In this document: one piece after another, positions 1-59,575 of the stretch
Position numbering within the stretch: position 1 is the stretch's first letter
Layout: every line of letters starts with the position of its first letter
From: an uncultured Planctomycetia bacterium
Lineage (GTDB): Bacteria; Omnitrophota; Gorgyraeia; VGKN01
Direction of reading: 5' to 3'
Assembly: GCA_964506845.1 (NCBI GenBank)
Contig: CAZDNS010000006.1
Coordinates: forward strand, 1-59,575
DNA length: 59,575 bases
Made by a program: the position numbers and the translations under genes
The notes under the pieces: generated by a model
Databases searched by the model: none
What the model was told of the DNA's origin: nothing
What the model saw: only the letters and a program-made list of their open reading frames with translations

Positions 1-1330
1 AAGGGAACCTGTATAATTAGTTTTATCCTTTGAACGATTTAAAAGTTCTTTCATGGCAAATAAACCGTAGCCAAAGAAAAAATGAGTTTTACTGTCATCA
101 TCAGAATAATATTTGTCTCCTGTTTTTTTCATAGCAGCTCTGACAGCTTTTTTTAAGCTCTCAGCTTCTTTTGGATTTAATTCCTTTAGTTTTTGTTCAT
201 ATTGTATAAAGTTAATCCTTTCCTTTTTTCTGTTATACCAAGAACCTGTTTCTATTTCTAATTCATCAACGGTGATATATATATTTTCTTTCCCAACGTA
301 TTCTTCAATTTCCTCTAAGTAAATCAGGGTATTTTTGTCAAAGGCGCTCAGAATTACCTTTGTTTTTATTCCGCCCTTTAGTGTTTCTTTGATAATCCGC
401 AGGGCTTCTGCATATTGGCGTTGCTCAATATTAGCGTCAACAGAGGAAATAAAACTCTTAAACAAATGCTCTTCAAATCTTTCCCATATCCTATCAAGCC
501 CGGGATAAACCTCACGCTTCAAGAAAGCCTGCATCTCATTCCCATCGGCCTTAAGCGTTTCATCCTGCATCAACCTCTCAACCTTTTCAACAAGCACGGT
601 GAGCTCGTCAATAATTTCAGTGCCTGCTTTTTGTTCTTGGGCATAGGCAATAAACCTTTTTAAGCCTTCAGGCACTTTATCAAATTCCTTTTTATCCAAG
701 GCATCGCTAATTTCTTTTATTAAATCCGGCATTGGCAGTCTTATCTCGCTTAGGGTATTATTTATCCTTATTACAAGATTCTTAATGCCACCTGCTACAT
801 CTTCGCCATCTTTAAGGCTGCCAAGATACTCTAACAGGCCTGTTATTTCCTTATCCAACTTTGCCCTTGCCCGTACAATAGAGACGATAGTAGGTATGGC
901 TCCGCCTAAACCTATGGTTAATACTTCGCCAACGAGCCCGGAAAATTTTGAGGGTTTTCCTGCAGGCCCATTTACACTAAAGAACCTGTCGCCTGCCTTC
1001 ATATTATTCATTATAACTGTAGAGATGCCGGCATCCTGAACGGCAAATCTTACAGTTCCCGGGATATCGCCATCGCCAAGATATGTAAGGGGTATTTTTT
1101 CGCCTGTCTCGTCTGACATTACTGTAAAGAACTGGCCTGGTTTTATCCTTCTGACAAGATACGGTGCATAGACAACAAATTCCACAATTCTTTGCCTTCC
1201 GTCTATCAAATATTTTACTAAAGGCATACTAGATAACAAATCCCTATATGCTATTTCTTTTATATCAAGTATCTCATACATCTCATATGGCTTTTTCTTA
1301 AAGAACAACTCTTCGGGATCCTCATCCTTT
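1..1330 (-). other. PyrK/NfnA-like FAD/NAD-binding module (domain, truncated by window edge)
   Basis: Translation gives 'RIKPGQFFTVMSDETGEKIPLTYLGDGD', 'GDRFFSVNGPAGKP' and 'VLTIGLGGAIPT', typical of the ferredoxin-reductase-type barrel plus Rossmann half of PyrK/NfnA/SudB proteins. There is a helical insertion before the last strands. Confidence 0.6.
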
Positions 1331-4300
1331 GACCTATTTTCTCGCGCTGGTTTATTGACGTCATTTTCAATAAAATAGAGCGCTGCATCTTTAGCCTGTG
1401 CAGCTGCTAATATAGCAGTGCCCTCTGCATCTTTTGGGTCCGTGGGACGCCTAGCTGCAACATCTCCTGATGCACATACAGACGCAAGCCCATCAGAACC
1501 ATCCAGTCCTTTAACCTGCATATTCACGTCTACATCAATGTATCTTCCATTGTTTAAAGGTATTGACGGACCATATGTCTCAGTTGCAGGAAATGTGCCC
1601 AAACATTCTACGACCTGATCCACATCTACAACATACCTCTTTTTTTCTTTTACAATTTCCTCGCCTTTTGGACCTTTAATAATTTCATACCTTATACATC
1701 TAATCCCTGTAATATTGCCCTCTTTGTCACCGATATATTCAATCGCCTGGTGCAACTCATAATCCTTCATGTTTATTACGCCGATACCTTCCTCTTTGGT
1801 ATGGCCTAATTCCTCTGCACGCGTTTTCAAACTCAGATATTCCTGGGAACGGCGGTATAAAAATAAGATATTCGGATCTACGTTTGTACCCAAGCGCCTG
1901 TTCAATACATTTATCCATCTGAGCGCAGTGCGCGCGCTATCCATTGCCACATTTCCAACGCCTAAAATTGCTATAGTTGTTTCTACTTTGATTTTATCAA
2001 GTTCTGAAGATAAGGCTTCTATCGCGTAATCAGAAAGAACTACATCATAAATAAATCCATTATTAGAAACAGGCCTTTTTTTAACAGCTTCTTCTAGCCT
2101 TTTTATAACCTCTTCTTCAAACCCGTATTGTCTTAAGCCGGATATTTCTCTAAGAAATTGCTCCCTTTCTCTCATCCCGCTGTCAATCATTCTCCTGATT
2201 TCTTCTAACTGGATAGATTTACTAAAAGCATCAAGCATCCTCTTTGCTAACGGAGCGGGCGTCTTATAGTTACGTCTCATTGCCTTCATAAGAAACGTCC
2301 ATGACAGGAAATGATACGCTGAGAATATGCCGTTTAGGTGCCTGCCGGGTATAGGGCTATACTCATTGGAACTTTCATAAAGCCTCTCTACGGCTTTTCT
2401 ATATTGTTCGTCCTCAGACAGTTTTAATAACGCCTCTTTTTCTTCCCTTGCCATTTTGCCTTTACATATCAGACGTTTTTTATCAGCATCATAAATAATC
2501 TTATACTTAAGGCTTTCGGGAAACTCTATTCCTGCGGGCAGGTTTTCAAGCCTTTCAAAAGCCTCCTTATATTCCATTACCTTTGACTTACCTGCTCCTG
2601 ATGAGATAAACACCACATCAAATATCCGCCTTAATTGGTTCATGGTAAAGGCGTTATCCTCGCCTATGGGAGTATCACGTACAAATTTTACACCCATATC
2701 TTCTTCCAAATATCTGATATGTTCTTCGACTACCCCTTCTTGCAACCTGAAGGTAGGTATGCCATATCGCAAAACACCACCTTCGCCTTTCAAAGGCAGG
2801 TGTTCAAAAACAACCACCTTATAACCGGCTCTAGCAAGGTTATATGCCTCTTGTAATCCTGCAGGGCCTGAACCAATAACCGCCGCATATTTACCGTTAT
2901 GTTTGGGTTTATCCTCTGGCCTTGGTTTAGGCAAACTTCCGTATAACTTGAAATAAGTCCTGAAGATAAGATACTCAAGTTTTCCTATATCTATGGGAAC
3001 AGGTCTTTCTTCTAATTTGCCAAATGTGCAGGCTGCCTGGCACAGATATTCCTGGGGACAGATAAGGCCAAGATATGCGCCGCCAAAACTCGCATCCATA
3101 AGCATACGCATAGCCTCTTCTATCTTTCCCTGCGCCATAAGGTCAAAGAGGATATTGATTGGCAGATGAAGCGGACAGCGGCTCTCTTTGGTCTTTACTC
3201 TTTCCCATATTTCGTTTGACTCATTCAAGAGTTTCTTTCGCTCTTGTTCAAGGCCTGCTTTATCCATAGCAAGCCATCTGTCAATTAATGCTATATTGGG
3301 TTCCCGCCTTAGACTCTCGTCACCTGCAATATTGTGTTTTGCTGAATTGCTTCTTAGTTTTCCGGATATATCCTCCTGCGTTTCTTTTGTTAAAAGACCT
3401 TTAAGGAATGAACCTATTGCCTGACCCTCTTTAAGTTCTGTCTCAACCAGATTACTCTGTATCTCTTCTTTAGAAAATTTACCCTTTCCATATTTTTCAT
3501 CAAGCTTCTGGCTTAACCATGCAATTGCTTCCTCTTTATCCTTTGCCAGGAAATTAAACTCAATCTCATCTGTTTTAAACTGGCACCTTTTCATCTGCGC
3601 AAGCGTTAGAATACCATTTATAAAACTCGCCTGATTTTTAAACCTTAGCGCAAGGCTGCCTTCCTGGCCAAATCCGCAAGCATTAGTTGCACACTTGTTG
3701 CAGAGAGTATAGTCCATTGCCTCAAATCCTGCTAAGGCCGCTCCGGGCTCGCCAAGGCTCTGACTGGTCATAGTTATATAAAAATCATAAATTCTGGTAT
3801 CTGCAGGCCTTTCGCCAAGCGACGAGCGAAAATCATGCCTATGTGCTTGTATCCACGCGCTAACGACAGCATGCTCATGGGCTATTTGCGCTACATTCTT
3901 TAGCACATTTTGGCGCTCTGTTTCCGGTTTTGTTTTACTGCCATAGTAGTAAAACCACGCCACAATCAAATTTTCTTTGAGGGTGTTAAGCAGGTTATAC
4001 CATGTTCCCGTTACATCTCCTGTAAATTGAAGATAGCTGAGGAGTTCCGGATAACCGCTCATAATACTATTAAATGCCTCATCCAATTCCTCCTTTGGAA
4101 TTGGAACATCTTCAGAATTCTTTAATCTCTCGGCAAAACCTGTAAATTCCCATGATTTAGAAAACTCACCTATCTGTTTTTCAACCTCGCTAATCCAGAA
4201 ACCCGGCCCTTTTTCGCTCGATGCAAGCGTTATAAAATAACTCATTGCTGCCTCTTTAAGGCCCTGGCTTGCCTCCTTAAAAGGCGTTGGCTCTCCAAAA

Positions 4301-5301
4301 TCCTGGCTGTAAAGCAGACTCTCTGCCTTGAATTTAAGCATATCCTTGTAGGTTTCATTTTCTTCCATACGCTCGGCAATATCAGATAGCATCTCAATAT
4401 CAGAGACCTTAAAGTTCTCTTTTGGACATATGCCGGCTTTATCCGGCGTAAGTATAACAACTTTCCATCTATCATAAAATGCCCTTCTTGCCATAGGAGT
4501 CAGCACAATACCGAGTTTTCTTACGCCTTTCTCATTTATAAAACACAGGCTTTCGTAAATGTTTAGTTCGCTGAATTTCGGATTTTTAAGGCTAAATTGG
4601 AATGCGGCTCTTGATACTCTCTGGGCTATGTTTAGCAGCTCCTTGGCCTGTTTCCCATCAAGTTTCCTGCCGGCAGGAATCCTCGCTATCTCATCCTTAA
4701 GTTCAACCATAGACGCAAGATGTCTCATAAGAGGCACCTTAACTCCGTTAATAGTAACATCCGTTTCAAAAACATTAGCCATGTGATTAACCAGCTCAAC
4801 TGCTCGGCTAAAGAGGTTTTTATGCCAAACTTCAAATCTTTTTAGATTTTCTATAAGGCGTATGAAAAGCTCGGGTGATAGGAGTCTGATATGGCTAAGC
4901 GATCCTATGACACCCTTTCTAAGAGATGCATCCCTTTGCATAGATTCATCTAACGTAGCTACGGATTCTTTCGATAAAGGTTTGCCCTGTAATCCCAGCG
5001 TTGATACAGCTTCTGCTGGAAGGAGGGTAGTTAACTCAACCGTGGCTGGCGCTGCATCATCGCCAACTACTTGTCCGCCAGTATTGACAAAACTAGTATT
5101 TGCAGCTACTTGAACTTGATGTCTCGCTCTCGTGCGCCTCTCCCCTGAACCATTATTTCCATCTTTATCTAAAATTAACGGTGGGACGAGCTTTGATGGG
5201 TCCTCGGCAAATGAGACTTCAGGACTAAAAGGCATGAGGCTTGATAGGAAAAAAGTCTCAATTAAGATTAAAGCAATTACCTTCTTTGTGTTTTTAAGCA
5301 C
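1..5301 (-). CDS. Leader-bearing multi-enzyme megaprotein, 3' end beyond window (>=1767 codons): signal/anchor leader + ~700 aa unassigned + GltD/NfnB-like Fe-S flavoprotein + PyrK/NfnA-like module
   Basis: Absent from the ORF track because it has no in-window stop. My reverse-complement translation from GTG 5301-5299 (GGAG 6 nt upstream) stays in one frame at every point checked (4500, 3000, 2898, 1500, 1440, 1149, 1). No competing minus-strand ORFs in that frame are listed. N-terminus VLKNTKKVIALILIETFFLSSLMPFSPEVSFAEDPSKLVPPLIL parallels the leader of the next gene. Confidence 0.8.
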   Translation of the reverse strand, partial: MLKNTKKVIALILIETFFLSSLMPFSPEVSFAEDPSKLVPPLILDKDGNNGSGERRTRARHQVQVAANTSFVNTGGQVVGDDAAPATVELTTLLPAEAVSTLGLQGKPLSKESVATLDESMQRDASLRKGVIGSLSHIRLLSPELFIRLIENLKRFEVWHKNLFSRAVELVNHMANVFETDVTINGVKVPLMRHLASMVELKDEIARIPAGRKLDGKQAKELLNIAQRVSRAAFQFSLKNPKFSELNIYESLCFINEKGVRKLGIVLTPMARRAFYDRWKVVILTPDKAGICPKENFKVSDIEMLSDIAERMEENETYKDMLKFKAESLLYSQDFGEPTPFKEASQGLKEAAMSYFITLASSEKGPGFWISEVEKQIGEFSKSWEFTGFAERLKNSEDVPIPKEELDEAFNSIMSGYPELLSYLQFTGDVTGTWYNLLNTLKENLIVAWFYYYGSKTKPETERQNVLKNVAQIAHEHAVVSAWIQAHRHDFRSSLGERPADTRIYDFYITMTSQSLGEPGAALAGFEAMDYTLCNKCATNACGFGQEGSLALRFKNQASFINGILTLAQMKRCQFKTDEIEFNFLAKDKEEAIAWLSQKLDEKYGKGKFSKEEIQSNLVETELKEGQAIGSFLKGLLTKETQEDISGKLRSNSAKHNIAGDESLRREPNIALIDRWLAMDKAGLEQERKKLLNESNEIWERVKTKESRCPLHLPINILFDLMAQGKIEEAMRMLMDASFGGAYLGLICPQEYLCQAACTFGKLEERPVPIDIGKLEYLIFRTYFKLYGSLPKPRPEDKPKHNGKYAAVIGSGPAGLQEAYNLARAGYKVVVFEHLPLKGEGGVLRYGIPTFRLQEGVVEEHIRYLEEDMGVKFVRDTPIGEDNAFTMNQLRRIFDVVFISSGAGKSKVMEYKEAFERLENLPAGIEFPESLKYKIIYDADKKRLICKGKMAREEKEALLKLSEDEQYRKAVERLYESSNEYSPIPGRHLNGIFSAYHFLSWTFLMKAMRRNYKTPAPLAKRMLDAFSKSIQLEEIRRMIDSGMREREQFLREISGLRQYGFEEEVIKRLEEAVKKRPVSNNGFIYDVVLSDYAIEALSSELDKIKVETTIAILGVGNVAMDSARTALRWINVLNRRLGTNVDPNILFLYRRSQEYLSLKTRAEELGHTKEEGIGVINMKDYELHQAIEYIGDKEGNITGIRCIRYEIIKGPKGEEIVKEKKRYVVDVDQVVECLGTFPATETYGPSIPLNNGRYIDVDVNMQVKGLDGSDGLASVCASGDVAARRPTDPKDAEGTAILAAAQAKDAALYFIENDVNKPARENRSKDEDPEELFFKKKPYEMYEILDIKEIAYRDLLSSMPLVKYLIDGRQRIVEFVVYAPYLVRRIKPGQFFTVMSDETGEKIPLTYLGDGDIPGTVRFAVQDAGISTVIMNNMKAGDRFFSVNGPAGKPSKFSGLVGEVLTIGLGGAIPTIVSIVRARAKLDKEITGLLEYLGSLKDGEDVAGGIKNLVIRINNTLSEIRLPMPDLIKEISDALDKKEFDKVPEGLKRFIAYAQEQKAGTEIIDELTVLVEKVERLMQDETLKADGNEMQAFLKREVYPGLDRIWERFEEHLFKSFISSVDANIEQRQYAEALRIIKETLKGGIKTKVILSAFDKNTLIYLEEIEEYVGKENIYITVDELEIETGSWYNRKKERINFIQYEQKLKELNPKEAESLKKAVRAAMKKTGDKYYSDDDSKTHFFFGYGLFAMKELLNRSKDKTNYTGSL
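1370..3200 (-). other. Glutamate-synthase small-subunit / NfnB-like FAD-NAD(P) oxidoreductase domain with N-terminal Cys-rich (Fe-S type) region
   Basis: 'ICPQEYLCQAACTFGKLEERPVPIDIGKLEY', 'KYAAVIGSGPAGLQEAYNLARAGYKVVVFEHLPLKGEGGVLRYGIP' and 'CASGDVAARRPTDPKDAEGTAILAAAQAKDAA', in the order seen in GltD/NfnB/SudA family proteins. Confidence 0.75.
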
Positions 5302-5416
5302 GGCTTACTCCGTTTTAGAATTGTAGAGTGAGATTATTGGCTTAAGCGTATAGTTTGAAAAGTATTTATACTTTGATTTTAGCATCGCCTGTATAACATT
5401 ATATAAATAATACCAC

Positions 5417-5440
5417 GGTTGAGGCCAAGATTTCTCAACC
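5417..5440 (-). terminator. Weak hairpin downstream of the 2295-aa gene
   Basis: ggttgag (5417-5423) pairs with ctcaacc (5434-5440). On the transcript the stem is followed by GUGGUAUUAUUUAUAU, which is U-rich but not a clean U-tract. Confidence 0.35.
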
Positions 5441-5492
5441 TCATCCTCAACCTTAATCCTTATCACTTATCACTTGTAACTTATAACTGTTC
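5441..5492. repeat. 7-nt-periodic degenerate spacer
   Basis: Minus strand reads AGTTACA AGTGATA AGTGATA AGGATTA AGGTTGA GGATGAG. The same style of heptad tract sits at many gene boundaries in this window. Confidence 0.5.
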
Positions 5493-5494
5493 TG

Positions 5495-8400
5495 TTACTT
5501 TGCTCCTAACTGCGCCTTGTATCCAGCCAACTGCTCTGAATAAACTGCTGAAACCTTTGTCGGGCTTAGGATATAGATATTACCTTCACCTGTTGTTACA
5601 ATATCTTCAAGTATCCATCCGCGGGCAACTCCTACAGCAACCGGCAGAATACCTATGTTAGCCGTATCCTGTGTCACTTTGGTATCCACCATTAGTTTCT
5701 TTATGTATGGATACGAGACCCAGCCCTCTAAATAAGTCTTGGTTCCTACCACAACTACATCGTCATCATCATTTGATTCAATTTGAGCAAGGGCTTTTTG
5801 TTTAAGAGATGCCACATCAACTGCGTCAGTTATTATGCTATATCCTTCACCTTTTATTTTTAAGCCTGTTGCTTGCATAAAACCTTCCAAATCCTCTATC
5901 TTACTTCCATCAATTACTATTTGGATTTTACCTTTTGTGGTCTGTATCAATCTCTCGAGAGAGATTTTAAAAAATAGCGCTTCTCCTATCATATGAGGCT
6001 GAAGCACAATTACCTTCTTAGAAATATGGGCAGTTGTTTCTTCTAATAACGGCCCATAATCAAAAGTAAGTGAAAAATCACTAAACGCCCAGTGCGTGAA
6101 TGAGCGTAGGTAATCAGGACCACCTGCCTTTGAGTCTCCTGAGCGCCTGCCTAAACCGCCGAAGGGCTGCCTGTCAACAACTGCGCCTGTAATCTTACGG
6201 TTAACATAGAGGTTTCCTACATAAAATTCCCTCTTTGCCTTTTCTATCTCACTCGGTGTTCGGGAATAAATCCCTCCTGTCAGGGCAAACGGTGACCTGT
6301 TTGCAATATTTAGCGCCTCATCAAAACTTTTAGCCTTCATAACTGCCAGAACCGGGCCAAATATTTCCTCCTGGCCTATTATTGAATCAGGCGGAACATT
6401 TTCTATAACCACCGGGTTTACAAAATATCCTTTGCCTTGAAATATCTCTGGCTTAACCAGAAAATGCGCTCTCCCGCCAAGTTTCTCTGCTTCTCCGATA
6501 TATTCCCATGTTTTCCTCTGGGCTCCTTCGTCAATTAATGGGCCCATATCTGTTCCAGGCTCTCTTGGGTTACCCACCTTTAAGGCACGAACCTTGCCCG
6601 CAAGTCTCTTTACAAACTCATCATATACCGCCTCGTGGACAATCACCCTTGAGCAGGCAGAGCACTTCTGGCCGCCATATCCGAAGCTAGATGCAACAAC
6701 TCCCTTTACAGCCGCATCAATATCTGCGCTCTCAGAAACAATAATGGCATTTTTACCTCCCATCTCAGCTAAAACCTGCTTGGGAGCCCTGTCAATGGAT
6801 GCAATAGCCGCATCCCTGTAAATACCAGAGCCTACCCCCCAGGAGCCGGTAAAGGTAATCATATCCACTTCTGGATGCTCAACAAGTTCTTTCCCGACTA
6901 TGCTACCCTCTCCCGGAAGATAATTGACAACCCCATCAGGAAGCCCTGCCTCTTTTAGAATCTCCATAAATTTGAAAGCCACAACCACAGACTGGCTGGA
7001 TGGTTTCATAATGACACTATTTCCTGCTGCCACTGCGCCTATTGTCATACCGGTAAGAATTGCAAGTGGGAAATTCCATGGCGCAATTACTGCTACCACA
7101 CCATTTGGCTCTCTTTTCCATCCTTCAGGTTTCCTTTTAGCGTCCTCTTTCTCCATCCGGACAGCCTCAAAGGCATAATAATTAATATAATCAATGGCTT
7201 CCTCTACATCACCCAATGCCTCCCGCCATGTCTTAGCCTCTTCTAAAACCATCCATGCGGCAAGTTCAAACTTTCGTTTTTGCATAATCTCTGCCGCCTT
7301 ATGAAGATACTGAGCGCGCTCCTTGGCTTTCTTTTCCTTCCAGGTCTCAAACGCCTGCCTGGCTATAGCAACAGTGTCTCCCGCATGTAATACAGCTGCC
7401 TTAGACACTATACCTATTATCTGTTCTGGATTGCTCGGATTAACTGACTGTATCCTGCCAAAAATATCTTCAGCAGGAATTACCCCTTTCCCGTCAATAA
7501 TCAGCGGATAGGGTTTATTACCTCTTTGCCTAATAGTATTTTCTACCTGTCTAATCGCATCAACCATTGCCTGACGGTTTTTAGGGTCAGAAAAATCTGC
7601 GGTTGGCTCATTTTTAAATCCCATCAGCCCGACTATTGAGGGACGCACCTCGCTGGATACAGTAATACCCCTGCGCATTGTGTTCTCTGTAATCGCCTTT
7701 GCCCTGACAAAATTAAATATGTAATCAGGCGTTATTTCTGTGATTATCCGCTTTATAGACAGGAGTTTCTCGGCTCTTATTGTGGCTCTTGTGCGAAGCC
7801 TTTGCTCCTCCTCTTGCGGCCCAGCAAATGATATCCACTCTATATCCTTATTTCCCAGAAGCGAATCAGCCGTTTCTGTCTGGTCAATAAGAGGTTGAAT
7901 AGCAGAAGAGGGAAGCTTCTCATCGCTGAGTAAGTGGGCTAACAATCTCGCCTCTTTAAGCGCCTGCTCCTTAGCATCAACAACCACTGTATTTCCGCCG
8001 GCAATAGCCGCTATCAACATCTCCGCCAGCATAGATAAACTTACATCCTCCTTGATAATAACCGCTCCCAGTCCTCGCGGCACATAAACATATTCGTTTG
8101 CCTCTCCGGGAAGGCTCTGAACCTTCTGCCAGCGCTCATCTGTCATATGTTCAAGCTGACGGGCATAGGTTTCTAAAATATCTATAATCCGGGCTACCTC
8201 TTTATCTGCCTCATCTACAGGTTTTGTCTGATGTGGCACATTTCCTCTTACAACCAAGAGCCCTGCTATAAAATCAATCCGCTGTTTTGAACCCTGTAAC
8301 CTCTCGGCAGTTTGCCTAAGTATCCTTGCGCGTTCCCTTGGAGTGGTATACCTAAATTTCTCAAATCCCTTAAATGCTACTTTAACAGCATCTGCTGCTG

Positions 8401-11400
8401 TAGTAGTTTTAATATCTGCATTAACCTCAGACCTCATACTACGCTTAAATGCATCTCGAAGGGCTTTTTCATTGGCTGGTATGTTGAAACCTATAAGAGG
8501 TCCTCCAATTTCAACCGGTAGGGTCGGCATAGGATGCCGGTCTGATAAATCAACCATAGGCGTTGTAACCCTTGTGTCTGGTTTTGGTATGCCTTGAGCA
8601 ATTCGCCTTCTATCCTCTCTCATATCATAAAGTATCTTTTTAATATCCTTTTCCTCCAAAAATGCTGCTCTAAGGAAGGATGACTGCGAGGTATTCTCTC
8701 GGATGCGCCTTGCTAAATAACCCATACCAGGCACTAAATCTCCAAAGGGCGTGTAGAAACGGACAGTATAGCCCCTTCCCCTTGCTACCAATGCCCTGCC
8801 GATATGCTCACCCATCCCCTTGAGCAATTGAAATTCAAAATATTTCTTATCTATACCTAATTCCTCGGCAAGTTCAATTACATAGGCAATATCGCCTATG
8901 TTGTGCGTGGCAAACGCAGGCTTTACCCTTATCTCTTCGCCCTTATCCAATCTTATCCTTATATATTCTAAGGATAATCTGGCTATCCTCTCAAAATTCC
9001 TGTCAGTGTCGTCCTTGCTCTTTCTAACAGGTATAGGACGGCCTTCCTGAATAGCCATAGCAATCTCGTATTCCAGATATGCGCCCTTTACAATCCTATT
9101 CGTAAGAAAAACCTCATTCTCATCCGCAAACGCAAATAACGCATTTAAATCATCCTCAGATTCCCGTATATTATCCTCAAGATAGGTCTGGGTAACAAAT
9201 CCCAAACCTTCTTGGTTTCTAAATTCTTTCTCCCTTAAAACATCTTTTAGGATATCCAAGGTAATCTGCCTAACAGCAAATTGCTCCATATCCACATGGA
9301 CAAAGACCCCCGCCTCTTTGGCAGCATTTAGCAATCTGCGCAACCTCTCCTTCACTGCTCTCTTAGTTCCCTCATAATCTATTGGGTCAAATGCCTCATA
9401 GAGCGAGGTAAACTTAATAGAAACATTCTTTAAAACCCCTCTCAATTTATTAAACAAATCCAGATAGGTGTTTAGATATCTGTCTGCCTCCTCCTTGCTT
9501 AATACCTCCTCTCCAAGCACATCTACGCTGTGTTTAAAACCTTCTTCATTCTGTTTTAGAATTGTCTTTCTTACATCCTCTATAGTTTCTCCGGCAAAAA
9601 ATTCCCGCGCTACAAGCGTTACTGAGAATCTTACAATCTTAGCAATTAACCTTGCCCCAAAGATTGGAAATCTTGCCGCAACACCACCGAATAAAACCAA
9701 GGTTCGCAATAATCTCGGCAAACGCTTGTCATTTCTTGGGAAATACTCCGCAAGGTGTTGAATAACGCCTCTATCGCTTAGTCTTGGAAGCACATCAATA
9801 AAACTTAGAAGTTGAAACATCGTGTGGTCATCCTTCATAGCCCAGCTCATAAGGATATTCTTGAAGCTAACCTTCTCTCTCCAGACATTTCTGTGCTTGC
9901 TTGCCTCCCTGAAAATAGCAAGCCCTGTCTCAGTGATTTTATCCTCCCTTTCCTCTGAATATATTTCCCTGAATATCTTGGGAGGAAGATACCCTCTTTT
10001 TTCAGCAGGGATTGTATTAAGTAATTGCGCGCGGCCTTGAACTGCCTTAGCGATAATATCCCTCCGCAGTTCTTCTGCTATAATAAGCGGTGAGATATTG
10101 CGCGCTTTTGCCTCAGTAAAAATTTTCCTCAGATTATTCGGGATAACCTGAAGTTGGTTGCTAACATCATAACCGAATATTCCGCTTAATACCGCAATCA
10201 AACCACCTGCGTTTATAACGAAATCTGGGGCATATAACATTCCATAATTATGCATAAGCTGGGCAAGCTCATACACCAAGTTTGCCGGCTCTCCCTTATC
10301 TGGTTCTGGCCGCTTTATCGGGTCATTAGAACTTCCTGCAATCAGTTTAACTCCAGATTTATGCAATCGTTCAATATTCTGCCTTGTCAACACCCATTCG
10401 GTAGAACACGGGCTGAACACATCTGCTCTAATATCATAGAGTTTATCAGCAATCTCAAAACCACGCTGCTCTACTGCCTTTTTCTCGGTATCATCTTTCT
10501 CTGCGCGTTCTAACCTCGCTACCAATTCGTCTGCTTCATCTGCGCCTAATATTACAAGCTGACCAGAATCAATAAAGGTTTTAAAACTCGCATTATCCTT
10601 TGCCTTCTTGACCTTACGAATATCTTTATCCGCTGCTGTTACCCTTGCGCCCTTATTCAATAAATGCACTAACTCCTCAGTCCCCACATTTCCAAGCCCT
10701 TGCAGTAGGATATGCTTACCTGACAATGTAGGTGCATCTGGAAAGGCAAACTCCACCCCCACCTCCATACCCAACACCACTCCTTCTCCTGTGCTTGGAG
10801 TAGGCGGTAACCCGCCCCTGCCTTTTCCCTCCACACCAATCATATCTGAAGGGTTAACATCAGCCATTGCCGCAGCAAGTTCCTTGCTAAGATTTTCATC
10901 CTGCCCTGTAAAAATTATACTCAGTTCTTTAAGCGCACCGGCTACGGCCTTTACCGCTATCTCCTTATCAGCGTATGATGCCTCTGGGTCATAAATTATA
11001 ACTACCTTCCCTCCTCCAACCCCCTGTTTTTTCTCTTCATCCCACAATAAACCTGCCATAGCAATCTTAGATGTCATATCCTCTGAAAGAAATAACCCGG
11101 GTCTGACCGCTGCCTCAAGCGAGGGATAAAGTTTTATTCTCGTTCCTCCGCATACGCGCGCTTCTATCTCGCCCCGCTCCATTAAGGGCAGAAATAGATG
11201 CGCTCCTGCAAAACCATAAAGACCAATCTTTAGATTTGAAAAAACATATAACGCATCGTGCTCCTTCCAGAGCGAGTGGACCTCCTTAGGCAGTTGCCAG
11301 GGTGCGTCCACGCGGTAAACCCCTGTTCCATCTTTCGTTGTAAACAGATGCACTCCCCATCTGTTTACTATGACGGCTGAGAGAATATTATCAATCCTTT

Positions 11401-12322
11401 TAATGAGTGAATCTAATCCCTTTTGACGAATCTCTTCAAATATTGAGGGATGCTTCAGGGCTTCAAGGTCTGTAATATAACCGAGTTGCTCCTCGGTTAA
11501 ACCTAAAAGGGTAAGGAGTTTTTTGGTGGGAAGGTATTCTCTGTTTTGCTTGGTAAAAAATCCTAATTCGACTAAGCCGTTAAACTCTTCTCTTATGATT
11601 TCGGCGCTTAAAGTTTCTGTATTGTCTTTTGCTCTCTTCCATCCACCTAATTGCTCACTGCCTCTTCTAACGGCTATTTTTCCTTCATCATTGACACTAA
11701 GAACAGAATCCTCTGTTACAGTGCTTTTATGATACCAAAAATCCTTAAGGGCTCCTGCTATTGAACCTCGAGCAGCTGTTCTTCTTGTCGGTTTTGGTTT
11801 GGCGGGTTTTACTACTGAACCGGCTGGCGATGAGACTGTGGAGGCTGAACTTGCCGCACCCCTGGTTCTAATTGCTTTCTCAACCTCATCCTTACTTGAT
11901 TTAACTACAGAGGGTTTTTCATCGCTAAGGTCTATCTTAAAAACTGATTCTCTCTTTTCCGTGCCAAATACAATAAAAAATGTTTTATCAGTTTCTATTA
12001 TGTCTAATTCAAAGCTTTTATCTCTGAGATTTGAGGTTGTGCCTTTTATAGCGCCTTCTAATTCAACCTTTGTGACAGCGCTACCTTTTTCTTCCAAAAT
12101 TTTTATAAGCGCTTCATAAACCACGTTGGCGCCAAGAGCCATACCAGCCAAAGTCAAGCGTTCTGACGTTGGAGAATCTGGCTCTTTTTTCTCTAACAGT
12201 AATTGTGGGGCGAGTTTTGATAGGTCTTTTGCAAATAAGTCTTCTGGGCTAAATGGCAAGATACTTGATAGGAAAAAAGTCTCAATTAAGAGTATAGTTA
12301 TTATTTTGTTAAATCTACGCAA
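5495..12322 (-). CDS. Leader-passenger-CTD megaprotein: Leu/Phe/Val-type amino-acid dehydrogenase + proline dehydrogenase + ALDH-like module + P5C dehydrogenase + shared C-terminal domain
   Basis: ORF track gives 5495..12382 (2295 aa). Preferred start is TTG 12322, with GAAGGAGAG 6 nt upstream. It gives MRRFNKIITILLIETFFLSS..., aligned with the neighbouring paralog. The track ATG 12382 lies inside an 18-nt palindrome of the 5' leader. Confidence 0.9.
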   Translation of the reverse strand: MRRFNKIITILLIETFFLSSILPFSPEDLFAKDLSKLAPQLLLEKKEPDSPTSERLTLAGMALGANVVYEALIKILEEKGSAVTKVELEGAIKGTTSNLRDKSFELDIIETDKTFFIVFGTEKRESVFKIDLSDEKPSVVKSSKDEVEKAIRTRGAASSASTVSSPAGSVVKPAKPKPTRRTAARGSIAGALKDFWYHKSTVTEDSVLSVNDEGKIAVRRGSEQLGGWKRAKDNTETLSAEIIREEFNGLVELGFFTKQNREYLPTKKLLTLLGLTEEQLGYITDLEALKHPSIFEEIRQKGLDSLIKRIDNILSAVIVNRWGVHLFTTKDGTGVYRVDAPWQLPKEVHSLWKEHDALYVFSNLKIGLYGFAGAHLFLPLMERGEIEARVCGGTRIKLYPSLEAAVRPGLFLSEDMTSKIAMAGLLWDEEKKQGVGGGKVVIIYDPEASYADKEIAVKAVAGALKELSIIFTGQDENLSKELAAAMADVNPSDMIGVEGKGRGGLPPTPSTGEGVVLGMEVGVEFAFPDAPTLSGKHILLQGLGNVGTEELVHLLNKGARVTAADKDIRKVKKAKDNASFKTFIDSGQLVILGADEADELVARLERAEKDDTEKKAVEQRGFEIADKLYDIRADVFSPCSTEWVLTRQNIERLHKSGVKLIAGSSNDPIKRPEPDKGEPANLVYELAQLMHNYGMLYAPDFVINAGGLIAVLSGIFGYDVSNQLQVIPNNLRKIFTEAKARNISPLIIAEELRRDIIAKAVQGRAQLLNTIPAEKRGYLPPKIFREIYSEEREDKITETGLAIFREASKHRNVWREKVSFKNILMSWAMKDDHTMFQLLSFIDVLPRLSDRGVIQHLAEYFPRNDKRLPRLLRTLVLFGGVAARFPIFGARLIAKIVRFSVTLVAREFFAGETIEDVRKTILKQNEEGFKHSVDVLGEEVLSKEEADRYLNTYLDLFNKLRGVLKNVSIKFTSLYEAFDPIDYEGTKRAVKERLRRLLNAAKEAGVFVHVDMEQFAVRQITLDILKDVLREKEFRNQEGLGFVTQTYLEDNIRESEDDLNALFAFADENEVFLTNRIVKGAYLEYEIAMAIQEGRPIPVRKSKDDTDRNFERIARLSLEYIRIRLDKGEEIRVKPAFATHNIGDIAYVIELAEELGIDKKYFEFQLLKGMGEHIGRALVARGRGYTVRFYTPFGDLVPGMGYLARRIRENTSQSSFLRAAFLEEKDIKKILYDMREDRRRIAQGIPKPDTRVTTPMVDLSDRHPMPTLPVEIGGPLIGFNIPANEKALRDAFKRSMRSEVNADIKTTTAADAVKVAFKGFEKFRYTTPRERARILRQTAERLQGSKQRIDFIAGLLVVRGNVPHQTKPVDEADKEVARIIDILETYARQLEHMTDERWQKVQSLPGEANEYVYVPRGLGAVIIKEDVSLSMLAEMLIAAIAGGNTVVVDAKEQALKEARLLAHLLSDEKLPSSAIQPLIDQTETADSLLGNKDIEWISFAGPQEEEQRLRTRATIRAEKLLSIKRIITEITPDYIFNFVRAKAITENTMRRGITVSSEVRPSIVGLMGFKNEPTADFSDPKNRQAMVDAIRQVENTIRQRGNKPYPLIIDGKGVIPAEDIFGRIQSVNPSNPEQIIGIVSKAAVLHAGDTVAIARQAFETWKEKKAKERAQYLHKAAEIMQKRKFELAAWMVLEEAKTWREALGDVEEAIDYINYYAFEAVRMEKEDAKRKPEGWKREPNGVVAVIAPWNFPLAILTGMTIGAVAAGNSVIMKPSSQSVVVAFKFMEILKEAGLPDGVVNYLPGEGSIVGKELVEHPEVDMITFTGSWGVGSGIYRDAAIASIDRAPKQVLAEMGGKNAIIVSESADIDAAVKGVVASSFGYGGQKCSACSRVIVHEAVYDEFVKRLAGKVRALKVGNPREPGTDMGPLIDEGAQRKTWEYIGEAEKLGGRAHFLVKPEIFQGKGYFVNPVVIENVPPDSIIGQEEIFGPVLAVMKAKSFDEALNIANRSPFALTGGIYSRTPSEIEKAKREFYVGNLYVNRKITGAVVDRQPFGGLGRRSGDSKAGGPDYLRSFTHWAFSDFSLTFDYGPLLEETTAHISKKVIVLQPHMIGEALFFKISLERLIQTTKGKIQIVIDGSKIEDLEGFMQATGLKIKGEGYSIITDAVDVASLKQKALAQIESNDDDDVVVVGTKTYLEGWVSYPYIKKLMVDTKVTQDTANIGILPVAVGVARGWILEDIVTTGEGNIYILSPTKVSAVYSEQLAGYKAQLGAK
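5498..6076 (-). other. Shared C-terminal domain (CTD), copy 1
   Basis: 'LTFDYGPLLEETTAHISKKVIVLQPHMIGEALFF..IQIVIDGS..GYSIITDA..VVVVGTKTYLEGW..ANIGILPVAVGVARG..YSEQLAGYKAQLGAK-stop'. Colinear with the C-termini of ORFs 12642..15377 and 18519..38564. Confidence 0.85.
6089..7615 (-). other. L-glutamate gamma-semialdehyde (P5C) dehydrogenase-type ALDH domain
   Basis: 'VIAPWNFPLAI', 'IMKPSS', 'FTGSWGVG', 'LAEMGGKNAIIV' (catalytic Glu context), 'GYGGQKCSACSR' (catalytic Cys context), 'EEIFGPVLAV' and 'ALTGGIYS'. Confidence 0.85.
7658..8485 (-). other. Degenerate ALDH-superfamily-like module without the catalytic Cys/Glu motifs
   Basis: 'VYVPRGLGAVIIKEDVSLSMLAEMLIAAIAGGNTVVVDAKE' resembles the ALDH NAD-binding half. 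No EMGGKN or GQKCSA equivalents were seen. It sits between the PRODH and P5CDH domains. Confidence 0.5.
8663..9865 (-). other. Proline dehydrogenase (PutA-type PRODH) domain
   Basis: 'HSVDVLGEEV', 'VFVHVDMEQ', 'TNRIVKGAYLEYE', 'PAFATHNIGD', 'FEFQLLKGMGE', 'VRFYTPFGDLVPGMGYLARRIRENTSQSSFL'. Confidence 0.85.
10028..11365 (-). other. Glu/Leu/Phe/Val dehydrogenase family domain, LeuDH-like
   Basis: 'CGGTRIKLY', 'GVGGGKVVIIYDP', 'STGEGVVLGME', 'LLQGLGNVGTEL', 'IAGSSNDP', 'APDFVINAGGLI'. Confidence 0.8.
11378..11800 (-). other. Arg-rich segment + winged-helix-like linker module
   Basis: 'KPAKPKPTRRTAARGS' followed by 'EEFNGLVELGFFTKQNREYLPTKKLLTLLGLTEEQLGYITDLEALKHPSIFEEI'. Colinear with a module in the 6681-aa protein. 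Confidence 0.6.
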
Positions 12323-12494
12323 TGGGATCTCTCCTTCGTTTAGTACTGTGACTTGAAAAAAATACTGGAGCCCCACGTGCATGCACGTGGTCCCCTAAAA
12401 CTTTTACGCCACTCGTGGGGGCGACGTCCCGAACCACCATTCACCCACGGGCGTAGCCCGTGGTCCTCTGGCAACGGGATAAAAATGTCTGAGT
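12323..12494 (-). promoter_or_regulatory. GC-rich structured 5' leader of the 2295-aa gene
   Basis: Lies between a consensus promoter and the TTG start. It is visibly GC-rich against AT-rich flanks. It contains hairpins ccacgggc/gcccgtgg (12445-12463) and the palindrome ccacgtgcatgcacgtgg (12373-12390). Confidence 0.55.
12356..12395 (-). terminator. Terminator/attenuator-like hairpin inside the 5' leader
   Basis: Transcript reads GGGGACCACGUGCAUGCACGUGGGGCUCC. That is a 7-bp GC-rich stem plus 4 outer pairs, followed by AGUAUUUUUUU. It ends ~35 nt upstream of the TTG start. Confidence 0.5.
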
Positions 12495-12523
12495 ATTATA
12501 GTATTATAGCGTAGATGTGTCAA
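12495..12523 (-). promoter_or_regulatory. Consensus sigma70-type promoter
   Basis: Minus strand has TTGACA (12523-12518), a 17-nt spacer, then TATAAT (12500-12495). Confidence 0.7.
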
Positions 12524-12539
12524 AATTTTTCTTTGACAC
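12517..12539. promoter_or_regulatory. Inverted repeat overlapping the -35 box (candidate operator)
   Basis: gtgtcaaa-N7-tttgacac, with perfect 8-bp arms. The left arm contains the -35 hexamer. Confidence 0.45.
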
Positions 12540-12597
12540 TCATTACGATATATCGCATTAACGCTTACCATTTCACCATTAAATCACGAGGAAATAT

Positions 12598-12641
12598 GCC
12601 CCACCTACGAGGTGGGACATATACGCCATTTGCCATTTTCC
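12598..12641 (-). repeat. Conserved 3' block after a CTD stop codon (ATGGCRW heptads + CCCACCT hairpin), copy 1
   Basis: Transcript after TAG reads GGAAAAUGGCAAAUGGCGUAUAU, then hairpin GUCCCACCU-CGU-AGGUGGGGC. It is nearly the same as the sequence after the 6681-aa stop. Confidence 0.65.
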
Positions 12642-15377
12642 CTACTTCGCTCCTAACTGCGCCTTGTAGCCAGCCAACTGCTGGGAATAGGCTGCAGATA
12701 CGGCGGCTGCGGCAAGGACATAGGTGTTGGTACCGGGAAGTTGTTCAACAAGCTGTGATGCCGGAATACCCAGCGCTATACTGACCGCAACAGGTAAGAT
12801 ACCTAGATTCGCATTGCCTGTTTCCGGTTCATTCACCTGAAGTTTACGGATATCACCATATTGCTGCCAGTTAGTCAGATAATCACCTGTCCCTACTATT
12901 ACTATATCATTGTCGCTTTGTGATTCGACTGTAGTAAGGGCAGTGTTTCGTAACGCTTCTATATCTTTTGCATCGGTTACTATCTTGTAGCCTTCGCCTT
13001 CTTTGCTAAGACCGGTTAAACCAAGGAAACCGTCCATATCTTTTATCAAACTACCATCAATAATCACGCTGACTTTGCCGTTTGTACTTGCTATTAGATG
13101 TTCAAGATATGCCCTAAATCCCAGCGCCTCTCCTATCATATGAGGCTGAATGACAATGACTTTCCGTGCGTTATCTTGCGCCCTAGATAAGAGACTTGCA
13201 TTATAGTCATAGACGAGTAAGGAATCGCCTAACCAGGTTGCCAGTTTAGTGTTCATATCTTTTTCTAACTCTCCAAGCTCTAAATTTGTCAGCGAGGGTT
13301 TGTTTAACAGTTCATTATCTGCTAATTCCTTAAACTGTTCATCTGTTAATGCTCCGAGCCTTTCGTCAAACATATAAGTTGCAGCCTTATTACCACGGGC
13401 AGAACTGAACTGCCTGACTAATTTTGATGCTTGCAATACATTAATCTCCGCTCGCGTGGTGGTTTCTTTGGCTTTAGGTATATCTCCCAGCTCTTGTTGG
13501 GTCATTTTGAGTAAATCTTGAACTGTAAATGTAGTCTTATCTGGGAACGTTGCAAAATATTTCTTGATATGCCTAAGCCCTCTTGCCGGGGTACCTGCGC
13601 CACGTGCCAGGCGTGTGGTGGCAGGTTCTGGCAGTGCGGCGGCTACTGCAAAAAGTTGTGCAGTTTCAGGAATTATACCTGTAGGCCTTGTAGCCCTTTC
13701 TTCTTTAGGTTTATTCTTAACCAAGAAAGGCGAGTCCGGAGCCTGAAGGGCTCTAAGCAGTTTTGCCAACGGATAGGCTGCCTCTACTGTTCGCCAGTTA
13801 GTCCCATAAGGTTCAAATTGTCCTCCCAGGCAAGCCTTCTTAAATTCAAAATTAAATTTAAACATCCTCCGCCTGATTGAGCTATAATCTCTACTTCCAA
13901 AAATATCTTTAACGCCAGCTAATGCCTTACCATCATCGGATAGCGTGTATTGTAAGCCTACTAATATGGGATGGCTTTCCTTGTTGGCTACCGCATATTT
14001 AGCTGCCGTGGGAATAGCCGCCAGCCAGTGCGAGCCATTCATATCTCCCTGGATAATAAGGGGATTTATCCTTAAGAATTCATAGATATGGCTCATCAGT
14101 TTCATACTTCCCACCATAACAGGGTCATCCTTGCCGATATATTCTCCTCCTGCTAATATTCCCAATTTTGTAACCGAACTGCCTAACACCGGTTTATCTA
14201 AATAAACTTGCGGGTTCTCAATATCCCATCCTGCATTCTTTTTTCTCCATACCTGTTTGATATTAAAGCGGTCAGAATCAGCAAGATAAAGATAGACTGC
14301 ACTCTTATCTCTCTCGGCGTCAAGGAATATCCTTTTACTTGGAACATAGCCGGATTTCTTTAGCAATCTCGCCAAATTTTGACTATCACCATCTTTGCCG
14401 ACATAATCACCTGCCTTCATCTGTCGTAATGGCTTTAGGTATTCCTTAAGAAAACCATCTGCCCCATAGCAGTTTTTAACAAACTCTTGCTCAGCTGTAT
14501 CTTTTAATTGAGTTATGGCATCTGCTACATCAGCAAACAATTCCGGCAATTCTTCTATAGGAATATTACCATGTTCGTCAAATGCCTTTGCATCCCATAT
14601 CTCAAACACCAGGCCGTTTGCAAACTCACCTTTAGCTAATGCAGCATATACCCCTTCTCTTATCAGCCTGTTTAGGGCTGCGGGTCCCATTTTATCTCCG
14701 GCCAGTATGCCAAAAGTCCTCTCGCCGCCGGCTATATCAACTAAATAGCGGGCTGAGCCAATACCCTGTTGGGAGACATTCCCAGAAAAAGGATCAAGAA
14801 GGGCTGTTTCTTGTTTTGTACTTTGCCAATGCCTCCAGCCTTTTTCCATATTATCAACCATCTGCATATAGTCCTGAGGCATAACTTCTCTTAATATCTC
14901 AAAGAAGCGTCCGCTAAGCTGGGAATAAAAATAAGGATTGGCCATAGCTAGCTTTGCTTCTTTACCTGCAAAATCCTGACCGCGGCCATAAGGTTTCTTG
15001 GGCTTCTTAAATCCCTTTGCAGGGTCAAACTTACCGGTGTTGCCTACCATAGAGGCAAGATATCCTCGCGTAAATGCTAAGAACGATAATTGATGGCCCT
15101 GTGCGCTGTTGCGCGATTTATCTCCTAACATTAAAATATGGCTATCATCTCCGATACTTAAAGTTATTCCTCTTCTTAAGCGCTTTTGATCCTTTGCGCC
15201 AATAATATTACCGTCTGTAAGCATTTCTTTTTCTTTGGCTTCTAGAACCGTTGCCAAATCAATCGCTAACATATATTGCGGCGTAAAGTTATGCCCGAAC
15301 ATTCCTCCCATATCGGCTTTATCATCAGTAACTGACAATAACTCACCTGCGGCTACTCTTGCCTCTACCTCATCCAT
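12642..15377 (-). CDS. FBP aldolase/phosphatase (class V FBPase)-like module + Arg-rich/winged-helix linker + shared C-terminal domain; no leader of its own
   Basis: ORF track (911 aa). It lies in the same frame as the upstream 466-aa ORF, separated only by TAG plus 26 sense codons. No good SD sits at normal spacing before its ATG. Confidence 0.85.
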   Translation of the reverse strand: MDEVEARVAAGELLSVTDDKADMGGMFGHNFTPQYMLAIDLATVLEAKEKEMLTDGNIIGAKDQKRLRRGITLSIGDDSHILMLGDKSRNSAQGHQLSFLAFTRGYLASMVGNTGKFDPAKGFKKPKKPYGRGQDFAGKEAKLAMANPYFYSQLSGRFFEILREVMPQDYMQMVDNMEKGWRHWQSTKQETALLDPFSGNVSQQGIGSARYLVDIAGGERTFGILAGDKMGPAALNRLIREGVYAALAKGEFANGLVFEIWDAKAFDEHGNIPIEELPELFADVADAITQLKDTAEQEFVKNCYGADGFLKEYLKPLRQMKAGDYVGKDGDSQNLARLLKKSGYVPSKRIFLDAERDKSAVYLYLADSDRFNIKQVWRKKNAGWDIENPQVYLDKPVLGSSVTKLGILAGGEYIGKDDPVMVGSMKLMSHIYEFLRINPLIIQGDMNGSHWLAAIPTAAKYAVANKESHPILVGLQYTLSDDGKALAGVKDIFGSRDYSSIRRRMFKFNFEFKKACLGGQFEPYGTNWRTVEAAYPLAKLLRALQAPDSPFLVKNKPKEERATRPTGIIPETAQLFAVAAALPEPATTRLARGAGTPARGLRHIKKYFATFPDKTTFTVQDLLKMTQQELGDIPKAKETTTRAEINVLQASKLVRQFSSARGNKAATYMFDERLGALTDEQFKELADNELLNKPSLTNLELGELEKDMNTKLATWLGDSLLVYDYNASLLSRAQDNARKVIVIQPHMIGEALGFRAYLEHLIASTNGKVSVIIDGSLIKDMDGFLGLTGLSKEGEGYKIVTDAKDIEALRNTALTTVESQSDNDIVIVGTGDYLTNWQQYGDIRKLQVNEPETGNANLGILPVAVSIALGIPASQLVEQLPGTNTYVLAAAAVSAAYSQQLAGYKAQLGAK
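12645..13220 (-). other. Shared C-terminal domain (CTD), copy 2
   Basis: 'LVYDYNASLLSRAQDNARKVIVIQPHMIGEALGF..VSVIIDGS..GYKIVTDA..IVIVGTGDYLTNW..ANLGILPVAVSIALG..YSQQLAGYKAQLGAK-stop'. Confidence 0.85.
13278..13625 (-). other. Arg-rich segment + helical/winged-helix-like linker
   Basis: 'PATTRLARGAGTPARGLRHIKKYF' followed by 'FTVQDLLKMTQQELGDIPKAKETTTRAEINVLQASKLVRQF'. Same position (before the CTD) and same Arg-rich style as the linkers in the other megaproteins, but similarity is weaker. Confidence 0.4.
13743..15350 (-). other. FBP aldolase/phosphatase catalytic module with insertions
   Basis: 'DDKADMGGMFGH', 'SIGDDSHILMLGD', 'LLDPFSGNVSQQGIGS', 'GILAGDKMGPAA', 'LAGGEYIGKDDPVMVG', 'IQGDMNGSHW'. 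These are colinear with the motifs I recall from archaeal bifunctional FBP aldolase/phosphatases (KADIGS..GHH, VGDD, DSFSGNV, ADKTEPGA, GKYVGKDDPVM, GWMRGSH). Confidence 0.75.
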
Positions 15378-15381
15378 AAAC

Positions 15382-15456
15382 GGGTCAACCTGTGCCTCTT
15401 TGGGTGCTTGTCTAAAAAGAGGGCTTTGCGCCTTTCTTAAAGGGTCAACCTGTGCC
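15382..15456 (-). repeat. 15-nt direct repeat flanking the read-through spacer
   Basis: gggtcaacctgtgcc occurs at 15382-15396 and 15442-15456, exactly 60 nt apart. It encodes AQVDP twice in the read-through frame. Confidence 0.8.
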
Positions 15457-15458
15457 TA
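15456..15458 (-). other. Single in-frame TAG separating the 466-aa and 911-aa ORFs
   Basis: 15378-15455 is 78 nt (26 codons) with no further stop. It translates as AQVDPLRKAQSPLFRQAPKEAQVDPF, directly in frame with MDEVEARV... Confidence 0.9.
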
Positions 15459-16856
15459 TGCTGCAAATGGGGCAATATAAGGTTGGTCATGCTGATGAGT
15501 GATCATAACTTTTGCAAGGAAATCTGCCAATTCTCTCTCTGGGCCCAAAGCCGGAGGATTAATAGCTACGTGATCAATTACTTCTTCCTCTTCTCTAGGT
15601 ATGACTCCGCCTAATTCACTCTGCCAGCCATAGACCACAACATGAGCAATCCCTTCTTTAGGGGCTCTCCTTGCCTCTTTCAATGTTACCGGCTTTGTAA
15701 CCACATAACGTTCGCCGTTAGCACCGCCGGGAACAAAATTGACATCGTAAAACATACTGGCAACCCCACCCACAGCATCTGCTCCGCTCTGGCTTCTGCA
15801 TATGAATGTGGGGTTAAGCGTCCGTAAATTTCCTTCCTCTCCGTAGGCTGGTTGATAGACAACGCTCACTATCGGCTCAGTTGAAGTTATGGTACTGCCC
15901 TCTACAGTATAAATACCAGTAATAAGAAAATCATTGGGTTGGCTTGCAAGTGCCAGAAGCTCCAGACTCTCATCCTTAGAGGAATATTTTTTACCATCCG
16001 CGTCTTCAAAGGCTGAGGACACTTCAAATTCCCAGACAGGTCCGTCAAATTTTCCCTTTAAAACATCCTCGGTTTTTCTGACTATGGCTCTAAAACCACG
16101 GACACCCTTCTTGCCCTTAGGGGTAAACCCCAGTTTTTTCAGTGGCGTAGACCCGGGCATAAAAAACTCGTGATAGAGTTTAATATTGGCTGCTCCGATA
16201 CCGGCGCCCACCATTTTTGCCATAACCACAGGCTCAGAACCACGTTCGGTTATGGAATGTGCTTGGTATTTCACTCTAAGCACTTTGGCTAAATCAGTCA
16301 GACTCATAGAGGCTATTTCTATTTCCTCCTTTAGCAAGCCAAGTTCCTGGGCTTTTAAAACTCCCTCTCTCATTGCCTCAAGTATCAGTCTCTGCACCGT
16401 GGCATTTACTTCACCATACCTGTGGGTCACATGAATATCTATATCCGTGGCGCCAAAATCCTTTACTACGGCACCTAATAGCTTTCCATCGGATATATAT
16501 TCGTCTAATTTCTTCGTGATTGCTTTCACCACTGCATCGGGAATCTGCTCAACTGGTTTTGCCAATAACTCAGCTATTCTATATCCGTGAATATCATTGG
16601 TGAAAAATCCCTCTTTCTGTCCTTCCGGCTCTTTTAGTTCCGTTCTTATCCTGCTGTCTAAAACTAATCTTGCCAGTTCTGCTGTTTTTCCATTGGCCTG
16701 TTTTCCTAAAGTGAGTGGCGGTGCCAATTTACTCTTTTCCAAACCGCTGGTAGCGCTTGCATTTGCGGTGTCAAAAAAAGTGGGTGAAACTACTAAATTA
16801 AAAGACACCAAAACCGTAACCAGGATGTGCCAGAATTTTTTATACTCTTTACCCAT
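15456..16856 (-). CDS. Leader + divergent FBP aldolase/phosphatase-like module (Y-x-G-K-DDP motif absent); no CTD
   Basis: ORF track (466 aa), with AGGAGGGG 6 nt upstream of the ATG. Leader is MGKEYKKFWHILVTVLVSFNLVVSPTFFDTANASATSGLEKSKLAPPLTLGKQANG. The body aligns with FBPA/P: 'GATDIDIHVTHRYGEV', 'SEPVVMAKMVGAGIGAANIKLY', 'GFRAIVRK', 'LELLALASQP'. Where 'GKYVGKDDP' is expected it reads 'AYGEEGNLRTLNP'. Confidence 0.8.
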   Translation of the reverse strand: MGKEYKKFWHILVTVLVSFNLVVSPTFFDTANASATSGLEKSKLAPPLTLGKQANGKTAELARLVLDSRIRTELKEPEGQKEGFFTNDIHGYRIAELLAKPVEQIPDAVVKAITKKLDEYISDGKLLGAVVKDFGATDIDIHVTHRYGEVNATVQRLILEAMREGVLKAQELGLLKEEIEIASMSLTDLAKVLRVKYQAHSITERGSEPVVMAKMVGAGIGAANIKLYHEFFMPGSTPLKKLGFTPKGKKGVRGFRAIVRKTEDVLKGKFDGPVWEFEVSSAFEDADGKKYSSKDESLELLALASQPNDFLITGIYTVEGSTITSTEPIVSVVYQPAYGEEGNLRTLNPTFICRSQSGADAVGGVASMFYDVNFVPGGANGERYVVTKPVTLKEARRAPKEGIAHVVVYGWQSELGGVIPREEEEVIDHVAINPPALGPERELADFLAKVMITHQHDQPYIAPFAA

Positions 16857-16898
16857 TTTAAACCCCTCCTGTTTTTAAAAGGTTAAAAGTTAAACAAA

Positions 16899-16929
16899 AA
16901 GTCATAAGTTTTAAGTCACAAGTCATAGG
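16899..16929. repeat. Heptad-type spacer element, also present at 38372-38402
   Basis: aagtcataagttttaagtcacaagtcatagg here, against aagtcataggttttaagtcacaggccataag upstream of the 6681-aa leader. Confidence 0.55.
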
Positions 16930-17322
16930 TTAAAAGCTTTTGTAAAATTTCCAGAGAAGACGCCCTACTTCTTTACGTAAAGCCTGTAATGTTTCATAAT
17001 CCTTTTGTTTTAGATAGCCTAATCTTAAAGAGAAATCCAAAAGATATGTTACCTCTGCTAATGAACCCAAGGCAATAGATGAGAACTGTTTTATCTCACC
17101 CTTACTCTGTCTTCCTGAGCCTTCTACTAAATTTGTAGGAACTGATAATGCCGCTCTTCTCAATTGCGATGTAATGCCGTATAATTCGTCTTTTGGAAAA
17201 TCTTTAGTTGCAACATAAACTTTATAGGCTAAATCATCCGCCTTTTGCCACACGATTAATCTCTTATAGCCTTTTTCACTTGTGACTTTTGACTTAAGAC
17301 TTGCGTATCCTTTTTCTTCCAT
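16930..17322 (-). CDS. Four-helix-bundle protein (23S rRNA intervening-sequence protein family)
   Basis: 'YKRLIVWQKADDLAYKVYVATKDFPKDELYGITSQLRRAALSVPTNLVEGSGRQSKGEIKQFSSIALGSLAEVTYLLDFSLRLGYL' matches the characteristic pattern of this family. Confidence 0.85.
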   Translation of the reverse strand: MEEKGYASLKSKVTSEKGYKRLIVWQKADDLAYKVYVATKDFPKDELYGITSQLRRAALSVPTNLVEGSGRQSKGEIKQFSSIALGSLAEVTYLLDFSLRLGYLKQKDYETLQALRKEVGRLLWKFYKSF

Positions 17323-17397
17323 TTTTACTTGTGTCTTCTGACTTATACCTTATGACTTCTAATTTGTTGCTTGATTGTGACTTACAACAGGGTTAGT
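17323..17397. repeat. 7-nt-periodic degenerate spacer
   Basis: Minus strand reads GTAAGTC ACAATCA AGCAACA AATTAGA AGTCATA AGGTATA AGTCAGA AGACACA AGTAAAA. Confidence 0.5.
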
Positions 17398-17799
17398 CTA
17401 AAACGGCATATCTACTTCAGTATGAAGCGCCTTGATTTTCGCAAGTTTTTCCCTCTCTACCTTTGCAATAAAATTATAGATTCGGCTTCTGGAGGGATTA
17501 TCTATATCCAGAAACTGGATGCCGCTTTCTATCTTATCTCGCTCATTTTGAACAGAGCCTCTCTCTATAAACGGCCTCTGCCACACATCCTTGCCTTTAA
17601 CCCTTAAGGGTAAAAATCTGCTATCAAAATTAAGTTCTATGTCTAAGGTATCGCCTGTGTTAATACCCTTATCGGATATAATCCTAATGCCTCCTGAGCT
17701 CATATCCACGCACTTTACAATAAATGCGGCCCCATTCTCATCCTGGCATCTAATATTGAACGAGTATCTGAAACGCCTGTATTTTCTATGTTCTCTCAT
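17398..17799 (-). CDS. PilZ-domain protein, paralog 1
   Basis: ORF track gives 17398..17817. The internal ATG 17799 gives MREHRKYRRFRY..., the same length (133 aa) as paralog 2. It carries the RxxxR ('RKYRR') and D-x-S-x-x-G ('DMSSGG') PilZ signatures. Confidence 0.8.
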   Translation of the reverse strand: MREHRKYRRFRYSFNIRCQDENGAAFIVKCVDMSSGGIRIISDKGINTGDTLDIELNFDSRFLPLRVKGKDVWQRPFIERGSVQNERDKIESGIQFLDIDNPSRSRIYNFIAKVEREKLAKIKALHTEVDMPF

Positions 17800-17810
17800 A
17801 ATTCTATCTC

Positions 17811-17838
17811 TTGACAATGTTCATTTTTATGCTATACT
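17811..17838 (+). promoter_or_regulatory. Sigma70-type promoter of the AbrB/RelE-like cassette
   Basis: TTGACA (17811-17816), 16-nt spacer, TATACT (17833-17838). AGGGGG Shine-Dalgarno precedes ATG 17896. Confidence 0.6.
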
Positions 17839-17850
17839 TAATTTTGGAAA

Positions 17851-17865
17851 ATAAGAAATTCTTAT
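17851..17865. promoter_or_regulatory. Perfect 7+1+7 palindrome between promoter and antitoxin start (candidate operator)
   Basis: ataagaa-a-ttcttat. Confidence 0.45.
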
Positions 17866-17895
17866 ATTCTGACATTTCGTAAAGGGGGTATAAAA

Positions 17896-18165
17896 ATGGT
17901 TCTACAGATAAGACATAATTTCCAAATAACCCTGCCTGCTTCCATCCGTAAAAGGCTGGGCTTAAACATTGGAGACCTGCTGGAGACAGAAATCAAGGAT
18001 GGAAAGATTATCATTGTTCCTAAAAAGACTATAGATGCTGAGCAGGCCTGGTTTTGGACTAAGGAATGGCAAGAGCAAGAATTAGAGGCTGAGGCTGATA
18101 TTAAAGCCGGAAGAGTGAAGAAGTTTAAAAATGTAGAGGAATTAATCAGGGAATTGGATAAGTGA
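17896..18165 (+). CDS. AbrB/MazE/SpoVT-family antitoxin
   Basis: 'IRHNFQITLPASIRKRLGLNIGDLLETEIKDGKIIIVPKK' is a SpoVT-AbrB looped-hinge-helix pattern. It overlaps the downstream toxin gene by 4 nt. Confidence 0.85.
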   Translation: MVLQIRHNFQITLPASIRKRLGLNIGDLLETEIKDGKIIIVPKKTIDAEQAWFWTKEWQEQELEAEADIKAGRVKKFKNVEELIRELDK

Positions 18166-18422
18166 ATTTTATACTGACTTCGCACTTTAAAAAGGCCTAT
18201 AAGTCTCTGCCGCAAGAGGTTAAAAACCGTGTTAAAGAAACCCTGCGAACCTTCTCTACCAACCCTCGATATCCATCTCTGCATACAAAGAAAATCAAAA
18301 GCACTAAAAATATCTGGGAGATGCGCGTAAGTTCTGACTATAGAATTACCTTTCAGATGGTTAAAGATTATCTCATTCTTCGCAATGTTGGTCATCATGA
18401 GCCTACCTTAAAAAATCCGTAA
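18162..18422 (+). CDS. RelE/ParE-superfamily toxin
   Basis: 86 aa with a GTG start overlapping the antitoxin stop. 'FKKAYKSLPQEVKNRVKETLRTFSTNP..SLHTKKIKSTKNIWEMRVSSDYRITFQMVKDYLILRNVGHH' fits the RelE/YafQ-like pattern. Confidence 0.75.
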   Translation: MNFILTSHFKKAYKSLPQEVKNRVKETLRTFSTNPRYPSLHTKKIKSTKNIWEMRVSSDYRITFQMVKDYLILRNVGHHEPTLKNP

Positions 18423-18460
18423 ATTTTTCTGAACCCTGCTTCCTTAAGCAAGAACAGTCT

Positions 18461-18518
18461 TGTCCCACCTCGTAGGTGGGACAGAATACTACTTGCCATA
18501 CGCCATTTGCCATTTCCC
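18461..18518 (-). repeat. Conserved 3' block after a CTD stop codon, copy 2
   Basis: Transcript after TAG reads GGGGAAAUGGCAAAUGGCGUAUGGCAAGUAGUAUUCU, then hairpin GUCCCACCU-ACG-AGGUGGGAC (18461-18483). It lies between the convergent 6681-aa and RelE-like genes. Confidence 0.65.
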
Positions 18519-21500
18519 CTACTTAGCTCCAAGCATTGCCCTGTATGAATTCAACTGGTCTGAATAACCTTGTGGAATATTTCCTGTTGGTATTAACGCG
18601 AAGGTTGTATCGCTAAGTTTTTTAACAAGCCCTTCTATTGGCGCATTTAAAGCTATGCTACGGACAGCAGGGAAAATACCTAAATTAGCCGTGTTTTCTG
18701 GAGCTTCATTTACCTGCAGGTTAAACAGATTTTCTCTCTCCAGTCTCCACCCATCTAAATATTCCTTAGTTCCAGCTCTAACTATCTTGTTATATTCTCC
18801 TGAACCCATAAGCTCTTCTATTCCCCTCTTGGTCTTTAACTGAACTTTTCCAGAAGAAACCAAATCTTTCAAACCTGCCAATTCTAAATAGCTATCTATT
18901 TCTCCCTCTTGTATTCCCTCTTTATCAACAACAACCGTTATTCCTTCATCGCTCGCTAACAAACTATTGATAGAAAGTTGCAAGCCAAGCGCCTGCGCCA
19001 GCATATGGGGCTGTAGAACGATAAGATTCCTAAATCCTTCTTTAGGTTTTTGAAAATTGGTGGCGTAATTAAACGTTAGCCAGTTATCAGTATTAATAAT
19101 GGTTTGGGCTCTATCCATAATAGAATTATAGTAAGCTGCGAATAATAGTAACGGGCCAAGCGGCGCTGGTGTGAGTGCTGCTGGCCACGTTGATAATATT
19201 GCTTCAAACTCACTCTTCGCATTACTTAAGACATTTATCACACCTTGAGGATTAGTATTAATAAGTTGCTCTGCCTTAAAAAGTTTCTGCATATGGTTTT
19301 CAAACTCCCAGCTTATATAAATAATGTTGGCTTCTTCGTTGTAAACGAGCGGTTCCTTTTGAGTCTTTGGACCCAAGAATATGTGGGCAGAGGTAATTGT
19401 CTCTGTTTCTGGTAATAGTTTAAGAAGAAGTTTCTGAATTTCTGAATTGGCAAACCAATCAGGCATAGTATCAACCTCTAAACCTCTCTGGTATTGAGCC
19501 TGCTTTCTATCAAGGATTTTATCTCTGTCAATTAAAGATGGGTCGTTTGTTCTCATTTTGGCAATATAAGCAGCTGTATTCGGCATATCTGGTTCTTCTG
19601 TGTCTCCTTTTGCTAATTCAAAGAACATCTTCGGATGCACCTCACCAATCGCATTGCTCAATATTGCACTTATTCTGGCATCAGCAGTTGATGGATAGGA
19701 TTTAATCCTTGCCTCGGTGCCGGATGGTCTGATTATCTCCCAGGTACCGTTACTAAATTCCATATAAACTGCATCCCCTGTAAAAAGATAACGTTGTAAA
19801 TCATCTATTTGTTTTAATAAATCCTCAAGTGCCTTATCATCAGTTACAGCCTTAATCTTTGCTACCATAACCTCATCCTTTACAAGGACTTCTTTTAGAA
19901 TCGCCTTCACATCATTTAATGTGATATTGCCACTTTCTAGGGCAAATGCTAAACTCAAAAAGAAGGCAAAATTGTTATCACGCCATTCAAAACCAACATC
20001 CAACATTTCTTTCCTTCTTTCAGGCGTAGCCTGCGCAGTAGCTAAGACATCCACAAGGTCTACATCTGTCCTGAGTTCTGCTGTATTTTGCATCTGTTTT
20101 TGTTCAATAATCTTTTGGAGCATATTGCTTAAAGATATATCTTGCAAGAATTCTGCATCTTGATATAGGCCTGTTTCATTTACACCGCGCTTTAAAGCAG
20201 CCTCCCTTGCTTTATTGAACCTTTTACTTATCATAATAAACGTAAGAACGCTTGCTTCAACAGCATTCTTTTCCCTCCAGCTTAAATACCTGCGCAAACC
20301 ATCTTCTGTAGTAAGTAGTTCTGTTGAGCCAACTACCATACCGCCCGATTCTTCTCCGGCGAACAATAACCGTGGATTATAGCCAAGCCTGATAGGATTT
20401 CCAAAAATATCGTGTATAACCACCATTCTTGGCTTAAGCCCAAGTTTATGCCTTACTTCATTTATCATAAGCTGTAATTCTACTTTCCGCATAATGGAGC
20501 CTATCTCTTTAAAACCAACTGGAACTTGAACCACAGGTATATCTTCACCATTAGATAATTCAAGCCATGCACTTGAAGAAACGGTTGTTTTTATTGAAAA
20601 AAATGTGGCTGCATTGGGATCTTCAATATTCTGGCTCCATTTTCCTTCTTCTTTAAGTTGTTCTATATAGGCATCCTGAATCTGAAGGAACGTCTGATTG
20701 GGCACATAAACCGCCAAAATCTTCTCATCTGAAAGAACTAAGTATGCTATATTTAAATGTTCTAATCTCTGCTTGGTTTCTTTATCATTTTTCTCCACCT
20801 GCATTAAAACAAATCTGTCTCCATCAGGGTCTGTGGTAGGGTATACAAAACCTATTGGCTGATTCAGCATAAAAACAGGTAATTTAGACGCTGCAACAAC
20901 CTGAAGTAAACTTACATCCTCGGAAATATCGGCCATTTTTGGTCTATAATAAGCAAGCAGATTGCTATTGGCAAGTTTTCGATAGGGCACGCCCAATCTT
21001 TTGAGTAGACCTTCCTCTTCTTTTGCATATATTTTAAATTTAATATTAACTACATCGTTTTCTTTGTCCTGTCTTGGTGTTTCGCCTATATTTGAAGCAA
21101 GCTCTCTTTCGGAAATTGTTGCCACTAACACGTAGGTTAAAGGAAGGTTTCCAAAGAATTCGTCAAGCCTTGTACTGATTTTTTCAACATATCTCTTTAC
21201 GAATTCATCTGGCGGCTGTTTCTGGTTAAAATCTGTCATACCCGTATCGCCAAAGAAAGAATCGGGTATTGTGCCTGTCCAGACTATTTTACCAACAGTC
21301 TCTCTATTAAAAACCTTCTCAAATACACCTCTAAAAAACTGGTAAGCAGAGCCCCTTGCTTGGTCAAATCCAATCTTCAAGCCATTAGCCAATGCCTCTT
21401 GGACGGCTTGTATATTTGAAGAAGTAACATATGAGCCCCTTAAATATTTTGCATATTTATCGCTCACGGGTATATTGTTAGCATCAACTGGACTTTCAAT

Positions 21501-24500
21501 ATCAAAATGAATATGCTCATCACTGCTGGATGCAAACTCTATAATTAAAGGCTTACCTGTTTCAAGAATATCATCTATCTTCCTGCCGATATTATCTGCA
21601 AGGGCTACCATATCTTCTATTAAAAGCTGTGCGCCCTCACTTCTCGCTCTTCTATAAGCCTTAACATCTATACCTAATTTCTCAAGATTTGCCTCAATAA
21701 AAGGAGAAATAGGCGGCCTCAAATTCCCCATCAATTTTGAAGCATAAATATTACGGGCAGAATGACTCGCTGTATCATACATTGTAAACATTATATTTAA
21801 TACAGTTGTAATAAAAGATGTGGCTCCTATGGGCAGATAGGTTCCTCGTGATGGGCTATGCACTATTATGCCTAATTTGGCAAATCTTCTGCGCAACATC
21901 TCGCTTACCAAAGGTGTGTTATATCTAACCTCACCACCTATTATTGTTTCTGTCATGGTTGCTTCTTGTTCGGCGGCAATTTTAAGTGCCGTCTCAGCCA
22001 ACTCATTGCCCAAAAGAAGTGTTAATAAAATATTCATAGGTGAATTTAGGTCAAAAGGAGCAAGTGGGTTTTGTGAATTTCTCATTCCGGCAACAGCAAT
22101 AGGCGCCATTGCTTTGACTACATCTGCCAGTCCTTTTTTGAGATTCCATTTTTCGGCAAGTTCTTTTGTAATCTCAAGTTTAAATGGGCCGCTGTTTGGG
22201 TCTTTCAGATGCTCAATAAGCGCTGCAAGTTCAGGATATTGCGTTCGCGCCTTTTCAGCCGCTTTTTCAAAACCTTTAAGAAATTCTATTTCAAGCTTTG
22301 CGCCAAAAATAAACCTCTGCATAAGCGGTGTGATTGAATATGCAGGTTCTTCATAAGTTAAACCATCTGCAATTTTTTTCTTCTCAGTTATAAGATTAGC
22401 TACAATCTGGCGAATCATCTCTCGCCTTGCAGCTGGCTCGCTGGCAGCAATTGAAATTCTCGTAACAGTTCCTATGTCAACATCTTCACTAACTAATTCA
22501 GCTTCAGAAACCTCAACAACTTTTTTGATTCCTTCTGATATGCCTGCCTGCTTATTCGGGTTTATTCGCATAAAAACCTGCGGCTTATCCTCCTGTTCAG
22601 GTCCCACAATCCAGAGCCCGTCGCTACAAACCATAAAACTCAGTTCACTGATTTTTATATAGGGTGGAAGGCTAACAGCTATCTGTTGAGCAAGCCCGTC
22701 AAAACCATCTTTAAATGTTTTCTCTAAGTATGGCAGTAAATCAACCAAGCGAATAGCAATCTCTGCGGCTTGTGGTAATTTTTGCCAAATCCCACCCATA
22801 GTTGACGGTTGGACAACTACCTTTCCCGGCGGGTCTTCATCGCCTTTAGCCATTGCCGTTATGTAGGAAGGTAATCCCCTCAAGTCTATTTTGGTTGAAA
22901 CTAACCTTTCAAAAGGAAGTTCGGGATTTTGTAATAAACCAAAAGCTTTTTGAAAATCAGGCGACTCTGCTCCATATGCACCACTAAGAAATAGCATTTT
23001 ATCATCAATCATAGCTCGTTCTTTGGTTTCATTCCTCCTTATCGAGTCTATATCTGCTCCAGCAAATATATCTCCTTTTCTTGTCCCGCCATAAAGATGA
23101 ATAACTCCATCATTAGTAATAAGTTGTGATGCCACTCTAAGGGTCTTGGGTGTAATCGCAGTAGGAACTACAATAACCACATCAAACTTTCCGCCATCCT
23201 CACCAAGATTTTCTTCTATACCTTCTTTGTTAAATAACTTGGTGCGACCATCAAATAATCCCTGTTTTCTTAAGAAGTCAAGCCGATTACTATCTATATC
23301 TAATGCAACTATCTCCTCTGCGCCAAGATTTTTGGCTAAAAGAAGATGCATTGTCCCAACGTTACCGGCACCAATAACAGCAACCCTTTTACCTCTTAAA
23401 TCACTAACTCCCATATGAGATAAAAGTTTATCTACGCTCCTGACAACACAAGCCAAGGGTTCTGACAATACAGCCTTTTCTAATGGGATTTCTTCGGGAA
23501 CAATATTAAGCGCCTCTTTCACTCTTGCGCCCCTTACGCTAAAATACTCTGCAAAGCCTGTGGTTCTATCTGGTGTAATATTTGGATTAAAGGTTATTCT
23601 GTCACCCACTTTAAATCCTGTATCCTTTCCAGCCGCAACTATCTCACCAACTAACTCATGGCCAAATAGTGGTCCTCTATCCTCTGGAATATCCCTTGAA
23701 CTCGTTACCTCTTTTACATCCGCCCTGCAAATTCCTGCCAGAGCAACCCTTACAATAACCTCGTCTTTTGCACATTTTGAAAGGTCTATTTGTTTTTCTT
23801 GGACCGTAACCACGCCGTTTTTCAATGCACAAAATTTACAATCAACCACAGAATCAGATCTACGACCTAATGAGTCTATCATATACTTTGTCAATCCCTC
23901 ACAAGCAGGGCCGTATTTGCCAAGAATTATAGTTATTCTATCCCTAAGACCAGCCAGGAAGGGATCATCATCTAGCGGTGTTTTTTCTGGAACCAATAAA
24001 CCTCTGGCTTTATCTGCATTGTTAATTTCTTCTGAAGAGGCATTGGCAATTCCACTTAACATCGCTACCAAACTTGACGGACTATCCTCGCCAACCAAGA
24101 TTTCCAACCCATCTATTTTCCTTCCTAATAATCCTTCTATCAAACCCCTATCAATTATCGCAGTAGTCACCACCCTCTTGTTAATACCTTCGATACCTGT
24201 ATCTAAAGCACCTGTTCCTGGTAATGATAAACCTAAATTAGTTAAAGCAATTCCTTTTTCTCTTTCTGTTTTCTTATAAAGGAACTGCAAGTATTCCTTC
24301 AAAGGTATTCGCAAATCATATTTTTCGTCACTAAGACTTAACTGAGGGATATTCGCTTCAGAATTTTGTTGATTAAAGTCACGGATTCTTCTATTTAACT
24401 CCTCAACAACCTGCTGTTTTTTTTGCCCTGCCAAGCTATTCAAAGCAGCATTACGACTATCAAACTCAAAGGTTACCTGAACTGGATGCCCCTGCTGATA

Positions 24501-27500
24501 CCCCCTGCGGTCATACCGCCTATCTACTCTCACCCGAGGTATGCTAACCTCAACAACCTCAGTGCTGTCTAAACTAAAAAATTCTGCTGCCTTATCTATT
24601 GCTGCCATCCATTCCCTTTCAAAACTCGCTCTACCTTCTTCATCTATTTTTCTTTCTTCGAAGAATTCGGCCACAAAATCAATAGCTGGTCTATCTACAA
24701 GATTGCCTTGCTCATCAAACGTATAAACTTGTTTACCGCCGCAATGCGCAATAATAATCTGCCTGCGTAGATGCGCTGGTAATATATCAACAACCCTGAG
24801 TAATAAATTATTTAAATCACCACCAGAAAGAATAACCAATATTCCGCCGCGACTTAGATATTTCGTAAGCAAAACATAGTTATCAGGGGAAAGCCGATAC
24901 TTTGCTGGCATGGGTTTCTTCCCTTTAATTATCTCTTCTAATTCCTCAGCGGATAAATCAATAACCGGCCATGTAAGAAACTGGTCATTGTCAAATATCA
25001 ATACATTTGTCCCTGGCATAACATCTTCTATCTCCTCATATCTCTGCTCTGCCTCTCTAAGGGCTCCGCTTGAGAAGAAAGCTTCAACTGTATCGCCTCT
25101 ACCAAAGATACGCGCTTGGCTAATAAGTTCAGCGCTTTTGGCAAAAATATCCGAGAGTGTCCTTATTGTAGCTTGGTCCAATTTATCAACCGTGATCACA
25201 ATAGTGGGAGATTTTGCTGCTAAAGCATTGGCATTTCCCTTTGCCAAGCCATAATTCACATCAGCAACACTTAACCCTATGTGATGTGGCGTATGCACAT
25301 CATCTACTTTCAATAGAGATTCTAATGCTTTGCCCTCTGGGCGTTCATAATCACGGGCAAGGATAAGAATATCTAAAAACCGCGCGCTTTGTCCTATAAC
25401 ACCTTCAATATATGAATGTGAATCAGTCGGAAGCTCTCCTGTAAAAACAATCATTCCATTTTTTCCGGATACACTTTCCTTAAATGCTCTTGTAAGTAGC
25501 TTTAAACTGCTGTTATTAACAAGGAAATTTATATACTGACGTGCGGGATCCTCAGCATAAGCCAACGCTAAAAAGGTTGCAAGCTGTATAGCCAACAAGG
25601 TTTTTTGATCGCCCTGAGCCTCTGCCCTTTGAATGATAGGAGAAATCTGTGCTTCAAATTGTTCTCTCCTTGCTTTCACAGCAGACTCGTTATAACTTGC
25701 TTCGCCTAATGATATATTCACATCTATTCCAAGCGCTTGCGCTGCGGTATTTAAAACGCCTGTTTTAACAAAAACATCCGCCTTCGCCACCCCTGCTTTT
25801 AAGCTAACTGCATTTTTATATCGTGGAGTAAGCCTTCCAAAAATGGGCAGATTTTGAATCTTGTTCGCCATACTTATGCTTCTTAACATTTTTGCATTTT
25901 CAGCAGAATCCACGCAAAACTTAAACGCATTAATAGCCTCATCAAATAATACTGCCAGCATATCTTCATAAGAAATGCCAATTTCTTCTGCCAATAGTGA
26001 AAATTGTTTCCATAAAGAAATAGCTGCTTCATCCGGTTTAACTTCTTCATCGCCACGAAGAATATCTGTCTCATCAGGTCGTCCTTTGGCAACAGGCAAT
26101 TCGCCTACTTCTACCGTAATCCTATGTCTTTCTCTCGTTCTCTCTCCCAATTGAGCTAAAGCCACAGCGCCTTCATTCCTGACCCTTCTTACCATAGGAT
26201 TTGAATAATGGTCCTGGTTCACCATATGGCTGTAAGAGGCGATTGTATCCTCAAACAGAGTTGTCAATTCAGCGCTAGATTCTATCGTCATTTTCTCTAT
26301 CTCTATAACTATAACTGGCATTCTCTGTTTTAAAGACTCTGCCTTCTTAGATGCCTCGGCATAACCTGGGTCGCTCTTATCTAAGAGAACTATTACTATA
26401 TGGTCATCAGCCATATTCTCTGCCACTCTATCAAGTGATTTATCGCCAGGGGGATAGATACTAAGCAGTGTGGGTGAAAGTGCCTCTGGTTTATTGACAC
26501 CCTCCATAACCCACTGCCTCAATTCTTTTGCCTTGGGCATTAGGCGCTCACTGCCGATAACCATAGCTATATTCTGACGTCTTCCTAAGCGCATATTGAC
26601 GTCAATAAATCGGGCAAGCTGAAAAGCAAAGCCGTCTTTTTTTGTGAAACTAAGTTTCTGGTCAGCCGTATCGGTCACCTCTACATATCTCTGTGTAATC
26701 TTCGGGCCAAAGGCTAAATAGAAAGGCCCATATACCATTTCCGTCTTTCGGCGCATAAACCTGCCTCCTATATTGCGTTTTGGGCTAAACGGAAAAACCC
26801 TTGCGCCTGCATCAGCAAAACGTTCTCCTAATATCTTAAGCGCACCCTGGTTAGCAAATGCAATATTATGCGTAAATTTATTATGCGTAAATCCAAGAAC
26901 TTTCTCTGTCTCGGTAGTTTCACCACTACGGGACAGATAAATCCACAGACTATTGTCATCTTGAATATCGGGATGTTCTGAAAGAATCCTTTCAAGCTCA
27001 ACAGGGTTATTGACTAAAATCAATCTCGGCCTCTTTCCAAGGGTGCCTCCTTCTCTCATTTCTTCCTGCAACCTCATCATTTCATGAAGTAGGAATTCAT
27101 TTGCTCCCATACCCATAACAAAGAGCCAGTCAACATTTTCAATGCCTCTAAAATGTTCCGCAACATATTCATCTAATTGTTCTGCTACAGCAGAAAATTC
27201 CTCGTTATAATATTCTTTAACCTCTCCACGATAATTTAAATTGCCTCTTCTTTCTTCCGGCTGGCTTTCTTTATTTTGCATAATATCCTGCACTTCACTA
27301 TGAAGCCTTCTGACAACTGCAAGTTCTTCTCTATCTACTATAACCTCATCCTTGGGCAGGCTTACGCTAATAGCTACGCCGTGTTTGGAATACCCAGAGA
27401 CCTTCTCAGCATCAACTAAATCGCCTGCTTTTAAACGGGTTTGCCTTTCTGCAGGTATGGTGGGAGGAACATCGGTTGCAGCAATTTGCTCTAATTTATA

Positions 27501-30500
27501 CCGGCTGACCAATCCTTTAAGTAACGGCTGTTTTGATAAAATGTTTAAAATATCCTCTGGGTTCTTTCTAGAAAGCTCAGCCAATCTGGTAATAAACACC
27601 TGCACAGCTGTGGCATTTAGCAGAATTTCTGTCAACTGGGAAGAGGGGAGCCCTGTTGTTTGCACAATTCTTGCAAACTCTTCGCTTACGGTTTGCAGTA
27701 AGGATTCAGAAGGCTTTGATACCGGAGCAGGATGGCCACTCCCAGAAGAAGTGCGGCTTGCAGCCATATCATTCAGTGTGCTAACATAATGTAAACTATG
27801 AAAGGCTTCGCTTACTCGTGGCTCGGCATTCTCTATCAATCTGGATAGCCGAGCGGAAATATCCTTAAACCTATCTTCTTTGTTTAAGGCACTTTCATCG
27901 GTGCTCAGACGGCCTAAAATGCGCACCTGCCCTTTTTCCATCTGATATGCTAAATCACCTGCCTCGACTAAAGATATAGCCTCTCCTGAAGCGGCAGGCC
28001 AATTGAGGAAAAAGTTAATGCCATCAATACTTCCTAAAGAGATATAGAAGCGCCTGTTGCGATAATCCTTATCTACAGCATAATATATCTTGCCTATGGA
28101 AACTTGGGTTTTAATCTCGTGTCTATCAATATTCTCTCTCTCATAGTGACGGAGATTATATAAAGGTAGCAGTATCTCATCCAGCGCCTCCTTATGCCTT
28201 AATAATATCTCTGCCATCTTTCGCTTTCCTTCAGCACTTAAGTCCCATACATTAGATATACTCCCCCTAAAATCATCTTGCAAAATCAAACCTTTAAGTC
28301 TTCTTAAAAGCTCCTCAGGGTTTGGTGGTTCTTTACTCTTTAAAAGATATACAAGCGGCGCCATTGCATCAGGGACAAGGTAAAAATCCTCGCCTGCCTT
28401 TCCCTGGTCAAAGCATAATGCCACAAAAATATCTCTTAACTTATCCAAAATCTGAGCTGCAATTTCAAAGTTACCTTTTTCTATTAAGCCCGTTTCTACA
28501 GCGCGCCCTGCCTGACGCAGCTCTTCCTGCATCATAAATCTGATAATTGCCTTCTTTTTATCCTCCGCATATTTATTCCAGTTCTTTTCCAAAAATGCAA
28601 AATAGGGCTGTCTTGCTAATTCTGGATGAGCCTTAAGCGCCGCTTCTAATTCTTCGCTGCGATTTTTCTTTAGCCAGGCGTAGAAGAGAAGGTCTTCATC
28701 CAAAGCAACCGATTCGGTGAGGTTAGCCTCGTGGTTTAAAAGCAATGTCTGCAGTATTGCGGGCAACATCGTCCATTCATCGTCTATCTCTAAGAACCCA
28801 TCCCCGGGATTTGAGATATAAAATTCATTGTCAGGGTCAACGAAAAATCTTGTTTTAAAAGAATATGAGCTACCAGGAAATCTACGAGCTGCATAAGAAG
28901 AATTTACCCCATGGGAGTTTAAGTAAGCCTGCCAGGTAGCAAGGGCTCCAGAAAGATTAGCATTTATTCGCCTGAGTTCTTCAGCGGTATACAAAGGCCG
29001 TGGTTCTTTGGCAAATTTATGACTAACCTTAACCAAACCTTCAACTACTAATTCTAACTGACCCTCGGCCTTATAGCTCTTATATACACCCTTTTCTTTA
29101 ACAACTGTTTTTCTTAAAGGCGCTCTATGAGCAACTGTAAGAGGGATAGTAGACGCATACACATATGCCTCGCGGGCTAAGCTCGGAGGTATGACTATTA
29201 AACAATTTTTATAACTACCTTCTTCTACAACCTCTTTAAGTAAGTCTCTTAAATAAACTAAATCTGATATCAAGACAATATTTTTTTCTCTTAGCCCAAC
29301 TACTTTCAATCCCGCCTCTTCTGCCCTTATAACCCTTGGGTCATCCTCAGTAACTTCGTCCGCAACTATTACATGCTTTACACCTGCCAACCTTAGAGCC
29401 TCTGCGGTAATATCAGAGGTATGGGCACCTGGTTTAAATGGAGAAAGCCATTTTATATCCACGGCCAATTCCATTCCATTAGGCAGTGTGGCTTGGTTTA
29501 AATCAAACAGGTCTGCTGGGCTTTCACCCCTTAGGGCGCGGTCAAAAAGCGATATATCTGTATCCGATACAGCAAAAAAGATACGGATATCATTTTCAAG
29601 GTCAATATCAGAAAGGTTTGCTTCAATAAATTTAAAAATATCCATTAGCTCTCTTAAATATGCGGCTTCCATTTTAGCGCCGCCAACCTCAGCCTTGAGA
29701 TTAAAACCCAAAGTCGGAATGCGGCCTGAAAAGGTTCCTGATTTTTTCTGCGCTCGCACTGTCTCAACTATAGCCCTTATCAGGCTAAGAGCGGCCTCTT
29801 TTGTAAGGGATGCTCCGCCAATAAGGCCGCCGTCAATATCAACCTCAACCATAAGGCCAGCGGCATTCTTTGCATTCATACTGCCGCCATACTGAATGAC
29901 CACTTTATCTGCATCGCCACCAACTAACTCCCTAAGTATTCCCTTGATAAACCCTTGCACCTCTTCTGCTTCTTGTGGCGTAGCGGGCCGTATGGCTTTT
30001 TCGCCAATAGCCCAAATCGGCTCATAGGCTATAATAGTGTTAAGAATCTGCTCTCTTGTACGACCGGCTAAACCATTAACTACCTGACTACGAATAAAGT
30101 TCCATCCTTCCTCTTTAAGTTTCCCTTCATTTGCATCGTCCTTTGGATAGCGCATCTCTGCTGGTTCGCCTACTGCCAACACATTAATACCACCCATTAT
30201 CCCATCAGCTTGCTTTAAAAGCGCATTGACATCTTCATCAGTCAATTCATGAGCAACTCTTGATTCAGAGTGGCCGCTTAGGATACCATCCGCGCCTAAG
30301 GATTTAAGAAGTTTTATGTTCGTTTTTTCGTTTGCCTGAGCCATAAGCCGCATAGGTCGGTAAAAATAACGAACTTCGCCATCCACGATTTCCTTTTTGA
30401 CTATCCATTTAGAGCGTGCCAATGCCTCCAATACCTCTTCTGCAGAATAACTCCCTGCTACTCCACTCTCCTCTAACTCTTTTACACTTAAAGACTTTCT

Positions 30501-33500
30501 TTGCTTTAAAATCTCAAAGACTCTATCTTCTGCAATTTTTAACAAAATATTGTTAATCCCTAAAATTAATTCAGTTAAATTTTTTGTTGAAAATGCTTCA
30601 AAAACTGAGGGGTGTTGGAAGGCGGGTAGATTTGCAATCTCATTAAGTTGTGCTTGTCGAGCCTCGAGTAAAATAAAGAATTTCTCGGTGGGGCGGTATT
30701 CTAAGCGTTGGCCTTTGTCTGTTTTGACCTTTTCTTTGGTGAAGAATCCTAAACTTGCAAGACCATCTAATTCCCATGTGAGGGTGGTGCGGGAGAAGGG
30801 CTTAGCTTCTCTTCTTGGCGCGCCGCGAGTCCTATGCAACTTTCTCCACCTCTTCTTTTTCCCATCCGTTTCAACATAACCATCAGTAGTAATAATAGAG
30901 TTCGCGTTAATAAGCCCCTTTCTCCCAGCCGAATACAAATCCAAAATTGCCTCTGCCAAAGAACCTTGAGTAGGTGTAGTCGGCACTGTCATTGCGTAGG
31001 ATTCTGTGGTTGTGTTTTGTGAGGTAATCTTAACATACTGCGCTGCCTCGCCATTTATAAGCGCCCTTGCAGCAAGTCCTGTCCTATCCCATTTATTCTC
31101 TCTATCCATACCCCAATAGCGGCCCATAGCATCAACTATTCTTCCAACGCCTAACTCATCGCACTTAGTTTGCAGTTCATCAAGATATTTCTTAGCGCTA
31201 TCAGGCGAAGTATCTCTGCCGTCTAAGAAGGCGTGTATAACAACCTGTTCACTCTTAAGACCTAAGCGTTTTGCCAATTCAAGAGTAGCAAACCAATGCT
31301 CCATTGAGGAATGAACATTTCCGTCGGACAAAAGCCCTAAAAGATGAAGGGTTGTACCTTTTTGTTTAACTTGTTGCATGGCCTGTACAAGAGTTTCATT
31401 TTGAAAAAACGAGCTATCTTGAATACTTTCATTAATTAGTTCACGGGCTGTCATTAACCTCCTGCCAGCACCTATTTCTCTATGACCATTTTCTGAACTT
31501 GGAATCTCTGAAGCCTTAAGCGAGGTATGCGGATATTGCTTCCAAAAAGTATCCATATTTGGTGTATTTGCCTGCGCAATGGCATTTCCCTCTGTCTCTT
31601 TCCTTATACCCCATCCATCAAGAACAATGGTTAATATCTTATTATGGGTCGTGTTAAGTGGGCTGGTAATTAGACTCTCTTGATCCATTTCCTGCGGCTT
31701 TTCAATTCTGCGCAGATGTAACAATGTAGGTGCAACATTTGTTAAGTTACCGCCTTCTCTAAGACTAACCTGTCCATCTAAACCAATAATGATAAAGGGA
31801 ACCGGATTTGAGGTATGAGAAGTAAGCAGTTTACCTGATTTATCAACCATCTGCTCTGCGTTACCGTGGTCGGCAGTAATAACAACAATATAACCTTGCC
31901 TCTTTGCCTCTTCTATAAGCCTTCCGAGTTGTTCATCAACTACCTCTATTCCTTTTTTGGCTGCCTCAAAATCACCCGTATGACCAAGCATATCCGCATT
32001 TGCAAAATTAAGAACAATGTCTTCAATGCCTGATCTCATATCGCTAATTACTGCATTCGCTAATTCGACTGCTTTCATCTCAGGCGCTGAATTATAAGTT
32101 GCCACTTGTTGGGAAGGAATAAGCCCCCATTCTTCTCCTTCTGATTTCTCCTGTTTTTCTCCATCTAAGAAATAGGTTACATGCTTAATCTTTGCATCCT
32201 CAGCCCTTCTCATCTGGCGGATACCATGCGCAGCAAGCACCTCGCCATAGGTATTTGTTAACGGTGGTGTCTTTAAAACTACTGGAACTGTAAAAGCACC
32301 GTCATATTGAGTCATTGTTACAAATTCTACTTGAGGTACTTTGCCACGCTCAACATCTCCAGCGCGGTCTTCATAATTCTGCCCTGTAAACCACCATATT
32401 AACTGACGTGGCCTATCTGTGCGGAAGTTTACGAAAAATAGAGTATCTCCATCTTTGACTCTACCTATCGGATTCCCGTCTTCGTCAACTACTACAATAG
32501 GCAGAACAAATTCATCTCCTTTAGCCTTTCCTTTAAAATGGTCTTCTACAAGTTTATATGCACTGGCCAAAACATCACTGATTCTCTTAACTAACTTAAC
32601 CTTCTTAGTCTGTTCTTCAATCTCTATCATTCTCAGATACTTAACCCTGCGGACTAATGGCTGTCCTTGGTACTGTCCACCTTCAGCAAAATCATATGGT
32701 GGCTGCGGGTCGCCTGTCTTCAATCCAAAGGCATTTGTGGCATACGCCAAGTCTGCAATACCATTATCCATGGTTTCGCCAGAGCGATGCGATATTATCC
32801 ATCCCATACCTGCACGTTTTGCAGCCTTTATAGCCTCTAATGTTCCATACATTGTTCCATTCTGATTTACCTTTATTAAAATATCCGTGGCTGCCTCCAT
32901 CTCTATCCCTTTATTTAAGCGTTGTAGCTGTGTCACAAATAAATCATCCCCGACTGTTCTAATGCCACGTTTTGTTCTAACGCCACGTCTCATCATTTCC
33001 TTTGTCAATTTCTGCCAGCCTTCCCAGTCATTCTCTGCTAAACCGTCTTCAATGGATATAATTTTTCCAGCATATTGCTCAGCCAATTGAACATAGTAAT
33101 CTATCATCTTGTCTGAAGTCCAAGCTTTGCCTTGAAAATTATATACTCCTCTGTCTTTATCATAGAAGGAGCTTGCTGCTACATCCAAAGCCAATTTCAC
33201 ATCCTCGCCAACTCTATAACCTGCTTTTTCTATGGCTTCAAATACATATCCGATTGCTTCTGTACTATTGCCTAATCCTTTAACTGAGAATCCTGCCTCA
33301 TCTGCACGCTTTATTGTTTTTGCATCAAATCTTCCCAATAATATCTCCTTTAAGGCACTGTCTATCATGTCGCCCATTTCTAATTGTTCACGATAACTCT
33401 TAGCGCCAACTGGAACTATCATTATCTCCTGAATATCTATGCGGTCTTTGCCTAATACTTCGCCTTCTGCTTTCTTTAAGGCGTGAAGGCCCCCATTATA

Positions 33501-36500
33501 GATATTCATATAGAAATACACTGGTTCTGTTTTATCGCTAACTGCATCGGGCTCGTATTTACGAATATATTCCCATAACTCCATTCCTTGTAACTTTGCT
33601 GCCATTTTCCACAATGCCCAAGAGACAGGAACAACAGCATTAGCGCCCAAAACTGCAAAATTCTCTCCTGCTTTCTCTATTATCAATTGTTCCATTTTTA
33701 TTAAGTCTTCATACTTTCTTAAATCTAACCCGCTTTGCATTAGCAATTGAGTAATTATCTCATTAACATTCCTGATAGCCTGTTCTGTGGTTACAGTCTT
33801 TGCCTCATCTTCACCTTTAGATGCACCTGCAGGCACAGTGCCAGTCACTTCAATATCGCCTAATCTCAGCACCGCTTCTACTGTTGATTTACCGCGAGAA
33901 TCAAAAGCCTCTCTTGCCACTAAGTTAAGTTGAATTGGCGCATTACGATTGATTAAGAACTGTATTTCTGGATACTCACCGGCTATTCCTTTAGCAGAAT
34001 CAACTTGTAATGTTCTCCAATTCAGTTGGCGAGGATGTTCAAAATTTTTGGGCTCATCATCTATTAATATTAATTCTTCGGCTGAGGTTATTCCAAATTC
34101 TCTTTTAAGTATTTTAAATGCTTCGTCAAATGCCTTTGACTCCGGTTTTAGTTCACCCAATTCTGCTGAGGTGATAATACGAACATTTTGTAAAAATGGA
34201 AATTTTTTCTTTAGATATTCCGCTCTCTCTTTTTCCATATTAGTAAGGATTGCTAAATTATAACCGCGCTCTGAAATGGCTTTAACTAACTCGGCAACTC
34301 CCGGGATTTCCTTGTATGCGTCATATAAATATAACTTAAGTGTTTCTTTACGCTTATCTTTGCCTAATTCAAAAAACTCTATTGCCTTCTTAGTTTTAGG
34401 TTTTCCTATGGTTTCTCTTAAAAGCTTATTTAACACATAAGACCAGTATTCATCTGCGGAAATCTTACCCAGCCTGAAGTCTTTTGCCTCATTGCTTGTT
34501 TGAAGCCACACGCGCAATGTATCTTCATCAACGCCAAATATCTTATTCATCTTATCTATACAATCATTAAGCCCGTCTGTCAGCAACGTCCCGGTTAAAT
34601 CAAAAAGGACGGTATTGACTTTGGATAACTCAGTTGTCAGCTCTTCTGTTGCCTCCCTTATAAGCTCTTGATAGAGCGGCTGTAACTCATCAGGAAGTTG
34701 GAAGCCTTTTGCTTCTATCTCTTTCAGGAATAAAACCCACCGAAGCGCCTCGCTTGCCCCATATCTATGGTGATAACTAAACATATCAACGATGACTTCT
34801 GGAGCAATGTTTAACCCTTTAAGAAATAGCTTCACCGCTTCAGGATTTGGAATCCGACCGATTGGAGTATCAATTGCTTCTACTTTCATACCTTCAAACT
34901 TACCCGCCATTGCTAGTGCAAGCATAATGAGCCGCACATCCTGACGAAAACCTGGCCAACCTTTTCGGAATTGGTCAAAATGGAAAAAGGCAGGAGCTTT
35001 GCCATTTTGTTTGGCTTGTTTCATAACATAAAGCCAAGTATCAAGATGCTGCCGTTCAGTAGTGGCATAGAATGGCCTTAATGCAAATGGATCTGGCCTT
35101 CGTCTTCCGACTACAGCGCCTTCAACGGCAAATGTTTCCTCTGGAGCCATAAAGAATGCATCTAATATTGCTCTCTCAGGAGTATTCAGTTGGACAAGCG
35201 GAGGTTGCCCGTCTGGAATTTTGCCGCCAAAGAAAATCGCATCAATCCGTCCGCCTTTATGCCAATTGGGTGAGCGGGTTTCAAGATTTACCTTGTTCAA
35301 TGTGAAACGGGCATTTGGATGAGCCCATTTTTCACCCCGTTTGCCTTGTGGGCGTTCTGCAATAGGTTGACCTGTCCAATCCTGCCATCCCTCCAGGCTC
35401 TTTGGAGGAGTGTCTGTTTCACCTTTTACCCAGCGCTCATATTGCTCTAACTCACTCACGTCAATTGGCACAGTATCAGTTAATTCCTCCCACCATACTT
35501 TACCTGTCTTTCGGTTAATGGCAGTGTTAGTAAAGATTACGGGTTTATTTCCAGGTTTAACTTTTGGGCTGAGTGTAGCCTCAACAAGCCTTGCGTTCGT
35601 TCTGGGGCTTGTTTTTGGTGCCACAGCAAAAAGCCCGTCCTCGGGATTTGCACCCACAAGATAACCCTCCTCATCAAACCACATACCTACTAGGTCATCG
35701 CTGATTGTAAGAACCTCCCAATCATCCGCTAATTCATCAGGAGGAAGATAGGTTGCAAACGTGCTTTTACCTGAGGCGCTTGGACCGAATAACATAATAC
35801 GGTATGTTTTGCTGGTTTTCTTATTTATTAATTCAATTAAAGCCGCATGCTCTGCCAGCACAAGCGTATTCGGAGGTATTGACTCTCCTTTATCGCGAGC
35901 TCGTTTTACATTTTGATACGCTATATACTGGGCTAAACGAAGCCCAAATTTCTTTGGACCTAAGAGATTGCCGCCATAGGCTGACCCAAAAAGGCCAACC
36001 TCTCTCTCTTTTGGAAATTCAACAAACAATCTGTCCTCTGGTTCATCAGGCTTAGTGGCTCGTCTAATTTTATCCAAATCTCCTGTGGAGTGCCAAATTT
36101 TTAAAACCTCATCCGGATTAGCCGAATTAAGCTTCTGTAATGCACTATCGCCAATAACCGCCTGTCCGACTTTAACCAGTTCCAATAAACTTATCGCCCC
36201 ATAGATACTGTCTGTAACCTGCACACCCACCATCTCAATCGGAGAACCTGGGAACATAATAAATGGTATTACATACATCTTCTTTCCTTTATAGCTTCCA
36301 TACGCCCTATCTTTAAGCTGTTTTTTTGCTTCATCTGCATGCATCCAGTTATTAAAAATTCCCTTATCAGCTGGGTCGTCAGTCGCAATATGGGTCGGAG
36401 CTTCGGCGCGGGCAGTATCCTTTGGATGAGACCTATGATGGTAATTACCATCGGGAAGCGCGGTTAAAACTCCTTCCTTAACAGCAAGGTCAAAAAGACG

Positions 36501-38564
36501 CTGTTCATCTGTCGCATCAATAACTTCAATCCCTCCGGCTCCGAGAAACCCTGCCTTGCCATTAATCCATTCCTTAATAGGAGCATTCTGAATCGTATCT
36601 ATAGCTTTTCCAATGGCTAAATAATCCTCCGGATGTTTGATAGTTTGCCTTGCAGCTACTACTCTGCGAATAGCGATGCGGGTGGCTGCTTTACGCAAGG
36701 ATATGTTCTCACTCTTAACCAATGACCACATCTCACTAAAGTTAGTGCGCATACGTGTATTTACATCTTCAGCAATCTCATCATCCGTCATCCGTTTATT
36801 CGCAGGGTCATTGAGCCACCATTCCCAGAAAGAGACAATCACTCCGCCTGCACTGGCTAAGATGTCTGGAAGGACAAATACCCCCCTACTTGAGAGTTCT
36901 TGGTCAGCTTGTCTGGTAATAGGTCCATTTGCTGCTTCGGCAATCAAGCGCGCTTTGACACGGCCTACATATCCCGGACGCTCTGGGTCAGTATGAATAA
37001 CATCTTCTACGCTGGCAAGTAATAGAATGTCCGCATCTGCTTCAAGAACTGCCCTATCTCCCTCATCCTTACCTCTAACTGCTTTTGCTCCTACCTTATC
37101 AGCAACATCCACAACCGATTGTTTGTTCTCCTTTGCCTTTATAAGGATATTAATATCATCCTCAGAAAAACCCTTTTCTTTAAGAACTGCTCCACCTGTA
37201 TCATTAATCGCAACTATTTTTTTACCACGCTTAATCTCCTCAAGGGCTCCGAAACGACCTGCATTTCCAAAACCAGTAATGGCTTCAATGGGTGCATCCG
37301 GATTTTTCATCTTAGAGCGTATCTCAGGCTCTTCTAATGCCCGGCTAATTACATATGAGGCACCCAAGCCGGTAGCGATATTACGCACCTTCAAGCCACC
37401 TAAGTCAGTGGGTTTTCCAGTAATCATTCCAATCTCACGCGCTTCTTTGCGATGGGCAGCCACTAAATATGGAACATCGAGGGAATGCTTTTTATCTTCA
37501 TTTGTTGGTGTTAACCCAAGCTCTTTAGCCCTAACCTCCAGTGCTCCATCCAATATCCAAGCCATATCTTCACCTGTTGTGTTGACATCAGGCGCTGGAA
37601 TATCTATGTCATATCTAATTATGCCTTGTCTTGCCCAATCAGCTCCAATAGCTCGCATCATATTCCTTCGGTCATCTCTTAAAAGCTCTTTTTGCCTAAG
37701 AGGTTTAACCTCTACAATACGTCCTTCTCTATTCCTTCTATACAATACTCCAAGAATCTGGGCTTTACCGCCGCCATATAGAAGGTTAGCCAAGGCAACT
37801 TTCCACGTCATATCCTTTGACATCGCTCGCCCCTCTTGAGTTGTCCATTCTTGTGAATCCTCCACAAGCACCTGTAACTCCTCTTGGGTATGTGGACGTT
37901 GACTTAATGCCTCAAGACGCTCATTAAGTGCTCTGCCCAAAGGGTCATCTCCTGCAAATATAAGTCTAATCCCACCCTTAAATTGTCCTCGCCAGTTGTT
38001 ATCCTGACAACGGACAACAAAGAGATTCCATTCTTCACCATTCACTTTTACGGGAATTTCTGCTTTGTGGATGTTCTGGGTTTGTAAGAGTGCTTCAGCA
38101 ATATCATCAGAAATTCCTTCTGTTTTAATAGCCTCTTTCGTCTCAGCCAGCACCTTGGTAAGAAATGGATTTAAGTATCCATTACTGCCTCTCCTCATAC
38201 TACCTTGTTTTCCTAAGAATAGGGGTGGTGCAAGGTGAGAATCTGGCTTTTGAGTTAAGGAATAAGCAGGGGAAGGTAGAATCAGGGATGTAACAAGAAA
38301 AGTCTGTGCCACAATCAACGCTACAAGTTTTTTAAAATATTTTCTAAAGCCTTTAGTTTTGTGCCATAATAAAGTCATAGGTTTTAAGTCACAGGCCATA
38401 AGTAAAGGGGTTACCGCTTGTGGCTTGTAACTTGTCCAGAATGAAGTTGCTTTCTTAAGTAGTACTTCGGAATCCCGAAGCTTAATTCTATCAGACCGTA
38501 TCATTGGGGATGACTTTTGGCTTCTATTTTCTATTGTCTGTTTTCTGTCTTCCGCCATTTCCAC
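18519..38564 (-). CDS. Leader-passenger-CTD megaprotein (6681 aa): GDH + GTP-PEPCK + HAD + enolase + permuted iPGM + WH linker + permuted TIM + PGI + HAD-IIB + Zn-ADH + phosphohexomutase + shared C-terminal domain
   Basis: Single uninterrupted ORF in the track. The start is uncertain. GTG 38564 / ATG 38558 have an AAGGA upstream. ATG 38378 (M63) gives MTLLWHKTKGFRKYFKKLVALIV..., aligned with the paralog leaders, and 38379-38564 is built from intergenic-type repeats, but that ATG lacks an SD. Confidence 0.9.
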   Translation of the reverse strand: MEMAEDRKQTIENRSQKSSPMIRSDRIKLRDSEVLLKKATSFWTSYKPQAVTPLLMACDLKPMTLLWHKTKGFRKYFKKLVALIVAQTFLVTSLILPSPAYSLTQKPDSHLAPPLFLGKQGSMRRGSNGYLNPFLTKVLAETKEAIKTEGISDDIAEALLQTQNIHKAEIPVKVNGEEWNLFVVRCQDNNWRGQFKGGIRLIFAGDDPLGRALNERLEALSQRPHTQEELQVLVEDSQEWTTQEGRAMSKDMTWKVALANLLYGGGKAQILGVLYRRNREGRIVEVKPLRQKELLRDDRRNMMRAIGADWARQGIIRYDIDIPAPDVNTTGEDMAWILDGALEVRAKELGLTPTNEDKKHSLDVPYLVAAHRKEAREIGMITGKPTDLGGLKVRNIATGLGASYVISRALEEPEIRSKMKNPDAPIEAITGFGNAGRFGALEEIKRGKKIVAINDTGGAVLKEKGFSEDDINILIKAKENKQSVVDVADKVGAKAVRGKDEGDRAVLEADADILLLASVEDVIHTDPERPGYVGRVKARLIAEAANGPITRQADQELSSRGVFVLPDILASAGGVIVSFWEWWLNDPANKRMTDDEIAEDVNTRMRTNFSEMWSLVKSENISLRKAATRIAIRRVVAARQTIKHPEDYLAIGKAIDTIQNAPIKEWINGKAGFLGAGGIEVIDATDEQRLFDLAVKEGVLTALPDGNYHHRSHPKDTARAEAPTHIATDDPADKGIFNNWMHADEAKKQLKDRAYGSYKGKKMYVIPFIMFPGSPIEMVGVQVTDSIYGAISLLELVKVGQAVIGDSALQKLNSANPDEVLKIWHSTGDLDKIRRATKPDEPEDRLFVEFPKEREVGLFGSAYGGNLLGPKKFGLRLAQYIAYQNVKRARDKGESIPPNTLVLAEHAALIELINKKTSKTYRIMLFGPSASGKSTFATYLPPDELADDWEVLTISDDLVGMWFDEEGYLVGANPEDGLFAVAPKTSPRTNARLVEATLSPKVKPGNKPVIFTNTAINRKTGKVWWEELTDTVPIDVSELEQYERWVKGETDTPPKSLEGWQDWTGQPIAERPQGKRGEKWAHPNARFTLNKVNLETRSPNWHKGGRIDAIFFGGKIPDGQPPLVQLNTPERAILDAFFMAPEETFAVEGAVVGRRRPDPFALRPFYATTERQHLDTWLYVMKQAKQNGKAPAFFHFDQFRKGWPGFRQDVRLIMLALAMAGKFEGMKVEAIDTPIGRIPNPEAVKLFLKGLNIAPEVIVDMFSYHHRYGASEALRWVLFLKEIEAKGFQLPDELQPLYQELIREATEELTTELSKVNTVLFDLTGTLLTDGLNDCIDKMNKIFGVDEDTLRVWLQTSNEAKDFRLGKISADEYWSYVLNKLLRETIGKPKTKKAIEFFELGKDKRKETLKLYLYDAYKEIPGVAELVKAISERGYNLAILTNMEKERAEYLKKKFPFLQNVRIITSAELGELKPESKAFDEAFKILKREFGITSAEELILIDDEPKNFEHPRQLNWRTLQVDSAKGIAGEYPEIQFLINRNAPIQLNLVAREAFDSRGKSTVEAVLRLGDIEVTGTVPAGASKGEDEAKTVTTEQAIRNVNEIITQLLMQSGLDLRKYEDLIKMEQLIIEKAGENFAVLGANAVVPVSWALWKMAAKLQGMELWEYIRKYEPDAVSDKTEPVYFYMNIYNGGLHALKKAEGEVLGKDRIDIQEIMIVPVGAKSYREQLEMGDMIDSALKEILLGRFDAKTIKRADEAGFSVKGLGNSTEAIGYVFEAIEKAGYRVGEDVKLALDVAASSFYDKDRGVYNFQGKAWTSDKMIDYYVQLAEQYAGKIISIEDGLAENDWEGWQKLTKEMMRRGVRTKRGIRTVGDDLFVTQLQRLNKGIEMEAATDILIKVNQNGTMYGTLEAIKAAKRAGMGWIISHRSGETMDNGIADLAYATNAFGLKTGDPQPPYDFAEGGQYQGQPLVRRVKYLRMIEIEEQTKKVKLVKRISDVLASAYKLVEDHFKGKAKGDEFVLPIVVVDEDGNPIGRVKDGDTLFFVNFRTDRPRQLIWWFTGQNYEDRAGDVERGKVPQVEFVTMTQYDGAFTVPVVLKTPPLTNTYGEVLAAHGIRQMRRAEDAKIKHVTYFLDGEKQEKSEGEEWGLIPSQQVATYNSAPEMKAVELANAVISDMRSGIEDIVLNFANADMLGHTGDFEAAKKGIEVVDEQLGRLIEEAKRQGYIVVITADHGNAEQMVDKSGKLLTSHTSNPVPFIIIGLDGQVSLREGGNLTNVAPTLLHLRRIEKPQEMDQESLITSPLNTTHNKILTIVLDGWGIRKETEGNAIAQANTPNMDTFWKQYPHTSLKASEIPSSENGHREIGAGRRLMTARELINESIQDSSFFQNETLVQAMQQVKQKGTTLHLLGLLSDGNVHSSMEHWFATLELAKRLGLKSEQVVIHAFLDGRDTSPDSAKKYLDELQTKCDELGVGRIVDAMGRYWGMDRENKWDRTGLAARALINGEAAQYVKITSQNTTTESYAMTVPTTPTQGSLAEAILDLYSAGRKGLINANSIITTDGYVETDGKKKRWRKLHRTRGAPRREAKPFSRTTLTWELDGLASLGFFTKEKVKTDKGQRLEYRPTEKFFILLEARQAQLNEIANLPAFQHPSVFEAFSTKNLTELILGINNILLKIAEDRVFEILKQRKSLSVKELEESGVAGSYSAEEVLEALARSKWIVKKEIVDGEVRYFYRPMRLMAQANEKTNIKLLKSLGADGILSGHSESRVAHELTDEDVNALLKQADGIMGGINVLAVGEPAEMRYPKDDANEGKLKEEGWNFIRSQVVNGLAGRTREQILNTIIAYEPIWAIGEKAIRPATPQEAEEVQGFIKGILRELVGGDADKVVIQYGGSMNAKNAAGLMVEVDIDGGLIGGASLTKEAALSLIRAIVETVRAQKKSGTFSGRIPTLGFNLKAEVGGAKMEAAYLRELMDIFKFIEANLSDIDLENDIRIFFAVSDTDISLFDRALRGESPADLFDLNQATLPNGMELAVDIKWLSPFKPGAHTSDITAEALRLAGVKHVIVADEVTEDDPRVIRAEEAGLKVVGLREKNIVLISDLVYLRDLLKEVVEEGSYKNCLIVIPPSLAREAYVYASTIPLTVAHRAPLRKTVVKEKGVYKSYKAEGQLELVVEGLVKVSHKFAKEPRPLYTAEELRRINANLSGALATWQAYLNSHGVNSSYAARRFPGSSYSFKTRFFVDPDNEFYISNPGDGFLEIDDEWTMLPAILQTLLLNHEANLTESVALDEDLLFYAWLKKNRSEELEAALKAHPELARQPYFAFLEKNWNKYAEDKKKAIIRFMMQEELRQAGRAVETGLIEKGNFEIAAQILDKLRDIFVALCFDQGKAGEDFYLVPDAMAPLVYLLKSKEPPNPEELLRRLKGLILQDDFRGSISNVWDLSAEGKRKMAEILLRHKEALDEILLPLYNLRHYERENIDRHEIKTQVSIGKIYYAVDKDYRNRRFYISLGSIDGINFFLNWPAASGEAISLVEAGDLAYQMEKGQVRILGRLSTDESALNKEDRFKDISARLSRLIENAEPRVSEAFHSLHYVSTLNDMAASRTSSGSGHPAPVSKPSESLLQTVSEEFARIVQTTGLPSSQLTEILLNATAVQVFITRLAELSRKNPEDILNILSKQPLLKGLVSRYKLEQIAATDVPPTIPAERQTRLKAGDLVDAEKVSGYSKHGVAISVSLPKDEVIVDREELAVVRRLHSEVQDIMQNKESQPEERRGNLNYRGEVKEYYNEEFSAVAEQLDEYVAEHFRGIENVDWLFVMGMGANEFLLHEMMRLQEEMREGGTLGKRPRLILVNNPVELERILSEHPDIQDDNSLWIYLSRSGETTETEKVLGFTHNKFTHNIAFANQGALKILGERFADAGARVFPFSPKRNIGGRFMRRKTEMVYGPFYLAFGPKITQRYVEVTDTADQKLSFTKKDGFAFQLARFIDVNMRLGRRQNIAMVIGSERLMPKAKELRQWVMEGVNKPEALSPTLLSIYPPGDKSLDRVAENMADDHIVIVLLDKSDPGYAEASKKAESLKQRMPVIVIEIEKMTIESSAELTTLFEDTIASYSHMVNQDHYSNPMVRRVRNEGAVALAQLGERTRERHRITVEVGELPVAKGRPDETDILRGDEEVKPDEAAISLWKQFSLLAEEIGISYEDMLAVLFDEAINAFKFCVDSAENAKMLRSISMANKIQNLPIFGRLTPRYKNAVSLKAGVAKADVFVKTGVLNTAAQALGIDVNISLGEASYNESAVKARREQFEAQISPIIQRAEAQGDQKTLLAIQLATFLALAYAEDPARQYINFLVNNSSLKLLTRAFKESVSGKNGMIVFTGELPTDSHSYIEGVIGQSARFLDILILARDYERPEGKALESLLKVDDVHTPHHIGLSVADVNYGLAKGNANALAAKSPTIVITVDKLDQATIRTLSDIFAKSAELISQARIFGRGDTVEAFFSSGALREAEQRYEEIEDVMPGTNVLIFDNDQFLTWPVIDLSAEELEEIIKGKKPMPAKYRLSPDNYVLLTKYLSRGGILVILSGGDLNNLLLRVVDILPAHLRRQIIIAHCGGKQVYTFDEQGNLVDRPAIDFVAEFFEERKIDEEGRASFEREWMAAIDKAAEFFSLDSTEVVEVSIPRVRVDRRYDRRGYQQGHPVQVTFEFDSRNAALNSLAGQKKQQVVEELNRRIRDFNQQNSEANIPQLSLSDEKYDLRIPLKEYLQFLYKKTEREKGIALTNLGLSLPGTGALDTGIEGINKRVVTTAIIDRGLIEGLLGRKIDGLEILVGEDSPSSLVAMLSGIANASSEEINNADKARGLLVPEKTPLDDDPFLAGLRDRITIILGKYGPACEGLTKYMIDSLGRRSDSVVDCKFCALKNGVVTVQEKQIDLSKCAKDEVIVRVALAGICRADVKEVTSSRDIPEDRGPLFGHELVGEIVAAGKDTGFKVGDRITFNPNITPDRTTGFAEYFSVRGARVKEALNIVPEEIPLEKAVLSEPLACVVRSVDKLLSHMGVSDLRGKRVAVIGAGNVGTMHLLLAKNLGAEEIVALDIDSNRLDFLRKQGLFDGRTKLFNKEGIEENLGEDGGKFDVVIVVPTAITPKTLRVASQLITNDGVIHLYGGTRKGDIFAGADIDSIRRNETKERAMIDDKMLFLSGAYGAESPDFQKAFGLLQNPELPFERLVSTKIDLRGLPSYITAMAKGDEDPPGKVVVQPSTMGGIWQKLPQAAEIAIRLVDLLPYLEKTFKDGFDGLAQQIAVSLPPYIKISELSFMVCSDGLWIVGPEQEDKPQVFMRINPNKQAGISEGIKKVVEVSEAELVSEDVDIGTVTRISIAASEPAARREMIRQIVANLITEKKKIADGLTYEEPAYSITPLMQRFIFGAKLEIEFLKGFEKAAEKARTQYPELAALIEHLKDPNSGPFKLEITKELAEKWNLKKGLADVVKAMAPIAVAGMRNSQNPLAPFDLNSPMNILLTLLLGNELAETALKIAAEQEATMTETIIGGEVRYNTPLVSEMLRRRFAKLGIIVHSPSRGTYLPIGATSFITTVLNIMFTMYDTASHSARNIYASKLMGNLRPPISPFIEANLEKLGIDVKAYRRARSEGAQLLIEDMVALADNIGRKIDDILETGKPLIIEFASSSDEHIHFDIESPVDANNIPVSDKYAKYLRGSYVTSSNIQAVQEALANGLKIGFDQARGSAYQFFRGVFEKVFNRETVGKIVWTGTIPDSFFGDTGMTDFNQKQPPDEFVKRYVEKISTRLDEFFGNLPLTYVLVATISERELASNIGETPRQDKENDVVNIKFKIYAKEEEGLLKRLGVPYRKLANSNLLAYYRPKMADISEDVSLLQVVAASKLPVFMLNQPIGFVYPTTDPDGDRFVLMQVEKNDKETKQRLEHLNIAYLVLSDEKILAVYVPNQTFLQIQDAYIEQLKEEGKWSQNIEDPNAATFFSIKTTVSSSAWLELSNGEDIPVVQVPVGFKEIGSIMRKVELQLMINEVRHKLGLKPRMVVIHDIFGNPIRLGYNPRLLFAGEESGGMVVGSTELLTTEDGLRRYLSWREKNAVEASVLTFIMISKRFNKAREAALKRGVNETGLYQDAEFLQDISLSNMLQKIIEQKQMQNTAELRTDVDLVDVLATAQATPERRKEMLDVGFEWRDNNFAFFLSLAFALESGNITLNDVKAILKEVLVKDEVMVAKIKAVTDDKALEDLLKQIDDLQRYLFTGDAVYMEFSNGTWEIIRPSGTEARIKSYPSTADARISAILSNAIGEVHPKMFFELAKGDTEEPDMPNTAAYIAKMRTNDPSLIDRDKILDRKQAQYQRGLEVDTMPDWFANSEIQKLLLKLLPETETITSAHIFLGPKTQKEPLVYNEEANIIYISWEFENHMQKLFKAEQLINTNPQGVINVLSNAKSEFEAILSTWPAALTPAPLGPLLLFAAYYNSIMDRAQTIINTDNWLTFNYATNFQKPKEGFRNLIVLQPHMLAQALGLQLSINSLLASDEGITVVVDKEGIQEGEIDSYLELAGLKDLVSSGKVQLKTKRGIEELMGSGEYNKIVRAGTKEYLDGWRLERENLFNLQVNEAPENTANLGIFPAVRSIALNAPIEGLVKKLSDTTFALIPTGNIPQGYSDQLNSYRAMLGAK
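18522..19082 (-). other. Shared C-terminal domain (CTD), copy 3 (most divergent)
   Basis: 'WLTFNYATNFQKPKEGFRNLIVLQPHMLAQALGL..ITVVVDKEG..KIVRAGTKEYLDGW..ANLGIFPAVRSIALN..YSDQLNSYRAMLGAK-stop'. Confidence 0.8.
19635..22112 (-). other. alpha-D-phosphohexomutase (PGM/PMM) domain with large insertions
   Basis: All four family loops occur in canonical order: 'YDTASHSARN' (phosphoserine loop), 'TTDPDGDRFVL' (metal loop), 'FAGEESGGMV' (sugar loop), 'IIRPSGTEARIK' (phosphate loop). Spacing between loops is much larger than in free-standing enzymes. Confidence 0.75.
22800..23852 (-). other. Medium-chain Zn-dependent alcohol/polyol dehydrogenase-like domain
   Basis: 'VRVALAGICRADV', 'LFGHELVGEIVAAGK', 'VAVIGAGNVGTMHLLLAK'. 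No structural-zinc Cys cluster was seen. Confidence 0.65.
24075..25022 (-). other. HAD-IIB-like (sugar-phosphate phosphatase/PMM-type) domain
   Basis: 'NVLIFDNDQFLT' (DxD motif I), 'GGILVILSGGD', 'IEGINKRVV', 'EILVGEDSPSS' in place of GDxxND. Confidence 0.5.
25095..27182 (-). other. Glucose-6-phosphate isomerase-like (two SIS halves split by a long insertion)
   Basis: 'WLFVMGMGANEF', 'LWIYLSRSGETTETEKV' and 'NIGGRFMRRKTEMVYGP' form SIS-1. 'MIVFTGELPTDSHSYIEGVIGQSARF' forms SIS-2. Confidence 0.65.
29175..30311 (-). other. Triosephosphate isomerase, permuted / one-and-a-half copy
   Basis: First come beta4 to the C-terminus: 'LGADGILSGHSESR', 'IIAYEPIWAIGEKA', 'VIQYGGSMNAKNA', 'DIDGGLIGGASL'. 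Then the N-terminal half follows: 'IPTLGFNLKAEVGG', 'IRIFFAVSDTDISLF', 'FKPGAHTSDITAEALRLAGVKHVIVADE'. Confidence 0.75.
30345..30869 (-). other. Arg-rich segment + two winged-helix-like modules
   Basis: 'GKKKRWRKLHRTRGAPRREAKPF', then 'LTWELDGLASLGFFTKEKVKTDKGQRLEYRPTEKFFILLEARQAQLNEIANLPAFQHPSVFEAF', then 'RVFEILKQRKSLSVKELEESGVAGSYSAEEVLEALARSKWIVKKEIVDGEVRYFYRP'. Confidence 0.6.
31047..32564 (-). other. Cofactor-independent phosphoglycerate mutase (iPGM), circularly permuted
   Basis: The canonical C-terminal part comes first: 'GDEFVLPIVVVDEDG', 'FFVNFRTDRPRQ', 'NFANADMLGHTGD', 'VVITADHGNAEQM', 'TSHTSNPVPFI'. A ~10-aa linker follows. Then comes the canonical N-terminus: 'ILTIVLDGWGIRKETEGNAIAQANTPNMD', 'SSENGHREIGAGR', 'HLLGLLSDGNVHSSMEH', 'FLDGRDTSPDSA', 'GRYWGMDRENKWDR'. 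Confidence 0.8.
32610..33938 (-). other. Enolase domain, catalytic motifs intact
   Basis: 'AREAFDSRGKSTVEA', 'VPAGASKGEDEA', 'NIYNGGLHA', 'ADEAGFS', 'LALDVAASSFY', 'IISIEDGLAE', 'TVGDDLFVT', 'ILIKVNQNGT', 'IISHRSGETMD', 'FGLKTG'. Confidence 0.9.
33990..34622 (-). other. HAD-superfamily domain with P-type-ATPase-like D-x-T-G-T motif I
   Basis: 'TVLFDLTGTLLTD', 'NLAILTNMEKE', 'ELILIDDEPKN'. Confidence 0.6.
34695..36587 (-). other. GTP-type phosphoenolpyruvate carboxykinase domain
   Basis: 'KKMYVIPFIMFPGSPIEMVGVQVTDS', 'FGSAYGGNLLGPKKFGLRLA', 'IMLFGPSASGKST', 'GANPEDGLFAVAP', 'KWAHPNARFT', 'IDAIFFGGK', 'FHFDQFRKGWPGF'. Confidence 0.85.
36645..38072 (-). other. Glutamate dehydrogenase-like (ELFV family) domain
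   Basis: 'WRGQFKGGIRL', 'LLYGGGKAQI', 'YDIDIPAPDVNTTGEDMAW', 'ITGKPTDLGG', 'AITGFGNAGRFGA', 'EAANGPIT', 'LPDILASAGGVIVSFWEW'. Confidence 0.85.
38190..38378 (-). other. Family leader of the 6681-aa protein
   Basis: MTLLWHKTKGFRKYFKKLVALIVAQTFLVTSLILPSPAYSLTQKPDSHLAPPLFLGKQGSMRRGSNG. Confidence 0.7.
38435..38510. repeat. ~75-nt palindromic intergenic repeat, diverged copy E3
   Basis: tccagaatga...cttcggaatcccgaag...tcattgggga is colinear with E1 (50426-50500). It lies inside the N-terminal extension of the 6681-aa ORF. Confidence 0.7.
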
Positions 38565-38625
38565 TTTTCCTTTAATTACTCGTTACGCGTTACTGATTAC
38601 TATTTTTTATCACTTATAGCTCTCA
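38565..38625. repeat. 7-nt-periodic degenerate spacer
   Basis: Minus strand reads AGTGATA AAAAATA GTAATCA GTAACGC GTAACGA GTAATTA AAGGAAA. Confidence 0.5.
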
Positions 38626-41600
38626 TTATATCGCCAGCTTCATATTCATTTTCTTCATAGCGGTTTTGGTTATGGCTACAGGTTTTTTCAAAATTCGCAT
38701 CATTTGTTCTTCGCTAAACAATGGAATCTTTTTCCCATCATAAAGCTCAACCATATTCAGCAAATCCACCATCAGATGGTCCTGACCCAACTGCTCATCA
38801 TCTATCCTGCAGAAGGATATTATTTTTTTCTTGGCATATTCCATAAGATAATCATAGATTCTTATGTAGTTACCTATGGAGCTTATGCTGAAACCTATCT
38901 GGTCTTTCCCTTCGCCAAGTTCAAACCCCGCCTGTTCTAAAAACTCAATGGCAGATTTCAGTATCTTTGGATTGTGCGCCATATTTAACTGAATTGCCAC
39001 TTTATCTCTTCCATGTTCGTTGATTGACTTTTTCGTTGCCCTTAGAAACATTATGAACACTTCGTTATATCCGGGCGACATATTCTTAATAAGCCCTCTA
39101 AAACCTAATGGCGAATTTGTGGTTGACCTTTCATATCTATCGCCAAATTTAAGACCTTTAAGCAATACTTGACCACCTACAGTGCTACCTTTGAAAAAAT
39201 CTGGCTCCTGCTGCGAGGTCTCAAAAACCACTAATTCCCCCTTTTCTGTTGCTTCTCTTACTGCCGCATCAATGTGTTCTTTGACCACTTTATTAATAAA
39301 ATCTTGAATGGAGCTCGCCTCATATCTCCCTAATAACTCTTCCACAGCTCTAACGGTATCTCTCTCTACGGCTTCGTCAATTACTATCCCCTTTTCTTTC
39401 TGAAAAGCCCTCAAGTCATTATAGGCCTCTTCGAATGTCTCTTTTGCAAGTCCTGATAATTGTCCAGTTTTGTAGAGATAAATAGCAAAAGCAAAAGGAT
39501 GTAAACCTAATTCGACAAATATATCATCCATGCTTACTACTTTAACATTTACCTTCTCAGGCTCTGCAGTATAATCTATATTTTCAGGAGTAAATATAGT
39601 GTTGTCTACAATCTTCTCGGTATAGAGTTTTATGCTCTTTTCTAAATACACAAAACCTCTCTGAAAATCAACCACATAGTCTCTATTATCTTCTAAAGCC
39701 CTGAAAGGATCCTGAGCAGTATCAACAAGAATAGCGGGTTTTCGCCAGTTTACTCTTAACCACTCCATGACAGGAGAATCCTCTCTAACACCACTTGTTA
39801 TAATCCCGCTTGCCTTTGAAAGCTGTATAGCAAGAATGCTTTCTTTTTTAGCATCTGTCTCTGTAAAATCCACATCTGGACCCAAGATAACGATATCCCC
39901 CTCAACAATCTTTGGCACTTCAACTTTTTTACCATCCGGCAATTTTTCTAAATATGTTAAATCTCTATTGTTTTTTATAAAAACTACTCTGCGTAATGCA
40001 GCGCCCTTTTGCTCCTCTCTAAGTTTTTTGCCTGTTACTATCTTAGTTAGTGGTCCGACATCCTTTGAATCTATATAATTTGTTTCTAAGTGGCTATCTG
40101 CTGTGAGGCTGACAGTCTGACCAAATGCAGGGATACTAGTTCCAACAGAATCCAATACTGCGACTATCTGCATAGCGGCTCTTCTGGCTTCAGGGGTGGG
40201 TTTTCTTAGCAAGTTTATTATGGCATTACCGCATAAACCCAGTGTAAAATCCACCAATGCCTCTCCTGTCTTTGGGTCTGTAAATTCCTCTTCAATAACT
40301 CTCTTTGCCTCAAGCGCGCTATGTAATATAGCGTCTATAACCTCTGGGTCTCCTTCGTCAAAGACTGATATCTCGCTGACCTTATCTGTTCCTGGAATAT
40401 ATATTTTTGTCTTTTTGAATCCCTTCTCATCCCTGTCTGCCTTTTTAACGGACTGGGTAAGGTCATTTGTCCCATATGAAAAGAAGGTATGGACATTGTA
40501 TTTCCTGGCAAAATTAGCCAGAATTCTTGCGTAATCAGCTGCCAGAGGAACGTTATTTCCAAGCTCAAGCATCATACCTATATATGGAGGAAGCTCTATC
40601 TCACCTGCTTCATAAAGTTTTGCTATCCTATCTAAACCCTTCTCTAAATCCTCGGGCGACCTTAAGAACACAAAGAAGAATCCAAACGTTCCCACATTTG
40701 TCCCCTTTGTGGCTTTTATGGCATCGTTCATAGCCTTAAGTTGAATATCCACGGCATAGATATTCTCATCCCTGACCTCAAGGCCTGTGCCTCTGTCACC
40801 CACCATAGAAGCCCTCTCCTCATTGTAAAATAACTCGGCACCAATCAAATCTTTTATAATCTCGTTCTTTTTAAAATCCCTTGCCCTGACTAAAACCAAT
40901 TGTTCTGGTGTAACTGTTCTTGCCAAGCCAATAAAATGTGCCTTTAGTTTATCTCTCAGATATGCCTCTGCTGTGGGATAGCCTGCTATCTTTTCTCTGA
41001 TTTTAGCCTGTATATCCTTTCGCGGTCTTAACTTCTCTACATCCGCCATCATTCTCTTTTGCCTTGCTATTTCTGCTGGTCCTTGGGGATTTTCTAATAG
41101 GTAGAGTTGCTTTTTATTGGCTCTTAAAATAGCCAATTCCCAGAGTTGTTCTCTTATCCTGTTATTCTTATGTAATTTTATACCCCGTAAAAGCCCCATA
41201 GTGTACTCAACTGGTCCAACAACCTCTCCTCCTTCGGAAACGGCAAAGTTCCTTATTGTCTCTTCATTATCCAACAGGTCTTCCACATTGGCTATTATCC
41301 ATTCTCGCCTTTCCTCTCTCGGCACCTCAAGCCATTCGCCGTTAATCTCTATCTTAGAAGGCCCGAGCTCAGTCTTATCCAAGATTATATTAAGTGCACC
41401 TTCAAGTTCCTCTTTTGCTGTAATCAACTCCGCTTCTAAACCTTCTAACTCTTTTAAACGTGCCAAAATCTTCTCCTTATTATTGAGAATCTGTAGATTG
41501 TCATAGGCCTCGCCTGCCCTGAAATCCACTCCGATAGCTAAAAGTGCCTCTTCTATTCTATCGAGACTGAATCCATAATAACCGCTTAGTTTTTTCTTTA

Positions 41601-44600
41601 ACTCTTTAATAAATTTGGGCGCCCAGAGACTAAGCTTTGAGACTCGTTCTGCATCGAGAACAGATGCCAGTATAAGACCTACCTTTGTCTTAAAATGCTG
41701 CCATCTGGTTGGCGAGTAAAATATAATCTCTTCAATAATAGGATATTTACCCAAGTATATTCTTCCCTGATTTGCATCTACAGTGAGTTCTATCTCTGAT
41801 TTTTTAACCTTGTTTAAAATATCCTTATCCTCAGAAAGCAATGCAGGATTTATTACTAACCCCACAACTGCAGGAATTCCCCTTTCTCCGCAAAAGATTG
41901 TGGCATGGGAGGTTTCAGAGCCAGTTAGGGTAACCACGTAACTTGCCACCATCATCGCTCTGTCATATTCAGGTTTTGGGTCAGCTGCCAGCATACCCAC
42001 AGTCTCTCCCGCATTCTTTAATAAATCTACCACCTCTATAAACCTGTCTATCTGTCGCGATAAAATTTCAGACACAAAAACATTAACTTCGCTTGTAAAA
42101 AGGTGATTTGAAATATCTATATTCGTCCTTATGTCAATAAAAATAGTAAGTAAAAGGGATTGCCTGTCTTGGGATACCTGTCTCTTGGCCTCAGGGCTTA
42201 GCTCACCTTCAACTGGTAAACTTAGCTCGGTTAATAAGTTTTTAAGGCCTCGTTTAAATCCTTCTTTATTTTGGACTTTATCTGGTAAGGTTAATTCTTC
42301 TATAGCCCTATCTATCTGTGATGCAGAAACCCCTACTAAATCCTCTCTTCCTATAAATGACAAAATCTTCTCAAAATCCTCTTTATTTATATCTCCTAAG
42401 TCTGCAAAATCCTTTTCTAACTCAATCTCTTTAATCCTCTTTGCCCTTTTATAACGCCAGATTATGTCTTTTAGTTCCTCATCTGTAAACCATTCTTTAT
42501 CCAGAGCCTTCTTAACATTTTCGAAATCCTTAAAAGGCTCAGAATATCTTCCAGGTAAGAGTGCTTTTAAAATCGCAATTCCCTCTTGAAGCTTTCTTCC
42601 AACGCTTTGAGTTAATGCTTCGGCTACATCCCTTTTGCTTTTTTCATCAATGTAAATTGCCCTACCTGCTCCTGCATTTGAGGTAGCCACACCTTCTCCG
42701 AATTTCTTGGCATGCTCTATCTGCTCTGGGTCCGGAATTGTTCTTTTAAGCCTTAGATTTTTCGGGTCATCCTTATCCAAATCCGGAATAGCAACTGCTC
42801 GCATCTGGACAGTATTAAAACGCAGTCTTCCTTTATACTCGTAATATAAACATTCGGTATCAACGGTCTTTCCAAGCGCCCCTTGTATCTCTACAATCCA
42901 TCTGGCTATTTCAATGGCTTTCTGTTCTATATCCGATTCATATAAACTCTCGGTTATGCAAAAGCGTTCCCTCATTTCTTGAGGAACTTCTATTCCCTCA
43001 GGATGTTCTTTTGTCATCATACGCTCTTTTTTGCCACGGTGTTTAAAATTAACTACCGCCTTTCCTGTTTTAAGGTCGATATAAACCTCAAGCCTGTCAG
43101 GTTCAACCTTTCCTTCAACCAAGAATGGACCAAGTCCGTATGTAGCATCAAAGGTTATAGTCAAGGTGTTATTGCTAAAACCTGTCATCTTACTTGCCTT
43201 TTTCACAGTAAAACCTGTGATACAGAATTTACTCTGTCTCATAGCCTGTACGCCAAGACCCATCCCAACATTAAGCGGATCTACAATTCTGCTTCTGATA
43301 TCAGTCAATGATTTTCTTAGACGTGAAACTTCCACAGGTGCTTCCTGTTCAATTAAAGAGAGTATCTTTAGCAATCTATAAGTGGAGACAAACTGCTCCT
43401 TTCTTTCGCCCTGGTCCTTAATTGCCTTATTTAACCTTAAAATGACATCTCTGGTAGACGCAGTTTTTCCTTCCTTAATCTCAATCCAAGTTATGTTAGA
43501 ATTTGCCTCGTCTGACTCAAAAGCATTTATAACCAAGTCTCTATCTAATGTTTCAACAAACCTTCTCTTCAAATCTATTTCGCTAATCCCATCCGTCTCT
43601 TTCTGCTGAGTCTTCCAAATCTCAAATGTAGTATTATGCTTAGCTTCTACCTTATTAACCAAATCAGCTATATTTTCTCTTACCCATCTATCGTAAGCAG
43701 AGTTATATCTCTTTTCTAATATAGTTATAACCGTTTGTAAATCCCGCTTGTCTATACTCTGGGTAAGCCACTCATCAAACACCAAAAGGTCTCTATATAC
43801 AATTGGCATTGACTTCCATAATGAAGCGAATCCCTTTAAAACATTAGCAAAAAGCGCTTCAAATGTGACATTTAAATATGTATCCTGCAAGCCTGCAGCT
43901 GCGCCAATTGGACGGTCTTCATAATAAGAGGAACTTCTTACAGCCATAAGTAAGCCAATGAGATTAGTTACTTCTTCTTCATTTAAAATCTTGCCTTCTT
44001 TAGCTCCTTCGAAGAAATCCTTGACTTTTATTTCTTCCTGAGAATTCTTAAGTTCCATAAGTTTTTCTATCTTATCTTTTGTTATAATTCCTTCCTGAAC
44101 AGCAAGCAGTAAAAACTCGGCAAATAATTCATCTGCAAGCGATTCTGGAACTGTGGCACTTTGATGCCAACCGCTTATCAATCCTTCGGCAATGCTTGGC
44201 TCATAGGCATCCTGCGCATCAAGGTCTATAATAACCTCTCTGATTTTTTTCAACATACTTTCGTTCTCTACTGTATTAAGCCGCAAAAAGAAATTATGCC
44301 CTGCGCCAGTAATGCCGAATACGCTCGGAACAGGCGGTTTATCCAAACCCATCCTTAAAAGACGCTTGGCAACAATCTCAGTAAGGAAATACCGCACCAT
44401 CTTAAAAAGGTTATGCACCTTACCGCCAACTGTATCAAGCGTGCTTAACTCCTCAGGCACATCCGCTCTTTGAACAAGATAACCTGCCTTTGTCTTCTCA
44501 ATAGCCTCGGCTAATGCTTTGCAGTCAACTATGCGGTGGGCTAAAGGTGTATTTTTTAGGTCGGGTTGGGATAATATATATCTCTCTAAAGCTTGCTGCT

Positions 44601-45027
44601 TATCATCTGCAAGCTCTCCTACTGCCTTCATAATTACATATATCCGCCTGAAATCCCTGTTGATAGAACCAATAAGAACGGCTAATACATTATTTAAGTC
44701 CGTTTCCTTACCAGTTTTTAAAAGCTCTATAGCATCTTCAAGTTGTGCCTTAGCATGAGAGAAATCTCCTTTGTCTAAATACGCATCCATCTGCTGCCAG
44801 GTGATTGAACCTCCGATAGCGGGACCTGGCGCAGTGCTTAAAGTTTTTCTTGCGCCATTTCTTCTGCCCGCGCCCTGCTCACCTAACATAATAGGAGGTG
44901 CGAGCTTGTCTTTCTTTAAGGCAGTATTAGCATAGGCAGTATCAAAATAAGTGGGCGAGATTACTAAATTAAAAGAAACTAGAATTGTGATTACGGCTGA
45001 AAAAAATCTTTTATATCCTTTAAACAT
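38626..45027 (-). CDS. Leader-bearing PEP synthase / pyruvate-phosphate-dikinase-family megaprotein (2133 aa) with large insertions and a second, degenerate swivel + TIM-barrel unit; no CTD
   Basis: ORF track, with GAAGGGA 6 nt upstream of the ATG. Leader is MFKGYKRFFSAVITILVSFNLVISPTYFDTAYANTALKKDKLAPPIMLGEQGAGRRNG. Confidence 0.9.
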   Translation of the reverse strand: MFKGYKRFFSAVITILVSFNLVISPTYFDTAYANTALKKDKLAPPIMLGEQGAGRRNGARKTLSTAPGPAIGGSITWQQMDAYLDKGDFSHAKAQLEDAIELLKTGKETDLNNVLAVLIGSINRDFRRIYVIMKAVGELADDKQQALERYILSQPDLKNTPLAHRIVDCKALAEAIEKTKAGYLVQRADVPEELSTLDTVGGKVHNLFKMVRYFLTEIVAKRLLRMGLDKPPVPSVFGITGAGHNFFLRLNTVENESMLKKIREVIIDLDAQDAYEPSIAEGLISGWHQSATVPESLADELFAEFLLLAVQEGIITKDKIEKLMELKNSQEEIKVKDFFEGAKEGKILNEEEVTNLIGLLMAVRSSSYYEDRPIGAAAGLQDTYLNVTFEALFANVLKGFASLWKSMPIVYRDLLVFDEWLTQSIDKRDLQTVITILEKRYNSAYDRWVRENIADLVNKVEAKHNTTFEIWKTQQKETDGISEIDLKRRFVETLDRDLVINAFESDEANSNITWIEIKEGKTASTRDVILRLNKAIKDQGERKEQFVSTYRLLKILSLIEQEAPVEVSRLRKSLTDIRSRIVDPLNVGMGLGVQAMRQSKFCITGFTVKKASKMTGFSNNTLTITFDATYGLGPFLVEGKVEPDRLEVYIDLKTGKAVVNFKHRGKKERMMTKEHPEGIEVPQEMRERFCITESLYESDIEQKAIEIARWIVEIQGALGKTVDTECLYYEYKGRLRFNTVQMRAVAIPDLDKDDPKNLRLKRTIPDPEQIEHAKKFGEGVATSNAGAGRAIYIDEKSKRDVAEALTQSVGRKLQEGIAILKALLPGRYSEPFKDFENVKKALDKEWFTDEELKDIIWRYKRAKRIKEIELEKDFADLGDINKEDFEKILSFIGREDLVGVSASQIDRAIEELTLPDKVQNKEGFKRGLKNLLTELSLPVEGELSPEAKRQVSQDRQSLLLTIFIDIRTNIDISNHLFTSEVNVFVSEILSRQIDRFIEVVDLLKNAGETVGMLAADPKPEYDRAMMVASYVVTLTGSETSHATIFCGERGIPAVVGLVINPALLSEDKDILNKVKKSEIELTVDANQGRIYLGKYPIIEEIIFYSPTRWQHFKTKVGLILASVLDAERVSKLSLWAPKFIKELKKKLSGYYGFSLDRIEEALLAIGVDFRAGEAYDNLQILNNKEKILARLKELEGLEAELITAKEELEGALNIILDKTELGPSKIEINGEWLEVPREERREWIIANVEDLLDNEETIRNFAVSEGGEVVGPVEYTMGLLRGIKLHKNNRIREQLWELAILRANKKQLYLLENPQGPAEIARQKRMMADVEKLRPRKDIQAKIREKIAGYPTAEAYLRDKLKAHFIGLARTVTPEQLVLVRARDFKKNEIIKDLIGAELFYNEERASMVGDRGTGLEVRDENIYAVDIQLKAMNDAIKATKGTNVGTFGFFFVFLRSPEDLEKGLDRIAKLYEAGEIELPPYIGMMLELGNNVPLAADYARILANFARKYNVHTFFSYGTNDLTQSVKKADRDEKGFKKTKIYIPGTDKVSEISVFDEGDPEVIDAILHSALEAKRVIEEEFTDPKTGEALVDFTLGLCGNAIINLLRKPTPEARRAAMQIVAVLDSVGTSIPAFGQTVSLTADSHLETNYIDSKDVGPLTKIVTGKKLREEQKGAALRRVVFIKNNRDLTYLEKLPDGKKVEVPKIVEGDIVILGPDVDFTETDAKKESILAIQLSKASGIITSGVREDSPVMEWLRVNWRKPAILVDTAQDPFRALEDNRDYVVDFQRGFVYLEKSIKLYTEKIVDNTIFTPENIDYTAEPEKVNVKVVSMDDIFVELGLHPFAFAIYLYKTGQLSGLAKETFEEAYNDLRAFQKEKGIVIDEAVERDTVRAVEELLGRYEASSIQDFINKVVKEHIDAAVREATEKGELVVFETSQQEPDFFKGSTVGGQVLLKGLKFGDRYERSTTNSPLGFRGLIKNMSPGYNEVFIMFLRATKKSINEHGRDKVAIQLNMAHNPKILKSAIEFLEQAGFELGEGKDQIGFSISSIGNYIRIYDYLMEYAKKKIISFCRIDDEQLGQDHLMVDLLNMVELYDGKKIPLFSEEQMMRILKKPVAITKTAMKKMNMKLAI
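38743..39960 (-). other. Second, degenerate PEP-utilising unit (His-less swivel-like segment + partial TIM barrel)
   Basis: 'KASGIITSGVREDSPVMEWL' has no His where TSH is expected. 'FVELGLHPFAF', 'NSPLGFRGLI', 'IGFSISSIGN' and 'SFCRIDDEQLGQ' stand against the canonical F-S-I-G-[ST]-N-D-L-T-Q. Confidence 0.5.
40108..41700 (-). other. PEP-utilising enzyme TIM-barrel domain (with insertions)
   Basis: 'YGFSLDRIEEALLAIGV', 'MVGDRGTGLE', 'YIGMMLELG', 'TFFSYGTNDLTQS', 'TLGLCGNAI'. Confidence 0.7.
41848..42015 (-). other. Phosphohistidine swivel domain
   Basis: 'VVTLTGSETSHATIFCGERGIPAVVG'. Confidence 0.8.
42643..44505 (-). other. PPDK_N / ATP-grasp nucleotide-binding region (with insertions)
   Basis: 'LDTVGGKVHNLFKM', 'LMAVRSSSYYEDRPIGAAAGLQDTYLNV'. 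Confidence 0.7.
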
Positions 45028-45041
45028 TTCAAATCCCTTCT

Positions 45042-45074
45042 GTTTTTACCCTGTTAGAGATAGGAAACGCCTCA
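45042..45074 (-). promoter_or_regulatory. Conserved 33-nt upstream element, copy A (14 nt before the 2133-aa start)
   Basis: Minus strand TGAGGCGTTTCCTATCTCTAACAGGGTAAAAAC against TGAGGCATTTCGTATCTCTAACGGGGTAAAAAC at 47414-47446 (30 of 33 identical). Confidence 0.55.
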
Positions 45075-45222
45075 AGCGATTCCTAAGATATCGTTTACCC
45101 ATTCCTGTTTTTAGGTATTCTTCTCTAATAATAGGTAATAGGGTCAAATCTCAATATTCCACATTTTGGCTCATAATTATAAGCCTTTAGTGTTTACCGT
45201 AAGGAGCTGTTAACCGTAACTC

Positions 45223-45251
45223 TTGACATATTCTTTCCAATCTGTTATATT
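45223..45251 (+). promoter_or_regulatory. Sigma70-type promoter of the MNT/HEPN cassette
   Basis: TTGACA (45223-45228), 17-nt spacer, TATATT (45246-45251). AAGGAG precedes ATG 45272. Confidence 0.6.
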
Positions 45252-45271
45252 TCTCAGTTAAAGGAGCTTAA

Positions 45272-45682
45272 ATGAAAAATCTTCAAATCAACAAACATAT
45301 ATTCAAAAAGTTCAATGTAAAACTTGCCTATCTTTTCGGCTCACACGCAAAGGGTAATGCCGCCAAAGAAAGCGATTTTGATATTGCCGTGTTATTCGAA
45401 AAAGATGGCGGCCGCACAGATTATTTTGATAAAGCCATATACCTTGCGGAAGAATTAAGGGATTATTTCCCAGCCGAAATTGATATAGTGGCGTTAAACC
45501 AAGCAAGTAGTCTTCTGAAATATGAAGTGGTTGCCCACGGAAAACCCATTTACTGCGAAGATGAAGCTGAGCGAATAGACTTTGAAGTTGCCGTGACAAA
45601 AGAGTATATAGATGAACAATATGTGCGAGAGATTTATTACAATGCTTTGAAGGAACGAGTAGAAAAAGGGGTGTATAAATGA
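45272..45682 (+). CDS. Minimal nucleotidyltransferase (MNT/MntA-type antitoxin)
   Basis: 'LAYLFGSHAKGNAAKESDFDIAVLF' carries the GS-x(n)-DxD nucleotidyltransferase signature. It overlaps the HEPN gene by 4 nt. Confidence 0.85.
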   Translation: MKNLQINKHIFKKFNVKLAYLFGSHAKGNAAKESDFDIAVLFEKDGGRTDYFDKAIYLAEELRDYFPAEIDIVALNQASSLLKYEVVAHGKPIYCEDEAERIDFEVAVTKEYIDEQYVREIYYNALKERVEKGVYK

Positions 45683-46095
45683 CAAATCCCAGTATTATAA
45701 AAGAGCGGCTACAAGAAATAGATGAGAATTTAAAGATTCTATCAAAATTAAAACAATTGAGTAAAGAAAAATTTACGGCTAACCCTGAAATCTTTAAACT
45801 TGCTGAGCGTTGTTTAGAAATCAACATACAGGCACTCCTTGATATTTGTCATCATATAATTGCCGCCAACAACCTGATAAGGCCTCGCGACAACAAAGAT
45901 GTGTTTGAAATTATAGCTGCACAAAAAATAATCCCTCGCAATTTTGCCAAGCGCATCGAACCAATGGTGGGTCTGCGCAACATCCTTGTTCATGAATACA
46001 TTAAAATTAACCCTAAACAGATCTACCAACATCTCAAGCGCCTTGAAGACTTCCGCACCTTCCAAAAACATATTATCGCCTTCCTTAAAAAATAG
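45679..46095 (+). CDS. HEPN/DUF86 (HepT-type toxin)
   Basis: 'MVGLRNILVHEYIKI' carries the R-x4-H HEPN motif. It has the typical size and is paired with the MNT gene. Confidence 0.85.
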   Translation: MTNPSIIKERLQEIDENLKILSKLKQLSKEKFTANPEIFKLAERCLEINIQALLDICHHIIAANNLIRPRDNKDVFEIIAAQKIIPRNFAKRIEPMVGLRNILVHEYIKINPKQIYQHLKRLEDFRTFQKHIIAFLKK

Positions 46096-46125
46096 ATAAA
46101 AATAGGGCCAGACCCTTTTTATTTT

Positions 46126-46723
46126 CTATTGTAATCTCTCTAATTCCCAATTCCTGAATTCCATATCCAACAACCCCGTGCGGTTAAATAGAAGCGTCCC
46201 CTTTTTCCTTGTTTTAAGTGCTTCTATTTCCTCTGCGCTTGCCATTCTAAGTTTGCCAGAACTAACTAAATTGGCTAAGCCCGACTGCTTTAAGAAACCC
46301 TCTGTTTTTCCTTGCTCTATTCCTCTTTCATCAATAGAAAATCTGATACCCTTGGTTTCTGATAACCAGTGAAAAACCTAACTCATCTAACTCTCTATTT
46401 TGCTCTTTTAAAAGAATAATACCCTGTCTAATTTGCTCTGCTATTTGCTGCAAATCTGTTGTTGTCCTAACCACTTTTTCCGCCAGTTCTATCATTACCG
46501 CAGCACCCAGCGCACGTCTGGCTGCATTTAATTTTCCATCAGCACCATTTCTACGGCTACTATGCGCAGAGGTCATAGGAGGCGCAAGGCGAGATTTTTT
46601 CTTCTGGTTTAAGGAATAGGCAAAGACGGGGTCTATAAGGGATGTGGCGATAAAAACCTCGGCAACAATTAGCGCTATTAGCTTTTTAAAATAATTTCCA
46701 ATGTTATTACTTTCGGGCAACAT
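46126..46723 (-). pseudogene. Cargo-less family member: leader fused almost directly to the CTD, frameshifted and 3'-truncated next to the HEPN gene
   Basis: Frame A (track ORF 46331..46723) gives a leader, MLPESNNIGNYFKKLIALIVAEVFIATSLIDPVFAYSLNQKKKSRLAPPMTSAHSSRRNG, then 'GIILLKEQNRELDELGFSL', which aligns with CTD 'NLIVLQPHMLAQALGLQL'. Frame B (46377-46129) gives 'HWLSETKGIRFSIDERGIEQGKTEGFLKQSGLANLVSSGKLRMASAEEIEALKTRKKGTLLFNRTGLLDMEF', which aligns with CTD 'SLLASDEGITVVVDKEGIQEGEIDSYLELAGLKDLVSSGKVQLKTKRGIEEL..YLDGW'. The last ~75 CTD residues are missing. Confidence 0.65.
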
Positions 46724-46732
46724 AAAAAGCTC

Positions 46733-46921
46733 CTAATTCTTGGAAGAATAAACTAATTTAGTATCTCTTTTATTCACACCTGAAGGGATATTGCTCGTAT
46801 TCCAGATTTTTAACATCTCCTCTATCGAAGCAGTTAAAAGACGTATAGTCTCCTCATTCCTTTTTGATAAGGCTTGTATAACTATATCTCTGGGTTTAAG
46901 TTCAGATTTCTTGTCTTCCAT
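46733..46921 (-). CDS. Small hypothetical protein (62 aa)
   Basis: ORF track only, with no recognisable motif. It occupies the slot between PilZ-2 and a leader gene that the four-helix-bundle gene occupies after PilZ-1. Confidence 0.35.
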   Translation of the reverse strand: MEDKKSELKPRDIVIQALSKRNEETIRLLTASIEEMLKIWNTSNIPSGVNKRDTKLVYSSKN

Positions 46922-46999
46922 TTTTCACCATAATTGTAATGTATAATTACTTTGGTAGCGCTACCGTTGTAGTGTAAAAAAGTTTGTTAAATCACAAAA

Positions 47000-47401
47000 T
47001 TAAAACGGCATATCGATTTCGGCATGAAGCTCTCTCATTTTTTCCAGTTTTTCTCTCTCGACATTTGTAATAAAGTTATAGATTCTGCTTCTGGAATGAT
47101 TATCTATGTCCAGAAACTGGATGCCGCTTTCTATCTTATCTTGTCCATTTTGAATAGAACCTCTGTCTATAAACGGCCTCTGCCACACATCCTTGCCTTT
47201 AACCTTCAGGGGTAAAAATCTGCTATCAAAATTAAGTTCTATGTCTAAGGTATCGCCTGTGTTAATATTCTTATCGGATATAATCCTAACGCCTCCGGAG
47301 CTCATATCCACACACCTTGCAGTAAATATGGTTTTATCCCCGTTTTGACATTTAATATCAAAAGAGTATCTGAAGCGTCTGTATTTTCTATGTTCTCTCA
47401 T
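47000..47401 (-). CDS. PilZ-domain protein, paralog 2
   Basis: 133 aa, with 106 of 133 residues identical to paralog 1 by manual alignment. It has the 'RKYRR' and 'DMSSGG' motifs. Confidence 0.8.
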   Translation of the reverse strand: MREHRKYRRFRYSFDIKCQNGDKTIFTARCVDMSSGGVRIISDKNINTGDTLDIELNFDSRFLPLKVKGKDVWQRPFIDRGSIQNGQDKIESGIQFLDIDNHSRSRIYNFITNVEREKLEKMRELHAEIDMPF

Positions 47402-47413
47402 TACCGTAGATTA

Positions 47414-47446
47414 GTTTTTACCCCGTTAGAGATACGAAATGCCTCA
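47414..47446 (-). promoter_or_regulatory. Conserved 33-nt upstream element, copy B (12 nt before the PilZ-2 start)
   Basis: See copy A at 45042-45074. Confidence 0.55.
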
Positions 47447-47530
47447 TAATAAATTCTCAATTCCTTAATTACCAATTCCTAATTCCTTTTTTCACTCATC
47501 ACTTGTGACTTATCACTTCTAATCGTTCTG
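47447..47530. repeat. 7-nt-periodic degenerate spacer
   Basis: Minus strand reads AGAAGTG ATAAGTC ACAAGTG ATGAGTG AAAAAAG GAATTAG GAATTGG TAATTAA GGAATTG AGAATTT. Confidence 0.5.
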
Positions 47531-47587
47531 TTAGCGCTACCTTTTTTGTCTAAAAAAATAAAGTCCTATTTGGTTATTTAAGGGCTC

Positions 47588-49186
47588 TTATTTTATCTCT
47601 GTTTCGTCTTCCTCCTCAAGGAGTTTTTCAACAGGTATTTCCTGATTGGTCATAACAGAGTAATACAAATCCTCGTCTATATTGGTGACATTGGGAGAGA
47701 TTACTATATAGGATATGCCTTTTTCTTTTAATTGCTGGGTAAAACCCTTGGTGTGGTATCCTCCGGCAATCAGGGCAGAGAGATTAGCTTTATTAAAATC
47801 CATCTTGTCAAGTGCATTTCTAATCAATGCCTCGTCCCTTACTGTGGCTATCTCGTAAAATTCCTCCTCATCCTGCAGGCTTGAATCTATCGAGGATATG
47901 CTAGGGTCAAGAGAATAGCGTACATTGTATTTCGGCGCTGTCTCTTTTAAAAAATCGCTAAATGCTGTTGATTTAAACTCTTCTTTATGGTTATTATAAT
48001 ATTCCATTTCCTCGTTAGACATACTCATATCAAAAAATTTCTTAAGGAGTGCTACATTCTTTGAGAACCTTGCAAGGCGTTTTTGCTCTGGAGTTGTCAG
48101 GTAACTTTCTCTTATTGCATCTGCTACCCCGTCTAACTCAGTAAAAAGCAAAACCTTATTTATCCTCTCGGAATAATTGACATACTCAATATAATTCTTT
48201 AGATTCGGATAACCACCCAAATCCACATTATTCTCTTCGGCAGTCTCTTTCATAGTTGTAAAATACTCAAGTGCCGTTATCTCCCCTGATTTATAGGAAA
48301 GGCTTTTCTGGAAAAAGGTGCTGAATGCCTCTTTGGGAAGCGCCCTGCTTAAATCATCTATTGCTTGGCTGCGCTCTTTATCTACCTTGGCGAACTCAAT
48401 ATTTCCTTCAATGGATACTAATTTTGTAAGAAAATAAAAGTTCTCAAACTTTGAAAGGTCTATGTTTCTCGCCTCGGTCTTTTCCTTCATGTAATCCACG
48501 TAATCGGTTACCTCGAGCTCTTTGTTTTCATATGCGTCATATTTCTCATCCAATTCCATTATCTCTTCGGGATATATCGCCTTCTTTACCTTGGAAAGCG
48601 CTCCTTTAATATTATCGCAGAGTCTTTTAAGCTCCTTTGACTTTGGATAGGTTTTATTGAACACCTCTACATGCTTTAGATATGGTCCTTCATCCTCAAC
48701 GCCCCATAACTCTAAAGGATATTCTCCTTCGTTGTTTATCAAAAGGTATTCTGCGCCGGTAAGTTGTCCCTGTTTTAAGAAAAATCTGGTAATTTTTCTC
48801 TGCATCTTTTTATCCTTAAAGGTGAAAAGGGTGGGATCCACTGCTCCTGCAGCTCCCTCGCAATTTACCAGGCGAAGCCCATAGTTTTTCATAAGGTGCT
48901 TAAGTATCCTTACTATATTCATCTGGCAATCGTAATTACAATGAAGATCCTGGAGATGAACAATAACCCTATCGGATGACCCCTTGTAGGATTCTACCAC
49001 CTTTCCAAAACCCTCAGGAATTTTTAAATCAGAAACATCTGTTTTATCTTCTGAATTTAAGGCAGGAACGCTATCTGATAGAGCAGCTGAAAGGATATGG
49101 CTTTGAGATATAACTACGAAAAAAAGGACTATGATACCTATAAGAAAAGAAAAGACAACTCTTTTTTTAGTTGACCTGTCTGCCAT
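47588..49186 (-). CDS. Hypothetical membrane-anchored protein (532 aa)
   Basis: ORF track. It has an N-terminal hydrophobic segment, 'VVFSFLIGIIVLFFVVISQS'. 'RVIVHLQDLHCNY' near the N-terminus and 'ALIAGGYHTKGF' near the C-terminus faintly recall the GxxH motifs of the Tiki/TraB/GumN/ChaN superfamily. That link is low-confidence inference. Confidence 0.7.
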   Translation of the reverse strand: MADRSTKKRVVFSFLIGIIVLFFVVISQSHILSAALSDSVPALNSEDKTDVSDLKIPEGFGKVVESYKGSSDRVIVHLQDLHCNYDCQMNIVRILKHLMKNYGLRLVNCEGAAGAVDPTLFTFKDKKMQRKITRFFLKQGQLTGAEYLLINNEGEYPLELWGVEDEGPYLKHVEVFNKTYPKSKELKRLCDNIKGALSKVKKAIYPEEIMELDEKYDAYENKELEVTDYVDYMKEKTEARNIDLSKFENFYFLTKLVSIEGNIEFAKVDKERSQAIDDLSRALPKEAFSTFFQKSLSYKSGEITALEYFTTMKETAEENNVDLGGYPNLKNYIEYVNYSERINKVLLFTELDGVADAIRESYLTTPEQKRLARFSKNVALLKKFFDMSMSNEEMEYYNNHKEEFKSTAFSDFLKETAPKYNVRYSLDPSISSIDSSLQDEEEFYEIATVRDEALIRNALDKMDFNKANLSALIAGGYHTKGFTQQLKEKGISYIVISPNVTNIDEDLYYSVMTNQEIPVEKLLEEEDETEIK

Positions 49187-49241
49187 TTTAAGTTATCTCT
49201 GTTTTAATCTACTTTTTAAAATGTTTATTAATGTTGATTAA

Positions 49242-49270
49242 AATATAACACATAATCTACTATTTGTCAA
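49242..49270 (-). promoter_or_regulatory. Sigma70-type promoter upstream of the 532-aa gene
   Basis: Minus strand has TTGACA (49270-49265), a 17-nt spacer, then TATATT (49247-49242). Confidence 0.6.
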
Positions 49271-49367
49271 GAGATTGGATTAAAAAAAATATACGATTTA
49301 ACTATTTGAAAATAAATAAGTTATATTAATCGTTAAAAAAAAATTAAAGTAGGAAGCGCTTTCTTTA

Positions 49368-49817
49368 CTAAATCTTCAGGATTTCCAATGTTTTTAAAAT
49401 TAAATTGGTGTATATGCCGCTCATAATATCATCTAACATAATTCCGGCAGAACCTTTTATTTTTTCAATTTCCTTTATAGGATATGGCTTAAAAATATCT
49501 ATGACTCGGAAAAAAACAAATCCTGATATTATATGAAATGGCGATAACTCTATTAAAAAAAAACTCAAGAGAATGCCGCAGAATTCATCAATAACTACTT
49601 CTTTGGGGTCCTTTCTGTTAAAAATCTGCTCTGCTTTGCCCGATACTGCAAAACCTAAAATTAAGGATATTATTAATAATATATAATATATAATGTTATT
49701 ATTTTTAATTAATGTTATTCCTATAATTCCTATAAGACTTGCAAGTGTGCCGGGAAAATTAGAGTTATAACCCAGAAAATATAGGGTTGAGATTTTCTTA
49801 ATAAGGCTATCCCTCAA
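49368..49817 (-). CDS. pgpA: Phosphatidylglycerophosphatase A
   Basis: 'FPGTLASLIG', 'VVIDEFCG', 'FFRVIDIFKPYPI', 'GIMLDDIMSGIY'. Confidence 0.85.
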   Translation of the reverse strand: MRDSLIKKISTLYFLGYNSNFPGTLASLIGIIGITLIKNNNIIYYILLIISLILGFAVSGKAEQIFNRKDPKEVVIDEFCGILLSFFLIELSPFHIISGFVFFRVIDIFKPYPIKEIEKIKGSAGIMLDDIMSGIYTNLILKTLEILKI

Positions 49818-50413
49818 GCTATAACCTTCCTGTTCTTCCAGAAAAAGTTTATTCCGGAGTAAATGGTTAAAACCATTACAATCACCATAGAGGAATAAAT
49901 AATAATAGAAAGTATTCTCTCTGAGGAAATGTTCCAGAGGCCGAATTTTAAAAATGTATCCCTGAGTATGAGATACACCAAAATAGAAATTATGGCTATA
50001 AATTGTGAAACGGTTTTATGCTTTCCTTCTCTCTCTGCCGCGAGGATAATAGACCTTGATGCCGCAAAGAGCCTCAGGCTCGTTATGGTAAGCTCCCTCC
50101 ATATTATTATTGCCACCATCCACGCAGGAACTATCTTAAGTTCCACGAATGCCAGAAAACTTGCCAGTATCAGAACCTTATCCGCTATGGGGTCCATAAT
50201 CTTTCCGAAATTGGTGATAAGATTCTTCTTTCTTGCAATCCTTCCGTCATACAGGTCTGTGAGTGAGGCAATAATAAAGATAAAAAGCGCTATATACTTT
50301 GAAAGTATCCCTGATTTAAAAAGAAAGAACATATAAACAAAGGTGAGTAAAATTCGGGATATGGTTAGTTTATTGGGAAGGTTCATAAAAATAATCCAAA
50401 AATCAAAGTCCAA
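49814..50413 (-). CDS. pgsA: CDP-diacylglycerol--glycerol-3-phosphate 3-phosphatidyltransferase
   Basis: CDP-alcohol phosphatidyltransferase motif 'DLYDGRIARKKNLITNFGKIMDPIADKV'. It overlaps pgpA by 4 nt. Confidence 0.9.
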   Translation of the reverse strand: MDFDFWIIFMNLPNKLTISRILLTFVYMFFLFKSGILSKYIALFIFIIASLTDLYDGRIARKKNLITNFGKIMDPIADKVLILASFLAFVELKIVPAWMVAIIIWRELTITSLRLFAASRSIILAAEREGKHKTVSQFIAIISILVYLILRDTFLKFGLWNISSERILSIIIYSSMVIVMVLTIYSGINFFWKNRKVIA

Positions 50414-50425
50414 AAATCAAAATTA

Positions 50426-50500
50426 TCCCGAATGTAGCAACTTCTTAAGAAGCCCTTCGGGATCCCGAAGCTATGCTTCGCAGAAAAGCAACATTCGGGA
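50426..50500. repeat. ~75-nt palindromic intergenic repeat, copy E1
   Basis: tcccgaatgt...cttcgggatcccgaag (50455-50470)...acattcggga. It has 10-nt terminal inverted repeats plus a 16-nt central palindrome. Confidence 0.8.
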
Positions 50501-50576
50501 CATATCAAAATCCAAAATGTTTTAAACATTTTAAATTTTGGATTGTCATTTTGCATTTTAATTTTTGAATTTTGAA

Positions 50577-51980
50577 TTATACAGGTATTCCCACTAAATC
50601 ATACTCCAGCGTATCAATTATTTTAACTTTCACAAATTCCCCAATTTTCACTTTTAATTTTTGATTTTTAATTTTTGATTTTACATACACTATCCCATCC
50701 ACTTCCGGAGCATCAAACTCAGTCCGCCCAATAAAAAGAGCGGAGTCATTCTCGTCTTTCTCGTCGATAAGAACGTCTAAAACCATGCCTAAAAACTTTC
50801 TATTATTCCGTCTTGATATTTCCTGCTGCGTCTTCATTATTAAATCGAAACGCTCTTTTTTTATCTTTTCCGGGACCTGGTTTCTGAAACTAAAAGCAGG
50901 CGTCCCCTCTTCCCTTGAATATATGAATACCCCTAACCTGTCAAATTCTGTCTGACAGACAAAATCAAGAAGCTCCTTAAAGTCGCTTTCTGTTTCTCCG
51001 GGAAAACCTACTATCAGAGAGGTCCTTATGGCTATATCCGGAATTTCCTTCCTTAATTTCTCAATAAGTCCTATTATACCACCTCTAGAAATCCCTCTGT
51101 TCATCCTTTTGAGAATCCTATCGCTTATATGCTGAACAGGTAGGTCTATATACTTGCATATTGAAGGCTCATCTCTAACTACATCTATAAAATCTCTTTT
51201 GATATGGCTGGGGTGGGTATATAAAAGCCTGAGCCATTTAAAACGGTTTAGCGAACAAACCTCTCTTAGAAGTTTGGATATCTTAGGTTTTCCGTATAAA
51301 TCTACTCCATATAATGTTGTATCCTGACCTATAAGGACTATCTCTTTTAAGGGTTTATTCTCGGCTAATGCCTTAAGTTCCTTTAGTACTGATGGAAGAG
51401 GCCTGCTTCTAAAATCTCCCCTCAGCTTTTTAATAACACAATAGCTACAGTTATTTTTGCAGCCTTCGGATATCTTTAGGTAGGTATAATGGGAGGGGGT
51501 AAGTAAAAATCTCGGGCTCTTGTGGTCATAAACCCAGTTAGAAATCCCACGGCGCCTGACGTCATTTCTAACGGGGTAACTAAAATTGCCTGTTTTTATC
51601 TTTAACCTGTTTCCGTTGGACGGCAGGGATTTTATTGCATCGGCTATGTATTTAAATTCACTTGTGCCTAAAAAGACATCTACCTCAGGCAATTCTTTTT
51701 TAAGTTGGTCTTTATACCTCTGAGAAAGGCAACCGGTTACTATAAGGCCTCTAAGCGAACCTTCTTTTTTTAGAGCAGCTACTTTAAGTATCATTTCTAT
51801 AGATTCTTCTTTGGCGTCCTTGATAAAACCGCAGGTATTTACTACAGCAACATCCGATTGATTTATGTCTTCTTCGACTATGTAACCTGCGTTTTTAATA
51901 AGACCTAACATAACCTCTGTATCAACTAAATTTCGAGGACAGCCGAGACTTAGAAAGCCAATTTTGAGAGATGGGTTCAT
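50577..51980 (-). CDS. rimO: Ribosomal protein S12 methylthiotransferase
   Basis: 'IGFLSLGCPRNLVDTE', radical-SAM 'EGCKNNCSYCVI', 'DLPVQHISDRILKRMNRG', 'LIVGFPGETE', and a C-terminal TRAM-like 'EYDLVG'. Confidence 0.85.
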   Translation of the reverse strand: MNPSLKIGFLSLGCPRNLVDTEVMLGLIKNAGYIVEEDINQSDVAVVNTCGFIKDAKEESIEMILKVAALKKEGSLRGLIVTGCLSQRYKDQLKKELPEVDVFLGTSEFKYIADAIKSLPSNGNRLKIKTGNFSYPVRNDVRRRGISNWVYDHKSPRFLLTPSHYTYLKISEGCKNNCSYCVIKKLRGDFRSRPLPSVLKELKALAENKPLKEIVLIGQDTTLYGVDLYGKPKISKLLREVCSLNRFKWLRLLYTHPSHIKRDFIDVVRDEPSICKYIDLPVQHISDRILKRMNRGISRGGIIGLIEKLRKEIPDIAIRTSLIVGFPGETESDFKELLDFVCQTEFDRLGVFIYSREEGTPAFSFRNQVPEKIKKERFDLIMKTQQEISRRNNRKFLGMVLDVLIDEKDENDSALFIGRTEFDAPEVDGIVYVKSKIKNQKLKVKIGEFVKVKIIDTLEYDLVGIPV

Positions 51981-52066
51981 CGCTTATTTTAAAAAATAGT
52001 AACCAGTAAATGGTAATTGGGAATTAGTAACGTCAAAATTATTGATTACGGATTACTATTTACTAT
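51981..52066. repeat. 7-nt-periodic degenerate spacer
   Basis: Minus strand reads AGTGAAT AGTAAAT AGTAATC CGTAATC AATAATT ... TACTAAT TCCCAAT TACCATT TACTGGT TACTATT. Confidence 0.5.
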
Positions 52067-52804
52067 TCACTGCATTTTTTCTGGAAGTTTCATTCCTTCG
52101 TGGGTGATGAGGATATCCCTTTTGACGCCCCTGCCAGGTGGGCCTAAACTCTGGCCGTTTAAATTCAGCTCAAGTCCTGCGGCATTTCCAACCCATAGAA
52201 CTATCTGTTCTTTTGCCTGGAATAATTCGGATGAGCCTGTTTTTAAAATACTCTGATAAACAATCTTTCCGTCGCATTTAATGTGCATCCAGCTGTCCTG
52301 ATTCGCCGTTACGGTAAGTTTAAGCGGCTCGCTTTCCTTAACCAGAAGCGGTTTTGGCTTCTCTTTTTTTGAGGCTTTAACAGAAACTACTTTCTTTGCT
52401 TTTGGCGCTGAGGCAACCTTTCCTATCAATTTAGAAAGCCCGAGCCCTGCTACCAAAACTACTATTACGCTGGCCAGAATAATCGTGGTAAGGTTAGATT
52501 TTTTCTTTACTGGCGAGGCAGCGGTTTTTATCTTTTCATCCTCGCTTTTTACGGCTATTTCCTGCGGAGGCGTCTGAGGATTTAAGGAGGCATATTCGTT
52601 AAGCAAAGGCTCAGGGTCAAGGCCAAGATACTGGGCATACTGTTTGATAAAACCCTTCACATAGGTGGGATTTGGGAGCTTGCTAAAGGCGTCTGTTTCA
52701 AGGCTGGCTAATACTTTTAATTGAATCTTGGTGTCCCGCTGCGCCTGTTCAAGGGTTAGTTTTTTCTCTTCCCTTGCTTTTTTTAATACTTCACCGATAG
52801 ACAT
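52067..52804 (-). CDS. RodZ-like cytoskeleton protein (XRE HTH + TM + DUF4115-like C-terminus)
   Basis: 'IGEVLKKAREEKKLTLEQAQRDTKIQLKVLASLE', 'YVKGFIKQYAQYLGLD', a central hydrophobic segment, and a C-terminal beta-rich domain. Confidence 0.7.
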   Translation of the reverse strand: MSIGEVLKKAREEKKLTLEQAQRDTKIQLKVLASLETDAFSKLPNPTYVKGFIKQYAQYLGLDPEPLLNEYASLNPQTPPQEIAVKSEDEKIKTAASPVKKKSNLTTIILASVIVVLVAGLGLSKLIGKVASAPKAKKVVSVKASKKEKPKPLLVKESEPLKLTVTANQDSWMHIKCDGKIVYQSILKTGSSELFQAKEQIVLWVGNAAGLELNLNGQSLGPPGRGVKRDILITHEGMKLPEKMQ

Positions 52805-52844
52805 TTCTCGTTACTGATTTTGATTAACTGCTATTTCCTAATTA

Positions 52845-52918
52845 TCCCGAATGTAGTTTCTTTCGCAGTATTTCTTCGGGATCCCGAAGCTAAGCAGAAG
52901 CAGTCGCTACATTCGGGA
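52845..52918. repeat. ~75-nt palindromic intergenic repeat, copy E2
   Basis: tcccgaatgt...cttcgggatcccgaag (52874-52889)...acattcggga. Confidence 0.8.
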
Positions 52919-52931
52919 CTATTTACTATAT

Positions 52932-55139
52932 CTATATCTCTTCTTCCTTCTTCTGCCCTATTTCTTCCACATTATCAACTAAAATCTCTCTCGGCTTGCT
53001 CCCTCTGAAGGGCCCTATAATACCCTCCTCCTCCATCATATCTATAAGCCGTGCTGCGCGTGTATATCCGAGCCTCAGGCGCCTCTGGAGTATTGATATG
53101 GAGGCCTGGCCTGTCTCGACCACGAGCTTTGCCGCCTCTTCAAAGAGTTTGTCCTTTGGCTGGTCCTTCAGCGAATATCTTTTTTCCTGTTCCTTTAAAA
53201 TCTCCTCATCATAGAATGGCTCTCTCTGCTCCTTTATGAAATTAACCAACCGCTCTATCTCTTTGTCGGATATAAGGCAGCCCTGAGCCCTTATAGGTTT
53301 TGCCTGACCCGGTTTTAAAAACAGCATATCTCCTCTGCCTAATAGTTTATCCGCGCCGTTCATATCAAGGACTGTCCTTGAATCTACCTTGGAGGCTACC
53401 TTGAATGAAACCCTTGCAGGGAAATTTGCCTTAATCACGCCTGTTATTACATCCACAGATGGCCTTTGGGTTGCAAGAATAATGTGTATGCCAACCGCCC
53501 TTGATAGTTGCGCGAGCCTTGTTATTGCCTCTTCTATATCCCGCGATGCAATGAGCATAAGGTCAGCGAGTTCATCTATTATAACCACTATATATGGCAG
53601 CACTGCCCTTGTAATTTCCTTTTCCTCTTTCGGCTCCTTGGGCACCTGGAGTTTTTCGTTATAAATACTGATGTTCCTGACTCCGAGTTTTGCAAACAGT
53701 TTGTATCTTTCCTCCATCTCATTTACTACCCATGAGAGCGCTCCGGAGACCTTTTTGGGGTCAGTGAGCACTGGGCATAAAAGATGCGGTAAGCCGTTAA
53801 AAATAGCAAGTTCTACCATCTTGGGGTCAACCATTAAAAATTTTACTTCATCAGGGGTAGCGTTGAATAGAATGCTCGTTATAAGGCTGTTTACGCAAAC
53901 GGTCTTGCCTGAGCCGGTAGTGCCTGCTATCAAAATGTGCGGCATCTCTGCTAAGTCCGCTATTACTGCCTGGCCTGATACATCCTTTCCAAGCGCAAGG
54001 GTAAGCTTGCCGGATGAGCCCTGAAACTCCTGAGCGCTTAAGAGTTCCTTAAGATACACCAAAGTCATTGTGGAGTTTGGCACCTCTACCCCTACCCTTG
54101 ATTTACCCGGGATAGGCGCAACAATCCGGACACTCATTGCCTTCATAGCAAGCGCTATGTCATCGCTAAGGTTGGCTATCCTCTGCACCTTAACGCCTGG
54201 AGCCGGTTCAAGTTCATACATCGTTATAACAGGGCCCCTCTCTATATCCACCACCTTTGCCTCTATGCCGAAGTCTCCCAGCGTCTCCTCTAAGACCCTT
54301 GCGCTATTTTGAAGGTCCTCTTTAATCTTCCGCTCTTCTATGGGCGGAGGCGAATCTAAAATATCCAGGCTGGGCAATTTGTAATCTCCTGTATCCCTTC
54401 TTATAACCGCCTTCGCCGTAACAGGCTCTTTTCTTTCCTTAGGTTCTTTTATTTCCTTCTTAATAATTATGGCGGGTTTTAACCGCGGTTTTTCCTCAGG
54501 GATGGCTGCTTTTTCTTCTCTCTTGTCTTCTCTCTTTGTAGCAACAGGCCTTGGCTTTTCTTCGGAAAAAACAGTTTTCTTTCTTCTGTTAGAGAGAAAA
54601 CTTGAGATTGTTTCCTTAATGGCTTCAGCTATTCTGTTAATGTAAGGAAATATTATAAATTCAGTTGAAATCAATACCGAAAGCAACGCAAAGGTAAGAG
54701 ACAGTATATATGCGCCGACCTTTCCAAAATACCTGACCAGGATATTGGAGACAAAAAATCCCATATAACCGCCGAAATTAAATCTTCTTACGGGGTTTGG
54801 GCCAAACAGGAGGCTTAAGAGGCTACCTGAGGAACACAAAAAGATAACTGTGCCTATAATTTTTATATACAGCCTCTGAAACTCGCTCTGGAAAAATCGG
54901 CTTAATGCCCAGAGCAGGCACAGCGCCGGGACTAAAAATGCAGCCTTTCCGAATAAGAAAAAAAACATCCCGGAAATATAAGCGCCGAAAATCCCGATAA
55001 AATTTTTAGCAGGCCTGTTCGGGATTGAGGTGTAAAAAGGGATGTCGTTCGGGGTATAGGAAACAAAACTCAGAAAAAGCAGGACGGCAATAACAAAAAG
55101 CGCTATGGCATAAACTTGCCTTATATTTTCTTCTTTCAT
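52932..55139 (-). CDS. ftsK: DNA translocase FtsK/SpoIIIE
   Basis: N-terminal TM segments, Walker A 'GTTGSGKTVCVN', 'VVIIDELADLM', 'ILATQRPSVDVITG', and a C-terminal gamma domain 'ASISILQRRLRLGYTRAARLID'. Confidence 0.9.
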   Translation of the reverse strand: MKEENIRQVYAIALFVIAVLLFLSFVSYTPNDIPFYTSIPNRPAKNFIGIFGAYISGMFFFLFGKAAFLVPALCLLWALSRFFQSEFQRLYIKIIGTVIFLCSSGSLLSLLFGPNPVRRFNFGGYMGFFVSNILVRYFGKVGAYILSLTFALLSVLISTEFIIFPYINRIAEAIKETISSFLSNRRKKTVFSEEKPRPVATKREDKREEKAAIPEEKPRLKPAIIIKKEIKEPKERKEPVTAKAVIRRDTGDYKLPSLDILDSPPPIEERKIKEDLQNSARVLEETLGDFGIEAKVVDIERGPVITMYELEPAPGVKVQRIANLSDDIALAMKAMSVRIVAPIPGKSRVGVEVPNSTMTLVYLKELLSAQEFQGSSGKLTLALGKDVSGQAVIADLAEMPHILIAGTTGSGKTVCVNSLITSILFNATPDEVKFLMVDPKMVELAIFNGLPHLLCPVLTDPKKVSGALSWVVNEMEERYKLFAKLGVRNISIYNEKLQVPKEPKEEKEITRAVLPYIVVIIDELADLMLIASRDIEEAITRLAQLSRAVGIHIILATQRPSVDVITGVIKANFPARVSFKVASKVDSRTVLDMNGADKLLGRGDMLFLKPGQAKPIRAQGCLISDKEIERLVNFIKEQREPFYDEEILKEQEKRYSLKDQPKDKLFEEAAKLVVETGQASISILQRRLRLGYTRAARLIDMMEEEGIIGPFRGSKPREILVDNVEEIGQKKEEEI

Positions 55140-55170
55140 TAAGAAAATAGGGGTTCTCGTTACTGTTATA

Positions 55171-55947
55171 TCAAAATCTTAATACCGCAAACAATCCCAT
55201 CGATATACAATATACTACAAAAAGATGCAGCCTTCCCTTTAATATCATATTCTCTAAAATCTTCAGCGATATAATACCAAAGAAAAAGGCAGATAAAAAA
55301 CCAATAAGTGAATTTGTAAAATGCATACTTCCCAACATCGTTATCTCTCTACTCTTAAGTAAAGAAGCGCCTAAAACAGCGGGTATGGATAAAAGAAAAG
55401 AAAACCTGATCGCATTCTTGGCATTTACTCCGAGCAAAATCCCGCTTGAGATAGTCATCCCACTCCTTGAAATTCCGGGCACAATAGCCACACCCTGTGA
55501 AATACCTATCAGAAAGGCCTTGCCAATAGAAGGCCCGGTGGTTTCTTCCTTAAGTCTATTTTTAAATATTGAAAATCTCTCTTTTAATGCGGCCGCTAGC
55601 AGCACAAAGGCGGTGATAAAAAACATAAACCCCACCATCTTTGGTTTTGCAAAAAGCGCCTCAAATTTCTCTTTGAAGGCCAACCCTATAAATGCGGTTG
55701 GTATTGAGCCTATTATAATGGATAAACCAATAGCCTTCTGGGTACTAAAAATTTCCTTTATTTCTTTTCTAAAGAATATGACAACGGAGAAAATCGTGGC
55801 TATATGCAGCAGCACATCGAAATCTATCCTCGGCTTGGTTACGCCGAATAGGCTATGCAAAATAACAAGATGGCCGGAGCTTGATACGGGAAGGAACTCT
55901 GTTATACCTTGAAGGCAACCAGAGATAAACGCCTCAAGCGCGTTCAC
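55171..55947 (-). CDS. uppP: Undecaprenyl-diphosphate phosphatase
   Basis: 'GITEFLPVSSSGHL', 'GISRSGMTISSG'. It is polytopic and overlaps the pnp 3' end by 14 nt. Confidence 0.9.
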   Translation of the reverse strand: MNALEAFISGCLQGITEFLPVSSSGHLVILHSLFGVTKPRIDFDVLLHIATIFSVVIFFRKEIKEIFSTQKAIGLSIIIGSIPTAFIGLAFKEKFEALFAKPKMVGFMFFITAFVLLAAALKERFSIFKNRLKEETTGPSIGKAFLIGISQGVAIVPGISRSGMTISSGILLGVNAKNAIRFSFLLSIPAVLGASLLKSREITMLGSMHFTNSLIGFLSAFFFGIISLKILENMILKGRLHLFVVYCISMGLFAVLRF

Positions 55948-58051
55948 CGCTAGTCTCCTCTGGCGGCTCTTTTGCCTGCTTTCTGCTTAAGTTTATCCTG
56001 CCCTGGGAGTCAATCTCTATCACCTTTACCTGAACTTCTTCTCCAACGCTTACCTCATCTTCAACCTTTTCCACAAATTTGTTGGAGAGTTCTGATATAT
56101 GTATGAGCCCTTCTTTACCAGGCAATATCTCGCAGAAGGCGCCAAAGTTTAGTATGCGTTTTATTTTCCCCAGATAAATCTTCCCCACCTCAACGTCTTC
56201 GGTCAGGCCTTTTATTATATCAATTGCCTTCTTTGAAGCGCCTTCATCGCTTGAGGCAATCAATATCTTGCCGTCATCTTCTATGTCTATTGTAACGCCT
56301 GTTTCTTCTATTATCTTCTTTATTGTCTTGCCGCCAGGCCCTATAACCTCTCTTATCTTATCAGGATTTACCTTTATACTTACTATGCGAGGCGCATAAA
56401 CAGAAAGCGATTCCCTCGGAGCAGAAATACTCTTAAGCATCTTATCCAGAATAAACAACCTGTGTTCTTTTGATTCTATAAGCGCCTTTGAAATTAAATC
56501 CAGGTCTATCCCTTCTATCTTAATATCAAGCTGAAGGGCGGTAACACCTTTGACTGTCCCTGTAATCTTAAAATCCATATCTCCGAAATGGTCTTCAAGG
56601 CCGGATATGTCGGCAAGTATCGCTACCTTATCCTGCCCCTTTACGAGGCCCATCGCTATCCCGCTTACAGGCGCCTTTATCGGAACCCCTGCATCCATAA
56701 GGGAGAGTGTTCCCGCGCATACAGTAGCCATACTCGATGAGCCATTGGATTCTAAAATATCCGAAACCACCCTGACAGTATAAGGGAATTCCTCCTTCGA
56801 AGGCATAACGGGTTTAAGCGCCCTCTCGGCAAGCGCGCCGTGGCCTATCTCTCTTCTTCCAGGACCTCTTATGGGCCTGACCTCACCCACGCTAAAAGGC
56901 GGAAAGTTATAATGAAGCATAAAACTCTTCAACATCTCTCCTTCTAAGGCATCCACCATCTGCTCATCTGAGCTGGTGCCCAGGGTAGTAACCGAGAGGC
57001 TCTGGGTCTGGCCGCGGGTAAAAAGACCCGACCCGTGTGTTCTGGGGAGTATGCCCACTTCGCAACTTATTGGCCTTATGGTGCTGTAATCTCTGGCATC
57101 CGCCCTTATACCCTCTTCTAATATCCGGCGCCTTACCTCGGTTTTTTCAACCTCTATCAAGGCTAATTCTATATCTGCCTCAAGGTAATTCGGATTTTCG
57201 CTTGTAAGTTTTTGCACGAGGTCTTTTTTAATGATGCCCATAAGCTCTTCCCTGGTTTCTTTTGACGCTGTTTTATTAACCTCGGTAAGTTTTTCAAATG
57301 AAAGCAGCTTTACCTTTTCTAAAAGTTCCTTATCTATCGTCCTTAAAGACACCTCTTGTTTTTGTTTTCCGCATAGCAAGACGAGTTTTTCCTGAGCCTC
57401 TATTATATTTCTAATCTTTGAGTGGCCGAACCTTATAGCCTCTGCGAGCAGTTCCTCCGGGAGTTCGTTTGCACCTGCTTCAATCATAATTACGCTTTCT
57501 CTTGTGCCTGCAACCACAAGGTCAAGAGAACTCTTATCGAGCTGCGCATAGGTAGGATTTATTACAAATTCATTGTCTATTCTTCCTACTCGCACTGCGC
57601 CTATGGGATGTTTAAATGGGATACCTGATATGGAGAGGGCGCTGGAGGCGCCTACGCAGGCAAGGATATCGGGGTCGTTTTCTCCGTCGCTTGAAAGCAC
57701 GATAGCCACTATCTGAACCTCATTTAAAAACCCTTTGGGGAATAAGGGTCTTAGCGGCCTATCAATAAGACGGGCTGTCAGAATCTCCTTTTCGGAGGGC
57801 TTTCCTTCTCTTTTAAAGAAACCGCCTGGAATTTTACCCGCAGCGTATGTTTTTTCCTGATACTCAACGGTAAGCGGTAAAAAGGTATGGTCTTCCTTAG
57901 GCTCTTTTGACATAACGGCTGTTACCAGCACAACGGTTGCGCCGTACTGCACGGTAACCGCGCCGTCTGCCTGCTTTGCTATCTTGCCTGTCTCTATTAT
58001 GAGATTTTTGGAATCGAGGCTTACTTCAATCCTATGTGGCATATATATCAC
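55934..58051 (-). CDS. pnp: Polyribonucleotide nucleotidyltransferase (PNPase)
   Basis: Two RNase PH-like halves, '[15 protein letters not shown]', a KH domain ('[11 protein letters not shown]') and an S1 domain ('[18 protein letters not shown]'). Confidence 0.95.
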
Positions 58052-58326
58052 TTACGCAGGCTCAGCTTATCCAGGAGTTCTTGATATTTCTTGAGATTAT
58101 ACCGCTTTATATAATCCAAAAGGTACCTTCGTTGTCCCACCATTTTAAGAAGCCCGCGCCTTGAACCGTGGTCTTTCTTATGAGACTTGAAGTGCTCTGT
58201 CAGATTATTTATTCTCTCCGTAAGAAGCGCTACCTGGACACTCGCAGAACCCGTATCCTTTGCGTGTATCTTAAATTCATCTATCAGAGAGGTTTTCTTT
58301 TCCCTATTTAAACTCACCTTTCGCAC
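58048..58326 (-). CDS. rpsO: 30S ribosomal protein S15
   Basis: '[47 protein letters not shown]'. It overlaps the pnp start by 4 nt. Confidence 0.9.
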
Positions 58327-58476
58327 CTCCTTGTTGTTAATTATAACAAACGAATTTTTATAAGTAAAGAAAAATTATAGAACCAACCGCTGAAACGCGA
58401 AAATTCCGCAAAAGCGCAAAATTCGCTCGATTGTAAACTCTTTGCGTCTTTGCGGGTTTTTGCGACCTTTGCGGTA

Positions 58477-59454
58477 TCAAAGTAGGTTTTTCAGCGTAAC
58501 TAAAATTGCCTTTGCTATAACACTATCCTTTCTAAGCCTTTCCATAAGGCTGTGCCTATCTTTGAATTTCCTTTCATCCCTTATTTTTTTTACCGGAAAA
58601 ATCTCCATCTCTTTTCCATACAGAAATCTGTTAACTCCAAATAAATGCACCTCTATTTCTGGTTTTATAGCTAATTTACTCATCTTGCGGCTATGAGGTG
58701 TTTTTAAAAAAGTAGGTCTGGTTCCAATGTTCAACATACCCATATAGCAGCGTTTTTCTATATCGGCCATTACCGCATATACGCCGTTGGGCGGCAGCAC
58801 TTCCTGGTAAGTCTTTATATTGGCGGTCGGAAATCCGAGTCCTGCTCCTCTCTTTTCTCCCTTAACAACTACTCCGTAAATAGAATAAGGCTTTCCTAAC
58901 AGCCTGCCTGCCTCTGATAATTTTCCTTCTTCTGTCAGTCTTCTTATCGCTGTGCTGCTTATTGGTCTTCCTTTAACCTTAACCTCTCTTACAATCGTAA
59001 CCTTTAAACCTGCTTGTCTTGAGATTTTTTTAAGGAGGTTTATATCGCCCTTGGCTTTAAAGCCAAACCTGAAATTATACCCTATAAACAATTCTTTTAT
59101 CCTCAATCGCTTTATCAGTACCTTATGAACAAAATTTACAGCTGAAAGCCCGGCAAATATCTTGGTAAAATTTATAATTACACATAAATCAACACCTAAT
59201 TCCTCAAAAATCTTCAGTCTCTGCTCAAGCGACATTATTAGCGGCGGGCATAACTTAGTATTCAACCTCTTTAAAGGATGGGGATAAAAAGTAATTAAAA
59301 TAGATGAACCTTTACTTTGTCTTGCCTTATCTACACACTTAGCTATTATGTGCCTGTGACCTAAATGCACGCCGTCAAATATTCCTACGGTGGCGATAAC
59401 AGGCTGCCTCAGTTTCTCCTGTATTATATGTTTGTAATTTTTAATTATCACCAT
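58477..59454 (-). CDS. ribF: Bifunctional riboflavin kinase / FMN adenylyltransferase
   Basis: 'ATVGIFDGVHLGHRH', 'ITFYPHP', 'GFPTANI', 'EVHLF'. Confidence 0.9.
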   Translation of the reverse strand: MVIIKNYKHIIQEKLRQPVIATVGIFDGVHLGHRHIIAKCVDKARQSKGSSILITFYPHPLKRLNTKLCPPLIMSLEQRLKIFEELGVDLCVIINFTKIFAGLSAVNFVHKVLIKRLRIKELFIGYNFRFGFKAKGDINLLKKISRQAGLKVTIVREVKVKGRPISSTAIRRLTEEGKLSEAGRLLGKPYSIYGVVVKGEKRGAGLGFPTANIKTYQEVLPPNGVYAVMADIEKRCYMGMLNIGTRPTFLKTPHSRKMSKLAIKPEIEVHLFGVNRFLYGKEMEIFPVKKIRDERKFKDRHSLMERLRKDSVIAKAILVTLKNLL

Positions 59455-59575
59455 TTTGGATTTATAATATAATGCTTTGTCAAATAAATACCAATATGAT
59501 AACAGCGATTAAGAGAACGATTAGAGAGATAAATACCTCTTCAATAATCGTTGTAATCTTATTTTAAAATCGCTG

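Follow-up and report, generated by a model that had tools for sequence, protein, structure and literature searches.

Our study indicates that a broken gene on the minus strand of the window, here called J (46126–46723), is probably a recently disabled, cargo-less paralogue of the giant gene H, whose product is 6,681 aa long. The window is the whole of contig C6 (59,575 nt) of a genome of 2.05 Mb, 140 contigs and 40 % GC. It holds an array of seven co-oriented minus-strand genes or gene remnants that have an N-terminal leader in common, and a C-terminal domain (CTD) of ~199 residues is common to B, D/C, H and the remnant J. In the proposed course of events, J would have consisted of an H-type leader, a linker of ~35–50 residues and an H-type, Rossmann-like CTD, and this CTD appears to have been disabled twice, by a +1 frame break in the overlap of two reading frames (J1 and J2) and by the loss of its last ~70 residues. 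Ordinary translation would reach only the first 130 codons and yield a predicted leader and helical stub. The features of the locus are collected in Table 1.

Table 1. Features of locus J and of the adjoining toxin–antitoxin (TA) cassette, in window positions
Feature	Position	Strand	Remarks
J1	46331–46723	minus	130-codon ORF, stop TGA 46331–46333; leader and short helical linker, then possible CTD start
Shine-Dalgarno AGGAG of J1	46730–46734	minus	J1 ATG follows after 6 nt; overlap with the stop of the upstream 62-aa ORF; direct sequence reading
J1 leader core (residues 11–66)	46526–46693	minus	Hydrophobic segment, LAPP (46577–46588), RRNG (46544–46555); motif scan
J1/J2 frame overlap	46331–46377	minus	+1 frame break inside; T5 run 46372–46376; sequence AGAAACCAAGGG
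J2	46129–46377	minus	83 stop-free codons in the +1 frame; H-type CTD fragment, significant match 46204–46365
Premature stop TAG of J2	46126–46128	minus	CTD ends at position ~128 of 199
Terminator-like hairpin	46094–46116	minus	AGGGTCTGGCCCT and T-tract; within the 30-nt gap between the J and HepT stops
Conserved 62-aa ORF	46733–46921	minus	Directly upstream of J; homologues adjoin leader genes in G001 and G002
PilZ-2	47000–47401	minus	Heads the unit of J; PilZ-1 (17399–17799) is a duplicate, 86 % nucleotide identity
HepT-like (HEPN) toxin gene	45679–46095	plus	Convergent with J; Rx4H motif (RNILVH); Pfam PF01934, E 3e-27
MNT nucleotidyltransferase antitoxin gene	45272–45682	plus	4-nt overlap with HepT; GSx10DxD (GSx10DFD); PF18765 (E 1e-22), PF01909
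TA-pair promoter	45223–45251	plus	Near-consensus sigma-70-like, TTGACA-17-TATATT with TG

The preliminary description of this locus, made from the sequence without database searches, had assigned a full family leader to the 130-aa ORF, and this was borne out. Residues 11–66 of J1 align with residues 76–132 of H at 58 % identity (E 1e-15), compared to 28–38 % for the remaining leaders of the family, and J1 possesses both the hydrophobic segment and the K/R-L-A-P-P motif by which leaders are recognized. With a leader HMM that excluded J, J1 reached 43 bits (E 6e-11) among ~41,000 pieces from a six-frame translation of the genome. The second frame had been described as a continuation of the CTD, and residues 5–54 of J2 do match residues 6536–6585 of the H CTD at 38 % identity (E 1e-8). 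Similarity under a CTD HMM, the lack of which had been named as a reason to abandon the assignment, was significant at 24 bits (E 2e-6 over all window frames); an HMM of 11 CTD sequences gave J2 18 bits. J2 and H are set apart from the other CTDs by an LVSSGK motif, a one-residue deletion after a conserved glycine and a 7-residue deletion, and the H-type leader and the H-type CTD are known only from these two genes.

The end of J1, ‘GIILLKEQNRELDELGFSL’, had been aligned with the start of the CTD. It stands in the correct register with the family ‘LGF’ motif and is plausibly the CTD start in frame 1, although it scores −0.1 bits and many shuffled sequences score higher. As this segment is statistically unsupported, the break is possibly more than a simple frameshift. 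The leader is joined almost directly to the CTD, as had been described, with ~35–50 residues between the modules that have no Pfam match and include no enzyme or other cargo. That the similarities arose by chance, or that J is a chimera of assembly, is effectively refuted: the shortness of the matches is all that speaks for it, whereas both ends of J independently pick H as the best match (E 1e-15 and 1e-8), the HMM E-values are 6e-11 and about 1e-7, and the identical sequence occurs in two further assemblies.

These are the Logan assemblies of SRR4343426 and SRR4343439, in both of which the exact 130-aa J1 product was called. Their contigs are 100 % identical to the window over 47138–41349 and 47138–45509, respectively, and each includes the frame overlap and the premature stop as well as HepT and part of MNT. 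Because two independent public assemblies agree completely with the window, an assembly error is excluded for the frame break, and the earlier account of J as frameshifted and truncated holds. J is disrupted and truncated relative to its homologues in a reproducible manner, as is expected of a pseudogene. The PilZ repeat (86 % DNA identity) is the probable reason why both Logan contigs end at 47138, inside PilZ-2.

No single frame of J runs from leader to CTD, and one +1 switch within the J1/J2 overlap is needed to connect them. Frame 1 hits TGA TGA right after the overlap; the J2 frame is stop-rich upstream of the overlap, and its 5′ end is without a usable start codon. The overlap contains the T5 run and an A-rich run, and a +1 slip at T5 would join the two frames. 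The helix that follows strand 1 is 2–5 residues shorter in J than in the 11 other CTDs, by the position of the join. A single ‘14-nt deletion’ was considered as the lesion and dropped, as the gap is either 2 or 5 residues depending on the join, and this variation prevents the exact lesion from being placed.

The CTD of J is present from position ~47 to ~128, with similarity that is significant only to position ~102 (profile 51–102) and can be traced by eye to W123 (‘NWELER’ versus ‘GWRLER’). Positions ~129–199 are missing, and with them strand 5, the ANLGILP motif and the C-terminal helix; J does not possess the complete domain of ~199 residues ending in ...Y(K/R)AxLGAK. This loss of ~70 residues agrees with the ~75 reported earlier. 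The missing 3′ end of the CTD was absent from every frame of the window and of the genome, including beyond the TA cassette. An AlphaFold model of the CTD (pLDDT 80.5, pTM 0.81) has alternating strands and helices in a Rossmann-like arrangement, and a fold search of the PDB with this model gave no match at E ≤0.001, the best listed TM-score being 0.41, for generic Rossmann-like folds only. Set against the model, J is without strand 5 (residues 130–134), the next helix, a hairpin and the long C-terminal helix, and the remaining piece, if the model is correct, could not form the native domain.

These data bear on whether J might be a working minimal member of the family, in which a +1 slip on GGT-TTT-TCA would give a leader with a short CTD of ~198 aa, or in which the break is a sequencing artefact shared by the assemblies. 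Such a reading, which we consider very unlikely, would explain why a T5 run lies inside the frame overlap, why the 83 codons of J2 are stop-free (a chance of ~5e-4 in random sequence of the same composition) and why a terminator-like hairpin follows the stop in the manner of a normal gene end; AGGGTCTGGCCCT lies 9 nt after the J2 stop and pairs better on the J strand. However, three assemblies are identical, and Illumina sequencing rarely errs at a T5 run. The product would still end ~70 residues early, deprived of a core strand and of the CTD motifs that are best conserved, and no other member has a helix as short, the difference being 2–5 residues. In prfB-type +1 frameshifting the stimulator is, for example, an A-site codon that is rare or a stop; no known +1 stimulator was recognized in J, and no homologue was found that could show a conserved slip site.

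The age of the damage was judged from the open state of J2, which is open over exactly its homologous length. In the neighbouring genes, off-frame stops have a frequency of 0.09 per codon, and 78 codons was the longest open stretch in 1993 segments. Under neutral substitution, a stop in J2 is estimated to be 50 % likely by 0.044 and 95 % likely by 0.19 substitutions per site, whereas 31 % of leader nucleotides differ between J and H. That J2 is stop-free despite this divergence points to recent lesions, and we infer that J was under selection for most of the time since its split from H. Either the lesions are recent or the J2 frame is still read, and the latter is unlikely. J resembles ordinary bacterial pseudogenes in its single frame break, its premature end, the lack of an intact orthologue and the presence of a neighbouring family gene broken by a nonsense codon. 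It differs from them in that both pieces are still stop-free and the translation signals of J1 are kept, so that decay would be very recent or incomplete.

Those translation signals also allow for the 130-aa J1 on its own being the selected product, with the CTD fragment as dead DNA; such a protein might occupy or regulate the machinery that recognizes leaders. J1 is an intact ORF of 130 codons with a strong Shine-Dalgarno sequence and tight, probably translational, coupling to the conserved 62-aa ORF upstream; it keeps the full leader motifs, and it was called as a gene in independent assemblies. However, no homologues of that length were found, and a very recent pseudogene would give the same pattern. 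We regard a function for J1 alone as improbable, and J as most likely a dead remnant. The 62-aa ORF, which gene callers missed in the window, is of a type (motif ...ETIxLL...M..WN) that is without Pfam match and adjoins leader-bearing genes in three genera. Besides the window copy there are copies in G001 (L028, 184–450) and, as a tandem pair, in G002 (L026, 4320–4655 and 4685–4864). The 78-nt spacer between PilZ-2 and this small ORF holds a 12-nt perfect palindrome, GGTAGCGCTACC (46954–46965), for which an operator or a hairpin is possible.

Downstream, J converges on an MNT/HepT pair, and the distance from the J stop to the HepT stop (46093–46095) was measured at 30 nt, as the preliminary description had stated. 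On its two Pfam domains, operon arrangement and catalytic motifs, the pair is genuine. It is also typical of MNT/HepT pairs in its Pfam domains, 4-nt overlap, motifs, own promoter and patchy distribution; nothing about it is unusual, and its only link to J is adjacency and convergence. HepT is absent from the three other genomes of the host’s family (G001, G002 and G003, of sister genera). Across the class it is carried by 10 of 61 genomes, the highest identity being 60 %, to a homologue in another family, and this patchiness indicates that the cassette was acquired in the lineage of the window. The identical HepT protein was found in no other context, only in the two Logan contigs.

The loss of the CTD end had been attributed to insertion of this cassette. 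The lineage-specific occurrence of HepT agrees with that, as does the G002 interval between the small ORFs and the I-like gene, which contains neither J nor the TA pair. However, the comparison of synteny supplied no empty site, and neither flanking repeats nor a leftover 3′ end of the CTD was found; direct and inverted repeats around the cassette were limited to short, chance-like matches. The MNT/HepT cassette may have truncated the CTD on its arrival, a tentative proposal that we rate slightly below an even chance. A second TA pair, of a MazE-type antitoxin and a ParE-like toxin (17896–18422, plus strand), is convergent with H and ends 96 nt from the H stop. As the CTD of H is intact, adjacency to a TA pair does not imply damage. 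Both genes with an H-type CTD, H and J, have a TA cassette at the 3′ end.

The genes upstream of J, from a 532-aa gene outwards, are conserved in G001, G002 and G003. In the window, the 532-aa gene is followed by PilZ-2, the small ORF, J, MNT/HepT and gene I. In G002 it is followed by a leader-cargo-CTD gene of 1164 aa, two small ORFs and an I-like gene, in G003 by a leader-cargo-CTD gene of at least 889 aa, and in G001 by a small ORF and the contig end. The cargoes in this slot in G002 and G003 have no Pfam domains and no homologue in the genome of the window, and they are not mutually homologous. Judged from gene order, the slot after the 532-aa gene is variable. The G002 and G003 genes in the matching slot were rejected as orthologues of J, as they are unrelated and cargo-bearing, and contig C102 of G001 was rejected as a J locus because it ends 183 nt after the small ORF, with no leader-type ORF readable there.

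The preliminary description had advised a search of related genomes for intact genes made of leader and CTD only, and none was found among the 61 searched. The CTD occurs in 4 of these, all of the host’s own family, and apart from J, all copies either sit in open frames of 898 aa or more or are interrupted by the end of a contig. Among 1.84 billion representative proteins, the CTD profile detected eight, seven of 889–2459 aa and one leaderless call of 364 aa. A read-through version of J, searched by words against 5.8 billion protein clusters, retrieved only J1 itself; JGI metagenome contigs searched with the same query and 185,579 GTDB species genomes searched with an alignment of H and J gave no match. 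An intact gene of leader and CTD only was thus not found in large public protein, metagenome and genome searches. Three candidates were set aside: the leaderless 364-aa call (P0005) is identical to an internal part of a G002 frame of at least 1036 aa, a 53-aa CTD match on G003 contig C16 belongs to a gene cut by the contig end and is not a second remnant, and G001 C216 is an unrelated membrane protein with a leader, not an orthologue of J.

Comparison with the full-length genes revealed modularity among the giant proteins. Residues 5268–6494 of H (window 19080–22760) form a block of ~1,200 residues that is 85–88 % identical to G001:C204:5312–8824. The G001 protein that bears this block, a 3243-aa open frame, has an I/D-type leader, 65 % identical to that of gene I, and a C-terminal module of wHTH and B/C-type CTD, the CTD being 30 % identical to that of H. 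The orthologous pair formed by D/C and a 1407-aa G001 C204 protein is colinear, at 78 % identity overall, 73 % in the leader and 75–79 % in the CTD. A near-identical block between different ends indicates a replacement of the ends, either in H or in its G001 counterpart. As read from these alignments, the giant genes are mosaics, in which ends and cargo blocks are exchangeable and have separate histories. The direction of exchange is not settable, as G002 and G003 have no orthologue of the H block.

J had been taken as evidence that leader and CTD are the modules that define the family and that the enzymes are inserted cargo. This conclusion goes too far. Gene I (2133 aa) and a 2666-aa gene on contig C3 have the leader but no CTD, so that ‘leader plus CTD’ is not the definition of one family, and a deletion derivative of a large gene would look like J. 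The broader idea of modularity is partly supported by the H block lying between other ends in G001, although that comparison does not give the direction of exchange, and J alone does not demonstrate that the enzymes were inserted. In G001:C216 (L032, 5807–12259), the same leader type (…LIALVVAEVFLFTS…RLVPP…) is found on a 2150-aa polytopic membrane protein that is unrelated to the enzyme fusions; leader use therefore extends well beyond the CTD-bearing genes.

As to its origin, J could have arisen by duplication of H and deletion of the interior, or it could be left over from the frame that H was built on. A wHTH segment ahead of the CTD was considered as a sign of internal deletion and dropped, as B and H are themselves without it. 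The second possibility is the strong form of the idea in the preliminary description; we consider it improbable, and it overlaps with our main reading in that it bears on the origin of J and not on its present state. It would mean that J never had cargo and is the surviving ‘empty frame’ of leader and CTD into which enzyme blocks recombined. It draws on the H-type leader and H-type CTD being shared by H and J alone, on the 85–88 % identity of the H cargo block to a G001 protein with a different leader and CTD while a true orthologous pair (D/C and G001 C204) keeps its CTD at 75–79 %, and on the unrelated cargoes that lie between leader and CTD in the matching slot of G002 and G003. However, polarity is not settable where G002 and G003 have no orthologue of the block, an internal deletion in an H duplicate gives the same structure, and no intact empty frame was found in public data. 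That J is the last such frame, that matched leaders and CTDs act as homologous handles for moving enzyme blocks, and that H was built on a frame of the J type seems doubtful to us. If a handle system of this kind were real, the locus would record how Omnitrophota assemble their multi-enzyme megaproteins.

Seen as a recently disabled paralogue of H, J is in itself small and broken. It is useful as a marker of giant-gene evolution, having the two ends of H with nothing between them. The separate histories of ends and blocks offer a testable handle on the assembly and dismantling of enzyme strings of 2,000–6,700 residues. The array is also in flux, with damage in two of the seven family genes and two TA cassettes that have landed at gene ends. 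The other damaged gene is D/C, in which an in-frame TAG (15456–15458, minus) between ORFs 15456–16856 and 12642–15377 splits one gene into D, a leader-FBPase ORF, and C, which bears the CTD. In G001 the orthologue (C204, 1407 aa) runs without interruption, at 78 % identity over 1404 aa, and another relative, P0004, has Glu at the TAG position. The 466-aa product of D is also present in the Logan assembly of SRR4343426.

Giant proteins of Omnitrophota have been described in two preprints (West-Roberts et al. 2023, bioRxiv 10.1101/2023.11.21.568195; bioRxiv 10.64898/2026.06.07.730766), and in the text of these that was searched, both describe membrane-type N-termini and PilZ genes nearby (for PilZ, West-Roberts et al., bioRxiv 10.1101/2023.11.21.568195). 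J is like the giant genes of West-Roberts et al., as far as the searched text describes them, in having a PilZ gene nearby. The searched text of both preprints makes no mention of the leader/CTD pair, of a pseudogene or of a frameshift. The leader-CTD megaprotein family is lineage-specific and uncatalogued. Compared to its leader-cargo-CTD members (B, D/C and H; G001 C204/C52; G002 C5/C260), J has the same leader, a CTD of the H subtype and the same strand and array, but it has no cargo, its frame is broken and its CTD is without the last third.

A further parallel is offered by polymorphic toxin loci of the Rhs and CDI types, where orphan modules are kept beside full-length genes. By analogy, J would be a truncated paralogous fragment beside full-length genes, with ends that may serve as recombination handles. 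Unlike those loci, J has no toxin or immunity content, it keeps both end modules and is missing the middle, and recombination of J was not observed.

Two further observations concern the region around PilZ-1 and D. The leader regions of I and D have a DNA identity of 74 % (44930–45048 versus 16759–16877), which, as a comparison of sequences, suggests segmental duplication of a unit of PilZ and leader gene. The 130-aa gene that lies between PilZ-1 and D (16930–17322, minus) encodes a four-helix-bundle protein, which belongs to the 23S rRNA-intervening-sequence family (PF05635). The same product has a weaker bAvd-like match that falls below the Pfam cut-off; bAvd is an accessory protein of diversity-generating retroelements.
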